DNA of 63,318 nucleotides, the filler included. It is 6 parts of 6 records of this genome, joined end to end, with 100 filler letters (N's around TTAATTAATTAA, not from the genome) between each part and the next. Parts side by side here need not be neighbours in the genome. Positions count along the whole stretch, not along the records: positions 8,212 to 15,238 come from SRR31156797_13881; 5 more parts are not named here. The stretch is one strand, 5' to 3'. This document shows, in pieces, positions 1 to 63,318 of this stretch. The notes under the pieces are model-generated. The model saw only the letters and a program-made list of their open reading frames with translations, did not search any database and was not told the DNA's origin. Within the stretch, counting starts at the first letter, position 1, and each line of letters begins with the position of its first letter. The translations under genes and the position numbers were made by a program.

Positions 1-129
1 AAAATTCATCCAACTTCTGAGACCAATAAATTTATCGAACTCAGATTTATGGATAAGAAGCCTAGTTTTTTTAAAAATAAAAACTAATCCATTCAGTTGA
101 GGTAATTGAATTTTTAAAACAAAGAATTT

Positions 130-2178
130 ATGAAAAAGAACTATCTACAAACGCTGTTACAAAACCTACGTTTTTTTAATGAGAAAAAAACTTTATTCAT
201 GTTTGCCATAACTTTAGCAATAGGAATTTTTTCATGTAACACACATAACAAAAATGATCGCTACGCAATTCAACTTGTAGAAAAAACGGCTAAAGTTTCT
301 TCCATCAAAAATATTACTGGCTTTTTTGGGCAAAGAATGGATTTAAACCGGGATATCTATCTTAAGAATTTTCCAATTGATAAGTACGTTGATTTTATTG
401 TAAAAAGAGAACATACAGATTGGAATTGGACACAGGCTGAACAACACGGTAAATGGATTGAATCAGCTTATTTGTCTGCCATACAAAGTGGAGATATGGA
501 ATTACTTTCTAAAGCGCAATCAATTTTAGATCGGATTATAGACTCTCAGGAAGAAAATGGATATGTTGGGGCTACTGCAAAAAGTATTCGCACACCTGAA
601 AGACCAATCAGAGGTATGGATCCATATGAATTGTACTTTGTTTTTCATGCTTTTACTACTGTATTTGAAGAAACAGGAAACGAAAAAGCATTACTTGCTG
701 TTGAAAAACTGGCAGATTATTTCCTTAATCATTTTGGGCCTGAAAAATTAGGATTCTGGCCATCTCACTCAAGATATCCGGAAAATAAGCATAAAAAGCT
801 AGAGGGCACATCTCAATTTGCTGGTCATAGTGTACATTATTGCTGGGAAGGAACCTTATTGGCAGATCCTATAGCTCGTTTATATGAAGTTACCGGTAAG
901 AAAAAATACCTGGACTGGACTAAATGGGTAGTAAACAATATTGATAAGTGGAGTGGTTGGGATTCCTTTGCAAGACTGGATTCTGTTGCCGATGGAACAC
1001 TTGGTGTAGACGAATTACAACCATACGTTCACTCACATACTTTCCATATTAATTTTATGGGCTTTTTAAGACTATATCGTATTACCAGAGATACAACATT
1101 ATTGCGCAAAGTAAAGGGTGCTTGGGATGATATATATAAAAGGCAAATGTATATTACAGGTGGTGTAAGTGTAGCTGAACACTATGAACATGGTTATGTA
1201 AAGCCACTATCAGGCAATATTGTGGAAACTTGTGCAACAATGTCGTGGATGCAACTTACTCAAATGTTGCTCGAATTAACAGGTGATGTAAAATATGCCA
1301 ATGCCATTGAGCGATTAATGATCAACCATGTATTTGCTGCTCAAGATATAGATGAGGGAGTATGCCGATATCACACGGCACCAAACGGTACTAAACCTAA
1401 CGGATTCTTCCATGGCCCGGATTGTTGCACAGCAAGTGGTCACCGCATTATTTCAATGATACCTACGTTTGTATATGCTCAAAATGGAGATAACTTCTAT
1501 ATCAATCAGTTTTTAGCATCCGATTACCAGGATGAGGATTTTCAAGTTACTATTCATACGCAATATCCAGAATCTGAAAACATTGAATTGTTTATAACTT
1601 CAGAAAAGCCTGTGAAAAAAAACATATTTATCAGAATACCTTCCTGGTGTAAAAATCCTGAAGCTTCAATGAATGGAAAAAGAATTAAGGACGTACAATC
1701 AGGATCTTACCTAAAGTTATCTCATAAATGGAAAAAAGGTGATCATATCGAGTTGAAATTCCCTATGGAAGAAAAGTGGATAAAAAGAGAGAACCACAGT
1801 GAATATAGTATCTACTATTTGCCCGGAGGAGAACATATGTATAAAGAAACCCCCACAGACAAGGTTCCATATGCTTTTGTTCGCGGACCAATTGTATATG
1901 CTTTAGATATGGTTTGGAATCCTCAGATTAATGAGAACAAAGTGAATATAGAAAATGATATCAGAATTGATACCTCAGAGAATCCAACCTTAGTAAATAA
2001 ACCTGATAAAGATATGTTAGGGCCTGTTTATGAAACTAAAGCTATATTCAAAGGACATGAGGTAAACCTTACACTAACTCCTTTTTCAAATAATGGTCAG
2101 TGGTATCGAGAAAATGCTCAAAAACCAGAAAAACACTCACAAATTTTTTCGTACGGTATCTGGTTGTATAACAATTAG
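130..2178 (+). CDS. GH127/GH146-family beta-L-arabinofuranosidase-like glycosidase, probable lipoprotein
   Basis: 682 aa ORF with YITGGVS, VETCAT and PDCCTASG motifs (Glu/Cys zinc-cysteine glycosidase site), C-terminal IRIPSW and RGPIVY beta-sandwich motifs, and a hydrophobic segment ending in FSC (lipobox-like). Confidence 0.85.
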   Translation: MKKNYLQTLLQNLRFFNEKKTLFMFAITLAIGIFSCNTHNKNDRYAIQLVEKTAKVSSIKNITGFFGQRMDLNRDIYLKNFPIDKYVDFIVKREHTDWNWTQAEQHGKWIESAYLSAIQSGDMELLSKAQSILDRIIDSQEENGYVGATAKSIRTPERPIRGMDPYELYFVFHAFTTVFEETGNEKALLAVEKLADYFLNHFGPEKLGFWPSHSRYPENKHKKLEGTSQFAGHSVHYCWEGTLLADPIARLYEVTGKKKYLDWTKWVVNNIDKWSGWDSFARLDSVADGTLGVDELQPYVHSHTFHINFMGFLRLYRITRDTTLLRKVKGAWDDIYKRQMYITGGVSVAEHYEHGYVKPLSGNIVETCATMSWMQLTQMLLELTGDVKYANAIERLMINHVFAAQDIDEGVCRYHTAPNGTKPNGFFHGPDCCTASGHRIISMIPTFVYAQNGDNFYINQFLASDYQDEDFQVTIHTQYPESENIELFITSEKPVKKNIFIRIPSWCKNPEASMNGKRIKDVQSGSYLKLSHKWKKGDHIELKFPMEEKWIKRENHSEYSIYYLPGGEHMYKETPTDKVPYAFVRGPIVYALDMVWNPQINENKVNIENDIRIDTSENPTLVNKPDKDMLGPVYETKAIFKGHEVNLTLTPFSNNGQWYRENAQKPEKHSQIFSYGIWLYNN

Positions 2179-2302
2179 ACTTTACATTTTATTATTCAGG
2201 TTTAAAGCTCATTCTTTTACTACATAGATAAAGCATTTCTAATTTATTAACAATAAACAATTTAAAATATCAATTCACTATTAATAAGTAACATTAATTA
2301 TT

Positions 2303-4291
2303 ATGAGAAAAATTCAAATTCTACTTGCCTTATTTACAATTATTCCGTTGCATGCTCAACAGAAAAAAAGTTCAGGTTATCCTATTACACCTGTACCTTT
2401 TACATCGGTTAAAATAACAGATAATTTTTGGGGGCAACGATTAAAAGCAAGTCGTGAAAAAACTATTCCATTAGCATTTAGTAAATGTGAAGAAACTGGA
2501 CGATATGAAAACTTTGTAAAAGCAGCTAATCCTAGTTCTGAATATAAAGTGGGTGGATTATCTTTTGACGATACTGATGTGTACAAAACCATCGAAGGTG
2601 CCAGCTATTCCATGCAAACTTACCCGGATAAAAAACTGGATAAGTACATCGATAGTGTACTAACCATCGTTGCAGCCGCACAGGAAGCGGACGGCTACTT
2701 GTACACTTCCCGCACTATGAATCCGGAACAACCTCACGAATGGGCTGGCTCAAAAAGATGGGAGAAAGTTGAAGACTTAAGTCATGAATTTTATAATCTG
2801 GGTCATATGCTGGAAGGAGCCATTGCGCACTACCAGGCAACAGGCAAAAGAAATTTCCTGGATATTGCCATCAAATATGCGGATTGTGTTGATCGCGAAA
2901 TCGGTGATGCAGCGGGTAAACAAATTAAAGTACCGGGACACCAGATTGCAGAAATGGCATTGGCTAAACTATACGTTTTAACAGGAGAACAAAAGTATCT
3001 TGATCTGGCTAAGTTCTTTTTAGATAAACGCGGCTATACATCTCGCAAAGATGAATACAGTCAGGCACACAAGCCTGTTGTGGAGCAGGACGAGGCTGTA
3101 GGTCATGCTGTGCGTGCTGTATATATGTATTCTGGTATGGCTGATGTAGCAGCACTTACCGGTGATTCAGCCTACATTAAGGCTATTGATAAAATATGGG
3201 AAAATGTAGTTTCTAAGAAACTATATATTACCGGAGGTATTGGTGCCAGACATCATGGTGAAGCTTTTGGCCATAATTATGAATTACCAAACCTGACAGC
3301 ATACAATGAAACCTGTGCCGCCATTGGTAATGTGTATTGGAATCATCGTATGTTTTTACTTCATGGTGATGCCAAGTATTATGATATCGTGGAGCGCACT
3401 TTATACAATGGTTTAATTTCGGGTGTTGCATTAGATGGAGGAACATTCTTCTATCCAAATCCATTAGAATCTGATGGTAAATACAAATTTAATCATGGAT
3501 CGTGTGAGCGTCAGCCTTGGTTTGGATGTGCTTGTTGTCCTTCCAACTTAAGTCGATTTATACCGTCATTACCTGGTTATGTTTATGCTGTAAAAGACAA
3601 TAGTGTTTTTGTAAACTTGTTTATGGGAAATACTTCAGAAGTGGATGTTGAAGGTAAAAAAGTTTCGATAAAACAAACAACAGGATACCCTTGGAATGGA
3701 GACGTACAAATAGAAGTGAATCCAAAGGGAAAAAAGAATATGGCCTTAAAAATCAGAATACCTGGATGGGCACAAAATAGTGTACTTCCTAGCGATCTTT
3801 ACTCATTTGATGACAATAATACAGGTGGTTATAAGGTAACATTAAATGGAAAATCAATTGAAGGCAACCTGGAGAAAGGTTATTTTGTTATCAATCGTAC
3901 CTGGAAAAAAGGTGACAAAGTAGTAATCAACTTTGATATGGAACCTCGTCTTATCAAAGCAAATGAAGCTGTAGAGGCAGATCGTGGCAGAGTTTCTTTT
4001 GAAAGAGGACCTATTGTATATTGTGCTGAATGGCCGGATAATAATTTTGAGATTTCAAGTGTTCTAATTTCTTCAACCCCAAAAGTACAAGTTGTTGAAA
4101 ATCCTGCGTTATTAAATGGTATTGTACAGTTAAAAACAGATGCACAAGCTCTTAATATTAATGAGCAGGGATTTTTAGAAACAAAGAAAGTATCACTTAC
4201 TTTGATTCCTTATTACTCATGGTTACACCGAGGTAGTGGTGATATGTCTGTTTGGCTTCCGCAAAATGTGAGTGCAGTAGAACTGAAATAA
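2303..4291 (+). CDS. GH127 glycoside hydrolase (beta-L-arabinofuranosidase family), secreted
   Basis: 662 aa with signal peptide and FDDTDVYK, HEFYNLGH, VGHAVRA, YNETCAAIG, WFGCACCPSN and RGPIVYCAE motifs. Confidence 0.92.
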   Translation: MRKIQILLALFTIIPLHAQQKKSSGYPITPVPFTSVKITDNFWGQRLKASREKTIPLAFSKCEETGRYENFVKAANPSSEYKVGGLSFDDTDVYKTIEGASYSMQTYPDKKLDKYIDSVLTIVAAAQEADGYLYTSRTMNPEQPHEWAGSKRWEKVEDLSHEFYNLGHMLEGAIAHYQATGKRNFLDIAIKYADCVDREIGDAAGKQIKVPGHQIAEMALAKLYVLTGEQKYLDLAKFFLDKRGYTSRKDEYSQAHKPVVEQDEAVGHAVRAVYMYSGMADVAALTGDSAYIKAIDKIWENVVSKKLYITGGIGARHHGEAFGHNYELPNLTAYNETCAAIGNVYWNHRMFLLHGDAKYYDIVERTLYNGLISGVALDGGTFFYPNPLESDGKYKFNHGSCERQPWFGCACCPSNLSRFIPSLPGYVYAVKDNSVFVNLFMGNTSEVDVEGKKVSIKQTTGYPWNGDVQIEVNPKGKKNMALKIRIPGWAQNSVLPSDLYSFDDNNTGGYKVTLNGKSIEGNLEKGYFVINRTWKKGDKVVINFDMEPRLIKANEAVEADRGRVSFERGPIVYCAEWPDNNFEISSVLISSTPKVQVVENPALLNGIVQLKTDAQALNINEQGFLETKKVSLTLIPYYSWLHRGSGDMSVWLPQNVSAVELK

Positions 4292-4330
4292 CATATCGTT
4301 GCTTATAAAAGTAAATTAATTATAGTTCAT

Positions 4331-4376
4331 AAAGGCTTAACCATATATGCAGAAAGTATTTGGTTAGGCCTTTTTT
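4331..4376 (+). terminator. Intrinsic terminator after the GH127 genes
   Basis: AAAGGCTTAACCA...TGGTTAGGCCTTTTTT stem followed by a T run. Confidence 0.75.
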
Positions 4377-4414
4377 ATGTCATAATGATTATTTTGGCAG
4401 TGTAGAATTTTGAT

Positions 4415-4452
4415 AAAAAAAAGTTCATGAAATTTTAAACTTCATGAACTTT
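4415..4452 (-). terminator. Intrinsic terminator after bfr
   Basis: AAAGTTCATGAA...TTCATGAACTTT inverted repeat with an A run on its left (T run on the minus strand). Confidence 0.7.
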
Positions 4453-4487
4453 AATTAAAACTAAAATAAACCGTTTATTGGGTATGT

Positions 4488-4984
4488 TTACTCCACTGGC
4501 CTCCCCGAAGCAATGCTTTTACTTCTTTCTATTGATTGTAGTGCAAGGTAATTATCCCCAAACTTCTTCATATTTTCCATTTCATCATCAAATTGGTTAT
4601 AGTGCATTTCTTCATCTTCAACCAATGCTTCAAAAAGTTTTTTCGATACCGAATCAGCATTTGCAGAACATTCATTTGCCCATAAATTATAATCTCTAGC
4701 GCTGGATTCTTCCATGGCTGTAGCCATTTCAAGCATCTCTTTTACATCATCCACCTTCTTAACTTTCTCAGATGCTTCCATTTTAACTTCGCCTTTTAAG
4801 AATAAAATACGTTCAGCTAACTGCTCAATATGCATCATTTCTTTAATAGCGGTCATTTTAAACAAACCGGCTAATAAATCATAGCCTTGGTCATCGCAAT
4901 GAAAATGGAAATACATATACTGATGAACCGCATAAAGTTCATCAGCAATGGCTTTGTTTAATAATTCTATACTTTTTCTTTCAT
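4488..4984 (-). pseudogene. bfr: Bacterioferritin with an apparent 1-nt deletion near the start codon
   Basis: Frame reads SIELLNKAIADELYAVHQYMYFHFH...KEMMHIEQLAERILFL...DEEMH (ferroxidase motifs). The ATG at 4984 is out of frame (ATG AAA GAA AAA GTA TAG); one extra A gives MKEKSIELLNK. Confidence 0.8.
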
Positions 4985-4999
4985 TTAATTATTGCTTTG

Positions 5000-7198
<2,199 letters not shown>

Positions 7199-7585
7199 TT
7201 ATATTTTAGATTTGTGTTTTACTGTCGGTACAATGAATGTCATTACAATTACCCCAATAATTCCAAAGGCAATAACAAGCAGTTTAATAGGGATAGTTTC
7301 GATAAAGAAAATGCAGGAAAATGTTATCATGACTGACATTAAACTAATTGCAAAGATTTTTTGCCTTATCAACATTCCTTTGTTGTTGTGATACTGTACA
7401 ATATATGAACCTATCCACTTATTAGAAATTAATTTAGCGTATAATCTGTTTGAACTTTTTAAATATAAAACAGATGTAAGTAACAGAAAAGGTGTTGTAG
7501 GTAATCCTGGCACAACAATTCCAACTAACCCAAGAGTGAGAGAAATAGTGCCAAGTATAATGAATAGTGCTTTTAATACCTGCAT
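7199..7585 (-). CDS. YbaN (DUF454) family inner-membrane protein
   Basis: LGLVGIVVPGLPTTPFLLL signature; 128 aa, hydrophobic. Confidence 0.85.
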   Translation of the reverse strand: MQVLKALFIILGTISLTLGLVGIVVPGLPTTPFLLLTSVLYLKSSNRLYAKLISNKWIGSYIVQYHNNKGMLIRQKIFAISLMSVMITFSCIFFIETIPIKLLVIAFGIIGVIVMTFIVPTVKHKSKI

Positions 7586-8111
7586 TTGTTGATTTATTTT
7601 CCTTGTCTTAACTAAATTTCTTTTAAAGTGAACCTTTACATGATGCAGAAAACAAATCTATTTCATTTATTTTTACACATCATGTCGTTTATCCCATTAA
7701 GTAGGTCGTTCATAGAATAGTGTTATTTCATCTGATGATATGGCTTAATTATTGAAAAGTATGGTGCAACTTAATTACTACAAGTTATTTAAAATTTCTT
7801 TTACATAAAAAAGAAAATCCTGATGCAATATATTGCCTCCTTATGCGAATGGATATCCTTAAAATGATAATATGATACTTAACAATGGGTATTAACCTGA
7901 GTTCGACATAAAATTTCGAATTCAGTTTATTACAAAAGTTTGTTTGAAGATTGTATTTTTGAACCTTAAAATAAATGGAAGTTAAACCCGCAATATGCAT
8001 TACAAAATCTATTGCGCATTAAAATTACTTCAAAACAAGTCACTTTGTTACTTCACTTCAACTCAACATAACGGTGCTATGCTTCGTTTCAGTAAAGTCT
8101 TGTTTTATTGC

Positions 8112-8211
8112 NNNNNNNNNNNNNNNNNNNNNNNNNNNNNNNNNNNNNNNNNNNNTTAATTAATTAANNNNNNNNNNNNNNNNNNNNNNNNNNNNNNNNN
8201 NNNNNNNNNNN
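8112..8211. other. Artificial contig-join spacer
   Basis: N run containing TTAATTAATTAA (stops in all six frames). Confidence 0.98.
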
Positions 8212-8253
8212 CAACGGAATAATCCTTATTGTGAATTGCTTCATAATTGTATG
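8212..8253 (-). ncRNA. tracrRNA, 5' part (truncated by the contig edge)
   Basis: Minus strand reads ATACAATTATGAAGCAATTCACAATAAGGATTATTCCGTTG. This is an anti-repeat to GTTGTGAATTGCTT-type Bacteroidetes II-C repeats followed by the AAGGATTATTCCGTTG segment recalled from Bacteroidetes tracrRNAs, and it lies upstream of and divergent from cas9. Confidence 0.85.
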
Positions 8254-8257
8254 ACTA

Positions 8258-8288
8258 CAAAAATAGAAATAAATATGATTTATACAAG
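8258..8288 (-). promoter_or_regulatory. Bacteroidetes-type promoter for the tracrRNA
   Basis: TATTTTTG (TAnnTTTG, -7 box) at 8265-8258 and TTG (-33) 19 nt upstream. Confidence 0.6.
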
Positions 8289-8390
8289 TGGAGTATTTAC
8301 GAAGAAGTGAGGTGGATTATGATTTGTTTTGTTAATCAATTCTTTTAACTTTAATCATACATTTTTATTAATCTTAAAAATAATCCTAAA

Positions 8391-8777
8391 ATGTCAGTTA
8401 AATTTAAAGTTATTGAAAAAGGCCAGCCTGGTGTTGTGGGTGGTGGCGAAAAAAAGTTTTATGCAAATGCTTCTACAAGCGGAGAATTAACACTGGACAA
8501 ACTTACCAAACGTATTGAGAAAAACAGTACTGTAGGAGGAGCAGATATCAGGGCTGTACTGTATGCTATGGTCGAAACTATGCAAGATGCCATGGAAGAT
8601 GGACAAATTGTTCGTTTAGGTGATTTAGGTAGCTTACGCGTAAGCGTTAGCAGTAATGGGGAAGATACAGCCGAAGATGTTACCGTCAGGTCTATTAAAG
8701 GAGCAAAAACAGTTTTTACACCAGGTAAAAACCTAAAGGCCATGCTTAAAAATTTAACGTACGAAAAGATTTCCTAA
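8391..8777 (+). CDS. Bacteroidetes HU/IHF-related DNA-binding protein
   Basis: 128 aa; MSVKFKVIEKGQPGVVGGGEKKFYA N-terminus, GQIVRLGDLGSLRVS and FTPGKNLK HU-like motifs. Confidence 0.88.
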   Translation: MSVKFKVIEKGQPGVVGGGEKKFYANASTSGELTLDKLTKRIEKNSTVGGADIRAVLYAMVETMQDAMEDGQIVRLGDLGSLRVSVSSNGEDTAEDVTVRSIKGAKTVFTPGKNLKAMLKNLTYEKIS

Positions 8778-8799
8778 AACCGGAAGTTAGATCTCAAAA

Positions 8800-8882
8800 A
8801 AAACGTAGCGTGCTTTTACTCAAAAGCACGCTACGTTTTTACAAAAACCACACGTGTTTTTTTTAAAAGGACGTGTGGTTTT
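8800..8882. repeat. Four phased AAAA-N10-TTTT units forming two inverted-repeat pairs
   Basis: AAAACGTAGCGTGCTTTT (8800), AAAAGCACGCTACGTTTT (8822), AAAACCACACGTGTTTTT (8844), AAAAGGACGTGTGGTTTT (8865). Confidence 0.85.
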
Positions 8883-8944
8883 TGGGTGTTATAAAGTGAG
8901 TTTTGTAAGATATTGAAATATAGTAATATAAATAACCAGGCAAT

Positions 8945-11900
8945 ATGAGAAAAATATTAGGACTGGATTTAGGGACAACATCGATTGGATGGGCTTTTGT
9001 TCATGAAGCAGAGAGTGAAGATGAAGAATCAAAAATTGTTCGCTTAGGGGTAAGAGTAAATCCCCTTTCAACAGATGAACAGCAAGATTTTGAAAAAGGC
9101 AAAAGTATAACCGTTAATGCTGATAGAACTTTAAAACGAGGAGCGCGAAGAAATCTTGACAGGTATCAACAACGAAGAGCAGAACTGATTAGTTTATTAA
9201 AAAAAGCAGGTTTAATAACTGATAATACCATTTTAACAGAAAATGGAAAATTTACTACTCACCAAACGTTACAGTTGCGAGCTAAAGCCGCATCAGATAA
9301 AATAGAGCAAGAAGAATTGGCAAGAGTGTTACTTGCCATCAATAAAAAAAGAGGTTATAAAAGTAGTCGTAAAGCTAAAAGTGAGGATGAAGGGGCTGTA
9401 ATTGATGGTATGGAAGTAGCCATGCAATTATATGAACATAACCTTACCCCGGGGCAGTTTTGTTTACAGTTGTTAGAAAAAGGTAAAAAAGTAATGCCCG
9501 ATTTTTATCGCTCCGACTTAAAAGCAGAGTTCGATAAAATATGGAATTTCCAAAAGGGGCATTACCCTGATGTTTTAACTGATGAGTTGTATAAAGCATT
9601 AGATGGACAAGGCCAACAGAATACACGTAAAAGGTTTTTGGCCATAAAAGATGTTTATACGGCCGATAATAAGGGAACCAGAGACAGTAAAAAGATTACG
9701 GCTTATACCTGGCGAAGCAAAGCGGTAAGAGAAAAATTAGATATGAGTGAGGTAGCCTATGTGCTAACAGAAATAAACAATGATTTGAATAAATCGAGCG
9801 GATATCTAGGGGCTATCAGTGACCGCAGTAAAGAGTTATACTTTAATAAAGAAACAGTTGGTCAGAATCTGTATGGCCAAATTAAAAACAACCCGCATAC
9901 AAGACTTAAAGGTCAGGTGTTTTATCGGCAGGATTATTTGGATGAATTTGAAAGAATTTGGGAAACCCAAAAGCAGTTTCATCCGGAACTGAGCCAGGAG
10001 TTGAAGTCAGCAATTAGAGATACTGTTATTTTTTATCAGCGCAGACTTAAATCGCAAAAGGGACTTATTAGTTTTTGCGAATTGGAGAACAAGCAAATTG
10101 AGTTAGAAATTGAAGGGAAGAAGAAGATAAAAACCATAGGGATGCGGGTAGCTCCAAAATCATCTCCCTTGTTTCAGGAATTTAAAATCTGGCAAATTCT
10201 GGCCAATGTTGAAGCTAAAAATCTAAAATCTAAAGAAATACTTAAGCTTAATCAGGAGCAAAAACAATTGCTTTTTAACGAACTAAACGTAAAAGGTCAT
10301 TTAACCAAAGCACAAGCCTTAAGTATGATAAGCGATAATGCTAAAGAGTGGGATTTAAACTATAAAATACTGGAAGGCAATAAAACCAATCAGGCATTTT
10401 ACGAAACATATCAATCTATTTTGCGACATGAAGGAAATGATGCCATTGACTTTAATAAACTTAAGGTTGCAGAAATAAAAGAAGCAGTTGAAAACATTTT
10501 TAATTCATTAGGTATAAATACAAAAATATTGGATTTTGATGCTGAGTTAGATGGAAAAGCCTTTGAGAACCAACCTTTTTATCAGCTTTGGCATTTATTG
10601 TATTCTTATGAGGGTGATAACTCAAATACAGGTAACGATTCTTTATTTAAGAAGTTAGAGGAGAAATTTGGATTTAAAAAAGAGCATGCACAGTATCTGG
10701 TTAATGTTGATTTGCCAGATGATTATGGAAGTTTGTCAACCAAAGCCATACGTAATATTTTTCCTTATATCAAAGAAAATAACTATAGTGACGCATGTGC
10801 TTTGGCCGGGTATAATCATTCCAATTCAATAACTAAGGAAGAGAACGAAAAAAGGACGTTAAAAGACAGGTTAGAGTTGCTGCCTAAAAATTCATTACGT
10901 AATCCGGTTGTAGAAAAGATTTTAAACCAAATGGTTAATGTTGTAAATGCCATTATCGACGATGAGGAATTAGGTAAGCCCGATGAAATTAGAATAGAGT
11001 TGGCCAGGGAGTTAAAGAAAAATGCGAAAGAAAGGGCTGAAATGACACAAAATATCAATAAGGCCAAAACAGAACATGAAGTTATTCGGAATAAACTAAA
11101 AAAAGAATTCAATATAGCTTATCCAACTCGGAATGATATAATTAGATATAGGTTATATCAGGAATTGAAAAGCGAGGGGTACAAAACGCTTTATACTAAC
11201 CAATATATCTCTCCGGAGCAGCTTTTTTCCAAGGAAATAGATATTGAGCATATCATTCCAAAAGCCCGGTTGTTTGATGATAGTTTCTCAAATAAAACCC
11301 TTGAATTCAGGCAGGCGAATATTGACAAGAGCGATGAAACAGCCTATGATTTTGTTTCTGATAATTATGGAGAAGCGGCATTGGAAACTTACAAAAGCAG
11401 GGTGCAAAATCTGTACAAGCTTAACGAAATTAGCAAGGCTAAATATCAAAAGCTATTAAAAACAAGCGATGAAATAGGGGAGGGTTTTATAGAGCGAGAC
11501 TTGCGCGAAAGTCAATATATTGCTAAAAAGGCAAAGCAAATGTTACTGGAGTTATGTCGCACTGTGGTTTCAACTAGCGGAAGTATTACCGATGTTTTAC
11601 GCGAAGACTGGGGATTGATTAATACGATGAAGGAGCTAAACCTCGAAAAATATAAAATGCTGGGATTAACCGAGATTCATGAAAACAGAGATGGCAAAAA
11701 AATAGAACGCATTAAAGATTGGACAAAACGTAACGATCATCGTCATCACGCTATGGATGCACTTACTGTTGCCTTTACAAAACACAATCATATTCAGTAT
11801 TTAAATAATCTTCATGCCCGAAAGAATGAACAGCACAAAGCGCATGGCAATATAATAGCCATCGAAAAAAAGGAATTGTTTAGAGATGATAACGGGAAAA

Positions 11901-13048
11901 AGAAATTTAACTTACCTATGCCTCAATTCCGTAGCCAGGCGAAAGAACATTTAAACAATATTCTTATTTCTCATAAAGCCAAGAATAAGGTGGTTACCCA
12001 AAATAAAAATAAGGTAAAAGGTAGTAATGTAGTGCAAACTGCTTTAACTCCTCGAGGTCAGTTACATCTTGAAACTGTGTACGGTAAATCTCTTAAGTAT
12101 GAAACAAAAGAAGTGGCAGTGGGTGCTAAGTTTGATGCAGATACGATTGCTATGGTTGCTAATAAGGTATATAGAGAGGCTTTGTTGAAAAGGCTAACTG
12201 AAAATGGGAATGATCCTAAAAAAGCTTTTGTAGGTAAAAATAGTTGGGCAAAGAATCCTGTCAAATGTTCTAATAATACATATGTACCTGAAAAAGTGAA
12301 GCTGGTTTGGCTCGATAAGCAATATACTATACGAAAAGATATTACTCCGGATTTAAAGATTGATAAAGTTATAGACAAAGGCATTCAGACTTTGTTGAAG
12401 AAAAGGCTGGAACAATATGATGGTGATGCCAAAGACGCTTTTTCAGATTTAAAGAAAAATCCAATTTGGTTGAATAAAGAAAAAGGTATCTCGATAAAAA
12501 GAGTTACGATATTGGGCATTAATAATGCAGAAGCCTTACATATTAAAAGAAATCATTTTGGAAAGCCTGTATTAAATAAGCAAGGAAAACAGGAGCCGGT
12601 TAGCTTTGTAAATACAGGTAATAATCACCATGTAGCCATTTATAAAGACGCAAAAGGAAACCTGCAAGAAGAAGTAGTTTCGTTTTATGAAGCTGTAGCT
12701 CGCGTAAATGCAAATGTGCCTGTTATAAAAACGGAACATGAAAACGGGTGGCAGTTCTTATTCTCTATGAAACAAAACGAAATGTTTGTTTTCCCTTCAA
12801 ATGATTTTAATCCAAAAGAAATAGATTTATTAAACCCGGATAATTATGGTTTAATAAGTCCTCATTTGTATAGGGTACAAAAGTTTACAAATAAGGATTA
12901 TTTTTTTAGGCATCATTTAGAAACCAATGTTGAGAATAATAAGCAAACCTGCAATGTGGCCTGGAAAAGAGAAGGATTGAAAGGGATTTTGGGAATTGTA
13001 AAAGTAAGAATCAATCATTTAGGTAAAATAGTTTTTGTAGGCGAATAG
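8945..13048 (+). CDS. cas9: Type II-C CRISPR endonuclease Cas9
   Basis: 1367 aa; RuvC-I ILGLDLGTTSIGWA, bridge helix RTLKRGARRNLDRYQQRR, LRNPVVEK, RuvC-II IRIELARE, HNH DIEHIIPKARLFDDSFSNK and RuvC-III DHRHHAMDAL; cas1 and cas2 present with no csn2 or cas4 in the contig. Confidence 0.98.
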   Translation: MRKILGLDLGTTSIGWAFVHEAESEDEESKIVRLGVRVNPLSTDEQQDFEKGKSITVNADRTLKRGARRNLDRYQQRRAELISLLKKAGLITDNTILTENGKFTTHQTLQLRAKAASDKIEQEELARVLLAINKKRGYKSSRKAKSEDEGAVIDGMEVAMQLYEHNLTPGQFCLQLLEKGKKVMPDFYRSDLKAEFDKIWNFQKGHYPDVLTDELYKALDGQGQQNTRKRFLAIKDVYTADNKGTRDSKKITAYTWRSKAVREKLDMSEVAYVLTEINNDLNKSSGYLGAISDRSKELYFNKETVGQNLYGQIKNNPHTRLKGQVFYRQDYLDEFERIWETQKQFHPELSQELKSAIRDTVIFYQRRLKSQKGLISFCELENKQIELEIEGKKKIKTIGMRVAPKSSPLFQEFKIWQILANVEAKNLKSKEILKLNQEQKQLLFNELNVKGHLTKAQALSMISDNAKEWDLNYKILEGNKTNQAFYETYQSILRHEGNDAIDFNKLKVAEIKEAVENIFNSLGINTKILDFDAELDGKAFENQPFYQLWHLLYSYEGDNSNTGNDSLFKKLEEKFGFKKEHAQYLVNVDLPDDYGSLSTKAIRNIFPYIKENNYSDACALAGYNHSNSITKEENEKRTLKDRLELLPKNSLRNPVVEKILNQMVNVVNAIIDDEELGKPDEIRIELARELKKNAKERAEMTQNINKAKTEHEVIRNKLKKEFNIAYPTRNDIIRYRLYQELKSEGYKTLYTNQYISPEQLFSKEIDIEHIIPKARLFDDSFSNKTLEFRQANIDKSDETAYDFVSDNYGEAALETYKSRVQNLYKLNEISKAKYQKLLKTSDEIGEGFIERDLRESQYIAKKAKQMLLELCRTVVSTSGSITDVLREDWGLINTMKELNLEKYKMLGLTEIHENRDGKKIERIKDWTKRNDHRHHAMDALTVAFTKHNHIQYLNNLHARKNEQHKAHGNIIAIEKKELFRDDNGKKKFNLPMPQFRSQAKEHLNNILISHKAKNKVVTQNKNKVKGSNVVQTALTPRGQLHLETVYGKSLKYETKEVAVGAKFDADTIAMVANKVYREALLKRLTENGNDPKKAFVGKNSWAKNPVKCSNNTYVPEKVKLVWLDKQYTIRKDITPDLKIDKVIDKGIQTLLKKRLEQYDGDAKDAFSDLKKNPIWLNKEKGISIKRVTILGINNAEALHIKRNHFGKPVLNKQGKQEPVSFVNTGNNHHVAIYKDAKGNLQEEVVSFYEAVARVNANVPVIKTEHENGWQFLFSMKQNEMFVFPSNDFNPKEIDLLNPDNYGLISPHLYRVQKFTNKDYFFRHHLETNVENNKQTCNVAWKREGLKGILGIVKVRINHLGKIVFVGE

Positions 13049-13054
13049 CCTTAC

Positions 13055-13085
13055 AGCGGTTTTCGCCAGTTTTGGCGAAACCGCT
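13055..13085. repeat. REP-like GC-rich hairpin, copy 1
   Basis: AGCGGTTTTCGCCA-GTTT-TGGCGAAACCGCT, starting just after the cas9 stop. Confidence 0.8.
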
Positions 13086-13119
13086 AATAAATAAAATACA
13101 AACTAAAACTTTTTCAACC

Positions 13120-13719
13120 ATGCCAGCTCGTAACTTTAGAATACCTATAGAGGAAAATAAATTTTACCACGTATGGAATCGTGGCAATAATCGTGAAAAT
13201 CTGTTCTATAATTCCGGGAACTACGAGTATTTTATCCGCTTATACGATTATTATATGGATGCAGTGGTAGAAACCTATGCCTTTGTTTTGCTGCCGAATC
13301 ACTTCCATTTTTTAATACGTACCAAGCAGTTTCGCTATGCTAGCGAAACCGCTAAGTTAAATATGAATCCGGTTAGTGCTGCCTTTCGAAAATTATTTAC
13401 AGCTTACTCGCAGGCCATCAACATACAGCAAAAAAGAACCGGTAGTTTGTTTCAAAAGCCATTTAAGCGTTTAGAAGTAAAAACAACCATGCAGTTGGCT
13501 AACTTGGCTCATTATATCCATACCAATCCTCAAAAACACGGTATTTGCAGCGACTTTAGGTATTATGCCTGGAGTAGCTATGAAAGAATAATTAAAAACA
13601 AACCTTCGAAGCTAAAGAAAGATGAAGTACTGCAATGGTTCGGTAATACTAACAATTACTTACATTTTCATACAAAAGAAATTGATTTAGAAGTTTTAAA
13701 AAGCCTGATGATAGAATAG
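13120..13719 (+). mobile_element. Y1 HUH transposase, RAYT / IS200-IS605 TnpA-like (199 aa)
   Basis: FYHVWNRGNNRENLF, AFVLLPNHFHFLI (HUH), RTGSLFQKPFKR, YIHTNPQKHG (catalytic Tyr plus NP) and YAWSSY motifs. Confidence 0.92.
13325..13353. repeat. REP-like hairpin, copy 2, inside the transposase ORF
   Basis: AGCAGTTTCGCTA-TGC-TAGCGAAACCGCT; shares GCGAAACCGCTAA with copy 1. Confidence 0.8.
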
Positions 13720-13842
13720 ATTATTTAGTTTGTTTATCAATTACTCATATTGATTAGTCAATGTTATGTATGTAGATATCAATATGTTTTAGTTATCTCA
13801 ATTGGGTGTTCGTATTGTAGGTAGAACCTTAAATTAGTTACA

Positions 13843-14745
13843 ATGATTAAGCGAACCCTTTATTTTGGTAATCCTGCCTATCTGCACAAAAGCAATCTAC
13901 AATTAAAAGTACTAGAACCTAAATCACATCATGAATTAGGGAGTATTCCTATAGAAGATGTAGCTGTAGTGTTACTCGACCATCCCCAAATAACGATAAC
14001 TCATGCACTGATGGCTAGTTTACTAGAAAGAAACACAGCTATTATTAGTTGTGATACTAAGCATATGCCTACGGGTTTAATGTTACCTCTTGATGGAAAC
14101 ACGCTACAGTCGGAGCGCTTTAAGCACCAAATAGATGCCAGCGAGCCATTAAAGAAAAATCTTTGGCAACAAACAGTTAAAGCAAAAATAGAGAATCAAG
14201 CAGCATTGTTTCAACGTTTTGCATTAGATAATAGGCGTTTAAAAGCATTGATTCCCCAAATTCAAAGTGGAGATCCTGACAATGTGGAAGGCAGAGCAGC
14301 CTCGGTTTATTGGAAACTCTTGTTTGAAAATGAAAGTTTTACTCGTAATAGGTACGGAGAAGCACCTAATGCGCATTTAAACTATTGCTATGCTATTTTA
14401 CGTTCAATAGTTGCACGAGCCTTAGTATCTAGTGGTTTACTTCCTACTTTAGGTATTTTTCATCGAAATAAGTACAATGCTTATTGTTTGGCCGACGATA
14501 TTATGGAACCCTATCGTCCTTTTTGCGATGAACTGGTGTATGGTATGTGGTTAAATGGAGAAATTGTTAATGACGAAATAAACCGGGATCAAAAGGCAAA
14601 ACTGTTGAGTATTGCCAATGTAGATGTGCTATTTGATAAACAAAAAAGCCCATTGATGGTAGGTTTGAGTCGATCAACTAATTCCTTATTAGAATGCTTT
14701 AAGGGAGAACGCCGAAAAATAATTTATCCAACTTTTCATAGTTAA
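13843..14745 (+). CDS. cas1: Type II CRISPR-associated integrase Cas1
   Basis: MIKRTLYFGNPAYL, IPIEDVAVVLLD, NVEGRAA, LNYCYAILR, LGIFHRNKYNAYCLADDIMEPYRP. Confidence 0.97.
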   Translation: MIKRTLYFGNPAYLHKSNLQLKVLEPKSHHELGSIPIEDVAVVLLDHPQITITHALMASLLERNTAIISCDTKHMPTGLMLPLDGNTLQSERFKHQIDASEPLKKNLWQQTVKAKIENQAALFQRFALDNRRLKALIPQIQSGDPDNVEGRAASVYWKLLFENESFTRNRYGEAPNAHLNYCYAILRSIVARALVSSGLLPTLGIFHRNKYNAYCLADDIMEPYRPFCDELVYGMWLNGEIVNDEINRDQKAKLLSIANVDVLFDKQKSPLMVGLSRSTNSLLECFKGERRKIIYPTFHS

Positions 14746-15090
14746 ATGCCAATGTCATTCGAAGCTATTAATCAATATCGTAATATGTGGGTACTTGTTC
14801 TTTTTGATATTCCGGTTGAAACTAAAAAACAAAGAAAGGCGGCCACAAAATTCCGCAAACAATTAGTTCAGGATGGTTTTGCTATGTTTCAGTTTTCCAT
14901 TTATATGCGTAACTGTCCCAGCAGAGAAAACGCTGATGTACATATTAAAAGGGTCAAATCAATGTTGCCGGAGTATGGTCATATAGGTGTATTGAAAATT
15001 ACAGATAAACAGTTTGGAATGATGGAACTCTTCTACAGTAAGAAGCCGGCAGAGAAACCTCAGGTAGTACAACAGCTACAACTTTTTTAA
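14746..15090 (+). CDS. cas2: CRISPR-associated protein Cas2
   Basis: [46 protein letters not shown]. Confidence 0.97.
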
Positions 15091-15120
15091 CTGAATTTAG
15101 AGTCAGGGAATTGCCTTATA

Positions 15121-15160
15121 AAAATAAAATCCGAACCAAATTTTGGTCGGATTTTATTTT
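15121..15160. terminator. Bidirectional terminator-like hairpin after cas2
   Basis: AAAATAAAATCCGAACCAAA-T-TTTGGTCGGATTTTATTTT. Confidence 0.75.
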
Positions 15161-15210
15161 CTACCGTCTTTGCTAACTGTTTGTGAATTTTAAAGTTGCG
15201 GGCAATACCA

Positions 15211-15238
15211 TGTCAAAGACCGCATTAAATATACAATT
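15211..15238 (-). CRISPR. Probable truncated first CRISPR repeat; the array itself is not assembled
   Basis: Contig ends ...ATTAAATATACAATT, and its last 8 nt (ATACAATT) equal the first 8 nt of the tracrRNA anti-repeat. The position after cas2 is where a II-C array is expected. The left boundary is estimated. Confidence 0.5.
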
Positions 15239-15338
15239 NNNNNNNNNNNNNNNNNNNNNNNNNNNNNNNNNNNNNNNNNNNNTTAATTAATTAANNNNNN
15301 NNNNNNNNNNNNNNNNNNNNNNNNNNNNNNNNNNNNNN
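15239..15338. other. Artificial contig-join spacer
   Basis: N run containing TTAATTAATTAA. Confidence 0.98.
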
Positions 15339-16226
15339 CCCGTAAGAATACCAGGATCCGCTTTTTTCAACTATGCCGGCGGCCACGCCCATATCGACCA
15401 GGTCGCCTTCCTTGGATATGCCCCGGCCGTAAAGGATGTCGAATTCCGCTTCCTTGAAAGGAGGCGCGATCTTGTTTTTAACCACCTTGACCCTGGTCCG
15501 GTTGCCGATGTTTTCCTGGCCGGCCTTCAGGGCGGCGATGCGGCGGATATCCAGGCGCATGGTGGAATAAAATTTAAGGGCATTGCCGCCTGTAGTCGTT
15601 TCCGGGCTGCCGAACATGACCCCGATTTTCATCCTGATCTGGTTGATGAAAATGACGGAGGTCAATGATTTGGAAATGGCCGCGGTCAGCTTTCTCAGGG
15701 CCTGGGACATGAGTCGGGCCTGAAGCCCCACATGGGTGTCGCCCATTTCGCCTTCAATTTCAGCCCTGGGCACCAGGGCGGCCACCGAGTCGACCACGAG
15801 AACATCGACCGCGCCGCTGCGAACGAGTATTTCAGCTATTTCCAGGGCCTGCTCCCCGGTATCGGGCTGAGAAATCAGCAGGTCATCGGTTTTAACGCCC
15901 AGTTTGCGGGCATAAGATACATCCAGGGCGTGTTCGGCGTCTATGAATGCGGCCACGCCGCCCTGCTTCTGGGCTTCGGCGACAACGTGAAGAGTCAGCG
16001 TGGTTTTTCCCGATGATTCAGGGCCGTATATTTCAATAACCCGGCCTCTCGGAATGCCTCCAATACCCAGGGCTACATCCAGGGCCAATGAGCCGGTCGG
16101 AATTGCGGGTATGTCGTTTATGCGCTCCCCGTCTCCCAATTTCATAATGGAGCCCTTGCCGAACTCCTTTTCTATCTGGCTTATGGCCATGTCAATGGCT
16201 CGATCTTTGTCCTGCGACTTGGTCAT
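15339..16226 (-). CDS. recA: Recombinase RecA (3' truncated)
   Basis: [47 protein letters not shown]. Confidence 0.98.
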
Positions 16227-16245
16227 AATGATTCCTCCGTTGCCT

Positions 16246-16818
16246 TCAGGCCTGTATGTTTCCCGTAAGGGGCAGTTTATGCAACGCCGTGTATACCGCG
16301 CCGCCTGGTTTAAGGTCGCTTTTAAATAGAATTAATTCACGGGCTTCAATGGCCAACTCCCGGGGCTTTGTTTTTTCCAGTTCGCTCATCAGGCGGCCTT
16401 TGCCGCGGCTGGACCGAACCCTTCCCAAGGTCAGGTGAGGCTTGAAAGCCCTTTTTTCAGGAATATACCCGAATTCCGAAGCCGCGCACTCCACCAGCTT
16501 GTGCAAGTTCGAAAGTTCTTTTGTTTCCCCGCCCAATCCGAGCCAGACAACCCGGGGCCTGTTTCTGTTGGGGAAGACCCCGACGCCGTCAATATTCAAC
16601 TTGACAGGCGAACATGAGGCGACGGCTTCGGCGACTTTGGCGGCCAGCGGACCGATTGTATCCTCGGGCGTATCGCCCAGAAATTTGAGCGTCAAATGCA
16701 CGCTTTGCGGGCGCACCCATTTTACATCCGCATCCACGCGCTTCAGCACGGCCTGCAAACGGCCGATTTCCTCCTTGACCGATTCGGGGAGGTCAATTGC
16801 TATAAAGGAACGAATCAT
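16246..16818 (-). CDS. thpR: RNA 2',3'-cyclic phosphodiesterase (2H family)
   Basis: Two HLT motifs ([15 protein letters not shown]); RSFIAIDLP start. Confidence 0.92.
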
Positions 16819-18046
16819 CGTTCAAATACCGATGCAGCCAGCTCAGGGCCACGTAAGAAGTTAATATTGTGATATCATTGCGCATGCCGGAAAAATTGTA
16901 ACGTTTGACCCTACAGGCGTTTTCGGCGGCCAGGGCGATGTAAACGGCGCCGACCGGTTTTTCCGGCGTTCCGCCGGTCGGACCGGCTATGCCCGTAGTG
17001 GCCAATCCCAGGTCTGTGCCGCTTTTTTCACGGATTCCCTTGGCCATGCGAATCGCGGTCTGTTCGCTTACCGCGCCATGTTGTTCTATAATTTCCTCTG
17101 GAACGCCCAGCAATTCCTGCTTTGCCCTGTTGCTGTAGGCCACAATACCCCGTTCAAAATAGTTGGAACTGCCGGACACGGACGTAAGCCTCCGTGCAAT
17201 AAGACCTCCGGTGCAGGATTCGGCTGTGGCAATAGTCAATCCGCGCTTTGTGAGAAGTTCGCCCACGGTTTCTTCAATACCGGCCTCGCCGCGGGCCACA
17301 ATATATCGCCCGAGCCTTTGTTCCACTTCGGATTCAACATCGTTCAATATTTTTTCCGCATCCGCCTCGCTTTCCGCCCGGACGGTCAGGGAAAGGTGGT
17401 TTTCAGGGAAATTAGGATAAAAGCCAATGGACAAGCCGTCAAACCCTTCTCCCGCACCCTTGATTATTTCTCCGATTCGCGCTTCCTGGAGTCCGAAAAT
17501 TTTCAGAATCCGCTGCTTGATGACAACCTTTTCTCCGATGATTTCCATGATAAGGGGCAGAACCCTTGTTTCGGCCAGGCGTTTGACTTCCGCGGGCACG
17601 CCGGGAAGAAAAAACACGGGGATTTGGCCATGCATTATATAAAATCCACAAGCCACATGGGGATCTATGAAGCAGGCGCCTTCCGGTATCAGCGCGAACT
17701 TTCTATAGGTCTCAATCCAGGGCAAATGCTTTTCTTCCAGGGTTTTTCTCAATGATTCAATCAGGTTCTTATCTTCGATCAAGGGAAGATCGAAAAAGTC
17801 CGCGGCCACGCCGGCTGTAATATCGTCGTCAGTCGGCCCGAGACCTCCGCTGACCAGGACAAAACGCGACCGCGACAAAGCCCTTCTGAGGACGTCTTTT
17901 ATCTGCTCGGGGTCGTCTCCCACGGAAGATATGTTCTTTATGGTCAGGCCGAGCGATGAGAGGCGTGCGGCGAGAAAAAAGGAGTTTTGATCAGCCACCC
18001 TCCCTGATATCAATTCATCGCCTATTGTAATTATCTCGCCATACAT
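16793..18046 (-). CDS. cinA: CinA (MoCF-like domain plus PncC NMN deamidase)
   Basis: IITIGDEL, SGGLGPTDDDIT, TAESCTGG, TGIAGPTGG. Confidence 0.93.
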   Translation of the reverse strand: MYGEIITIGDELISGRVADQNSFFLAARLSSLGLTIKNISSVGDDPEQIKDVLRRALSRSRFVLVSGGLGPTDDDITAGVAADFFDLPLIEDKNLIESLRKTLEEKHLPWIETYRKFALIPEGACFIDPHVACGFYIMHGQIPVFFLPGVPAEVKRLAETRVLPLIMEIIGEKVVIKQRILKIFGLQEARIGEIIKGAGEGFDGLSIGFYPNFPENHLSLTVRAESEADAEKILNDVESEVEQRLGRYIVARGEAGIEETVGELLTKRGLTIATAESCTGGLIARRLTSVSGSSNYFERGIVAYSNRAKQELLGVPEEIIEQHGAVSEQTAIRMAKGIREKSGTDLGLATTGIAGPTGGTPEKPVGAVYIALAAENACRVKRYNFSGMRNDITILTSYVALSWLHRYLNDDSFLYSN

Positions 18047-18050
18047 TATC

Positions 18051-18515
18051 TTACCAGGTCGATCTCCCCAAAACGGGCCAAAAATAAATAATTATATGCA
18101 AAGCCGCGGCTGCATAAACGCCGGCGGCCACGTCGTCCATAACCACGCCAAAGCCCCTGGGCCAACTTTTATCTATAGCCCGGCAGGGCCAGGGCTTTAA
18201 AATGTCGAAAAACCTGAAAAGGATAAACCCCAGGGCCGCGCTTGAAAACGAGGGCGCTATTCCAACCATAGTGACCATATATCCGACTACTTCATCAATG
18301 ACTATCTTTTTATCGTCATGTCCGCCGAATATTTTTTCTGCTCGATCAGCCGCAGCCACGGCCAGGCAAATCGCAGCCGCGGTTACGACCAGGTACGCCC
18401 ACAGCGGCAGTCGGCATACGGCCAGGTACAGGGGTATGCCGGCCAGGGTGCCGAATGTTCCCGGAGCAAATGGAATATAACCCAAGTATGCCCCAGTGCT
18501 AAGAAAAACTATCAA
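18051..18515 (-). CDS. pgpA: Phosphatidylglycerophosphatase A
   Basis: APGTFGT, IVIDEVVG, FRFFDILKPWP, GVVMDDVAAG. Confidence 0.93.
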   Translation of the reverse strand: MIVFLSTGAYLGYIPFAPGTFGTLAGIPLYLAVCRLPLWAYLVVTAAAICLAVAAADRAEKIFGGHDDKKIVIDEVVGYMVTMVGIAPSFSSAALGFILFRFFDILKPWPCRAIDKSWPRGFGVVMDDVAAGVYAAAALHIIIYFWPVLGRSTW

Positions 18516-18777
18516 GACCTCTACCGGCCCTTTTGCCGATGAAGATGTTATATCCCGTTCCTTTCCTTGTCCCGAAGCATACCGGCCGCGCAGAGGCGCC
18601 CGGCTTCGAGGAAGCGTCTATAACCTATATATTGTTGGTCAAATTTGTCAAGTACGACCGGTTGAAGTGAAAACGTTTGACGGATTGAACTGAAATTCGG
18701 GGCCCTGCGGTTGTGTAATACCTTAAGATTCCCGCGCCCTGACTAATGCTGTTCCAAAATAATATTTTACTTTTTAA

Positions 18778-18834
18778 TTGACAACAATTAAAACAATGTT
18801 TTAAATATAGTCAATTATCAAAACATTGTCTCAA
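18778..18834 (+). promoter_or_regulatory. Promoter with paired palindromic operators upstream of the amidohydrolase
   Basis: TTGACA at 18778, perfect TTAAAACA-A-TGTTTTAA at 18788-18804 and degenerate TCAAAACA-T-TGTCTCAA at 18818-18834. Confidence 0.55.
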
Positions 18835-18969
18835 GATTAAGAAATGTGAACAACATCACGTGCGGATTGAACGGTCCTCAACCGCATGCGGATGCATTTT
18901 AAGCTGCGCCCGAGGCAAATGCCAAAAAAGGGCGATAATCCAAATTATCTTAATAATGGAGGGGTTTAG

Positions 18970-19941
18970 ATGGGATACGATTACCAAATTATTGACGCGC
19001 TTTGTTATTTACCCACGGAAGAAGTAATGGTCGACCTGGTTGCTTCCCTGCCGCCTCAAATGGCCAGGTACCTCAAGGACGTATTCGGTCCCAGGATAGC
19101 CCCGCTATTGGGTATAACCGCCGAAGAACTTTACAGGATGAAGGTCTCCATGAGTCAGGAAGAACTAAAAAAGACCATCGCCCCGCTCATGAGGCCCATG
19201 ACGACATCCGTGGAAAAATTCGTCAGTCAATTGGAGGAAATGAAGGTTGAAAAGGCGGTAATTTTCAACCTGGATGAAGAAACGCCCAGCGGCCTGACCG
19301 GCCTTCCCAACGATTATTATGCCGATATTGTTAGAAAATATCCTGACAAGTTCATTGGAATCGCCGGCATTGACCCGCTCAAGGGGATGGATGCGGTCAG
19401 GGAAATACGTCGTTCTTACGACCTGGGATTAAGAGGCGTCGCCGTGCGGCCCTTCATGTTCGACCTTCCGCCCAACCACGCCAAAATGTACCCGATTTAT
19501 TCCACCTGCGTGGAGTTGGACATTCCCATCTGGTTTCATCTTTCCATCAATTATTCCAGCAGGTCCATGGAAGTGGAGCGCCCCATATACCTGGACCTTG
19601 TGGCGCAGGATTTTCCCGAATTGAAAATGATAGCCGGACACGGCGGCTGGCCCTGGGTGGCGGAAATGATGGCCGTGGCCTGGAGGAATCCGAACATATA
19701 TGTTGACATTGCCTCATATATTCCCAAATATATCGGCATGCCCGGCAGCGGTTGGGAGCCGCTGATGCAGTTTGGAAACAGCATACTGCAGGACAGGGTA
19801 TTATTCGGTTCAACCTGGTTGTTCATGGGGTTGTCCATACAGGACCTGGCCGAAGGGGTGCTGGAGCTTCCTCTCAAGGAAGAGGTAAAACAGAAATGGC
19901 TGCACGGCAATGCGGCCAACTTATTCGGTTTAAAACAGTAA
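18970..19941 (+). CDS. Amidohydrolase_2 family protein (divergent active site)
   Basis: YPDKFIGIAGIDP, AQDFPELKMIAGHGGWPW, NIYVDIAS, DRVLFGS, KWLHGNAANLF. Confidence 0.85.
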   Translation: MGYDYQIIDALCYLPTEEVMVDLVASLPPQMARYLKDVFGPRIAPLLGITAEELYRMKVSMSQEELKKTIAPLMRPMTTSVEKFVSQLEEMKVEKAVIFNLDEETPSGLTGLPNDYYADIVRKYPDKFIGIAGIDPLKGMDAVREIRRSYDLGLRGVAVRPFMFDLPPNHAKMYPIYSTCVELDIPIWFHLSINYSSRSMEVERPIYLDLVAQDFPELKMIAGHGGWPWVAEMMAVAWRNPNIYVDIASYIPKYIGMPGSGWEPLMQFGNSILQDRVLFGSTWLFMGLSIQDLAEGVLELPLKEEVKQKWLHGNAANLFGLKQ

Positions 19942-20061
19942 GTAGCTGAGCTGCATCTACAGTGCAGCTTACATATTGAAGTAACAAAGCTTTTAAGATG
20001 TCATACGCTTTCGAACCGAGCTTTGTTCCTTGGGAGTTATACTGGGCGTCGGAGACAAATA

Positions 20062-20772
20062 ATGAGTGTTGTTAAATGGGAAAAAGACGATTCATTAGCC
20101 ATTATCCATATGACGAATGGGGAAAACAGGCATAACCTTGTTTTCACGGAAGAAATGAATGCGGTAATGGAGGAGATAGAAGCGGACCGCGACATAAGGG
20201 GAGCGGTGTTGACGTCTTCGGATCCCAAGTACTGGTCGAACGGCGTTGATGTGGATTGGATGATAGGCCGCCTGGGAGATCGCGACTATCAATCGGTCAA
20301 GAATTTTCTTTATGAAGTAAATGAAGTCTTTAAAAAGTTCCTGACCTGTCCTTTTCCCGTTATCGCGGCCATAAACGGCCATGTCGCCGCCAACGGCCTG
20401 GTATTGGCCTGCGCCTGCGACTTTCGCTTTATGCGGGCGGACAGGGGTTTTTGCCTTTTCCCGGAAGTCGACCTGGGCATTCCGTTTCTGCCGGGCATGA
20501 TTGAAATCACAAAAAAAGGCATCCCGCTGTATTTATTTGAGGAGTTGAAGTACACCGGCAAAAGAATAACGGCCAGGGAGATGAAAGAACATCACATTGT
20601 AATGGAGACGCCCGACGGCCGGGAAGCCGTTTTGGAAAGGGCTCTGGAGTTCGCCCGTTCGTTTAATAAGGAAAGGGCCATATTCGGAGAAATGAAACGC
20701 AGGATGAACAGGAGCATTTTAGCGGTTTTGGACTCCGAAGATCCTGCTTATATTGAGGCTTTGAACCCATAG
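20062..20772 (+). CDS. Crotonase-family protein, probably a delta3,delta2-enoyl-CoA isomerase
   Basis: YWSNGVD, PVIAAINGHVAANGLVLACACDFR, FPEVDLGIP; only one of the two crotonase catalytic Glu positions is occupied. Confidence 0.85.
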   Translation: MSVVKWEKDDSLAIIHMTNGENRHNLVFTEEMNAVMEEIEADRDIRGAVLTSSDPKYWSNGVDVDWMIGRLGDRDYQSVKNFLYEVNEVFKKFLTCPFPVIAAINGHVAANGLVLACACDFRFMRADRGFCLFPEVDLGIPFLPGMIEITKKGIPLYLFEELKYTGKRITAREMKEHHIVMETPDGREAVLERALEFARSFNKERAIFGEMKRRMNRSILAVLDSEDPAYIEALNP

Positions 20773-20795
20773 GCTTTGTAGGGATCGGACTGACA

Positions 20796-21401
20796 GTGGA
20801 CGACAGTGATGTTAAATCCGCGGCGCTAATACCGGAAAAGATAAAAATGAGGCTTTACCCTGTGGTGTTGGATCTTTTTTCCAACAACGATTACCACCAG
20901 GTTAACATGAGAATAATCAGCAGGATATCGGGGGTAAGCACCGGCACGATTTACAAGTATTTCCCATCCAAGGAAGAGCTGGTTTTTACAATTATTGAAG
21001 AAAAAATAGCGGAAGTAATCGAACTGTCCAAAATTCACATCCAGGAAATGGAAACCACGCGGGAAGTATGCCGTAAACTGTTTTGGGTATTGATGGATTA
21101 TTACGACAGGAACCCGGGCGTGGCCATAACGTTTTTTATTACCGTGTCGACCAAAACCTGGATGCAGAAAAAATCCTATTTGAGAGTTGATTCCTTGGAT
21201 ATTATCAGGGAATCTCTTGATAAAGGTCGTAAACGTGGGGAACTGGACCCCGCCTTGAGCGATTCCCGGATAATAAGCATTTTTTACATGCATTGTTACC
21301 GGGAAGTTCAAATTTGGTATTATAAAGGCATGAAATGGAAGCTTGAGGACTCCATACCCGGCTTTTTTCCGATTTTTTGGAAAACCATATCAAGCGATTG
21401 A
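20796..21401 (+). CDS. TetR/AcrR family regulator
   Basis: N-terminal HTH ISRISGVSTGTIYKYFPSKEEL. Confidence 0.9.
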   Translation: MDDSDVKSAALIPEKIKMRLYPVVLDLFSNNDYHQVNMRIISRISGVSTGTIYKYFPSKEELVFTIIEEKIAEVIELSKIHIQEMETTREVCRKLFWVLMDYYDRNPGVAITFFITVSTKTWMQKKSYLRVDSLDIIRESLDKGRKRGELDPALSDSRIISIFYMHCYREVQIWYYKGMKWKLEDSIPGFFPIFWKTISSD

Positions 21402-21462
21402 TATATTAAACAATTCCACTAGAGTACGAAACGATAAAACGCTAAGCTGCTCAAGCGCTTCA

Positions 21463-24400
21463 CTAATCAAACATCACCCTGATCAACCGGGCCAACTCCT
21501 CTTTTTTAAAGGGTTTTCGAATAAATCCCCGGATCCCTAATTCCTCGGCCTTTTTTTCATCCACGGCTTCACTGTAACCGGTGCTTAGGATGACCGGCGC
21601 GCCGGGCTTGATGCGCATAATTTCCGCAGCCAGTTCCGTCCCGGTCATGCCGGGCATTGTCTGGTCGGTAATTACAAGATCATATTTGTCCGGTTTGTTT
21701 TTAAATGCATCCAACGCGGCGGAGCCGTTGGTTTCAATAAACACCGAGTATCCCAATCCTTTGAGTACGGCGCCCCAGGCTTCAACCAAATCCGGCTCAT
21801 CATCCACAAAAAGGATGGCTTCCGTCCCTCCGGGCGCCTGGTTTACAGTTTCCATTCCATATATAACATCATCCTTGGCTATCAAGGGAAAAAGGATAAT
21901 AAAGGCAGATCCCCGGCCGGGCTCGCTTCTAACCGTAACATGACCGCTGGATCCTTTAATAATGCCGAGAACGACGGACAGGCCCAATCCGGTTCCTTCG
22001 CCTTTTTCCTTGGTGGTGAAGTACGGGTCAAAAATTCGCTCAATGGTTTCAGGACTCATACCGATCCCGTTATCCTTAACACCTAAGAGCAGGAATTGTT
22101 CCGAGGCCAGTTCGCTGGAAAACTCCATGGCAATCTGCTCCGGTAGAGCCCTGGAAAGACTGACTTCCAGAATTCCTCCTTTTTCCCTCAATGCCTGGGC
22201 GGCATTGGTGCAAAGGTTCATGACGACCTGGTGTATTTCCGTTGGATCGGCCAAAACCATTCCCGGATCGGCGGCGATGTCCTGCCTTATTTCAATAGTC
22301 GAGGGCAATGAGGCCCTCATTAATTTGATGGCTTCCTTAACGATTGGACCTATAAGAAGCGGTTCTCTTTTTTTCTCGCTTTGCCGGCTGAAGGCGAGAA
22401 TATTATCCACCAGGTCTTTTGCCCTGGCCCCTGCCTGCAGCACTCTATCCAGGTATCTTTGGACGGGCAGCTCCTTGGATTCAGCTTCAAGACCAAGCTC
22501 GGTAAAGCCTATGATTCCGGCCAGAATATTATTAAAATCATGGGCGATGCCGCCGGCCAAGGCGCCGATGGCTTCCATTTTTTGAGACTGTCGCAGTTGT
22601 GTTTCCAGTCTTATTTTTTCGGTCACATCTCTATTGACTGATACGAATCCTTCAATTTTACCCTTTGAATCCAGTATTGGAGAAATCGTTGCGTCCTGTT
22701 GAATAAAGCCGCCTTCCTTTGTTTTATTTATGAAACGTCCTTTCCAGGAGGCGCCCGACAGGATCGTTTGCCAGAGATTTTGATAAAACGTGATGTCGTG
22801 CAAGCCGCTTTTCAGAATACTGGTCTTTTGGCCGATTGCTTCATCCCTTGAATAACCGGTTATCCTTTCAAATGCCGGATTGGCGTATTCGATCAGGCCA
22901 TTAATGTCCGTGATTACAATATCTTCATCCGCCTGCTCTATGGCGGTCGCCAGGCGAATCCGTTCGGCTTCGGCCTTTTTTCTGGATGAAATATCTATAG
23001 CGGTTCCGATCATCCTTAGAGGGTTTCCATCCTGGTCGCGTTCAATGATTCTCCCCTGGCTGAAAACCCACATATATTCTCCGCTTTTTAGACGGACCCG
23101 ATGCTCGATGCTGTAACTTTCCGCCTCGCCCCTGATATGGGCGTTAACTGCTTCCATTATTGGGTCTTTATCATCGGGATGAACAATATCAAGTAAGCCT
23201 ATTAAAGTTTTTGGCAATTCCCCCGTTTCGTATCCCAATGCACGTGAATCCACGCCATCGAAAAGGATGCCGTCTTCGGTCATGTACATGTCCCAGACCG
23301 ACCCGCCCACAACTGACAGGGCCATGGACAGCCGTTCCTTGCTTTCCCTGACTTTTTCCATGGTTTTCTTTCTATCCGTGGCATCCCTGATGGTGGCCAG
23401 AACATGTCTTTCACCTCCGATATCCAGAACACTCATTGTTACTTCGGCGTCAAAAGGCGTTCCATCATAGCGGCAGTGGAGCCACTCCAGGGAAACAGAT
23501 TCGCCTTCCACGGCCCTCTCGGATATTTCCAAGGCTTTTTCCATTGATTTTGAGCCATCAGTCTGAAATTCAGGTGAAAACATGGAAAACGGCCGGCTGA
23601 GAATCTGTTCCCGGCTGCATCTGAATATTTCCAGGGTTTTAGGATTGCAATCAACCACCTGATTGCCCTTTAAGAGAAAAATCCCATCTCCGGACAATTC
23701 AAATAAGGCCCGGTAACGTTTTTCACTTTCCCTGAGCGCCAGATTATCTTTCTTTTGCCGGGTGATGTCGCGTCCTTCGGGTATCAGGTAAACAACAGCC
23801 CCTTCTTCATCGGTAAAAGGCTTTAATGAAAAATCTATGTCATGCAAGGTTCCATCTACTGAAATATTTGTTGTTTCAAATCTTATTGTTTTTTCTTGCG
23901 CTGCTCTTAAAACAGCATCGCGAACCCTGTCCTGCTCTGTTTTCGAATGAGCCCACCAAGGCAGTAGCCAGAAAGCATTGCCAATTACTTCTTCTTTTTT
24001 TGCACCGGCAAAATCCAGCGCGGTTTGGTTTACTTCAAGCATAAGGCCTTCCGCATTTAAAAGGCCCAGGAATTGAAAGCTTTGGTCAAAAAGCGCCCTG
24101 ATTTTACGGTCGCTGCCTATTATTGCTTTTTCGGCTTTGCGGCGGGCTTCGATCATTTCACTCGCTGATTCGGCAAGTTTTTCGAATTCATCAAACTCCA
24201 TTACCGAAGAATCGATCATGGTCGTACTATCTTCAACCATATCGAAGAACTCGGTAAGAGCTTTGTAGCTGGCCTCGGTCTTGCGGGCTACGCGCCTGGC
24301 CATGAAGAAAGAAAAACCGATCAATCCCAGCAGTAAAACCAAAATTTTAATTATATCCGCCTGTATATCCGCTTTTAACTCGATACCTTTTCTTTCGATT

Positions 24401-25386
24401 TCGGTTTCGATCTCGTCAATGTACAATCCGGAGCCGACATACCACTGCCAGTCATCTATCCCTTTGGAAAAACTTATTTTATGAGATTGCCTCTTATTAT
24501 CCAAATTGGGCATTACATATGAAACAAACCCACCGCCGGATTTTGCTTTTGTAATTAATTCTTCAACAACCCTGATCCCGTTTGGATCGGTAACATGAAG
24601 CATGTTCCGGCCGCTGGCCGGGCCGGCCAGGCTTAAACCGTCATATTGACCGACAAAAATATATTCATCAGTCTCATACCTGATGTCGGCAATTCTTGAT
24701 AAAACATTTTTTTGAACGTCCCTGGTAAAATCGGCCATATATTCTCCAGTACCGATATACCAGTTGAAAGGTTCAAAATGTTTGACAAAGGCCATTTTAA
24801 GGTGATGTTTTCCTTCAGTACCGGGTTTCGTCCATTCATACCTGTAAAAACCTTCCCCCTTTTCCGTTGCGATAGTAATCATGTCCTTGACAACGGTTTC
24901 GCCTGTCTCCATTTCCTGTTCCAGCAGGTTTACACCTTCCACTTGCGGGCGGTCGGCAAACAATTGAACAATGCCGCTAAATTCAACCATGAAATAGTAG
25001 CCCCGGCCGTCATTAAATCGAATAGGACGAATGGCTTCTATTATCATCTCCTTAATTTCACGGGAATTTTTGGAATCCTTATTTTTCTCATAAATATGCA
25101 TGGCTATCGAATAAGCATTATAAACGCGGCCTTTAATGGATTCTTTGAGCCGTTTTTCAGTTTGTGCTTTATTATATAGAATGAAGGATACAGCCCGATT
25201 AACTTCGTTCGTCAGCAGGGTTTTTCGTGAAGCAATATAATCCCGCCGCATTTTTCCCGTTTCAATATCAAATCCGCTCATCACGCTGTATATCCAAATA
25301 GAAGCCAATACAATAATGGAAATTACGGCGACAGCCGTCATGTTCCATAAAAACGTTCTGCTGATGCTCGGTTTTTTATAGTTCAT
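21463..25386 (-). CDS. Hybrid sensor histidine kinase (tandem Cache, multiple PAS, HisKA/HATPase, REC)
   Basis: Two TM segments flanking Cache repeats (WYIGTGEY, WYVGSGLY), several PAS repeats, LAGGIAHDFNNIL, MNLCTNA, GTGLGLS, ILFVDDE...VITDQTMPGMTG. Confidence 0.93.
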   Translation of the reverse strand: MNYKKPSISRTFLWNMTAVAVISIIVLASIWIYSVMSGFDIETGKMRRDYIASRKTLLTNEVNRAVSFILYNKAQTEKRLKESIKGRVYNAYSIAMHIYEKNKDSKNSREIKEMIIEAIRPIRFNDGRGYYFMVEFSGIVQLFADRPQVEGVNLLEQEMETGETVVKDMITIATEKGEGFYRYEWTKPGTEGKHHLKMAFVKHFEPFNWYIGTGEYMADFTRDVQKNVLSRIADIRYETDEYIFVGQYDGLSLAGPASGRNMLHVTDPNGIRVVEELITKAKSGGGFVSYVMPNLDNKRQSHKISFSKGIDDWQWYVGSGLYIDEIETEIERKGIELKADIQADIIKILVLLLGLIGFSFFMARRVARKTEASYKALTEFFDMVEDSTTMIDSSVMEFDEFEKLAESASEMIEARRKAEKAIIGSDRKIRALFDQSFQFLGLLNAEGLMLEVNQTALDFAGAKKEEVIGNAFWLLPWWAHSKTEQDRVRDAVLRAAQEKTIRFETTNISVDGTLHDIDFSLKPFTDEEGAVVYLIPEGRDITRQKKDNLALRESEKRYRALFELSGDGIFLLKGNQVVDCNPKTLEIFRCSREQILSRPFSMFSPEFQTDGSKSMEKALEISERAVEGESVSLEWLHCRYDGTPFDAEVTMSVLDIGGERHVLATIRDATDRKKTMEKVRESKERLSMALSVVGGSVWDMYMTEDGILFDGVDSRALGYETGELPKTLIGLLDIVHPDDKDPIMEAVNAHIRGEAESYSIEHRVRLKSGEYMWVFSQGRIIERDQDGNPLRMIGTAIDISSRKKAEAERIRLATAIEQADEDIVITDINGLIEYANPAFERITGYSRDEAIGQKTSILKSGLHDITFYQNLWQTILSGASWKGRFINKTKEGGFIQQDATISPILDSKGKIEGFVSVNRDVTEKIRLETQLRQSQKMEAIGALAGGIAHDFNNILAGIIGFTELGLEAESKELPVQRYLDRVLQAGARAKDLVDNILAFSRQSEKKREPLLIGPIVKEAIKLMRASLPSTIEIRQDIAADPGMVLADPTEIHQVVMNLCTNAAQALREKGGILEVSLSRALPEQIAMEFSSELASEQFLLLGVKDNGIGMSPETIERIFDPYFTTKEKGEGTGLGLSVVLGIIKGSSGHVTVRSEPGRGSAFIILFPLIAKDDVIYGMETVNQAPGGTEAILFVDDEPDLVEAWGAVLKGLGYSVFIETNGSAALDAFKNKPDKYDLVITDQTMPGMTGTELAAEIMRIKPGAPVILSTGYSEAVDEKKAEELGIRGFIRKPFKKEELARLIRVMFD

Positions 25387-25737
25387 AATGCACCCGTCGG
25401 CGGATCAAAGGCGCCCGGCCCTATTTATCCGGCCGCCCAAGCAGATTTATAAAAACCGATTCTGGAGAGATTTTTTATTCCAGGCGGCCATGTCAGGCGG
25501 GAAGGCCCCCAACTATTTTGGATAATTGCACATAATCCGGACATAAGTCCTTTTTTGGACGATTTCCATTTTTTCAGCCATAGGAAAAACAAGAGGAAAA
25601 GCCGAGGGAAAAGATAGATCCATAAAGTGAAAGTAATTATCAAAAACCGGTGGACCTGGCTTGGCCGACGCCGCTGTCCATATGGTTCATCTATAAGATA
25701 ATATTAAATTATCCCATCGGTTATTTCAAGGTCGGGT

Positions 25738-26408
25738 CTAATTGGTTTGCAGAAACCGCTTAAGTTTTAAATAAAAGTCGCCCGGATTTTCATTCATCGG
25801 GAAATGACCGCTATCATCAATCGATATGGTTTGGAACTGTTCCAATTTCTCCAAAACAACCATGCCCGAGTTATGTTCTCCATAAAAATAGGATTTATTA
25901 CACTCAAGCTTTTTGAATAATTCCATTAAATGCCCGGAATCCGACCACTTAACCAAAGAAGTCGCACTTTTATAAAAAGCTTCCGGATGAGCCCTATCCA
26001 GATCCAGGCCGGGCATGGGCTGCTCTCTCAGGCCATCTTTCAAGGCTGAAAAAAATTCACTTTCAAATTCAGCATACGAAATATTAGCGACTCCCCTGCT
26101 TAATATTGAACAATCCTCACCGATTAGATTTCCTTCGACGCTGACATATGATGAAAGCCTTTCGGGAATCAGGTCCGCGAGCAACAGCCCGATAGCCCCG
26201 CCCATACTATGGGCGACCAGGTGAATCCTTTTTTCCGTAAAGCCGTCAACAACCCGCCGGCAGACATCGGCCTGATCTTCCATGGAATAAGAAAAGCCCG
26301 AAGGCCGATCGGAATCTCCAAATCCGAACAGATCAAGGGCCAGAAGCGATATTCCGTTCAGTTCTTCCGCATCCAAGGCGTCTTTAAACGATTCTTTCGA
26401 ACACCCCA
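25738..26408 (-). CDS. Alpha/beta hydrolase (5' truncated)
   Basis: ALDLFGFGDSDRP, VAHSMGG nucleophile elbow, SGHFPM. Confidence 0.85.
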
Positions 26409-26508
26409 NNNNNNNNNNNNNNNNNNNNNNNNNNNNNNNNNNNNNNNNNNNNTTAATTAATTAANNNNNNNNNNNNNNNNNNNNNNNNNNNNNNNNNNNN
26501 NNNNNNNN
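26409..26508. other. Artificial contig-join spacer
   Basis: N run containing TTAATTAATTAA. Confidence 0.98.
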
Positions 26509-26568
26509 CAATCACAAAAGACTAGCCGAAAAGCACCGAACGTTCGGATGGGACCGGGGGAAACGAAC

Positions 26569-27306
26569 ATGCCTTTTCAGGCGATCCAACCACAGCGGAT
26601 GTACCAGCAGATCGCCAATCAGATCGCGAGTCTGATCCAGGAAAAGCAGTTCAAACCCGGCGAACGGTTGCCGCCGGAACGGGATCTGGCAAAGGAATTC
26701 GGGGTCAGCCGCAATGTCGTCCGCGAAGCGATGGTGGCCTTGGAACTGGCCGGATTGATCGAGGTCAGGATCGGCGCCGGCACGTTTGTGACATCCGGCG
26801 GCGGCGGCTCCATCACGTTTTCGCCACTGGGCAACAGCGATGTCGGACCGGGCCCGTTCGAGCTGTTGTCGGCCCGCCGCCTGATCGAGGGCGAGGTCGC
26901 CTATCTCGCCACCGAAACCGCCACCGACGAGCAATTGGCGAACATCCGCGAAGCCCTGATTCGCATGGAGCGCGACCCGATCCCCTACCGCATCAGCCGC
27001 AACTGGGACCGCATCTTCCATGCGAGGATCGCAGCGGCGACGAACAACACGGTATTCGTCACCATCGTCGACAACATGTGGAAGGCGATGCTCGACCCGA
27101 TGTTCGAGACCCTGTCACAGCACGCCCGCCTGCCCGAACATCACCGTATGACGCTGCACGACCATCGGGCCATTCTGGCCTGTCTGGATCGGCGCGACCC
27201 GGCAGGCGCCCGCGATGCCATGCGCGACCATCTGTCGCATGTCGACGAGGTCCTGTCGCAGGACGACGGACTGGCCACCGCCGGCAAGACAAAGCCGACC
27301 CCGTAG
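26569..27306 (+). CDS. GntR/FadR family regulator (UxuR/ExuR-like)
   Basis: GERLPPERDLAKEFGVSRNVVREA, FCD domain DRIFHARIA; convergent with uxaC. Confidence 0.9.
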   Translation: MPFQAIQPQRMYQQIANQIASLIQEKQFKPGERLPPERDLAKEFGVSRNVVREAMVALELAGLIEVRIGAGTFVTSGGGGSITFSPLGNSDVGPGPFELLSARRLIEGEVAYLATETATDEQLANIREALIRMERDPIPYRISRNWDRIFHARIAAATNNTVFVTIVDNMWKAMLDPMFETLSQHARLPEHHRMTLHDHRAILACLDRRDPAGARDAMRDHLSHVDEVLSQDDGLATAGKTKPTP

Positions 27307-27322
27307 ATTCCGGCCGCCGTCA

Positions 27323-28741
27323 CTAAACTTTATAAGCCGCCTTGACCAGGTTATAGGAAAGGTCGACGACCACTTCGTGGGCCTCGTCCTCTCCCAACCG
27401 GTGATCGGCCACCAGTTCGGCCAGATAGGCGCAGTCGACGCGCCGGGCGACATCGTGCCGCGACGGGATTCCCAGGAACGCCCGAGTATCGTCGTTGAAC
27501 CCGACCGTATTGTAGAAACCGGCCGTTTCGGTGACGTTGCGGCGGAACCGCATCATCCCTTCGGCGCTGTCGAAGAACCACCAGGGCGGCCCCAGACGCA
27601 GGCACGGATAGTGGCCTGCCAGCGGTGCCATCTCGCGCCCCTGTGCCGATTCGTCCAGCATGAACAGAATAACCGTCAGGTCGCGTTCGTTGCCGAAACG
27701 ATCCAGCAGCGGCTTCAGCGCCTGCACATATTCCGTCGCCGACGGAATGTCGGCGCCCATGTCGCGGCCGAACGTATCCATCAGATAGGTATTGTGATTG
27801 CGGGCCGAACCCGGATGGATCTGCATGACCAGGCCGTCGTCGAGGCTCATGCGCGCCATCTCGGTCAACATCTGGGCCCGGAACAGCTCGGCGTCGTCGT
27901 CCGAGCAACCGCCCTTCACGACCTTGGCGAACAAGGCTTCACAGGCCGCCTTGTCGAGATCGGCCGTGCGCGCCGTCGGATGGCCGTGGTCGGTCGAGGT
28001 GCAGCCGCCGACCTCCTTGAAGTACTGGCGGCGCTGTGCCAGGGCATTCAGGTAGCCGCTCCAACGCGTCGTATCCTCGCCGGTGATCTCTCCCAACTTG
28101 GACAGATTGGCGGCGAACCCGTCGAAATCGGGATCGACGACCGGATCGGGACGGAAGGCCGGAACCACCCGCCCGTTCCAACCGCTTTCCTTGACCGCTT
28201 TGTGATAACGCAGGTCGTCGGTCGGCGCGTCGGTGGTCGAGATCACTTCGATGTTGAAACGCTCGTACAGGGCGCGCGGCCGGAATTCCGGCTTCGCCAG
28301 GCTGTCCTGGATATGATCGTAAATCTCGTCGGCGGTTTCCGCATCCAGCTGTTTGTCGATACCGAAGACCTCGCTGAACACATGGTCGGTCCACATCCGT
28401 GTCGGCGTGCCCCGGAACAGGTAGTAGTTCTCGGCAAAAATCCGCCAGCTCTTGCGCGGATCGGGCTCCGCCCCGCTGCCGTCCTTGTGGGGAACGCCCA
28501 GGGATTCCAGGCTGATGCCGTGGCTGTACAGCATGCGGAAAATGTAGTGGTCCGGAACCAGGAAAAGCGTCGTCGGATTGGGAAACGCCGGGTCCTCGGC
28601 AAACCACTGCGGATTGGTGTGCCCATGCGGGCTGATGATCGGCAGGTCTTTGACGTCGGCGTAAAGACGGCGCGCCACCGCCCGGGTCGAGGGGTCGGCC
28701 GGGAAAAGCCGGTCTTCATGCAGCACGAGGGGTTTGGCCAT
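27323..28741 (-). CDS. uxaC: Uronate (glucuronate) isomerase
   Basis: MAKPLVLHEDRLFP, IISPHGHT, MQIHPGS, LGPPWWFFDS, GFNDDTRAF. Confidence 0.95.
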   Translation of the reverse strand: MAKPLVLHEDRLFPADPSTRAVARRLYADVKDLPIISPHGHTNPQWFAEDPAFPNPTTLFLVPDHYIFRMLYSHGISLESLGVPHKDGSGAEPDPRKSWRIFAENYYLFRGTPTRMWTDHVFSEVFGIDKQLDAETADEIYDHIQDSLAKPEFRPRALYERFNIEVISTTDAPTDDLRYHKAVKESGWNGRVVPAFRPDPVVDPDFDGFAANLSKLGEITGEDTTRWSGYLNALAQRRQYFKEVGGCTSTDHGHPTARTADLDKAACEALFAKVVKGGCSDDDAELFRAQMLTEMARMSLDDGLVMQIHPGSARNHNTYLMDTFGRDMGADIPSATEYVQALKPLLDRFGNERDLTVILFMLDESAQGREMAPLAGHYPCLRLGPPWWFFDSAEGMMRFRRNVTETAGFYNTVGFNDDTRAFLGIPSRHDVARRVDCAYLAELVADHRLGEDEAHEVVVDLSYNLVKAAYKV

Positions 28742-28896
28742 AATAATCTCCTTCCCTGGACGAGGTCCCGTATCGGGGTGAATGGTCGTGACGGGCCCGG
28801 TGGCCCAACCAATTTTTCTGGCCATTACCACGATTCGGGCGCGTCTGTCCAACGGCGATTGGTTAAATCGGCACGGATTTGGAGATTCGCTTCGGA

Positions 28897-29691
28897 TCAA
28901 TCCAGCCCGGCAATTTCCCGCATCGCCGCTTCCACGCCGGGAACCGCGGCGACCAGCGGATTGCCTTCGTAAAGGCCGTTGCCGGCCAGGAAGTCGTTGG
29001 TCCAGCCGCCGCTTTCGCGGACCAGGGCAATCCCGGCCAGGCAATCCCACGAATTGATATGGGCCTCGAAGTATCCGATGTAGCGGCCGGCCGCGACGTA
29101 GGCCATCGCCAGGGCGCCGGATCCGTTGCGCTGGAACATGCCCTGCCTGGACAGCAGGCGATCGAGCGCATCGATGGTCAGCTTCGGCGGCCGCCGCGTC
29201 GAATAGCCGATGCTGACGACACCGTCGCCGAGGCCGGAAACCGAACGCGACCGGATCGGTTTGCCGTTGAGCGTCGCCCCGCCACCGCGGCGGGCGGAGA
29301 ACAATTCGGACGAATTGGGATCGAAGATCACGCCGAATTCGACATCGCCGTCGACGACATAGGCGATGGATACACACCAGACCGGAATGCCGGCGACAAA
29401 ACAGTCGGTGCCGTCGATGGGATCGACCACCCAGGTGCCCGGCGCCGATCCCTCCGCGTCGCTGCGGCCGCTTTCTTCGCCGAAGAAGCTGTCCCCGGGA
29501 AACGCCGCAGCAATCCGCGCCCGGATGATTTCCTCCATCTCGCGATCGGCATTGCTGACCACATCCTGCACGCCCTTGGCGGAAATCTTCAATTCGTGCC
29601 CGTCGCGGAAATAGCGCATGCCGTGTTCGCTGGCTTCGCGGGCAACGGTTTGAGCCAGTTCGAATCGCACGTCGAGATCGTTTTTATTCAC
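28897..29691 (-). CDS. Inositol monophosphatase family protein
   Basis: FFGEES, WVVDPIDGT, WDCLAG. Confidence 0.92.
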   Translation of the reverse strand: MNKNDLDVRFELAQTVAREASEHGMRYFRDGHELKISAKGVQDVVSNADREMEEIIRARIAAAFPGDSFFGEESGRSDAEGSAPGTWVVDPIDGTDCFVAGIPVWCVSIAYVVDGDVEFGVIFDPNSSELFSARRGGGATLNGKPIRSRSVSGLGDGVVSIGYSTRRPPKLTIDALDRLLSRQGMFQRNGSGALAMAYVAAGRYIGYFEAHINSWDCLAGIALVRESGGWTNDFLAGNGLYEGNPLVAAVPGVEAAMREIAGLD

Positions 29692-29796
29692 CTTCTTCTC
29701 TCCTTAAATTCGGACGGCGGGAACGCCGGTAACCGTGCCGGCCAACAGACGAACAGTACTGTCGCAACCCGCTTGTAGAACCGTCGCCACTCTCTT

Positions 29797-29840
29797 GCAA
29801 TTTATTTTCTATTTGACTTCAAAGGTAGAAAATACTTTCC
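29797..29840. promoter_or_regulatory. Pair of IolR-like operators
   Basis: GCAA-N6-TTCT (29797) and AGAA-N6-TTCC (29827), resembling the rhizobial IolR box GGAA-N6-TTCC. Confidence 0.45.
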
Positions 29841-30280
29841 TATTTAGAACAGCTCGATGGCCGTGTACGGTCACGGCCATAACAGGGGAGAGGCAGAGCG
29901 GGCATATGGCACCGCAAGAAAAGACCCTCGGACTGAACGAGGTCATGGCTATCTCGGCGAGGCCATCGGCCCTCGTCAAGCCGCGTATTCCTTGTGTTTT
30001 TGGACCATTCGGCCGCGACCGGACAGATCGCGTTTTCGTCACGCTCCTCCCCGACCTTACATCCGTTTAACCGAATAGAACCGATCTGGACTCCGCGATC
30101 CGAAGTCCCAATAAATTGTTACAATGAAATTGCAGATTTAATACACTTTTTTGACGACTAGGGAGGGGGAGGCACTAAAAAACCACCGACAAGATGCGAT
30201 CGAAGCACATCCGTTGAACCCACTATCGGACCTCCCACGACAAGTTTCAATTAAACCGGAGGCTACAACAGGAGGACAGG

Positions 30281-31312
30281 ATGACGACTAAAACGAAACT
30301 TTTATCCGCGATTGCCGTCGCAGCCGTCGTATTGCCGGCTTCGACCGCCATGTCGAAAGACAAACTGACGCTTTATTGCAGCCCGCAGATCGAATGGTGC
30401 CAGCTGGTCATCAAGGAATTCCAGAAAGACACCGGCATCGAAGTGGCGATGACCCGTAAAAGCTCGGGCGAGACCTTCGCCCAGATCAAGGCGGAACGCA
30501 AAAACCCGAAGGGCGACGTTTGGTGGGGCGGCACCGGGGATCCGCATCTTCAGGCCGCCGAAGAAGGGCTGACGGTGGAGTACAAGTCGAAGCTGTTCGA
30601 CGACCTGCACCCGTGGTCGCAGAAACAGGCCAAACAGGCCAACTACAAGACCGTCGGCATCTACATGGGCGCGCTGGGATTCGGCTATAACACCGAATTG
30701 CTGGCCAAGAAGGGCCTGCCCGAACCGAAATGCTGGAAGGATCTGACCAACCCCGTATACAAGGGCGAAGTTCAGATCGCCAATCCCAATTCGTCGGGCA
30801 CCTCATATACGACGCTGGCCACCATGGTTCAGTTGTTCGGCGAGGAAGGCGGCTTTGACTGGTGGAAGAAGCTGCACAAAAACATCAACCAGTACACCAA
30901 GTCCGGCTCGGCGCCGATCAAGGCGGCGGCGCGCGGCGAAACGACGATCGGCATCGTCTTCCTGCACGACGTCGTGACACAGATTGTTAAGGGCTTCCCG
31001 ATCAAGGCCGTGGCGCCGTGCGAAGGCACCGGCTACGAAATCGGCTCGATGAGCATCATCAAGGGTGCCCGCAACATGGAATCGGCCAAGAAGTGGGCGG
31101 ACTGGGCGCTTAGCCCGGCAGCGCAGAGACTGATGGGCCAGGTCCAGGCCTATCAGGTTCCGTCGAACGCCAGCGTCTCACCGCCTCCGGAAGCCCCGGA
31201 CGTTTCGGCCATCAAGCTGATCGACTACGACTTCGGCAAATATGGTTCGTCGGCCGAACGTAAGCGTCTGCTGTCCAAGTGGGACAAAGATATAAAATCG
31301 TTGCCGCGTTGA
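30281..31312 (+). CDS. afuA: AfuA-type ABC substrate-binding protein (sugar phosphate; often annotated as Fe3+)
   Basis: LTLYCS, NPKGDVWWGGT, NPNSSGTSYT, QYTKSG, FLHD, PCEGTGYEIG, IDYDFGKYG match AfuA as recalled. Confidence 0.8.
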   Translation: MTTKTKLLSAIAVAAVVLPASTAMSKDKLTLYCSPQIEWCQLVIKEFQKDTGIEVAMTRKSSGETFAQIKAERKNPKGDVWWGGTGDPHLQAAEEGLTVEYKSKLFDDLHPWSQKQAKQANYKTVGIYMGALGFGYNTELLAKKGLPEPKCWKDLTNPVYKGEVQIANPNSSGTSYTTLATMVQLFGEEGGFDWWKKLHKNINQYTKSGSAPIKAAARGETTIGIVFLHDVVTQIVKGFPIKAVAPCEGTGYEIGSMSIIKGARNMESAKKWADWALSPAAQRLMGQVQAYQVPSNASVSPPPEAPDVSAIKLIDYDFGKYGSSAERKRLLSKWDKDIKSLPR

Positions 31313-31334
31313 TGATTGAAACAGGCACGATCTC

Positions 31335-33554
31335 GTGAATAGAACAGCGACACTATGGCTTGCCGTGGGATGGATCGGGTTTGCGGTCCTCCCATGGTAC
31401 GCCATAGAAGACGGTTTCTGGAACTTAGAGTGGCTGGAAGCGTATCCCTTCGGCATCGAAGCGGCACCGGCCATATTCCAGATATTCCTTCATGACCGAG
31501 GCTGGCTTCTGCCGCCGATCCTGGCATTCATTGCGCCCATCTTCGTGTTGTGGCGCGGGGCCACCGATCGGCTGTTTGCCGACGTATTGACATACGCTGG
31601 CGGGCTCGGCCTCGGCTATGTCGTGTTACAGGGACTGGCCGTCGGCATCGGCGGCTGGCAGTACGGGTTCCTTGAAAGCCTGTTCGGACCCTTCGACGGC
31701 CAGCAGTTCGGAATGGGCTACGGGGCACTACTGGCCGCCTGCGCCCTGCTGTTTTTTTGCACCCAAAGTTTGGCCGCGCGCGGATACGTCAAGGGCGACG
31801 TGTTCGTCCTCGGGTCCATCGGCATGGTTGCCGCCACGGTGATCGTATTCATCGGCTTCCCGGTCCTTCGGGTACTCATCAGTGCGGTCCAGGACAACGA
31901 CGAAAACTTCGCTCCCTTCATGTTCCTGGACAAATTATTCTCGACCAAAATCTGGGGCCTGGATTGCGTTACATCGAACGTCGGATGCGGGGTGGCGTGG
32001 AATTCCCTGGTTATGGGAATCACGGTGGCCGCCGGCACGACCATCCTGGGTCTGGCCTTCGCACTGATCGCCGTGCGCACGAATTTCCGAGCCAAGAAAC
32101 TGCTCCGGGTTCTGACGGTTCTGCCCATCATCACGCCGCCCTTCGTCATCGGCTTGGCCGTGATCCTGTTATTCGGTCGTTCGGGCGCCGTTTCGGTTTT
32201 CCTGGACACCTATTTCGGCATCGAGGCGTCGCGTTGGATTTACGGTCTGAAAGGTATCTGGCTGGCCCAGATGCTGGCCTTCACGCCGATCTCGTTCCTC
32301 GTTCTGATCGGCGTTGTCGAGGGAATCAGTCCGTCGATGGAGGAAGCGGCGCTGACGCTGCGCGCCGACAACTGGCGCACCTTCACCACCGTTTCCCTGC
32401 CCTTGATGCGGCCCGGACTGGCCAATGCCTTTTTGCTCAGTTTTATCGAAAGCCTGGCCGACTTCGGCAATCCCATGGTGCTGGGCGGAAACTACGACGT
32501 CCTGTCGACCGAGATATTCTTCGCCATCGTCGGCGCCCAGCACGATCAGAGCCAAGCGGCCGTTCTGGCCATTGTGCTGCTGGCGTTCACCTTGTGGGCG
32601 TTCTATGCCCAGCGCTTCTGGCTGGGGCGGAAATCCTACGCCACGGTGACCGGCAAGGGGGACGCCGGGGTTCACATTCCGCTCCCCAAACGCCTGAATT
32701 GGCTGGTTTATTCAAGCGCCATCCCGTGGGCGATTCTGACCGCCGTAATTTACGGCATGATCATGTTTGGCGGTTTTGTCGAGACCTGGGGTTATGACCA
32801 CAGCTTCACCTTCCGCCACTACATCGAATCGTTCTCGGTTGTTCAGGGTCCGCACGGGTTGGTCTGGAGCGGCGCGGCCTGGAACTCCTTCTGGACGACC
32901 TTGCAGGTTTCGGCCATCTCGGCGCCGCTGACGGCGATCATGGGGCTGGTCACGGCTTATCTGCTGGTGCGCCAGCAGTTCGTCGGCAAGGACGCCTTCG
33001 AATTCGGCACCATGCTGAGCTTCGCCATTCCCGGAACGGTCATCGGCATCAGCTATATCCTGGCCTTCAATGTCCCGCCCGTGGAATTGACCGGTACCGG
33101 AGCCATCCTGGTTATCTGCTTTATTTTCCGCAACATGCCGGTCGGTGTGCGGGCCGGCATCGCCGCCATGAGCCAGATCGACGCCAACCTGGATGAAGCG
33201 TCTCTGACGCTGGGCGCCAAGAGCTTCACCACCTTCCGCAAGGTGGTTCTGCCGTTGATGCGTCCGGCGATCATCGCGGCACTGGTGTTCAGCTTCGTGC
33301 GCGCCATGACCGCGATTAGCGCCGTCATCTTCCTGGTCAGCGCCGAATACGACATGGCCACATCGTACATCCTGGGCCGCGTCGAAAACGGTGACTACGG
33401 ACTGGCAATCGCCTATTCGTCGGTCCTTATCTGGGTCATGCTGATCGTTATCCTGGTTATCCAGGTGCTGGTCGGCCAGCGGGTTCTGGGGCGGCGCGAC
33501 GCCCAGCAGTTAAAGCCCGGCGAAAAGTTGAAACTTAAAGAAGGTGTGGCATGA
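31335..33554 (+). CDS. afuB: AfuB/FbpB-type fused double ABC permease
   Basis: 739 aa with many TM segments and two EAA loops (MEEAALTLRA, LDEASLTLGA). Confidence 0.85.
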   Translation: MNRTATLWLAVGWIGFAVLPWYAIEDGFWNLEWLEAYPFGIEAAPAIFQIFLHDRGWLLPPILAFIAPIFVLWRGATDRLFADVLTYAGGLGLGYVVLQGLAVGIGGWQYGFLESLFGPFDGQQFGMGYGALLAACALLFFCTQSLAARGYVKGDVFVLGSIGMVAATVIVFIGFPVLRVLISAVQDNDENFAPFMFLDKLFSTKIWGLDCVTSNVGCGVAWNSLVMGITVAAGTTILGLAFALIAVRTNFRAKKLLRVLTVLPIITPPFVIGLAVILLFGRSGAVSVFLDTYFGIEASRWIYGLKGIWLAQMLAFTPISFLVLIGVVEGISPSMEEAALTLRADNWRTFTTVSLPLMRPGLANAFLLSFIESLADFGNPMVLGGNYDVLSTEIFFAIVGAQHDQSQAAVLAIVLLAFTLWAFYAQRFWLGRKSYATVTGKGDAGVHIPLPKRLNWLVYSSAIPWAILTAVIYGMIMFGGFVETWGYDHSFTFRHYIESFSVVQGPHGLVWSGAAWNSFWTTLQVSAISAPLTAIMGLVTAYLLVRQQFVGKDAFEFGTMLSFAIPGTVIGISYILAFNVPPVELTGTGAILVICFIFRNMPVGVRAGIAAMSQIDANLDEASLTLGAKSFTTFRKVVLPLMRPAIIAALVFSFVRAMTAISAVIFLVSAEYDMATSYILGRVENGDYGLAIAYSSVLIWVMLIVILVIQVLVGQRVLGRRDAQQLKPGEKLKLKEGVA

Positions 33555-34636
33555 AAACGGCAAAAAAAGCCTCGTCCGTCGAGTTCATAGGCGTTACCAA
33601 AGCCTTCGGGCCGGTGGTTGCGGTCGACAACGTGGATTTCGTCATCGAGCCGGGCACCCTGGTCACCTTCTTGGGCCCTTCGGGCTGCGGCAAGACGACC
33701 ACATTGCGCCTCATTGCCGGCCTCGAAATGGCGACCGCGGGCACCATCCTCATCGGCGGCAACGACGTCACCCGTCTGGCGGCGACGGACCGCGATGTTT
33801 CCATGGTGTTTCAATCCTACGCGCTGTTCCCCCATATGACGGTTCTCGAGAACGTTGCCTATGGCCTGAATGTCAGCGGACTTCCCAAATCTGAAGCCAA
33901 TTCCCAGGCCGAGGAAGGGTTGGCGCTGGTCGGCCTGGCCGGTTATGGATCGCGGCTGCCCAGCGAACTGTCGGGTGGGCAACAGCAGCGCGTCGCTGTC
34001 GCCCGCGCTTTGGTGCTGGAACCCGAGGTTCTTTTGTTCGACGAGCCGCTGTCCAACCTGGATGCCAAGTTGCGCCGCCATGTGCGCGAGGAAATCCGCG
34101 AACTACAACAGAAATTGGAACTGACGAGCGTCTACGTCACCCACGACCAGGAAGAAGCCCTGGCCGTTTCCGACAAGATCATTGTCATGAAGAACGCCAT
34201 CATCGCCCAGGAAGGCACGCCCCATCAGCTCTATGAAGAACCGATCGACACCTTCGTTGCCGATTTCATCGGCGATTCCAATATGGTCAAGGCCGAGATC
34301 GTTTCCCTCAATGGTGATTCCGCCGAGGTTCTGATCGGAAGCGTCAAGATGACGTTACCGTCACGCGGCATGGCGAAGGGCGAGGTCAATGTCGCCATCC
34401 GTCCCGAAGCGTGCCACCTGTCCGCCGATCCCGAAGCGGAGGGGAACGAGGGCAGCGTGCTGAAAGCCGTTTATCTGGGCACCCACATTGAGTACACGGT
34501 GGAAACCCAGATCGGCGAGCTGTTCATCATCGACCATACGGTCGACGACCCGTTCACACCCGGAACGTCGGTTCGTGTGCCTCTGACCAGACGTGGCGTC
34601 AGTCTGATTAATCGAACCGAAGGCGACCTGGTTTAA
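33551..34636 (+). CDS. afuC: ABC ATP-binding protein (AfuC/PotA-like, TOBE domain)
   Basis: GPSGCGKTT, LSGGQQQRVA, LLFDEPLSNLD. Confidence 0.88.
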   Translation: MKTAKKASSVEFIGVTKAFGPVVAVDNVDFVIEPGTLVTFLGPSGCGKTTTLRLIAGLEMATAGTILIGGNDVTRLAATDRDVSMVFQSYALFPHMTVLENVAYGLNVSGLPKSEANSQAEEGLALVGLAGYGSRLPSELSGGQQQRVAVARALVLEPEVLLFDEPLSNLDAKLRRHVREEIRELQQKLELTSVYVTHDQEEALAVSDKIIVMKNAIIAQEGTPHQLYEEPIDTFVADFIGDSNMVKAEIVSLNGDSAEVLIGSVKMTLPSRGMAKGEVNVAIRPEACHLSADPEAEGNEGSVLKAVYLGTHIEYTVETQIGELFIIDHTVDDPFTPGTSVRVPLTRRGVSLINRTEGDLV

Positions 34637-35619
34637 ACCTTCACCGGCAGCCCGGTTTTTGCCGATTCGGTGGCGGCGTCGGCAAGCAGCAGGGATTTCA
34701 AGCCATCCTCGCCGCCGGCCAGCGGCTGCGTGCCGCTTCCCAGGCAATCGACGAAATGATCGAGCTCGATCCGGTAGGCGTCCATATAGCGTTCGAGGAA
34801 GAAATGCATCGGCTTGTCGGTGGTGACGCCCTCGCCGTTTGAAATCTCGACGGTGGTGTCGGTCATGTTGCCGGCCCGCAGCATGCCTTTCGATCCGAAC
34901 ACCTCGATGCGCTGGTCGTAGCCGTACGAGGCGCGGCGGCTGTTGGTGATGTGGCAGAAGGCGCCGCCGGCGGTTTTCAGCGTCACGGCGGCCGTGTCGA
35001 CATCGCCCAGTTCACCGATTTCGGAATCGACCAGGCAACTGCCGACGGCGTAGACCTCGACCGGTTCCTCGCCCAAAAGCCAGCGCGCCATGTCGAAATC
35101 GTGGATCATCATGTCGCGGAAAAGGCCGCCCGATACCTTGATGTATTCCGCCGGCGGCGGGCCGGGGTCGCGGCTGGTCAGGATGACCTGTTCGACCTTG
35201 CCGATGCGCCCCTCGGCAATTGCCGCATGCAGGGCGGCAAAATTGGGATCGAAGCGCCGGTTGAAGGCGACCAGAAGGGTGGTCTTCGTTGCCGCCACCG
35301 TTTTCAGGGCGGCGCGCACGCGATCCGAGCTCAGATCGACCGGCTTTTCGCAGAAAACGGCTTTGCCGGCCTGGCAGGCCGCTTCCAGCAGCGGTGCGTG
35401 CGTATCGGTCGACGACGCGATGATCACGGCGTCGACGTCGTCATCGGCAAGCGCCGTTTCCGTATCGCAAACCTCGGCCCCATGCTGTTGGGCCAGAGCG
35501 GCGGCGGCGGCGGTATCGACATCGACGACATAACGCAACTTCGCGCGCGGATTCAGGGCGACATTGGCGGCATGGATCTTGCCGATGCGTCCCGCACCAA
35601 ACTGACAGAATGTGATCAT
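34633..35619 (-). CDS. iolG: myo-Inositol 2-dehydrogenase
   Basis: GAGRIGKIHA, FCEKP, FNRRFDP, SGGLFRDMMIHDFD, YGYDQRIEV. Confidence 0.93.
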   Translation of the reverse strand: MITFCQFGAGRIGKIHAANVALNPRAKLRYVVDVDTAAAAALAQQHGAEVCDTETALADDDVDAVIIASSTDTHAPLLEAACQAGKAVFCEKPVDLSSDRVRAALKTVAATKTTLLVAFNRRFDPNFAALHAAIAEGRIGKVEQVILTSRDPGPPPAEYIKVSGGLFRDMMIHDFDMARWLLGEEPVEVYAVGSCLVDSEIGELGDVDTAAVTLKTAGGAFCHITNSRRASYGYDQRIEVFGSKGMLRAGNMTDTTVEISNGEGVTTDKPMHFFLERYMDAYRIELDHFVDCLGSGTQPLAGGEDGLKSLLLADAATESAKTGLPVKV

Positions 35620-35680
35620 TTTTTTGCCTATTCGGCTTTCCGGCCGAACCTCCCTTGAACTCTTTCCTGTTGCCTAGATT

Positions 35681-35724
35681 AAAACAAATATTCTATCTTT
35701 GTCATCAATTGAAAAATTGTTTTC
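35681..35724. promoter_or_regulatory. Pair of IolR-like operators between iolG and iolD
   Basis: AAAA-N6-TTCT (35681) and GAAA-N6-TTTC (35711) in an AT-rich island. Confidence 0.45.
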
Positions 35725-35759
35725 ATGAACAAGGATGGGGCGGCAAGGAGGAGTCTTTC

Positions 35760-37610
35760 ATGAAGACCGTTCGTTTGACCATGGCCCAGGCCCTGGTCCG
35801 TTACCTGACAGCCCAGTGGACCGAGATCGACGGCGACGAAGTGCCGCTGTTCGCCGGTGTTTTCGCCATCTTCGGGCACGGCAATGTCGCCGGTTTGGGC
35901 GAGGCCCTTTTTGCGGCGCGCGACGCGCTTCCGACCTATCGCGGCCACAACGAACAGGCGATGGCGCACACCGCCATCGCCTACGGCAAGGCGATGAACC
36001 GGCAGCGCTTCATGGCCTGCACCACATCGATCGGACCGGGCGCCACCAACATGGTGACGGCGGCCGCCGTCGCCCACGTCAACCGCCTTCCCGTCCTGCT
36101 TCTGCCGGGCGATGTTTTCTCCGCCCGCCGGCCCGATCCGGTGTTGCAGCAGGTCGAGGACTTCGGCGATGCGACGATGTCGGCGAACGACTGTTTCCGC
36201 CCGGTATCGCGCTATTGGGACCGCGTCACCCGGCCCGAACAGATCCTGACCAGCCTGCCGGCCGCCATCGAAACCTTGGTCGATCCGGCGACCTGTGGGC
36301 CGGTGACCCTGGCCCTGCCGCAGGACGTGCAGACCATGGCCTTCGACTATCCGGAAAGCTTCTTCCAGCGGCGGTTGCGCAAAGCCCGCCGGATCGGCCC
36401 CGACGAGGGCGAACTGGCACGCGCCGCCGAGTTGCTGAAAACGGCAAGCAAACCGCTGATCGTCGCCGGCGGCGGGGTGCACTATTCCCTCGCCTGCGAC
36501 GACCTGGCCCGCTTTGCCGAACGCCACGGCATTCCGGTTTGCGAAACCCAGGCCGGCAAGGGCGCGTTGCCCTGGAACCATCCGAACCAGGTCGGCGCCA
36601 TCGGCGTCACCGGCACCAGCGCCGCCAACACCCTGGCCGCCGAGGCCGACGTGGTGCTGGCGGTGGGAACCCGGCTGAGCGATTTCACGACGGCGTCGCA
36701 CTCGCTGTTCAAGGCCGAGGACTGGACGTTGATCCAGCTCAATGTGCAGCCGTTCGATTCGATCAAGCACGGCGCCACCGGCTTGGTCGCCGATGCCAAA
36801 CGCGGCATTGCCGAATTGGAAAGCGCGATCGGCGACTGGCGGGCACCGTCGGTCTGGACCGGCCGCATTCACGATCTCGCGGCCGATTGGAACGCCGCCG
36901 TCGAGGCCGTCACCAAGCCGACCAACGTGCCGCTGCCGTCGGATGCCCAGGTGCTGGGCGCCGCCAACCGGGCGATCGAACGCCGCGATGTCGTCGTCTG
37001 TGCCGCCGGCGGACTGCCGGGCGAATTGCACAAGCTTTGGCAAACGCCGGAAGCGGGCGGCTATCATCTGGAGTACGGCTACAGCTGCATGGGCTATGAA
37101 ATCGCCGGCGGGCTCGGCGTCAAGATCGCCGATCCGACCCGCGAAGTCTTCGTGCTGGTCGGCGACGGCAGCTATCTGATGATGAATTCGGAAATCGCCA
37201 CGTCGGTGATGATGGGCCGCAAGCTGATCATCGTCGTTCTGAACAACCGCGGCTTCGGATGCATCAACCGGCTCCAACACCATGTCGGCGGAACCGGCTT
37301 CAACAACCTGCTTGAAGACGCCCGCGTCGACGGCGAGATCCCCGACATCGATTTCGCCGCCCACGCCGCCAGCCTCGGCGCCCTGTCGGAAAAGGCCGCC
37401 AGCATCGCCGATCTGGAAGCGGCGCTCGGGCGCGCCAAAAAGGCGGACCGCACAACCGTCATTTCCATCGACACCGATCCCCTTGTCAGTACCGCCGACG
37501 GCGGCGCCTGGTGGGATGTGGCGGTGCCGGAAGTGTCGGCCCGGGCCGAAGTGAACAAAGCCCGCGAAGGCTATGTCGCGGCCACCAAGACTCAGCGAAC
37601 GGGAGAATGA
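35760..37610 (+). CDS. iolD: THcHDO hydrolase (TPP-dependent)
   Basis: MKTVRLTMAQAL, AIFGHGNVAG, EYGYSCMGYE, VGDGSYLMMNSE. Confidence 0.96.
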   Translation: MKTVRLTMAQALVRYLTAQWTEIDGDEVPLFAGVFAIFGHGNVAGLGEALFAARDALPTYRGHNEQAMAHTAIAYGKAMNRQRFMACTTSIGPGATNMVTAAAVAHVNRLPVLLLPGDVFSARRPDPVLQQVEDFGDATMSANDCFRPVSRYWDRVTRPEQILTSLPAAIETLVDPATCGPVTLALPQDVQTMAFDYPESFFQRRLRKARRIGPDEGELARAAELLKTASKPLIVAGGGVHYSLACDDLARFAERHGIPVCETQAGKGALPWNHPNQVGAIGVTGTSAANTLAAEADVVLAVGTRLSDFTTASHSLFKAEDWTLIQLNVQPFDSIKHGATGLVADAKRGIAELESAIGDWRAPSVWTGRIHDLAADWNAAVEAVTKPTNVPLPSDAQVLGAANRAIERRDVVVCAAGGLPGELHKLWQTPEAGGYHLEYGYSCMGYEIAGGLGVKIADPTREVFVLVGDGSYLMMNSEIATSVMMGRKLIIVVLNNRGFGCINRLQHHVGGTGFNNLLEDARVDGEIPDIDFAAHAASLGALSEKAASIADLEAALGRAKKADRTTVISIDTDPLVSTADGGAWWDVAVPEVSARAEVNKAREGYVAATKTQRTGE

Positions 37611-37611
37611 C

Positions 37612-38505
37612 ATGTCCATCCAAATCGGGATCAATCCGATTACCTGGAGCAACGACGACCTGATCGAAATGGGCGGCGATATCCCGCTCGAGGTCTGTCT
37701 TTCGGAAACCGCCGCAGCCGGCTACGCCGGAATCGAACTCGGCAACAAATTCCCGCGCATTTCGTCGGAACTGCGGCCGATCATGCAGTCGCACGGGCTG
37801 TCGCTGATTTCCGGTTGGTACAGCGGCGAACTGCTGCGGCGCTCGGTGGCCGAGGAAAAAGTGGCCATCGAAGACCATCTGACCCTTCTCGCCGACATGG
37901 GTTGCTCGGTGATGGTCTTCGCCGAGGTGACCGGCTGCATTCACGGCGACCAGACGGCCCCCCTGTCGAAACGGCCGGTGATCGACGACGGCGATTGGGC
38001 CGAATTTGGCAATCGGTTGACCGAAATCGCCAAATACATCGCCGATCGCGGCGTTCGCATGGCCTTTCACCATCACATGGGAACCGCCGTGCAATCCGAA
38101 GCCGATGTCGACCGGCTGATGGAAGTCACCGGCGACGAGGTCGGACTGCTGCTCGATACCGGACACCTGATCTATGCCGGGGGCGATCCCGTCGCCGTCG
38201 CCGAACGCTATACGCCGCGCATCAACCATGTGCATTGCAAGGACATGCGCGCCGACGTTCTGAAGCGTGCACTCGATACCGACTCGAGCTTCCTCGGCGC
38301 CGTTATCGACGGTGCCTTCACGGTGCCGGGCGACGGCTTCATCGATTATCCGGCCGTATTCGCACCCTTGCAAAAAGTCGGCTATTCCGGGTGGCTGGTC
38401 GTCGAGGCCGAGCAGGACCCGGTCAAGGCCCATCCCCTGACCTACGCGCGCATGGGTTTCGACTATTTGAAAAGAACGGCGACCGAAGCCGGCCTGTTGG
38501 TCTAG
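37612..38505 (+). CDS. iolE: myo-Inosose-2 dehydratase
   Basis: GINPITWSNDD, FHHHMGT, LLDTGH, HVHCKD, VVEAEQDP. Confidence 0.96.
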   Translation: MSIQIGINPITWSNDDLIEMGGDIPLEVCLSETAAAGYAGIELGNKFPRISSELRPIMQSHGLSLISGWYSGELLRRSVAEEKVAIEDHLTLLADMGCSVMVFAEVTGCIHGDQTAPLSKRPVIDDGDWAEFGNRLTEIAKYIADRGVRMAFHHHMGTAVQSEADVDRLMEVTGDEVGLLLDTGHLIYAGGDPVAVAERYTPRINHVHCKDMRADVLKRALDTDSSFLGAVIDGAFTVPGDGFIDYPAVFAPLQKVGYSGWLVVEAEQDPVKAHPLTYARMGFDYLKRTATEAGLLV

Positions 38506-38607
38506 CCGCCGGCTGGAGCGGCTTGCTCCAAAGACCGAAGATTTCTTTGCCTCAATCCAAGGCGGGCCCGATTGCGGCCCGCCTTTTCTTTTGCGTGATG
38601 TTCTCTG

Positions 38608-39567
38608 TTAGTCGACGACACGGCCCAGGCGCACCGCCGTCTGGCCCGGCATCAGCCGGCGCGACGGCATGACCATGACGCAATTGTCGTACGGCGTGCG
38701 GATTTCCGCTTCGCCGTCCCAGGCGATCAGGGTGCCGGCCTTTTCGACGACTTCGAGCCCAAGATAGGGCTCGGCGAACCGGAAATTGTCGGTTTCGATG
38801 GTGACGGGGCCTGAAACGTCGATAACCGTCTGTTCCGCCAACGGTTCGGCCGAAAGGTGGGCGGCGGCGAAAGCCGGATCGATGGTTTCGAAATGCAGCA
38901 GGAAACGCAGAGTCGCTTCGCGCGCCACATCGACGCTTTTTTTCTCCCAGTGCTGCCCGCATTCGATCAGAAGAGCATTCTTCGGGCTGCTTTCGTCGGC
39001 GAAGGCATCATAATCGCGCAGGCGTTTTCCGGCGGCATGGCCCTGGTCGCACATGACATGGGCCGGATACCCGAGTTCGCGGGCCAGCGCCCGCGCCTTC
39101 AGGGACGAGCCGGCCAGCATCAGCGGCGCCGTCGGGTGCTGCATGGAATGCAGATCGAGCAGGAAATCGACGTCATCGATAATCGGCCGGATTTCGCGGG
39201 CACGGCGCAATTCAACGCTGTCGCGCGGGCCGTCGAGCACGTCCGTCGCCCAGACCCGGTTGAAATCCTCGTCGACCCAGCGCGACGTATCCGGCTTGTC
39301 GGCATTGAAGTTCTCAAATGCGGCGACGTTCAGAAATCCGAGAGTGAGCTTTCCCTTGACCGGCCGGACGCCGTTTTTGAACAGGAAATCCAGCGTCACC
39401 GGGCCGCATATCTCGTTTCCGTGCACGATTGCCGAGATCATGACATGCGGGCCGGGCCGGCCGCTGTCGAATGTGGTGATATAATCGATGCCGGTGTTTC
39501 CCGCCCTGTAGGCGGAAATATCGGGCGCTTCGATTTCGACCGGATACGGGTTTTCAGACTTCGTCAC
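38608..39567 (-). CDS. Succinylglutamate desuccinylase/aspartoacylase (M14-like) protein
   Basis: VHGNEICG, DFNRVW, LLDLHSM, IECGQHW; GTG start inferred. Confidence 0.85.
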   Translation of the reverse strand: MTKSENPYPVEIEAPDISAYRAGNTGIDYITTFDSGRPGPHVMISAIVHGNEICGPVTLDFLFKNGVRPVKGKLTLGFLNVAAFENFNADKPDTSRWVDEDFNRVWATDVLDGPRDSVELRRAREIRPIIDDVDFLLDLHSMQHPTAPLMLAGSSLKARALARELGYPAHVMCDQGHAAGKRLRDYDAFADESSPKNALLIECGQHWEKKSVDVAREATLRFLLHFETIDPAFAAAHLSAEPLAEQTVIDVSGPVTIETDNFRFAEPYLGLEVVEKAGTLIAWDGEAEIRTPYDNCVMVMPSRRLMPGQTAVRLGRVVD

Positions 39568-39610
39568 GATGACGCCCCCTTCCTTTTTTTTCCAACGGCC
39601 TGACGGCCGC

Positions 39611-40801
39611 TCAAAGATGCAACGGACCGGCGCAGGCGGTATCGATGAGCCGGCGCATGAACGATTCGCAGGCAGCGATCTGGTCCAGTTCGATGAATTC
39701 ATCGGGCTTGTGGGCCTGGTCGATGGATCCCGGCCCACAAACGATGGCGGGAATGCCGCCCATCTTGACGAACAGGCCGGCTTCGGTTCCGAACGCGACC
39801 TTGCCGCGCCGATCGGTTTGCGCCCATTCGCCGACGAGGCCGGCAATGGCCGAACCCTCGGGCAGGTCGAACCCCGGCGTATCCGAGATATCCTGCCACA
39901 GGAATCCGGCATCCGGATCGACGGCCTGCATCATCGGTTCCAGGGCATCGGCGGCGTACGACATGATTTTGTCGAAGATGGCATCGGGATCTTCGCTCGA
40001 CAGATAGCGCATCTCGATTCCGAAGGAACAGTCGCGGGCAATGATGTTAAGCGCCGTGCCGCCTTCGATCAGGCCGATATTGCCGGTCGCGAACGGAATA
40101 TCGTAGCCGGCGTCGTGCGCCCCGTCGGTTTCGAAAGCGCGGATGACCGATTTGATGAAGGCGATCAGTTCGGCCGCGTATTCGATGGCGTTGACGCCGA
40201 GCGGCGCCTGCGACGAATGCCCCTCGTGGCCGTGAACGTGGCACCGTTTGCGCATGTTGCCCTTGTGCCCGGTCACCACTGCCATCGACGTCGGTTCGCC
40301 GACGATGCTCAAAGCCGGCTTTACCGGCTGTTGGTTCAGCCATTCGATCAACCCGCGGACGCCGACGCAGCCGACTTCCTCGTCGTAGGAAAGCGCCAGA
40401 TGGATGGGAAACTGCAGATCGGCGGCCAGGAACGCCGGCACATGGGCCAGCGCAATCCCGTCGAACCCTTTCATGTCGGTCGTGCCGCGGCCGTACAGGC
40501 GGCCATCGCGCTGCACCGCCGTAAAAGGATCGCCGGTCCATTCCTCGCCGTCGGCAGGAACCACGTCGGTATGGCCCGACAGGATTACGCCCGGCCGATC
40601 GGCCGGTCCGATGGTGGCGAACAGATTGGCCTTTTGGCCGTCGGGGCTGGGAATCACCTGCGGCGAAACGCCGTGGCTTTCAAGATAGCGGCGGACGAAA
40701 TCGACCAGTTCCAGGTTCGAATTTCGGCTGACGGTATTGAAGGCAACCAGATCGCGGATCATGTCGAGGCTGATCGGGTCGGCCGGTCGGTCGGATGTCA
40801 T
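39611..40801 (-). CDS. argE: Acetylornithine deacetylase-like M20 peptidase
   Basis: LSGHTDVVP, GRGTTDMKG, YDEEVGC, VGEPT, FGTEAG, QAHKPDE. Confidence 0.88.
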   Translation of the reverse strand: MTSDRPADPISLDMIRDLVAFNTVSRNSNLELVDFVRRYLESHGVSPQVIPSPDGQKANLFATIGPADRPGVILSGHTDVVPADGEEWTGDPFTAVQRDGRLYGRGTTDMKGFDGIALAHVPAFLAADLQFPIHLALSYDEEVGCVGVRGLIEWLNQQPVKPALSIVGEPTSMAVVTGHKGNMRKRCHVHGHEGHSSQAPLGVNAIEYAAELIAFIKSVIRAFETDGAHDAGYDIPFATGNIGLIEGGTALNIIARDCSFGIEMRYLSSEDPDAIFDKIMSYAADALEPMMQAVDPDAGFLWQDISDTPGFDLPEGSAIAGLVGEWAQTDRRGKVAFGTEAGLFVKMGGIPAIVCGPGSIDQAHKPDEFIELDQIAACESFMRRLIDTACAGPLHL

Positions 40802-40902
40802 TATGGAACCTTTATTGTTGCTTTTGTCCTTGATCGGAGCGGGCCGACTATAGCCGCCGGTAGGCTCCATCCTCAAGCTTTGCGGCGACGGGATTCTGGT
40901 TT

Positions 40903-42375
40903 TCAATCGTCATCGGAAATCGGAAAGACACCGGGCCGGACCCGTTTGTACGGCAGGGTGGACAGATCGGCCGGCCCCCAATCGGGCGTGTCGACGATCA
41001 GAATCTCGGCGGCCAGTTTTTCGTAAACCGCCCGGAAGTGGGTTTTCGAGCGCAGCACGATGACATCGAAATCGGCCGGATCCAGGCCGAACTGGCGGAA
41101 CGGGTCTTCGTCGATGGCGCTCAGGCTGCGTGTCGTGATCGAAACGACCATATCGCCGGTGTCGATGACGGCGGTCTCGCCAAGATCGATCAACTGGCCC
41201 TTTCGCATCGGCCCGGTGCCGGTGAAGGTCTTGTGCCCGCAATAGGTCACCCGGCCGGTGACGGTCACCGGCCCGCCGGCGCGCTCGCAGGACCTGCCGC
41301 CGACATCGAGTGTAATCTCGGCGCCTTCGCCGGCCGAAATGGCCTCGGCGGCGGCTTCCGGATCCCACAGATAGGGAACGGCGACCCGGCCGATCGGATT
41401 CTCGGACAGGGCCCGCAACAGCCAAGTCGAATCGTTCATGCGGTCGGCATGTTCAAGCAGCACCACCGGCTTTTTGCCCGCCGCCAACAGCTGCCGCGCC
41501 CGTTCGATCCCCGACTCGACGCTATGGACCAGATCCCGATGCATCAGGTCGTGGCGCCGATCCCAAATCCGGCTGCGCAGATCCTCGGCGACCCGGTCGG
41601 CCAGGGCGGCGTCGCCATTCGTGACGACGGCAACCGAAAAGCCGATCTGCGGCACGTCGGCATAGGCGAATCCGCAGAAAATCGAAACGTCGAGAACGCC
41701 TTCTTCGCGCCGTTCCCATTCTTGCCCGGCGGCAACGATGTCTTTCAGCGGCGGCACCGCCGTCGCCGTGAAAATGCTGGGCAGAACCAACGGCACCTTG
41801 ACCAGCCGCGTCACCGGTTCGATGTCGCCGCGCAAAGATCCCGTCAACAGGCGGGCCGCCCGGGCGCCGGTTTGTGCCATGTCGATATGCGGCGAATGGT
41901 GATAGCCGCAAAGGGCGGTGCAGGTGTCGGCAATTTTGGGCGCCAGATTGGCATGCAAATCGAGCGCCAGGACGATCGGAAAATCGGGACCGACAGCGGC
42001 GCGAACCGCTTCCATCAGATCCAACTCCGGATCGGGCCGGTTCGGCGTCGTCATGGCGCCGTGCAAAAACAACAGCGCCCCGTCGACACGCCCGGAAACC
42101 CCGGCCAGGGCGCCGCACAATTCGCCGCAGAATGTATCGAAGGCATCGTCGGAGGCATTTCCGGCGGCCGAGCGGTCGGTATGGACCAGAGGGAATACTT
42201 CGGCCTGCTCGGATTCCAACGCTTCGATGAATCCGCCGACGACACTTGCCGTTCCACGCAAACGTTCGACCAGTTGGGTACCTCTGAGTGCACTCTCTTC
42301 AAAATCCTCCCGGCTGGTCTCGATGGGCAGGAAGGATACGGATTCGAGGGCAAATCCGCCGATGGCGATTTTCAT
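40903..42375 (-). CDS. M81 (MlrC-like) metallopeptidase
   Basis: MKIAIGGFALES, LHGAM, LDLHAN, PHIDM, GFAYADVP, LRSKTHFRA. Confidence 0.88.
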   Translation of the reverse strand: MKIAIGGFALESVSFLPIETSREDFEESALRGTQLVERLRGTASVVGGFIEALESEQAEVFPLVHTDRSAAGNASDDAFDTFCGELCGALAGVSGRVDGALLFLHGAMTTPNRPDPELDLMEAVRAAVGPDFPIVLALDLHANLAPKIADTCTALCGYHHSPHIDMAQTGARAARLLTGSLRGDIEPVTRLVKVPLVLPSIFTATAVPPLKDIVAAGQEWERREEGVLDVSIFCGFAYADVPQIGFSVAVVTNGDAALADRVAEDLRSRIWDRRHDLMHRDLVHSVESGIERARQLLAAGKKPVVLLEHADRMNDSTWLLRALSENPIGRVAVPYLWDPEAAAEAISAGEGAEITLDVGGRSCERAGGPVTVTGRVTYCGHKTFTGTGPMRKGQLIDLGETAVIDTGDMVVSITTRSLSAIDEDPFRQFGLDPADFDVIVLRSKTHFRAVYEKLAAEILIVDTPDWGPADLSTLPYKRVRPGVFPISDDD

Positions 42376-42663
42376 GGAATTCCCTTTTTACGGCCGACGT
42401 ATAAATTCACGTTTGATCGATCATAGTAGGACCGACAAATCAAGCCATTCCGCGCGGTTTTTTCGTATCAATTTGGTTGCGCTGGCAGGTTCGATAGGGC
42501 ATCGTTCTCGGCAATGCGGGGCTTTTGGCCGGATTTGTTAGGCTTGCGCCGCTTCCGTGTTTAGGAGGGACACGGTCACCTAAGCATATAGCCTGTGTGC
42601 TGGCTTCAGACCGGCATTGGGTTTGCTTACGATATCCACGCGATTTACCTGGGAGGTATATCG

Positions 42664-44241
42664 ATGAAGTATAAGACCTTTGTCACCTTGGTGGCCGGCA
42701 CCGCGACCGCGTTGTTGCTGGCCGGGGCCGCCAGTGCGAAAGACCTGACCGTCGGCATGGCGTCCGAGCCGAACTCGATGGATCCGCACTACCATAATCT
42801 CAGCCCGAACAACATGCTGTCCGCAGCCGTGTTCGATAAGCTTGTTCTGCAGGACGAAGTCCAGAACAAGGTGCCGGGATTGGCCGAATCCTGGAAACAA
42901 TTGGCCCCCGATACCTGGCAAATCAATTTGCGTAAAGGCGTCAAATGGCATGACGGTTCGCCGTTCACCGCCGCCGACGTCGAATTCACCATCGGACGTG
43001 CCGGCAACGTGCCGAACAGCCCGTCTTCATTCGCCCTGTACACCAAGGTTATCAAGGGCGTTGAGATCGTCGACGATCATACGGTCAAGCTTATGACGGA
43101 CGGTCCGTTCCCGCTGATGGTCGACTATTTGAGCGGATTCTGCATCGTTTCGAAAAAAGCCGGAGAAGGCGCCACGACGCAGGACTACAATTCCGGCAAG
43201 GCCATGGTCGGCACCGGCCCCTACAAGTTCGTCGAATGGGTACCGGGCGATCACGCCACCTATGAGCGCAATGCCGACTATTGGGGCCCCAAGGCGCCGT
43301 GGGACAAAGTTGTCGTCAAACCGATTACCAACGGCTCGGCCCGGATCGCCGCGCTTCTGGCCGGCGACGTCGACTTCATCGATTTCCCGTCCCCGACCGA
43401 CATTCCAAACCTGCGGAAAGACGAGAAGGTGTCGCTGTCGCAGATTGGTTCGAACCGGTTGATCTATCTGCACATCGACTCGAACCGGGATGAAAGCCCG
43501 TTTGTGACCGATCTGAACGGCAATAAGCTGACGAAAAACCCGCTCAAGGACCCGAAGGTTCGTCGCGCCATTTCGCTGGCCATCAACCGCGAAGCCATTG
43601 CCGAACGCGTGATGGAAGGTCTGGCGGTACCGGCTGGTCAGTTGATGCCGCCGAACGTCTATGCGACCGTTCCCGAAATCAAGCCCGATCCGTACGATCC
43701 GGAGAAAGCCAAGGCGCTGCTCAAGGAAGCCGGCTGGGGCGACGGATTCGGCCTGACCATCCACGGCCCGAACGATCGCTACGTCAACGATGCCAAGATC
43801 GCTCAGGCGATCGCCCAGATGCTGACCCGCGTCGGCATCAAGACCGCGGTCGATACCATGCCGAAGAACGTCTATTTCGGCAAAGCCTCGGCGCTGAACT
43901 TCAGCCTGATGCTGGTCGGCTGGGCATCGGGCTCGGGTGAACCGTCGAACCCGCTGCGGGCGCTCCTGCACACCTACGACAAGGCCAAAGGCCTCGGCGC
44001 CACCAATCGTGGCCGTTTCTCCAACGCCATGATGGACGCCAAGGTTGACGCCGCCATGAAGGCCCCGACCCGCGAAGAGTGGGCGAAGCTGACGCAGGAA
44101 GCCACGAAGATCGCCATGGGCGATCTGGGCATTATCCCGATCCACTATCAGGTCAATGTCTGGGCCATGCGCAAGGGCCTTGAGTACAAGGCACGCGCGG
44201 ATGAATACACCCTGATCCAGGGCGTCGTCCCCGCAATGTAA
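42664..44241 (+). CDS. Peptide/nickel ABC substrate-binding protein (family 5)
   Basis: Signal peptide; SMDPHYH, LRKGVKWHDGSPFTAADV, GTGPYKF. Confidence 0.92.
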   Translation: MKYKTFVTLVAGTATALLLAGAASAKDLTVGMASEPNSMDPHYHNLSPNNMLSAAVFDKLVLQDEVQNKVPGLAESWKQLAPDTWQINLRKGVKWHDGSPFTAADVEFTIGRAGNVPNSPSSFALYTKVIKGVEIVDDHTVKLMTDGPFPLMVDYLSGFCIVSKKAGEGATTQDYNSGKAMVGTGPYKFVEWVPGDHATYERNADYWGPKAPWDKVVVKPITNGSARIAALLAGDVDFIDFPSPTDIPNLRKDEKVSLSQIGSNRLIYLHIDSNRDESPFVTDLNGNKLTKNPLKDPKVRRAISLAINREAIAERVMEGLAVPAGQLMPPNVYATVPEIKPDPYDPEKAKALLKEAGWGDGFGLTIHGPNDRYVNDAKIAQAIAQMLTRVGIKTAVDTMPKNVYFGKASALNFSLMLVGWASGSGEPSNPLRALLHTYDKAKGLGATNRGRFSNAMMDAKVDAAMKAPTREEWAKLTQEATKIAMGDLGIIPIHYQVNVWAMRKGLEYKARADEYTLIQGVVPAM

Positions 44242-44270
44242 CAGCCAGAAGGCTGCAAGAAAAATGTGAT

Positions 44271-44329
44271 CGGCCCGTGCGTTTCCTTCCCGAGGCCAAA
44301 CCGCCGAAAGAAGGGAACGCACGGGTCCG
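44271..44329 (+). other. Intercistronic stem-loop after the SBP gene
   Basis: CCCGTGCGTTTCCTTC...GAAGGGAACGCACGGG. Confidence 0.6.
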
Positions 44330-44359
44330 ATATTCCGGGTCAGAAAAAGGGCCGCATCG

Positions 44360-45337
44360 TTGTTAGTTTTCCTAATTCGACGCACCTCACAAAGCGTCGT
44401 CGTTCTACTGATCATGTCACTGCTGGTGTTCGTCGGGGTTTACGCCATCGGCAACCCGGTCGACATCCTGATCAGCCCCGAAGCCGATCAGGCCGAGATC
44501 GAGCGCGTCATCAGATCGCTCGGCCTCGACCGTCCCTTGTGGGAGCAGTACTGGATATTTCTGGTCAAGGCCCTGCAAGGCGACCTTGGAAATTCATTTG
44601 TTTACAACCAGCCCGCCCTGAAGCTGATTCTGGCGCGCATGCCGGCAACCCTGGAACTGGCATTCTGCGCCGTGATAATCGCCATCTTCCTGGGCATTCC
44701 TCTCGGCATGATCGCCGGTCTGAGGCCGGATGCGTGGTATTCGCGCACAATCATGAGCATTTCGATCCTCGGTTTCAGCCTGCCGACTTTCTGGGTCGGA
44801 TTGATGATGATCATGGTATTCGCCGTGATGGTCGGATGGCTGCCGGCCTCGGGACGCGGCGATACGGTCGATTTGTTCGGCGTACCGGTCAGTTTCCTGA
44901 CCTGGGACGGCTTGCAGCACCTTTTATTGCCGGCCATCAACCTGGGTCTGTTCAAGATTTCACTGGTCATTCGTTTGACCCGCGCCGGTATGCGCGAAAA
45001 CCTGCTGATGGATTTCGTCAAGTTCGCCTACGCCAAGGGACTGTCCCATTCGCGGGTGATCTTCGTCCATGTGCTCAAGAACATCATGGTCCCGGTTGTC
45101 ACCGTCGTCGGTCTCGAACTCGGCAACGTCATCGCGTTTGCCGTCGTTACCGAGTCGATCTTCGCCTGGCCGGGCATGGGTAAGCTGCTGATTGATTCGA
45201 TCGGCCTTCTCGACCGGCCGATCGTCGTCGCCTATCTGCTGATCACGGTTCTGATGTTCATCTTCATCAACCTGGTCGTCGATATCCTTTATTCGGTGTT
45301 GGATCCGCGGGTCCGGCTCGGGGAGATGAAGTCATGA
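44360..45337 (+). CDS. Peptide ABC permease (DppB-like)
   Basis: LGLDRPLWEQY, MPATLEL, VTESIFAWPGMG, VDILYSVLDPR. Confidence 0.92.
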   Translation: MLVFLIRRTSQSVVVLLIMSLLVFVGVYAIGNPVDILISPEADQAEIERVIRSLGLDRPLWEQYWIFLVKALQGDLGNSFVYNQPALKLILARMPATLELAFCAVIIAIFLGIPLGMIAGLRPDAWYSRTIMSISILGFSLPTFWVGLMMIMVFAVMVGWLPASGRGDTVDLFGVPVSFLTWDGLQHLLLPAINLGLFKISLVIRLTRAGMRENLLMDFVKFAYAKGLSHSRVIFVHVLKNIMVPVVTVVGLELGNVIAFAVVTESIFAWPGMGKLLIDSIGLLDRPIVVAYLLITVLMFIFINLVVDILYSVLDPRVRLGEMKS

Positions 45338-46269
45338 CCGCCGCCCCCGAAACCGCCACCATCGCCGTCGCCGACGACGCCCCGATCCCGCCGCCGCAAA
45401 CGCCGTTTCAGCTGTTCGTATCGGATTTCCTGGAAAGCCGGCTGGCCGTCCTCGGCTTGATCACCTTCACGATCGTCCTGGTGATCGCGCTTTTGGCGCC
45501 GTACCTGTCGCCGCAGAACCCCTACGACCTGATGCAGCTCGACATCATGAACGGCAAGTTGCCGCCGGGCGCCCAGGACATGATGGGCGAGATGACCTTC
45601 GTCCTGGGCACCGACGATCAGGGCCGCGACCTGCTGAGCGGTATCTTCTACGGCCTGCGCATCAGTCTTTTCGTCGGCGTTGCCAGCGCCTTCATTTCGC
45701 TGGTCATCGGCGCCGCCGTCGGCCTTTTCGCGGCTTATGCCGGCGGCCGCTGGGACGGCTTCCTGATGCGAGTCGTCGATATCCAGCTGAGCTTCCCGGC
45801 GATCCTGATCGCATTGATCCTGCTGGCCGTGCTCGGCCAGGGTGTCGACAAGATCATCATCGCCCTGGTCGTCACCCAGTGGGCCTATTACGCCCGTACC
45901 GTGCGGAGTTCGGCCCTGGTCGAACGCAGCAAGGAATATATCGAAGCGGCCATCTGCCTGAGCCTGGGCACCCGGCGGATCATCTTCGGCCACCTGCTGC
46001 CGAATTGCATGCCGCCCCTGATCGTCGTCGTTACCATGCGCGTTGCCTATGCGGTGATGCTCGAGGCAACGCTTTCCTTCCTCGGCATGGGCCTTCCGAT
46101 CACCGAACCGTCCCTCGGCCTGTTGATCGCCAATGGCTTCGAATACATGCTCAGCGGCAAATACTGGATCAGCTTCTTTCCGGGACTGGCGCTTCTGGTC
46201 ACCATCGTCAGCATCAATCTGGTCGGCGACCATATGCGCGACATATTGAACCCCCGGCTTCAAAAATGA
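45334..46269 (+). CDS. Peptide ABC permease (DppC-like)
   Basis: LGTDDQGRD, HLLPN, EATLSFLG. Confidence 0.92.
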   Translation: MTAAPETATIAVADDAPIPPPQTPFQLFVSDFLESRLAVLGLITFTIVLVIALLAPYLSPQNPYDLMQLDIMNGKLPPGAQDMMGEMTFVLGTDDQGRDLLSGIFYGLRISLFVGVASAFISLVIGAAVGLFAAYAGGRWDGFLMRVVDIQLSFPAILIALILLAVLGQGVDKIIIALVVTQWAYYARTVRSSALVERSKEYIEAAICLSLGTRRIIFGHLLPNCMPPLIVVVTMRVAYAVMLEATLSFLGMGLPITEPSLGLLIANGFEYMLSGKYWISFFPGLALLVTIVSINLVGDHMRDILNPRLQK

Positions 46270-46288
46270 GCGGCAGGGAAACAAAAAG

Positions 46289-47275
46289 ATGAACCAAAAC
46301 CCCCCTACGCTGGTGGTCGAAGGCCTGAAAACGCAGTTTTTCTCGAAGGTCGGCGTCGTCAAGGCGGTGGACGACGTGTCGTTTACCGTCGACCGCGGCC
46401 AGGTCATGGGTCTGGTCGGCGAATCGGGTTCCGGCAAATCGGTGACCGGGTTTTCCGTGCTCGGCCTTGTCGACCCGCCGGGCCGGATCGTCGAAGGCAA
46501 GATCCTGTTCAACGGCGAAGACCTGGTGCAGATGCCCGAGTCCGAATGGCGCGACATCCGCGGCCGCAAGATCGCGATGATCTTCCAGGACCCGATGATG
46601 ACGCTCAATCCGGTTCTGCGCATCGATACCCAGATGATCGAGGCGATCCGGGCCCACGACAAAAAGATCGACCGCGAAAGCGCCCGGCAACGCTGCCGGG
46701 ACGTGCTCGGGCAGGTCGGTATCCCGTCGCCGGACGAACGGTTGAAATCCTATCCGCACCAGTTCTCGGGTGGCATGCGGCAACGCGTCGCCATCGCCAT
46801 CGCGCTTCTCAACAAACCCGATCTGATCATCGCCGACGAACCGACGACGGCCTTGGACGTGACGATCCAGGCGCAGATCCTGTTCGAGGCGCAGAAACTG
46901 GCCCGCGAAACCGGAACGGCCCTGATCTGGATCACCCACGACCTGACCGTGGTCGCCGGTCTGGCCGACAAGATCTGCGTCATGTATGCCGGCAAGATCG
47001 TCGAACAGGGCACCATCGACGATGTCCTCGATACGCCGCTGCACCCCTATACCCACGGCCTGATCGGCAGCGTGCCGAGCCGCAACAAGCGGGGCAGCGC
47101 GCTGTATCAAATTCCCGGTATGACGCCGTCGCTGATCAAACTGCCGCCGGGATGCGGTTTCCGCGACCGCTGCGCCCGCGCCCAGGAGAAATGCCACGCC
47201 GAACCGGAATTCTCCAGCCCGGTTCCGGGTCGCCGGGTTCGGTGCTTCTTCCCGCATCTGGATGAAACGCCATGA
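46289..47275 (+). CDS. Peptide ABC ATPase (DppD-like)
   Basis: [34 protein letters not shown]-terminal Cys motif. Confidence 0.93.
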
Positions 47276-47366
47276 CCGGTACAGCGCCCGAAACCCCTCT
47301 GATCGATATCCGCAACGTTTCCAAGCGGTTCGTCAAACATCTGGATTTCGCCGGCAAGATCGCCCA
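47272..47366 (+). CDS. Second peptide ABC ATPase (5' fragment)
   Basis: ATGA overlap with the preceding stop; [20 protein letters not shown]. Confidence 0.65.
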
Positions 47367-47466
47367 NNNNNNNNNNNNNNNNNNNNNNNNNNNNNNNNNN
47401 NNNNNNNNNNTTAATTAATTAANNNNNNNNNNNNNNNNNNNNNNNNNNNNNNNNNNNNNNNNNNNN
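47367..47466. other. Artificial contig-join spacer
   Basis: N run containing TTAATTAATTAA. Confidence 0.98.
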
Positions 47467-47667
47467 CTTATACTCCTCCCAGGCCCTTCCCTTGCGCAGG
47501 GAATCGGGCAGTTCCCCGTCTATAAGGGTCTCCCTGGCGGGGTAGTGATCCAGGCGGATATCGAATTCCGAGACCAGCAGACGATCGTACCAGCTGCTCC
47601 CCCTCAGCTCCCCGTAGAGGCAGGGGACCGGGCCGTCAGACGGAGCTTCCTTGTCGGGGGCTCTCAC
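47467..47667 (-). CDS. Hypothetical protein (5' fragment) coupled to the sugar ABC operon
   Basis: GTGA overlap with the permease stop; frame open to the contig edge. Confidence 0.45.
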
Positions 47668-48491
47668 TCTTTCAGTCCTCCGTCCATCAGCCCGCTGATG
47701 ATCTTTTTCTGGAGCACCAGCACCATGGTGATCAGGGGGATCACGATGACCACGGAAGCGGCCATGATGGTTCCCCAGGGGATGTAGTTCTCAGACTCAT
47801 AGAGCTTCAGGCCCACCGTCACAGTCTTCACCTTCACAGGATTCATGACCAGGGCAAACAGATATTCGTTCCAGACCTGGATGAACACCAGGATGCCCAC
47901 CGTAAAGACGCCGGGACCCAGAAGGGGAAGGATGATCTTCCTGAAACAGGTAAAGGGGCCGGCTCCGTCGATCTCCGCGGCGTCCTCCAGATCGGAGGGG
48001 ATGGAGCGCATATAGGGGGTGAGGAACCAGATGGCCGTGGTCAGGGTGAACAGGGTATTGGTGATGATAAGGCCCCCGTGGCTGTTCAGAAGCCCCATCT
48101 TCTGGATGATCCTGAAGATGGGATTCACGATGACGATGGGGGGCAGCAGGGATATGGAGAGGACCAGCAGCATCAGGGCGTTCTTCCCGCGTATGGGAGT
48201 CCTGGCCAGGGCGTAGGCTCCCATGCTGCCCAGGGCCAGGGAAAGCAGGGTCGCCGCAAAGGATATGATGGCGCTGTTCCCCAGGAATCCCGCCAGGGGC
48301 TGGGAGGTAAAGGCCCTTTGGTAGTTCAGCAGGGTGGGGACCGAGGGGAACCATCTGAGGGTAAAGATATCCCTTTCCAGCTTGACCGAGCTGACCAGCT
48401 GCCAGAAGAATGGAAAACCGATGACCACCACGAAGATGCCGGAAAAGATGTAAAATAGAATTCTGTCGCGAAGCTCGCCTTTCATCATCAT
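47664..48491 (-). CDS. Carbohydrate ABC permease (MalG-like)
   Basis: FLGNS, IPSDLEDAAEIDGA, WNEYLFAL, WGTIMAAS. Confidence 0.92.
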   Translation of the reverse strand: MMMKGELRDRILFYIFSGIFVVVIGFPFFWQLVSSVKLERDIFTLRWFPSVPTLLNYQRAFTSQPLAGFLGNSAIISFAATLLSLALGSMGAYALARTPIRGKNALMLLVLSISLLPPIVIVNPIFRIIQKMGLLNSHGGLIITNTLFTLTTAIWFLTPYMRSIPSDLEDAAEIDGAGPFTCFRKIILPLLGPGVFTVGILVFIQVWNEYLFALVMNPVKVKTVTVGLKLYESENYIPWGTIMAASVVIVIPLITMVLVLQKKIISGLMDGGLKE

Positions 48492-49504
48492 GGTTGGTTC
48501 CTTTGTCCTACCGAGTCTCCACCGGAGGCTTGGTGATTTTCTCTCATAGGGCCTAAGGGCCTGTGTCCTACCGAGTCTCCGCCGGAGACTCGACGATTTG
48601 TTCTCTTGGGGCCTGAGGGCCTTTTCCCGCTGAGGCTGACCTTCTCCTGGATAACATGGAGGAACATCAGGGCGATGAGAACGGTCATTATGAATGTCAC
48701 GCTGGCGAGGGCCGAGCCATAGCCGTAGTTTCCGGCGTCGAAGTATGTCCGCAGGGTGTAGAGTGTCAGAGACTCTGTGGTATTGGCCGGCCCTCCGTTG
48801 GTCAGGGCGACTATGATGGTATAGACCTTGAAGGACTGGATCATCCGGAACAGAAGGGCCGTCGAGAGGATCGGCTTCAGCAGGGGCAGGGTTATTCTGA
48901 AGTAACGTACGGCCCCTCCCGCGCCGTCTATGGAGGCCGCTTCCATCAGATGACGGGGAATGTTCTGCAGCCCCGCGAGGACCAGCAGGGACACATAGGG
49001 CGCCGTTTTCCAAATATCCGCCAGGATCAGGATAAACCGGGCCGTCTCCGTCTGGCTGAGCCAGGGTATGAACCTTTCTATAATGCCGGCGGACTGAAGG
49101 ATCTGATTGAACACGCCGTACTGGTCATGAACCATGATATTCCACATAAAGCCGCTGACGATGGTGGGGATGGCCCAGGGTATCAGTACGACGACCCGGA
49201 GCACGGCCTTTCCCTTGTACTCACGGTTCATAAACTGGGCGAATAACAGCCCCAGGATCAGCTCTGCCGATACGGTGGCTGCCGTGAACAGCAGGGTGAA
49301 GGACAAAGCCGTGTAAAAGCGTTCGGTCGTCAATAGGCGGATGTAGTGCTTCAGCCCGACGAATTGCTTCATCTCTCCGAACTGAAGGCGGTATTCGAAG
49401 AAGCCCAGGACCAGTGTCCTCAGGACGGGGTAGACGGCGAATACCGCAAAGATGATCAGGGTAGGAGAGATCATCAGGTATCCCAGTTGCTTTCTCGTCA
49501 TCAA
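48488..49504 (-). CDS. Carbohydrate ABC permease (MalF-like) with a repeat-derived C-terminal extension
   Basis: LIPWAIP, DIWKTAP, EAASIDGA, TNGGPANTT. Confidence 0.92.
   Translation of the reverse strand: MMTRKQLGYLMISPTLIIFAVFAVYPVLRTLVLGFFEYRLQFGEMKQFVGLKHYIRLLTTERFYTALSFTLLFTAATVSAELILGLLFAQFMNREYKGKAVLRVVVLIPWAIPTIVSGFMWNIMVHDQYGVFNQILQSAGIIERFIPWLSQTETARFILILADIWKTAPYVSLLVLAGLQNIPRHLMEAASIDGAGGAVRYFRITLPLLKPILSTALLFRMIQSFKVYTIIVALTNGGPANTTESLTLYTLRTYFDAGNYGYGSALASVTFIMTVLIALMFLHVIQEKVSLSGKRPSGPKRTNRRVSGGDSVGHRPLGPMRENHQASGGDSVGQRNQP
48501..48620. repeat. Two 60-bp tandem units with an internal hairpin
   Basis: CT(T/G)TGTCCTACCGAGTCTCC(A/G)CCGGAG(G/A)CT...GGGCCT(A/G)AGGGC at 48501 and 48561; perfect CGAGTCTCC-GCC-GGAGACTCG stem in unit 2. 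Confidence 0.9.
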
Positions 49505-49598
49505 TTTCTCTCCTGACAGGAAGGACCGGTCTCTCGTTGTCCTGGGACAGTGGAAGACCGGTCCGGAATCGTTAATTAGAAAAAGGAATGGCCAGAGC

Positions 49599-50867
49599 CT
49601 ACTGGCCGACCTTCATCATCTCTTTTTCCGCGTCGGCCAGGGCCTGGGCGGCTGTCTTTTCCCCTCTCAGGGCATTCTGGACCTCAACCTGGATGACCGA
49701 TGAGATCTCCGCATAGAAGGGAGACTGGGGGCGGGGAACGGCGTTCTCGAGAACCCCGGTGATCATGCCGAAGAAGGGATTCTGCTTCAGGATCTCGGGA
49801 TCGTCATAAAGGCTGCGCCGGGCGGGGAGGTAGGAGTCGTTCAGGGCATGCATCTTCATGGCCTCTTCGCCGGTGTAAAACTTCATGAATTTCAGGGCCG
49901 CTTCCTTGTTCTCCGAGTTCTTGTTCAGGAAGAGCTGCCAGCCCCCCAGGGTGGAGTGTCCGCGCTTGCCGCTGGCTCCCCTGGGCAGTTCCGCGACGCC
50001 GAGCTTGCCGGCGACGGTGGAGTTCTCGGGATTCTGTCCCAGGGCATAGGCCTTGGGCCAGGCTCTCATAAAGACCTGTTTTCCCTGGAACATGGAGGCC
50101 CGGGCGTCCCCCGAACCGTAGGACAGGGCTCCCTCGGGGAACATACCTTCCTTGTAGCTACGGGCCATCAGCTCCAGGATCTCCACGTTCTCCGGGCTGT
50201 TGATCCGGATCTCGCCTTTGCTATCTATGACCTCTCCGCCGTTGGAGTAGAACCATTCGACCGCATTACAGGTCAGGCCTTCGTACTGTTTGATGGAGCC
50301 TACGAGGGCGTACATCTCATCGCTCTCGGCATCCATGATCTCACGGGAGGTTTCAAAGAGCTCGTCCCATGTCTCGGGAACACCCTTTCCATGCTTCTCA
50401 AGCAGGTCGCTGCGGTAGTAGAGGACGCCCGCGTCTGTGCGGAAGGGGATTCCCCATACCTTGCCGTTGTAGCTGGCGGCGCTGATGGTTCCGGGAAGGA
50501 AGGCCTTGCGCTCGGAGGCGGGGAATTCCTTGCTCAGATCGTCGACCAGTCCCGCAGACGCGAATATGGGGGTCCAGGTCACATCGGCGTTAAAGAAATC
50601 GATGGAACTGTCGCCGCTCCTCAGGGCTATCAGAAGGGCCTGAAGTTTGTCTGTGGTGTTTTCCGGCAGCTCGATAAGGTTGATTCCGATCTCAGGCTCT
50701 TCCTCACGAAAGGCGTCGATGATGGCCTGCTGGGTGTTATTCAGGGTGGACGCGTGGGCGTACCAATTCAATTCGACCGGTCCGGACGGGTCCTCCTGCT
50801 GTCCTCCCGCTGTTACCGGTGCTAATACGGCTGCCGTCAGAATGAGGCAGATAAGGATTTTTTTCAT
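49599..50867 (-). CDS. Carbohydrate ABC substrate-binding protein (trehalose/maltose ThuE-like)
   Basis: Signal peptide followed by GGQQE (spirochaete style); DVTWTPIFA, TDAGVLYYR, QYEGLTCN, TLGGWQL. Confidence 0.9.
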   Translation of the reverse strand: MKKILICLILTAAVLAPVTAGGQQEDPSGPVELNWYAHASTLNNTQQAIIDAFREEEPEIGINLIELPENTTDKLQALLIALRSGDSSIDFFNADVTWTPIFASAGLVDDLSKEFPASERKAFLPGTISAASYNGKVWGIPFRTDAGVLYYRSDLLEKHGKGVPETWDELFETSREIMDAESDEMYALVGSIKQYEGLTCNAVEWFYSNGGEVIDSKGEIRINSPENVEILELMARSYKEGMFPEGALSYGSGDARASMFQGKQVFMRAWPKAYALGQNPENSTVAGKLGVAELPRGASGKRGHSTLGGWQLFLNKNSENKEAALKFMKFYTGEEAMKMHALNDSYLPARRSLYDDPEILKQNPFFGMITGVLENAVPRPQSPFYAEISSVIQVEVQNALRGEKTAAQALADAEKEMMKVGQ

Positions 50868-50879
50868 TTTTCTCCTCCT

Positions 50880-50975
50880 GTGTAATATCTTGCGTATTAT
50901 ACATGATATTGCGTATTTGGATATTAATCAATCATAAAACTATGCAAAATATGTTATAAACGCTATATCTTGCAT
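50880..50975. promoter_or_regulatory. Four 16-bp pseudo-palindromic operators in the divergent promoter
   Basis: GTGTAA-TATC-TTGCGT (50880), ATACAT-GATA-TTGCGT (50899), ATGCAA-AATA-TGTTAT (50942), ACGCTA-TATC-TTGCAT (50960). Confidence 0.6.
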
Positions 50976-51004
50976 GTTTGGACTAAATATGCTACTTTTT
51001 ATAT

Positions 51005-52219
51005 ATGATCACCGAGGGTAAAAGAATCGGCCGGCTCCTGAAGGAGATGCGGCTGGAAAGAGGATTTTCCCAAAGCCATGTGGCCGGGAGCCTTTCCATC
51101 CCCATCCGCACCTATCAGAGCTGGGAAAACGGCTATACATCCAATGTGGATAATCTGATAGCCCTTTGCGGCTTCTACGGAATCTCTCCCGTGGAGCTCT
51201 TTTCCGAGTGGGGAGGGCATGAGCCGCCTCAGGCGGAGGAGCTTTCAGCGGGAAACCGGGATCTGGATCCCGCTGATTTTATGGACAGGGTTTTTGAGGG
51301 GAGGGCCGCGGATGAGCTGTACGAGCTCTATCCCGCTTTCTTTCTGGACCGCAGGCGCCCTTCCGAAGAGAGGCTCTACCGCCTGTTGCTGGATATCTAC
51401 TTTTCCCGACCCGACCTTCTGAGTTCCCGCTTCCCGGGCCGCTGCGGGGAGGCGGAGGCGGCCATCCGGGAACGGTACTCCCTGGATGAGGATGCCGTTA
51501 CGGTGGTGGACAGCGGACGCATCGCCCTCCCTCTTGTGTGTGAGATGCTTCTGGCCTTCCCCGGCTCCCGGATGATCGCGGGCTGGGCGGAGGCAAAGCC
51601 CGGATTCCGCATGGGGGTGAGCAACGGGTACACGGTGGCCAGGATTCTGGACCAGCTGGGAAGGGGGAAGGCCAGGAATCTGAGCCTCTTCCCCATGAAC
51701 TTCACAAACACGCCCGTGGACTTCCCCATCTCATCCAACTCGATCATTTCATCCTTCCTTTACAGGAACGAAGGCTATGGCAATGTCATGGACACCCCCG
51801 GCGAGATGGAGGTCTACGGCGCCATGCTTCTGGCCGATGCGGTGCTCCTGGGGGCCGGAAGCTTCGCCCGGGAGGGTCTGTATGAGAAGATGATCAGCTC
51901 CACCCTGGGAAGCAGCGTTATGGAAGCCATAAGGGAGGCCGGGGGCGTCGGGGACCTGAACTACCATCTGATCGACGGCGGGGGAGAACCCGTTCCCATG
52001 CCCCGGGTCGTGGGCGATATCGGTCATCCGGAAAACAGTTCACTGGTCAAGGCCATCGATCTGCCCCTCCTGAGACAGAAGGCCGACAGGGGATGTCATG
52101 TCCTGGCGGCCGCCGCCGGGGAGTGCAAGGCGCAGACCATCCGACTTTCCCTGGAGAAGGGCTATATCAATGCGCTCCTGGCGGACCGCCGTCTGGCGGA
52201 TGAGCTGCTGAAGGGCTGA
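51005..52219 (+). CDS. Regulator with an XRE-type HTH and a SorC/DeoR-type sugar-binding domain
   Basis: LKEMRLERGFSQSHVA...YQSWENG; C-terminal GVSNGYTV, GGVGDLNYHLIDGGG, AAGECKAQTI, GYINALL. Confidence 0.8.
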   Translation: MITEGKRIGRLLKEMRLERGFSQSHVAGSLSIPIRTYQSWENGYTSNVDNLIALCGFYGISPVELFSEWGGHEPPQAEELSAGNRDLDPADFMDRVFEGRAADELYELYPAFFLDRRRPSEERLYRLLLDIYFSRPDLLSSRFPGRCGEAEAAIRERYSLDEDAVTVVDSGRIALPLVCEMLLAFPGSRMIAGWAEAKPGFRMGVSNGYTVARILDQLGRGKARNLSLFPMNFTNTPVDFPISSNSIISSFLYRNEGYGNVMDTPGEMEVYGAMLLADAVLLGAGSFAREGLYEKMISSTLGSSVMEAIREAGGVGDLNYHLIDGGGEPVPMPRVVGDIGHPENSSLVKAIDLPLLRQKADRGCHVLAAAAGECKAQTIRLSLEKGYINALLADRRLADELLKG

Positions 52220-52237
52220 TGGAAGATCCCAGGGCCG

Positions 52238-52933
52238 TCAGGGGATAAAGCGATAGCCCCTGCCCCGGACGGTCTGGATATGCCGGGGCAGCTCCGACTC
52301 TCCCAGCTTCTGACGGAGCTTGGCGATATGGACGTCTACTGTTCTGGTGCTTACCTCGCTCTCGTAGCCCCAGACCTCATTGAGGATTTTGTCCCGGCTC
52401 AGCATCATATTCGGATTGAGAGTCAGATATTCCAGCAGGGCGAACTCCCTGGCGTGGAGCTCTATGGCCTTCCCGGAGCTGCTGAGCACTCCCTTTGTAC
52501 GGTCCAGCCTGAACCTGCCGAAACAGAGGGTTTCAGCACTCTTCTCCTGAACCCGAAGGGCCGAGCGTCTGAGAAGGGCTTCCATCCGGGCCAGAAGAAT
52601 CCCCATATCGAAGGGTTTGCCCATATAGTCGTCGGCTCCCTGCTTCAGCCCTACAATGGTATCCAGGTTGCCGTTCCGGGCGGTCAGCATCAGAATGGGC
52701 GTCTCTATCCCCGCCTTTCTCAGATTCTGACAGACTGAGAAGCCGTCCCTGCCCGGGAGCATCAGATCCAGAAGGATCAGGTCGTAATACTCTGTACGGG
52801 CCTCTTCCTCCCCCGATATGCCGTCCCCCCTGATCACGGGTTCATAGCCTTCGGCGGCCAAGCGGTCTTCCAGGGTGATCTGCAGGCCCTCTTCGTCTTC
52901 GATTATGAGAACTTTCTTATTCATCCCGCTCAT
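52238..52933 (-). CDS. OmpR-family response regulator
   Basis: LIIEDE, LLDLMLPG, GADDYMGKPF, RTVDVHIAKLRQK, TVRGRGY. Confidence 0.95.
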   Translation of the reverse strand: MSGMNKKVLIIEDEEGLQITLEDRLAAEGYEPVIRGDGISGEEEARTEYYDLILLDLMLPGRDGFSVCQNLRKAGIETPILMLTARNGNLDTIVGLKQGADDYMGKPFDMGILLARMEALLRRSALRVQEKSAETLCFGRFRLDRTKGVLSSSGKAIELHAREFALLEYLTLNPNMMLSRDKILNEVWGYESEVSTRTVDVHIAKLRQKLGESELPRHIQTVRGRGYRFIP

Positions 52934-54701
52934 CCCCCGTACGGATGGAAGGGGAGTAGGGCAGGGTGGCGCTGAAGCGGCAGCCCTGCTGTTTTTTTCC
53001 GTCCGTCCTCATATAGGGACTCTCAAGCGTGAGCTCTCCTCCGGCGGCCTTCGTCTTCTTCTCCACGATAAACAGACCCAGACCGCTGCCCTTATCCTGG
53101 TTCTGCCGGCTGACCCTGTCCCTGTAGAAGGGCTGGAAGACCTTCTTCTGTTCACCCGGGGAGATACCGCGGCCTTCGTCTTCCACCGTGATCCTCAGCC
53201 TTTCGGGTACGGAGTAGTGGACCTTTATTCTCAGGCATCCCCCACTCCCTTCCGCATAGGCATGATTCAGGGCGTTCATGATCAGATTGTTCAGGATCAG
53301 GCGGATCAGCTCGGGATCTCCCGTACCGCGGGAAGGCAGGCCCTCCCGGTCCCAGTGCAGGGAGACGCCCCGTTCAGAGGCCACCGTATCCACCATACCC
53401 CTCAGCTCATCCAGAAGGGAAGGCAGCTCCGTCTCCACAGGCTCTGAAGGCTCCGGGCTGCCCTCCATGCTGGAGAACATCAGGATCTCTTCTATCATGG
53501 TCGAGAGCCGCAGGACCTGATCCCGGATGAGCCGGCCGTACTGCGGGAGGCGTTCGGAAGTGATAATCCCTTTGCACAGGTTATCCGATGCGGATCGGAT
53601 AACCGTAAGAGGCGTACGCAGTTCATGGGTCATGGAGGCCACGAATTCCTTCTCCTTCTCCCTGAGCTGTTTGAGCCGGCTCTGCTGTATCAGCAGGATC
53701 AGGAAAATCGCCCCTATTCCCAGCAGAAGGAGCATGCTCTGGAGCCAGTTCAGGGCATTCCTTCTCTCTGTCTCCAGGTAAAAAGGTCCGTCGGGCAGAC
53801 CGGCCAGCAGTATCTGCTCCCTCTCGTTCAGAAAGGGTCTGTCCCGTTTGAATAAGAAGTTGTCCGGTATGTCCCGATCCTTCACTATTTCCCTGTCTCC
53901 GGGGATCTCATCCCTCAAGAGCACCGGCACGGAAAGGTACAGGAGGGAGGGGACTCTAATCCTCATGTCCCTGTCTTCGTTGTATTTCCTGCCGCTGAGA
54001 GCCGCCAGGGGAGAGAAGCGATAGTTCCTCACAGTCAGTCTTTCATCCGGAAACCTGCCATTCTCTATGTGATCATCAGGTTCCGAAACAGTCCATTCCA
54101 GCTCAAAACCGGAAAGGACCTCTCTCATGGCGGGATCGACGTAATGGCTGTGAAACGCAGTCACGTCCATTTCCGCCTGTATGTAATATTGTTCCCGATG
54201 GTCGGGATTGTAGAGGAATATAAGAATACCGGGGGTCTCCGGACCCCTTCCCAGCAGCATCATGTCTCCCTCTTTCAGGTTGAGCGCCCTGTCTTCCGCA
54301 ATGTCCCGAAGAGTCTGTTCCGAGCTTGTCCATACGCCGTCGTAGCGATGTACTCTGTCCGGTTCATTCAGGGCTCTGTAGCCCATTCCCGAAATCATAT
54401 GGGGGATCTCCCCCTCCTGACTGAAAAGGCTCATGGCCTCTTCCATGGTTCTGCGCAGATCACCCTCGGTTTCCGTGTTCAGTTGCTTCAGTACGGGGAT
54501 GATCAGGGAAAGCCTCTGGAGTTCCCTCATGCAGCTTCTGAAAGCGGCGGATTCCAGGGTCTTCTGCTGCGTGATGATCTCTTCATAGCTTTTCATCCCG
54601 TAAAAACGGAAGAGCATGACTCCCACGGCGCTCAGCAGGATCAGCAGGAGGGTCAGAAGGAGCGGATTCACCGGAAATCGGAGGGATTTCATCATTCTCA
54701 T
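52917..54701 (-). CDS. Membrane sensor histidine kinase
   Basis: Two TM segments, THELRTPL, NLIMNA, DEGRGI, GSGLGL. Confidence 0.92.
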   Translation of the reverse strand: MRMMKSLRFPVNPLLLTLLLILLSAVGVMLFRFYGMKSYEEIITQQKTLESAAFRSCMRELQRLSLIIPVLKQLNTETEGDLRRTMEEAMSLFSQEGEIPHMISGMGYRALNEPDRVHRYDGVWTSSEQTLRDIAEDRALNLKEGDMMLLGRGPETPGILIFLYNPDHREQYYIQAEMDVTAFHSHYVDPAMREVLSGFELEWTVSEPDDHIENGRFPDERLTVRNYRFSPLAALSGRKYNEDRDMRIRVPSLLYLSVPVLLRDEIPGDREIVKDRDIPDNFLFKRDRPFLNEREQILLAGLPDGPFYLETERRNALNWLQSMLLLLGIGAIFLILLIQQSRLKQLREKEKEFVASMTHELRTPLTVIRSASDNLCKGIITSERLPQYGRLIRDQVLRLSTMIEEILMFSSMEGSPEPSEPVETELPSLLDELRGMVDTVASERGVSLHWDREGLPSRGTGDPELIRLILNNLIMNALNHAYAEGSGGCLRIKVHYSVPERLRITVEDEGRGISPGEQKKVFQPFYRDRVSRQNQDKGSGLGLFIVEKKTKAAGGELTLESPYMRTDGKKQQGCRFSATLPYSPSIRTGDERDE

Positions 54702-54763
54702 ACCCCTACCATAGCGTCATTTATCCTTCTGCCGCCAGTTGTTTTTCTTGGTCCGGCGATGAT

Positions 54764-54800
54764 TTTACATAGTTTACATTCCTTTTACAGAGGCTTCACC
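54764..54800 (+). promoter_or_regulatory. TTTACA direct repeats (probable OmpR-type binding site)
   Basis: TTTACA at 54764, 54773 and 54784, degenerate TTCACC at 54795. Confidence 0.5.
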
Positions 54801-54845
54801 AAGAGGGCGCGCGGCGGGATTAGTGTAGTGTCAGGAGGACCCTCC

Positions 54846-56138
54846 ATGGTTGAAGAGAGAAAGATAATACAGATAGAAGAGACGGGGCCGAAACAGACGG
54901 TATCGGGAAAGAGGAAGACCCTCCGGATCCTGCTGATCCTTATCTTCCTGGCTGGTGGAATATTCGCCTGGTTCTGGTTCCACGGGGCTGCGGAGGCGGT
55001 CGCTGTCAAAGATCCCGATACGGCCCAGGTCAGGAAGGGACGCTTCGTCTCCACCACCGAGGCCAGCGGCACGGTGGTCCTTCCCCGGCAGGTTGAGATC
55101 GTGAGTCCCGAGGAGGGCTATACCCGGAACCTTATGGTGGAGGAGGGCAGCGAGGTCGAAGCGGGAGAGGTGCTTGTGGAGATTGAGGTTCCCGATCTGA
55201 AGGACGATCTGGACGAGGTCGTTGTGGACCTGGCCCAGGCCCGGATAGAGCTGGAGAACCTGGAGCACGACTATGACTATGAGGTCGAGTCATTGGAGAG
55301 GACCATCCTCCGTCTGAAAGACGATATCGCCGAGGCCGAAGAGGACGCGGCGACCATGAAGGCCCTCGCCGAGCTCAAAAGCTCCCGGGAGAGCGACTAT
55401 GAGGACGCCCTGGATCTTCTGGAATCGCTGGGAGAGGATCTTGAGGATGCTCAGTCCGGTCTTGAATCAACCCGCAGTTCCAAAGTCCTCGCCCTCAGGA
55501 AGCAGCAGGCCGCCATCAACCAGCTGGAGGTGGACTACGAGATCGTGCTGGGGGATATAGAGGAGAACAGGATCAAGAGCCCCATTGCCGGGGAGGTGCT
55601 GGAGATTAACGATTATCTGTATATCCCCGGCAGTCTGATCGAGCAGTCCGACTCCCTCTTTACCGTGGCCGACCGCTCGGAGGTCTATATGGATTTCGAT
55701 GTGTATGAGCAGTATGTCGGCCTTCTCGAGCTTGGCGGCGGTATGACCGTTACCGTGGGAACAAGCACCATGGAGGCCGAGATCACCAGAATCGGTAAGG
55801 TGGCCACTATGGACACGGACGGTCTTTCCGCCATGATCGAGGTCCGGGCCGTTCCTCTTACTGAGCAGACCCTGACACCCGGCGCCTCCGCCGTGGCGAC
55901 CATTACATTGAGCGTGCAGGATGATGTTCTCACCCTGCCGCGGGGCTCCTGGCTGACCACGGGGGGACAGGAGTATGTCTACATAGTCGACGGGAACAGG
56001 GCCGTTAAGACCGAGGTGGTCCTCGGAGAGATTCAGGGTACCAGCGTGGAGATCCTAAGCGGTCTCAGGGCCGGAGACGAGGTCATCACCGGCAGCTATC
56101 AGAACTATATAGATCAGGACGAGATCGTCCTGAAATAA
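54846..56138 (+). CDS. Periplasmic adaptor / membrane fusion protein (MacA/HlyD-like)
   Basis: N-terminal TM, VEEGSEVEAGEVL, coiled coil, IKSPIAGEV, EILSGLRAGDEVI. Confidence 0.9.
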   Translation: MVEERKIIQIEETGPKQTVSGKRKTLRILLILIFLAGGIFAWFWFHGAAEAVAVKDPDTAQVRKGRFVSTTEASGTVVLPRQVEIVSPEEGYTRNLMVEEGSEVEAGEVLVEIEVPDLKDDLDEVVVDLAQARIELENLEHDYDYEVESLERTILRLKDDIAEAEEDAATMKALAELKSSRESDYEDALDLLESLGEDLEDAQSGLESTRSSKVLALRKQQAAINQLEVDYEIVLGDIEENRIKSPIAGEVLEINDYLYIPGSLIEQSDSLFTVADRSEVYMDFDVYEQYVGLLELGGGMTVTVGTSTMEAEITRIGKVATMDTDGLSAMIEVRAVPLTEQTLTPGASAVATITLSVQDDVLTLPRGSWLTTGGQEYVYIVDGNRAVKTEVVLGEIQGTSVEILSGLRAGDEVITGSYQNYIDQDEIVLK

Positions 56139-56218
56139 CCGCGGGACTCGGGGGAGCGGAAATCATGCTAAGTGGAAATCCCGCTGGACGCCCCGGATCA
56201 GAAACGAGGAGTATTTAT

Positions 56219-56911
56219 ATGATCAAATTGCTAGATATCTGTAAGAACTATGACCTGGGCGATGTTCAGGTGAACGCTCTCAGCGAGGTTTCGCTGGACA
56301 TCGGGCGGGGCGAGTATATCGCCATAATGGGTCCCTCCGGTTCCGGGAAGTCCACCCTGATGCACATCATGGGCATCCTGGACAGCATATCATCGGGACA
56401 GTACTTTCTGGAGGACTACGATATCAGTTCCCTTCCCGACAGGGAGCAGGCCCGTATCCGGAACAGCCACTTCGGATTTATCTTTCAGAGCTTCAATCTC
56501 TTTCCCGAACTGAGCGCCATGGAGAACGTCATGCTTCCCATGAGCTATGCCGGCGTGCCCTATCAGAAGAGGAAGGCCAGGGCGGCGGAGCTTCTGGACG
56601 AGGTGGGGCTCTCCCACAGGATGCAGCATCTGCCGACCATGATGAGCGGGGGAGAGCAGCAGAGGGTGGCCATCGCCCGCTCTCTCTCCAACGATCCTGA
56701 CCTTATCCTGGCGGACGAGCCGACGGGTAACCTTCCCTCCGACAAGGGGGAGGAGATCATGCAGATCCTGGAGAGATTCAACAGCCGGGGTGTGACGGTA
56801 GTCATGGTAACCCACAATCCCGATCAGGGCAGGCGGGCCCGCCGGGTGATCAACCTCCGGGACGGAGCGCTACAGGCGGAGAGCGGGGCGAGGGAGGATC
56901 TGTATGTTTGA
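56219..56911 (+). CDS. ABC ATPase (MacB/LolD-like)
   Basis: [31 protein letters not shown]. Confidence 0.94.
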
Positions 56912-58134
56912 CGAGGCTCTCAAGATCGTTACGCGCCGCTCCCTGAACAGGGGCCTGGAGACGGGGCTCCTCGTTATCGCCGTGGCCCTGGGGATCGGAG
57001 CCGCTACAGCGGGGATGGCCCTTCTGGGGAATACCCTGAAGAGTTCGGCGGAGATGCTGGAGTCTCCCGAATACAAGGAAATCGTCGTCCGGACCGCCGG
57101 GGACGGTAAGGATATGGCCGCGCCCGTCTCCCTCAGGGCCGTGGAGGAGAACGCCGTTCTGACATCTTCCGATCTGGAGGCGGGAGCGCTCGTCCCCGCC
57201 GTGGCCTACTCCTATATAAAGAATCACAGCCGCATGGAGTTCATCAACGCAGAGTATGTGGTCGAAGAGGAGCAGAAGCAGGCCATGAGAGACAGGATTG
57301 CACCCGGCGGTGCCGAGGGCGGCGCGGACGGTGAAGCCCTCCCTCCGCCGCCCGGGGATAACGGGTTCCGCAACGCCGGCATGGAGGATCTTGAAAACTT
57401 CGCCCTGGATTCGGATATCCTGATCAGCGAGCTGGACGACGTTATCGGATATGAGGTGAGCCCCTCCTTCTTCGACGCGTGGGATCTGACGGCCGCGTCG
57501 GGCAGCCTGTTCAGTTCGGCTGACCTTGACGGCACCAGCTCTCTGGCCGCTATCGGTCATGACCTGGCCGCGCTTCTAACTGAAAACGGACAGGGCGATA
57601 TGGACGCGCTTGTCGGGAAAAAGCTCCTCACCCGGGACGGCCTGATTACGGTGATCGGTATTCTGGAGCCGACGGGGGATCTCAATGACGATCTCTTCTT
57701 CTCTCCCTATACAAGCGACGCCGGACTGAACGGTTTCCGCAGGATGTTCATGAACACAGAGCTTCGCTTTACGGTGGATGATCCTGAGGAGCTGGACGCT
57801 GCGGCGATCCTGCTTCAGAACTGGTTTGACAGTCGTTTCGGCGAGGATCAGATCACCCTTTCCAATCCCCGGTCCCAGGCCCTGCAGCTGATCAGCCGTA
57901 ACACGGGAGTGAGCCTTCTGATCCTCTTCCTCTCGCTGGCGGGACTCTTCATCGCGGCGGTCAATGTTTCCAATATCCTGATGAGCAGGGCCATGAGGAT
58001 GAAAAGGCATGTGGGCATTCTTATGGCCCTCGGTTCCTCGCGGCAGGGAATCCTCAGGCTCTTCGCCTGGGAGGCGGCGGGCATCACCCTCGCGGGCGCC
58101 CTTCTGGGAGTCCTTCTCTCCCTTCCATTGAACC
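56904..58134 (+). CDS. ABC permease (MacB/FtsX-like, 3' truncated)
   Basis: N-terminal TM, periplasmic domain, NVSNILM, VGILMALGS. Confidence 0.88.
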
Positions 58135-58234
58135 NNNNNNNNNNNNNNNNNNNNNNNNNNNNNNNNNNNNNNNNNNNNTTAATTAATTAANNNNNNNNNN
58201 NNNNNNNNNNNNNNNNNNNNNNNNNNNNNNNNNN
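58135..58234. other. Artificial contig-join spacer
   Basis: N run containing TTAATTAATTAA. Confidence 0.98.
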
Positions 58235-58558
58235 GGTAAACGCCCCTTTTTCATGCCCGAACAACTCACTTTCAAGCAATTCTCCCGGAATCGCACCACA
58301 GTTGATGATGACGATGGGACCGTCGCTCCTGAAACTGTTTCTGTGAATGGCCCTGGCGATAAGTTCCTTGCCGGTGCCGCTCTCCCCGGTGATGAGCACC
58401 GAGGAGTCGGACACAGAAACCTTTTTGACCACCTTGAGAAGATCTTTTATCGCCTTGCTGGCGCCTGCGATATCATCGGCAACAAACCCGCGCGTGTCAG
58501 GCTCGTTTTCCATCTCCTCCCCAACGACCCTCTCCTTGGTGGAAGCCCCGATCATCAT
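58235..58558 (-). CDS. Sigma54-dependent activator (AAA+; 3' truncated; no N-terminal regulatory domain)
   Basis: [33 protein letters not shown]. Confidence 0.92.
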
Positions 58559-58929
58559 TTCAGAATCTTCTCTAGCTTTTCCGATATTGCCTCGGCCGTA
58601 AACGGCTTGACAACATAGTTTGACACACCCGCCTGAACAGCCTCGATCACGTTCTGCTTCTGGGCTTCGGCCGTAACCATGAGAAACGGTGTCCGTTTAT
58701 ACTTATCGCTGGCCCGGACCGATCTCAAAAGCTCCAGCCCGGTCATCTTAGGCATGTTCCAGTCGGAAATGATAAGATCGACACTCTCTCGTTCCAGCAC
58801 TTCAAGTGCCGTGGTGCCGTCATCCGCCTCCAGAAGATTCTTAAAACCGATCTGCTTTAAAATATTCTTCAATATCCTGCGCATGGTTGCAAAGTCGTCC
58901 ACAATCAGAACCTTTATGGATGTATCCAT
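58555..58929 (-). CDS. cheY: Chemotaxis response regulator CheY
   Basis: [31 protein letters not shown]. Confidence 0.95.
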
Positions 58930-58966
58930 TGCCTAAAATCTCCTCCTTTATGATTACAGCGTTCCA

Positions 58967-59428
58967 CTATCGTTCAAAGCAGACCTCAATGGTAAAACTG
59001 CCCTCCCCCACAAAAAAGGGAATGGCAATCCTGGGACCTTCGGTATAATGGGAGATGCTGTGATTTTTCCCTGTAACAACGGTAGGAATGGCAGCCTTGA
59101 AGACCTTCCCCTGCTCTTCAAGCTCTTTTCTTGCCTGGCCTGAAATCATGTTGGTCAACTCTCCAACGGCATCGGCGATCTCGTTGTTGAGCTCCTCCAT
59201 CTTTTCCCCGAACATGTTTGAAACAATGTTCAGGATACACTCTTCCTGAAAAGTCACGGAGATGGTACCATTGGCAACGCCGGTGAGCCCGATGATGCCG
59301 GTCACATCCCCCTTTGCCACATTATCCTTTTTCAGGTACGGACTCCCCGCTTCCACAGACACAAAAGCCATGGTTTCCAGGACATTGTTTGTCGCATTGA
59401 TAAAAGGATTTATCAGTTTGACATCCAT
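58967..59428 (-). CDS. cheX: CheY-P phosphatase CheX
   Basis: INPFI, DVTGIIGLTG, GELTNMISG, PTVVTG. Confidence 0.92.
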   Translation of the reverse strand: MDVKLINPFINATNNVLETMAFVSVEAGSPYLKKDNVAKGDVTGIIGLTGVANGTISVTFQEECILNIVSNMFGEKMEELNNEIADAVGELTNMISGQARKELEEQGKVFKAAIPTVVTGKNHSISHYTEGPRIAIPFFVGEGSFTIEVCFER

Positions 59429-59492
59429 ATCAAGCCTTCCCCTGGTCCAAATGTTAAAAATCCGTAAACCAAATTCAATCCCCGTTCATCCG

Positions 59493-59825
59493 TCAACTAT
59501 TGTAAAGCACTATATTCTTCAAATGGGTGTAGCTGTCCACGTCCATGGACTCAAAGGAGAGCCCAAGGCCCGTATCAACCACCCGTGCGACCTTTGCCTT
59601 CATGGCAAGCTCGATATCCCCGATCCCTCCGGAGAGAAAAATTTTCACATTACACTCAGCGCCGACATCGAGCTTCCTATCGGTATTGACAAAGACGCCC
59701 TTAAGACTCAGGTCTTTTGAACTTCCCGTTGCCTCAATTTCCGCATCACTTGCCATCAACACAATCCGGGTTGAAAAGTGAACCCGGGTATGCCTGCGCC
59801 TCTCCTGATTATCGGTGATCTCCAT
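59493..59825 (-). CDS. PilZ domain protein
   Basis: ERRRHTR (RxxxR) and DLSLKG (DxSxxG). Confidence 0.9.
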   Translation of the reverse strand: MEITDNQERRRHTRVHFSTRIVLMASDAEIEATGSSKDLSLKGVFVNTDRKLDVGAECNVKIFLSGGIGDIELAMKAKVARVVDTGLGLSFESMDVDSYTHLKNIVLYNS

Positions 59826-59933
59826 GGCACCTCTACCCCAATCTTATTTTTTTTTTTAACAAGTAAACACCATGTCGAACCCAGGCTACCACACTTTATA
59901 GCCCTTCACAAGCCATTAAAGCCCCTTTGACGC

Positions 59934-61430
59934 CTATACCCGGTCGGCGATTTTCAGGAAAGCGTCCACCGCCTCGGGATCGAACTGGGTGCCTTTTCCA
60001 TCCTTGATAATCGCCAACACCTTCTGCTTTTCCATCCGCTTCCGATAGGCTCGGTCCGAAGCCATGGCATCAAACACATCCGCCACGGAAAGAATCCTGG
60101 AAAGCTTGGGAATGGCATCGCCCTTCAATCCGTCAGGATATCCCGTGCCGTCATAACGCTCATGGTGATGCCGGATGATCTCCTGCTCCCGGTCCCACAA
60201 TCCGAGTTTTCCCACGATATCGGCACCGATGGCGGGATGCTCCTTGATCTTCTCATACTCCCCATTGGTGAGCCGCCCCGGCTTCAGCAGGATATCATCC
60301 CGGATACCGATCTTGCCGACATCGTGGAGGTGGCCCGCAAAGCTGAGGATGTCCAGCTCTTCCTGCTCGCACGCCATCTCTTTGCCGATCATGTGGGCGA
60401 TCTCCGCCACCCGGGTGGAGTGTTTTCGCGTATAGGGATCCCTGGCCTCAAGGGCTGCGACAAAAGCGTAGAGGGTCGAAAAAAGATTGTCATAGATGTT
60501 CTCGTAAAGGGCAATGTTCTCGATGGCAGACGCCGCCTTCTGGGTGATGAAATTCATATAATAAACGTCTTTATCGCCGAACTGACGCCCCCCGCTCAAA
60601 ACAGATGCGGTGACCACCCCAAAGGTTTTTTCACGGATTTTCAGGGGAACCACCATGAAGGAACGGATATTATCGGAAAGTCCGTTTTTTCCGTTATTCT
60701 GAAAAACAAGGCAGGGTTTATCATCCTGGATCACCCCGAGAAAAAGCTCCCTTGCCCCCTGGGAAACCTCCTCCTCAGCATGGGTGTTCAAACCGGAACG
60801 GGCAATGGAGACAAAGGAGTCGTCCGACTCCGTATAGATATAAAAGACCGCTTCATCGGCCTTGACCACCTCCTGGCTCAACGCCACCACCTTGTTGAAA
60901 ATCCCGTGGCTGGAATCTGAACTGGAAAAATCCTCCATGATCCTGTTCAGGGTATTGACCTCGTCGACCCTGGCAATGAGCTCGTCATTCAGGGCTTTGA
61001 GGCGTTCCTGGCGTTCCACCTCCTCCCTCAGGATGAGGTTCTCGACAAAAAGCCCCCGTTCCCGGACAATCCTGCGATACGAAAGTTCCATCTGCTCCAG
61101 GTTCACCGGTTTGACAAGGAAATCCACCACACCGTTTTTCAAGGTTCGGATGGTGTTGTCCAAAGAGGGGTAACCGGTCATGACGACCACGGGGAGGGTG
61201 CTGTCGAAGGTTCTTATCTGCTCGGCAAGCTCCAGACCGTCCATTTCCGGCATGTTGATGTCGGTAAAGCAGCACCCGATCTTGACCCGCTTGATGAGGT
61301 CGATGGCCTCGACACCATTTCTCGCCGTATATACCTTATATCCCTTGCGTTCGAAATACTCTTCGGAAATCTCCAGTATTCCCTCTTCATCGTCCACCAC
61401 AAGGATTGTATTCTTACTGTTATCGGTCAT
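59934..61430 (-). CDS. REC-GAF-HD-GYP cyclic di-GMP phosphodiesterase
   Basis: N-terminal REC (TDINMP), GAF-like middle region, LHDVGKIG, HHERYDGTGYPDG, VADVFDAM. Confidence 0.92.
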   Translation of the reverse strand: MTDNSKNTILVVDDEEGILEISEEYFERKGYKVYTARNGVEAIDLIKRVKIGCCFTDINMPEMDGLELAEQIRTFDSTLPVVVMTGYPSLDNTIRTLKNGVVDFLVKPVNLEQMELSYRRIVRERGLFVENLILREEVERQERLKALNDELIARVDEVNTLNRIMEDFSSSDSSHGIFNKVVALSQEVVKADEAVFYIYTESDDSFVSIARSGLNTHAEEEVSQGARELFLGVIQDDKPCLVFQNNGKNGLSDNIRSFMVVPLKIREKTFGVVTASVLSGGRQFGDKDVYYMNFITQKAASAIENIALYENIYDNLFSTLYAFVAALEARDPYTRKHSTRVAEIAHMIGKEMACEQEELDILSFAGHLHDVGKIGIRDDILLKPGRLTNGEYEKIKEHPAIGADIVGKLGLWDREQEIIRHHHERYDGTGYPDGLKGDAIPKLSRILSVADVFDAMASDRAYRKRMEKQKVLAIIKDGKGTQFDPEAVDAFLKIADRV

Positions 61431-61599
61431 TCCGCGTCATCCACAACCTTCAAGAATTGCTGTTTCGATTCATTTTGAGCCTCATACTAAACCATTTCCT
61501 TTTCCAATGCAAAATAAATTAACCCCTCCTTATATAGGCTTATCCTGATCGGCCGTTACCGGCAGGCGCTTTAATTTCAAGGTTTATCCGGAAGGATAA

Positions 61600-61671
61600 A
61601 GAATATATTTTGGCCAAACATATTATCAACAGAACTATATTCTTGACTTTACCCGCTACGACAAATATACT
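61600..61671 (+). promoter_or_regulatory. Sigma70 promoter with Lrp-type sites
   Basis: TTGACT(61643)-N17-TATACT(61666); AGAACTATATTCT (61631) and AGAATATATTTTG (61600). Confidence 0.55.
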
Positions 61672-61715
61672 TTAGCAAGTATCACTTCTTAACCAGATAA
61701 ACCACAGAGGACACC

Positions 61716-62183
61716 ATGGATGCAACCGATTTCAAAATCGTGAAGATCCTTCAGAACAAGGCCCGGATCCCCAATGTCGAAGTAGCCCGGCAGATCGGCA
61801 TGGCCCCGTCCGCCGTTCTGGAACGGATAAAGAAACTCGAAGCCCGGGGGATCATCGACGGGTACGAGGTTCGCCTCAATCCCGAACGCTTCAACCGCGC
61901 CATGATCGCCTTTGTGGAGGTCCGTGTACGGGATGCCGCCGCCATCCGGGAAACCGGCACAAAGCTGGCAGACCTTGCGGCGGTACAGGAGGTTCATTTT
62001 CTTGCAGGCAATGATTCCCTGCTGGTCAAACTCAGGGTTTCGGACACCAATGAGCTTGAGACCCTGTTAATGACAGAGATCTCCGCCATCCAGGCGATCC
62101 TTTCCACAAAAACAGAAATTGCCCTGGCAACCTTTAAGGAGACCGCCAGGATTCCAATAACCGACACCGAAGAACAGCCTTAG
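61716..62183 (+). CDS. Lrp/AsnC family regulator
   Basis: MDATDFKIVKILQNKAR, ERIKKLEARGIIDGY. Confidence 0.92.
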   Translation: MDATDFKIVKILQNKARIPNVEVARQIGMAPSAVLERIKKLEARGIIDGYEVRLNPERFNRAMIAFVEVRVRDAAAIRETGTKLADLAAVQEVHFLAGNDSLLVKLRVSDTNELETLLMTEISAIQAILSTKTEIALATFKETARIPITDTEEQP

Positions 62184-62196
62184 GGAGAACCCAACC

Positions 62197-63318
62197 ATGC
62201 CCATGTCAGCAAGTTTCAAAAAACGACTCGAGCCTGTATTGGAACAGGCCGCCGCCCATTTTGGCACCCCGTTTCACATCTACGATGAAGCGGGCATCAA
62301 AGAGACGGGAAGACGGCTCAACCAGGCGTTTGCCAAGGTTGAGGGATTCCGGGAATACTACGCGGTCAAGGCGCTTCCCAACCCGTCCATCATGAAAATC
62401 ATGCAGGACCTTGGATTCGGGTTTGACTGCAGCTCAACCCCCGAGGTGCTGCTTGCCAGGAGCATCGACAGCCATGGCGAAGACATCATGTTCACCTCCA
62501 ACAACACAAGCCAGGAGCAGTTTGAGACGGCCGAAAAAGACGGCGGGGTGATCCTCAACCTGGATGACGCCTCCCTGATTTCAAAGGTGCCCACCATGCC
62601 GGAGCTGATCTGCTTCCGATACAATCCAGGCCCCAGGCGCAAGGGAAATAAGATCATCGGCAACCCGGTGGAGTCCAAATACGGGGTCAGCCACGAGCAG
62701 ATCGTTGACGCCTACCGGGCGGCCATGGACCGGGGGGCAAAGCGGTTCGGCCTGCACACCATGCTCGCCTCAAACGAGCTCAACTACGAGTACATGGTCG
62801 AGACCACCCGGATGATCCTCGGCATGGTCGAAACCATCAGTGACGCCCTTGACATCGAGTTCGAGTTCATCAACATCGGCGGCGGCCTGGGAATTCCCTA
62901 CCGGCCCGAAGACAAGCCCATGGATCTCGAAGCCATGGCCAGGGAGACGACGGAACTCCTGGCGGCGTTCAAAAAGTCCCGGGGCTGGGTACCGAAACTG
63001 TTCATGGAGAGCGGCCGGTATATAACGGGCCCCCATGGCGCACTGGTCACCAAGGTGATCAACCACAAGGATATCTACCGGAAGTACGTTGGCGTGGATG
63101 CTTCCATGTCGTCCCTCATGCGCCCCGGCATGTACGATGCCTACCACCACGTCCATGTTTCCGGGAAAGAGGATTCAACGGACACAGAGACGGTTGACGT
63201 AGTTGGCTCCTTGTGCGAAAACATAGATAAATTCGCCGTACAGAGAAACATTGCCAGAACAGAGGAGGGAGACCTTCTGATCATCCACGACACCGGCGCC
63301 CACGGCCATGCCATGGGG
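62197..63318 (+). CDS. lysA: Diaminopimelate decarboxylase (3' truncated; absent from the ORF track because it has no stop)
   Basis: Translated by hand: GTPFHIYDE, YYAVKALPNP, NIGGGLGIPY, ESGRYITG, VGSLCEN, HDTGAHGHAM. Confidence 0.92.
   Translation, partial: MPMSASFKKRLEPVLEQAAAHFGTPFHIYDEAGIKETGRRLNQAFAKVEGFREYYAVKALPNPSIMKIMQDLGFGFDCSSTPEVLLARSIDSHGEDIMFTSNNTSQEQFETAEKDGGVILNLDDASLISKVPTMPELICFRYNPGPRRKGNKIIGNPVESKYGVSHEQIVDAYRAAMDRGAKRFGLHTMLASNELNYEYMVETTRMILGMVETISDALDIEFEFINIGGGLGIPYRPEDKPMDLEAMARETTELLAAFKKSRGWVPKLFMESGRYITGPHGALVTKVINHKDIYRKYVGVDASMSSLMRPGMYDAYHHVHVSGKEDSTDTETVDVVGSLCENIDKFAVQRNIARTEEGDLLIIHDTGAHGHAMG

Follow-up and report, generated by a model that had tools for sequence, protein, structure and literature searches.

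A type II-C CRISPR-Cas locus carries, between cas9 and cas1, a gene encoding a 199-aa REP-associated tyrosine transposase (RAYT), a member of the HUH/Y1 enzymes, which cut and rejoin ssDNA beside a recognised hairpin. Our comparisons show that this gene is under strong purifying selection and co-diverges with Cas1. In this lineage, the arrangement hairpin-rayT-(hairpin)-cas1-cas2-array is a unit inherited as a block, with rayT as its first gene, and the rayT-cas1-cas2 block occurs behind unrelated cas9 genes. Because of this long co-inheritance with cas1-cas2, while cas9 was repeatedly swapped, the gene appears to be an established component of the spacer-acquisition module rather than a fresh insertion.

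Organisation of the type II-C locus

The window, i.e., the whole stretch of 63,318 nucleotides that was analysed, contains five linkers of the form N44-TTAATTAATTAA-N44, two of which (8112-8211 and 15239-15338) edge the single 7,027-bp contig considered here (8212-15238). The G+C content of this contig is 35%, compared with 45-64% for its neighbours, which therefore offer no genomic context. Its gene order is HU-like gene, cas9, hairpin, HUH/Y1 gene, cas1, cas2 and first CRISPR repeat, with the following features (positions are those of the window):

8231-8255, minus strand: putative anti-repeat-like stretch, recognised by eye (21 of 25 bases shared with the 47-nt repeat of locus L003, read in crRNA sense)
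8391-8777, plus strand: gene for an HU-HIG family DNA-binding protein, 128 aa (Pfam PF18291, E 9.5e-35)
8945-13048, plus strand: cas9, type II-C, 1,367 aa, nuclease motifs present (TIGR01865, E 4.8e-146; RuvC_III and HNH_4)
13055-13085, plus strand: REP-like cognate hairpin on the 5' side of the HUH gene, in the gap after cas9; conserved in L003, L006 and L001
13120-13719, plus strand: gene for the RAYT-family HUH Y1 nuclease, 199 aa (NF047646, Pfam Y1_Tnp, motifs, AF2 model)
13325-13353, plus strand: in-frame hairpin within the HUH ORF, related to the 5' hairpin (AGCAGTTTCGCTA-TGC-TAGCGAAACCGCT)
13843-14745, plus strand: cas1, type II (TIGR03639, E 5.1e-88)
14746-15090, plus strand: cas2 (TIGR01573, E 1e-21)
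15121-15160, no strand assigned: palindrome with a perfect loop downstream of cas2, resembling a terminator (inverted repeat I11; arms of 20 nt, 90% complementary)
15209-15238, minus strand: first CRISPR repeat, broken off by the contig end after its initial 30 nt, which agree base for base with the beginning of the 47-nt L003 repeat

The initial annotation had described the cas genes as intact, and cas9, cas1 and cas2 were each recovered with a match to their family profile; in Cas1, residues E149, H207 and D219 are invariant among 65 sequences. These three genes, together with the first repeat at the contig end and the anti-repeat recognised by eye, identify the locus as type II-C, and neither csn2 nor cas4 had a match among the contig ORFs of at least 100 aa. 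In the 97%-identical locus L003, the 47-nt repeat family forms a full array of 26 copies with a 77-nt period. A promoter-like site (TTGACA-18-TAAAAT) is predicted on the minus strand at 15216-15187, and the stretch at 8231-8255 may be the start of a tracrRNA reading leftward, off the contig start. The HU-HIG gene is kept upstream of cas9 in the closest loci (78-100% identity in L001, L003 and L006); in L036 and L070, an HU-HIG gene is instead placed after cas9 and before the HUH gene.

A divergent RAYT and its cognate hairpins

The HUH ORF reported from the sequence on the same strand between cas9 and cas1 is present, and its description as a RAYT-like Y1 enzyme is supported by profile matches, invariant motifs and a fold match. 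It contains the motifs PNHFH (H61 and H63, with the HUH codons at 13300-13308) and YIHTNP (catalytic Tyr132, at 13513-13515), whose three key residues show no variation in a set of 18 sequences or in the larger set of 83 family members. The protein matched NCBIfam NF047646 (REP_Tyr_transpos; E 1.7e-15, 57.2 bits, under the cut-off of 80) and Pfam PF01797 (Y1_Tnp; E 0.0018, 18.8 bits, under the cut-off of 23), and by its sequence it is a divergent member of the RAYTs. Its AF2 model (pLDDT 93.5, pTM 0.90) has as best PDB match 4er8_A, the E. coli TnpA_REP bound to REP (Foldseek E 1.1e-8, TM 0.70), and the IS200/IS605 TnpAs rank below it in the fold search (E 8e-5 or weaker). The 199-aa protein is therefore a RAYT, closest to the published TnpA_REP subclass 2.4.

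Insertion sequences of the IS200/IS605 type usually occur in several nearly identical copies in a genome, have distinct left and right ends and often carry tnpB. An identity of this kind was rejected, as G001 carries one strong match to the HUH gene and the contig contains no ORF of the size of TnpB or IscB, the lack of which had already been noted. Across the phylum, the family is also found in low copy, with 1-5 matches per genome in 68 of the 301 genomes sampled.

The hairpin announced just after the cas9 stop is located 7 nt past it, at 13055-13085, and reads AGCGGTTTTCGCC-AGTTTT-GGCGAAACCGCT; it is not followed by a T-run and was not called by the terminator scan. It shares the core GGTTTC(A/G)CC..GG(T/C)GAAACC with the hairpins of the sister loci, and compensatory changes in the stem preserve pairing among the 21 hairpins compared. 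Most relatives have a cognate hairpin between ORF positions +205 and +264, matching the site of the in-ORF hairpin, and a 3' hairpin with the same core is also found in four sister loci (L215, L219, L220 and L221). The flanking cognate REP hairpins by which a RAYT is recognised are represented on the contig by the 5' and in-ORF hairpins.

Allowing one mismatch to the half-site, we found no dispersed REP or REPIN population of the 5' hairpin in the three closest genomes (G001-G003), in which the half-site, apart from the locus itself, was detected at only 1-2 further sites, each with a single mismatch, with comparable control counts in G002 and G003. The RAYT of the contig is therefore without a visible REP population to serve. 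Non-CRISPR members of the family are also flanked by matching palindromes, and these are dispersed in four of the five genomes tested, with 7, 17, 14 and 23 sites, as opposed to none in G220 and none in any control. The cas-linked RAYT L092, from G066, has a dispersed REPIN-like population organised in doublets (18 sites vs 2 in the control) and thus behaves as an ordinary RAYT.

Linkage to cas1 and distribution of the family

Every one of the 14 relatives at 65% identity or above is found immediately 5' of a type II cas1; they correspond to L001, L003 and L006 plus 11 metagenome loci, the latter at 65-69% identity. The three loci with the closest Cas9 all carry the HUH gene. The identities of HUH, Cas1 and Cas9 to those of the contig (in %, in this order) are 99/99/97, 80/82/90, 67/71/37 and 68/70/28, and in further loci 66/74/55, 67/70/25 and 52/53/31, so that Cas9s only 25-55% identical, from an overall range of 25-97%, are found beside HUH proteins at 66-69%. 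The initial annotation had raised the congruence of the transposase with its neighbours, and this is recovered with Cas1 (pairwise identities, r = 0.96, 55 pairs), in contrast to Cas9 (r = 0.43, rho = 0.14, 28 pairs). The comparison of L215 and L216 is an example, with 88% identity for HUH and 93% for Cas1 vs 24% for Cas9. DNA homology among L215, L216 and L220 sets in where the HUH gene begins, or slightly within it, and extends through cas1 and cas2 into the array. In the tree, the HUH protein of the contig belongs to a fully supported clade of 11 rows (SH-aLRT 100), all of them cas-linked, and the dN/dS of the gene is 0.04-0.09, its dN being close to that of Cas1.

The gene is patchily distributed among the related type II-C loci, being present in the cas9-cas1 gap in 19 of 74 (16 intact and 3 degraded copies). 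On the Cas1 tree, 55 of the 77 rows are without it, and its presence needs 13 gains or losses, at least seven of them forced by well-supported branches. The same gap elsewhere holds HIRAN, nucleotidyltransferase, PRiA4_ORF3 or IS4 transposase genes and is a permissive site. In the Bacteroidota sample (301 genomes), 12 of the 111 family loci are in CRISPR-cas loci, of types II-C, I-B and III-A, and 9 of these 12 are directly upstream of cas1 or cas4-cas1, by reading of the gene maps. The family has entered CRISPR loci of three types several times by independent captures. Among the 20 loci compared, nine show a spacing to cas1 of 13 nt or less, or an overlap. The remaining 99 family loci are outside CRISPR loci, and several form syntenic orthologue sets. 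Empty sites and relatives in other contexts, which had been named beforehand as counting against a partnership, are thus both found, the former in L023 (81% Cas1 identity, HUH gene absent) and the latter in these 99 loci, whereas the subclade of the contig is exclusively cas1-linked.

Possible roles and relation to known systems

Our preferred reading, to which we give slightly less than an even chance on the basis of these sequence comparisons, is that the RAYT would be an accessory of the CRISPR adaptation module that does not work with Cas9. The protein would be active and bound to its local hairpins, and it would be kept for its service to the adaptation module, whether by preparing DNA, single-stranded or folded into hairpins, for uptake as spacers or by acting at the hairpins to control how cas1-cas2 are expressed, with no joint action with Cas9. 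Of the functional partnership proposed in the initial annotation, a link to spacer supply or to module mobility may hold. In a broader formulation, which we find somewhat unlikely, this RAYT lineage was repeatedly recruited as a third adaptation component (rayT-cas1-cas2 in II-C, rayT-cas4-cas1-cas2 in I-B), its hairpin-directed ssDNA cleavage and rejoining being used for feeding or shaping prespacers or for swapping effector genes at the hairpin seam. Several observations count against an adaptation role, namely the patchy presence in II-C loci, with 3 of the 19 gap copies degraded and an empty site in L023, the retention by the unit of its own hairpins, as in free RAYTs, and the unrelated genes in the same gap.

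These same features speak for the main rival explanation, of appreciable, if minority, likelihood, in which the gene is a commensal or selfish RAYT-REP unit located at the permissive effector-adaptation seam of an often-transferred cassette, co-inherited with cas1-cas2 through linkage only, preserved by the same forces as RAYTs elsewhere and without a role in immunity. The co-divergence with Cas1 could come from physical linkage only, the RAYT of G066 has its dispersed REPIN-like doublets, most of the family is not CRISPR-linked, and in L103 a whole II-C locus adjoins a RAYT that, in its other neighbours, is in synteny with free orthologues. Moreover, long persistence as single-copy genes under purifying selection is described as a general trait of RAYTs in the relevant part of PMC5581495, and persistence alone is therefore no proof of a CRISPR role. 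Nevertheless, such a hitch-hiker leaves unexplained the independent captures at the same relative position, immediately 5' of cas1 or cas4-cas1, in adaptation modules of two unrelated types, the co-orientation of 31 of the 32 linked copies with the cas genes (by reading of the gene maps), and the start-stop overlap of the RAYT with cas1 in L055 and L102. About 11% of the family is found in CRISPR loci, which fill well under 1% of the genome, and the 4-kb neighbours include no other recurrent non-cas family, lineage-specific synteny apart.

It is improbable, in our opinion, that the RAYT is a mobiliser of the module, cutting and rejoining at the cas9-side hairpin and thereby exchanging the upstream effector or moving the rayT-cas1-cas2-array unit. 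The near-identical HUH-cas1 blocks behind unrelated cas9 genes (L215 vs L216) agree with this idea, as do the start of the DNA homology, either within about 30 nt of the beginning of the HUH gene or immediately behind the cas9 stop, at the 5' hairpin, and the in-situ shuffling of cas9 beside a conserved cas1 in Flavobacteriales II-C loci (PMC12669027, legend of Extended Data Fig. 9). However, the shuffling is described without reference to RAYTs, most II-C loci are without the gene, the breakpoint could sit at this place simply as a gene boundary, and neither excised nor circular forms were seen. A role as a Cas9 partner in the manner of PcrIIC1, whether by acting on the single strand that Cas9 R-loops displace, as the initial annotation had suggested, or by boosting interference in some other way, found no support and appears very improbable: the gene directly follows cas9, in a gap that in other loci is occupied by the gene of PcrIIC1, a proven partner, but it stays with cas1-cas2 as cas9 is exchanged, it does not track Cas9 across proteins 25-55% identical to that of the contig, the same family turns up in loci of types I-B and III-A, where Cas9 is absent, and its fold is HUH, not PIN. 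The other initial suggestion, a recent passenger insertion, is refuted and, in the form of a mobile IS200-like element, hardly credible any longer. The small size of hairpin plus ORF (about 670 bp) resembles IS200, and L023 has an empty site; in contrast, the gene holds its position even among relatives of only about 50% identity, including the loci of the three closest Cas9s and the cas1-linked relatives, with low dN/dS and Cas1 co-divergence, G001 has a single strong copy, no identical copies were found elsewhere, and the best fold match is a RAYT, not the TnpA of IS200 or IS608.

To our knowledge, no function has been agreed on for RAYTs, a widespread group of domesticated transposases whose cellular role has been debated ever since they were discovered, and we know of no dedicated adaptation accessory of type II-C such as Csn2 or Cas4. 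A RAYT that tracks Cas1-Cas2 and stays while cas9 is swapped provides a concrete and testable setting for both questions, to which the entry of RAYTs into the adaptation modules of different CRISPR types adds. It also marks the exact seam where effector and adaptation modules recombine and, for tool builders, represents a compact, predicted ssDNA hairpin nuclease/ligase naturally linked to a spacer integrase. Even if the RAYT were a mere hitch-hiker, CRISPR adaptation modules would still be vehicles for RAYT-REP systems; in published work, RAYTs are otherwise described as vertically inherited.

Compared with known systems, the protein resembles the E. coli TnpA_REP (PDB 4ER8) in its HUH motif, the single catalytic tyrosine in a YI..NP..HG helix, the fold, the low copy number and the associated GC-rich palindromes, but differs in sequence (19% identity), in the lack of dispersal of its hairpin in the closest genomes and in its location inside a cas operon. 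In the pertinent sections of PMC6006769, subclass 2.4 (Quentin et al., 2018) is equated with Bertels group 4, and its hallmark is a REP inserted within the tnpA_REP gene; our protein shares this feature, carries NHFH as its form of the NH[IFV]H motif, is close to the published length of about 194 aa and likewise occurs in Bacteroidetes, a likeness drawn from described features rather than profiles, although the published Y motif is YIxNNP and here it is YIHTNP. The words "CRISPR" and "Cas1" appear nowhere in that paper.

The PcrIIC1-associated II-C Cas9 (Zhang et al., 2024) offers another case of a Bacteroidota II-C locus with an accessory gene. PcrIIC1 is described, in the corresponding passages of PMC13153721 and PMC12669027, as a PIN-domain protein binding the C-terminal helix of Cas9, whereas the RAYT folds as an HUH enzyme and co-diverges with Cas1 rather than Cas9; an identity with this pro-CRISPR factor was rejected (HUH fold, no PIN family match, no co-variation with Cas9). 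The review PMC10734277, in its account of TnpA-associated II-C variants, places a Y1 transposase gene beside a cas9 encoding more than 1,700 aa. The Cas9 here has 1,367 aa, and those of the sister loci 1,245-1,285 aa; going by that account, the enzyme here is set apart as a RAYT with REP-like hairpins. A "Y1 Tpase" is listed among putative CRISPR auxiliary genes by Altae-Tran et al. (2023; PMC10910872, legend of Fig. 6D), also a Y1 enzyme flagged as CRISPR-associated and comparable by name rather than by family or position, and the text accompanying it there gives neither mechanism nor Cas1 co-evolution. According to the review on the TnpA-associated variants, type II-C is otherwise devoid of Cas4 and Csn2 (PMC10734277). 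Unlike a substitute for Cas4, the RAYT adjoins Cas4 in type I-B loci and does not replace it. Like the Cas4, Csn2 and RT-Cas1 add-ons, of which it may be a counterpart, it is a predicted nuclease gene located 5' of cas1-cas2 and inherited together with them.

Layout of the locus and identity of the HUH gene

The contig under study occupies exactly positions 8212-15238 of the window (7,027 bp), flanked by linkers at 8112-8211 and 15239-15338. Each linker is built as 44 N, TTAATTAATTAA and 44 N; the window, a chain of six contigs, contains five of them, the remaining cores lying at 26453, 47411 and 58179. The six joined contigs probably come from different organisms, with G+C contents from 35% to 64% (in order, ~35% for the first two, then 45-51%, 58-64%, 56-59% and 52%). 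Because G+C differs so strongly between joined contigs, the adjoining ones give no genomic context. An unrelated high-GC contig carries a 60-nt tandem repeat (two copies, 82% matches) at 48500-48622.

The initial annotation had placed a HUH transposase gene and a hairpin between cas9 and cas1 of a type II-C operon. This description was right in every detail, as genes, hairpin and order were all recovered on the + strand of 8212-15238.

Features of the contig under study (window coordinates)
8391-8777, +, HU-HIG gene
8799-8884, two terminator-like palindromes
8945-13048, +, cas9, 1,367 aa
13055-13085, +, hairpin (5' hairpin)
13120-13719, +, HUH ORF (rayT), 199 aa
13325-13353, in-ORF hairpin
13843-14745, +, cas1
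14746-15090, +, cas2
15121-15160, palindrome
15209-15238, first 30 nt of a CRISPR repeat, where the contig breaks

The nearest public locus, L003, belongs to a Saccharicrinis MAG chromosome (Cas9 identity 97%) and runs on into a 47-nt repeat family with 26 copies and a 77-nt period. An Rfam scan of the studied contig gave no match at or near gathering scores. A strong promoter-like TTGACA-18-TAAAAT (11/12 positions) is present on the minus strand at 15187-15216, beginning within the first CRISPR repeat and directed at cas2. Promoters of crRNAs embedded in repeats occur in other II-C systems, and this site fits such an arrangement.

The 199-aa protein matches the NCBIfam family REP_Tyr_transpos with an E-value of 1.7e-15, scoring 57 bits where the cut-off is 80, and Pfam Y1_Tnp with an E-value of 0.0018, under the gathering score. 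Judged by its sequence, it is a divergent RAYT (REP-associated tyrosine transposase). The alignment of 83 family members shows no variation at H17, L57, H61 and H63 (the HUH motif), N101, Y132 (the catalytic tyrosine) or N136. A confident AlphaFold2 model based on this alignment (pLDDT 93.5, pTM 0.90) has as its best solved-structure match the E. coli TnpA_REP with its REP hairpin (4er8_A, E 1.1e-8, TM 0.70), with IS200/IS605 transposases ranking below, and 4er8 was also the sole match of a phmmer search of PDB sequences (E 0.78). Close homologues in public records are annotated as "transposase" or "REP element-mobilizing transposase RayT".

Family members outside CRISPR loci (free copies) typically have near-identical GC-rich palindromes on both flanks, and one palindrome type was dispersed in host genomes, with 7, 17, 14 and 23 sites in four of them and 0 in a fifth (all controls 0). 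With a minimum stem of 9, a cognate palindrome was also found inside the ORF, just 3' of the HUH motif, in 20/20 cas-linked and 39/63 free rows. Sister loci have up to three hairpins (in the gap between cas9 and the gene, inside the ORF, and in the gap between the gene and cas1), of which the window lineage has the first two. All share the core GGTTTC(A/G)CC ... GG(T/C)GAAACC, and their stem changes are compensatory: the window clade has CGCC/GGCG where the sister clade has CACC/GGTG, and pairs of the outer stem co-vary. The 5' hairpin shows no T-run and no terminator call. The HUH gene is therefore a RAYT with its own hairpins.

No dispersal of the 5' hairpin was seen in the closest genomes, G001-G003, and hairpins were confined to their own locus in these three as well as in G094, G306, G307 and G004 (0 in G308). 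They were likewise confined to the locus for a free copy, L106 of genome G114. For a cas-linked copy, L092 of genome G066, the motif CTTGAAGGGTT occurred 18 times, vs 2 in the control, in a search that was effectively for an 11-mer, as the trailing N run is ignored. These sites represent a REPIN-like population, with the L092 RAYT as its cognate enzyme, and often form inverted pairs ~61 nt apart, on separate contigs (C4, C10, C69, C94, C109 and others). The absence of dispersed REPs as a mark separating cas-linked from free copies gave this mixed result and was dropped. At another locus, L109 (G028:C165:9390-11387), two near-identical RAYT copies in tandem are interleaved with five identical palindromes at ~490-nt spacing, which is a local RAYT-REP amplification.

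Inheritance with the adaptation genes

A scan of metagenome contigs retrieved 26 relatives of the window's HUH protein. All 11 relatives at 65-69% identity have a type II cas1 directly downstream (68-74% identical), although one contig holds only the first 28 Cas1 residues and L217, L218 and L224 look identical to L216; cas2 follows (75-81% identical) wherever these contigs continue. Seven of the 11 reach upstream, all with a cas9, whose product is only 25-55% identical to the window's Cas9. None of the 15 metagenome relatives at <=47% identity has cas genes nearby.

Identity (%) of related loci to the window's proteins (HUH, Cas1, Cas9)
L003: 99, 99, 97
L006: 80, 82, 90
L001: 76, 84, 85
L215: 67, 71, 37
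L216: 68, 70, 28
L219: 66, 74, 55
L220: 67, 70, 25
L201: 52, 53, 31
L203: 48, 49, no Cas9 on contig

The initial annotation had proposed comparing the trees of the transposase and Cas9. The HUH protein co-diverges with Cas1, their pairwise identities being strongly correlated (r = 0.96; 55 pairs, 11 loci), and not with Cas9 (r = 0.43, rho = 0.14; 28 pairs with Cas9 data). Between L215 and L216, for instance, identity is 88% for HUH, 93% for Cas1 and 24% for Cas9, and the DNA homology shared by L215, L216 and L220 begins at the HUH gene's 5' end or ~30 nt into the gene, extending through cas1 and cas2 into the array. The CRISPR repeat and the adaptation genes differ little among these three loci, with Cas9s only 24-37% identical to each other, which prompts one to ask how Cas9s this divergent work with a single repeat and tracrRNA.

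In the tree of 118 family members, the window's clade (11 rows, SH-aLRT 100) consists exclusively of cas1-linked members, and the next clade (15 rows, support 91) contains 13 linked and 2 free copies; truncated ORFs (L085, L088, L080 and the second L036 copy) and the duplicates L217, L218 and L224 were left out of the trees. The empty site expected of a passenger was seen in L023, where a Cas1 81% identical and a different Cas9 (65%) flank a 163-bp gap that keeps motifs of the cas1 upstream region; because of the tree, this gap is read as a loss of the HUH gene. All 11 metagenome relatives at 65-69%, on the other hand, keep the gene before cas1. Within the window clade, dN/dS of the HUH gene is 0.04-0.09 (dS is saturated for distant pairs), and between the window and L006 dN is similar for the HUH gene and cas1 (0.137 vs 0.125). 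In the window lineage, rayT has long been maintained by selection as part of a rayT-cas1-cas2-array block that has been joined to different cas9 genes.

Distribution of the family in CRISPR loci

GTDB genomes supplied 80 Cas9 relatives, and 74 of their loci have a co-directional cas1 downstream. The cas9-cas1 gap is <=163 bp in 41 of these loci, contains the HUH family in 19 and has other content or an unexplained long gap in 14. Sixteen of the gap copies are intact (L001, L003, L006, L017, L022, L024, L025, L033, L036, L052, L055, L058, L062, L063, L070, L078) and three are degraded (L011, L040, L080). The cas9-tnp-cas1 order thus recurs, and the idea of a one-off insertion is not borne out. 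In 9/20 II-C loci compared, the HUH gene ends <=13 nt before cas1 or overlaps it.

Other occupants of the gap were assigned by Pfam to HIRAN, DUF2204/DUF6036 nucleotidyltransferase, PRiA4_ORF3, HU-HIG, DUF6155, AAA_14/DUF4143 ATPase, IS4-type transposase and AraC regulator families, with no Pfam match for two further families. Several recur: HIRAN proteins and DUF2204/DUF6036 nucleotidyltransferases in three loci each, PRiA4_ORF3 in two, and the unannotated families in four (~264 aa) and two (102-149 aa). These genes, found in L005, L008, L010, L020, L026, L037, L039, L052, L053, L064 and L068, are possible further II-C accessory genes. In the window, L001, L003 and L006 the HU-HIG gene precedes cas9; in L036 (10648-11043) and L070 (5146-5541) it separates cas9 from the RAYT gene. 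A full HU match was obtained in 5/80 loci, all five also with a RAYT; L068 has a 25-residue HU fragment far upstream and no RAYT match.

Beyond these loci, the family profile matched 68 of 301 evenly drawn Bacteroidota genomes (118 rows, E <=1e-25). Of the 111 loci compared, which cover those rows with G001 itself and G148:C33 left out, 12 were CRISPR-linked.

CRISPR-linked loci among the 111 family loci
L090, L092, L102: cas9-HUH-cas1-cas2, Cas9 ~25% identical to the window's
L103: HUH gene beside the far end of a II-C array, opposite strand
L089, L118, L154, L156, L196: type I-B, HUH gene upstream of cas4-cas1 or cas1
L132: one more with a cas4 fragment, grouped with the type I-B loci
L152: type III-A, cas6-HUH-array-cas10
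L108: cas6-HUH

Gene maps read by eye place the HUH gene directly upstream of adaptation genes in 9 of the 12, and by the locus maps 31/32 linked copies run in the same direction as their cas genes. An order-level sample (401 genomes, E <=1e-45, 1.5-kb flanks) gave three linked loci (L201, L203, L213) among 14 non-self matches. Linked copies are polyphyletic, with 14 label changes on the 118-row tree, at least 4 of them forced by well-supported branches. Similarly, on a Cas1 tree of 77 loci, HUH presence requires 13 changes, of which at least 7 are forced, and sister Cas1s can be accompanied by different HUH lineages (L024 vs L063; L058 vs L036 and L070). Free copies include orthologue sets with conserved neighbours. 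The non-CRISPR contexts that a passenger would show are found for 99/111 sampled family loci, but the 11-row clade of the window is wholly cas1-linked. Members of the RAYT family have repeatedly come to lie in CRISPR loci, of three types in all, and in most cases they border the adaptation genes on the 5' side.

In L103 (G049:C7:9000-25000), 53 nt separate the end of a complete II-C locus (cas9-cas1-cas2-array) from an opposite-strand RAYT, and the remaining neighbours of this RAYT show synteny with the free orthologues L091, L093, L094, L096, L097 and L104. It looks as if this CRISPR locus landed beside a resident RAYT.

Possible roles of rayT and relation to known systems

The recent passenger insertion considered in the initial annotation is refuted by the cas1-linked clade, the HUH-Cas1 correlation and the low dN/dS, leaving it practically no probability. 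One form of its other proposal, a partner acting on the R-loops of Cas9, is very unlikely given the poor correlation between HUH and Cas9. We tentatively favour rayT as an adaptation-side accessory, which would either process DNA, single-stranded or in hairpin form, ahead of spacer uptake or control cas1-cas2 at the hairpins. We do so because RAYTs have been captured repeatedly in an equivalent place by unrelated module types, because rayT is integrated in the operon, and because this lineage is without a REP population to serve.

The main alternative, somewhat less likely, is that a commensal RAYT-REP unit merely rides with the mobile module. RAYTs persist under selection anywhere, according to the accessible part of PMC5581495, the hairpins have stayed with the unit, and its patchy occurrence involves losses and decayed copies. 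In addition, REPIN-like sites of a cas-linked RAYT are dispersed in G066, and the same gap is used by other genes. It is also conceivable, but unlikely, that the RAYT promotes effector exchange at the hairpin seam, which would connect with the in-situ cas9 shuffling in Flavobacteriales II-C loci (PMC12669027, in the part available).

In the literature searched, part of it available only in excerpts, the descriptions of a RAYT/Y1 gene between cas9 and cas1 were limited to TnpA beside II-C Cas9s of >1,700 aa (review PMC10734277) and a figure-legend entry, "Y1 Tpase", for a putative CRISPR auxiliary gene (Altae-Tran et al. 2023, PMC10910872). No description of a RAYT co-evolving with Cas1-Cas2 was found by this search, supplementary tables being outside its reach, and the main survey of HuH/TnpA_REP diversity (PMC6006769) contains neither the word CRISPR nor Cas1. 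Part of the RAYT-CRISPR association may already be catalogued, for example in Altae-Tran 2023 Data S2 or the Zhang 2024 associated-gene tables. Identification of the 199-aa protein as PcrIIC1, the accessory known from II-C systems of Bacteroidota, was rejected, as PcrIIC1 is, in the source excerpts available, a PIN-domain Cas9 binder unrelated to the HUH protein. In contrast, the protein agrees with TnpA_REP subclass 2.4, as characterized in the accessible portion of Quentin et al. 2018 (PMC6006769), in its in-ORF palindrome, NHFH motif, length and Bacteroidetes distribution.
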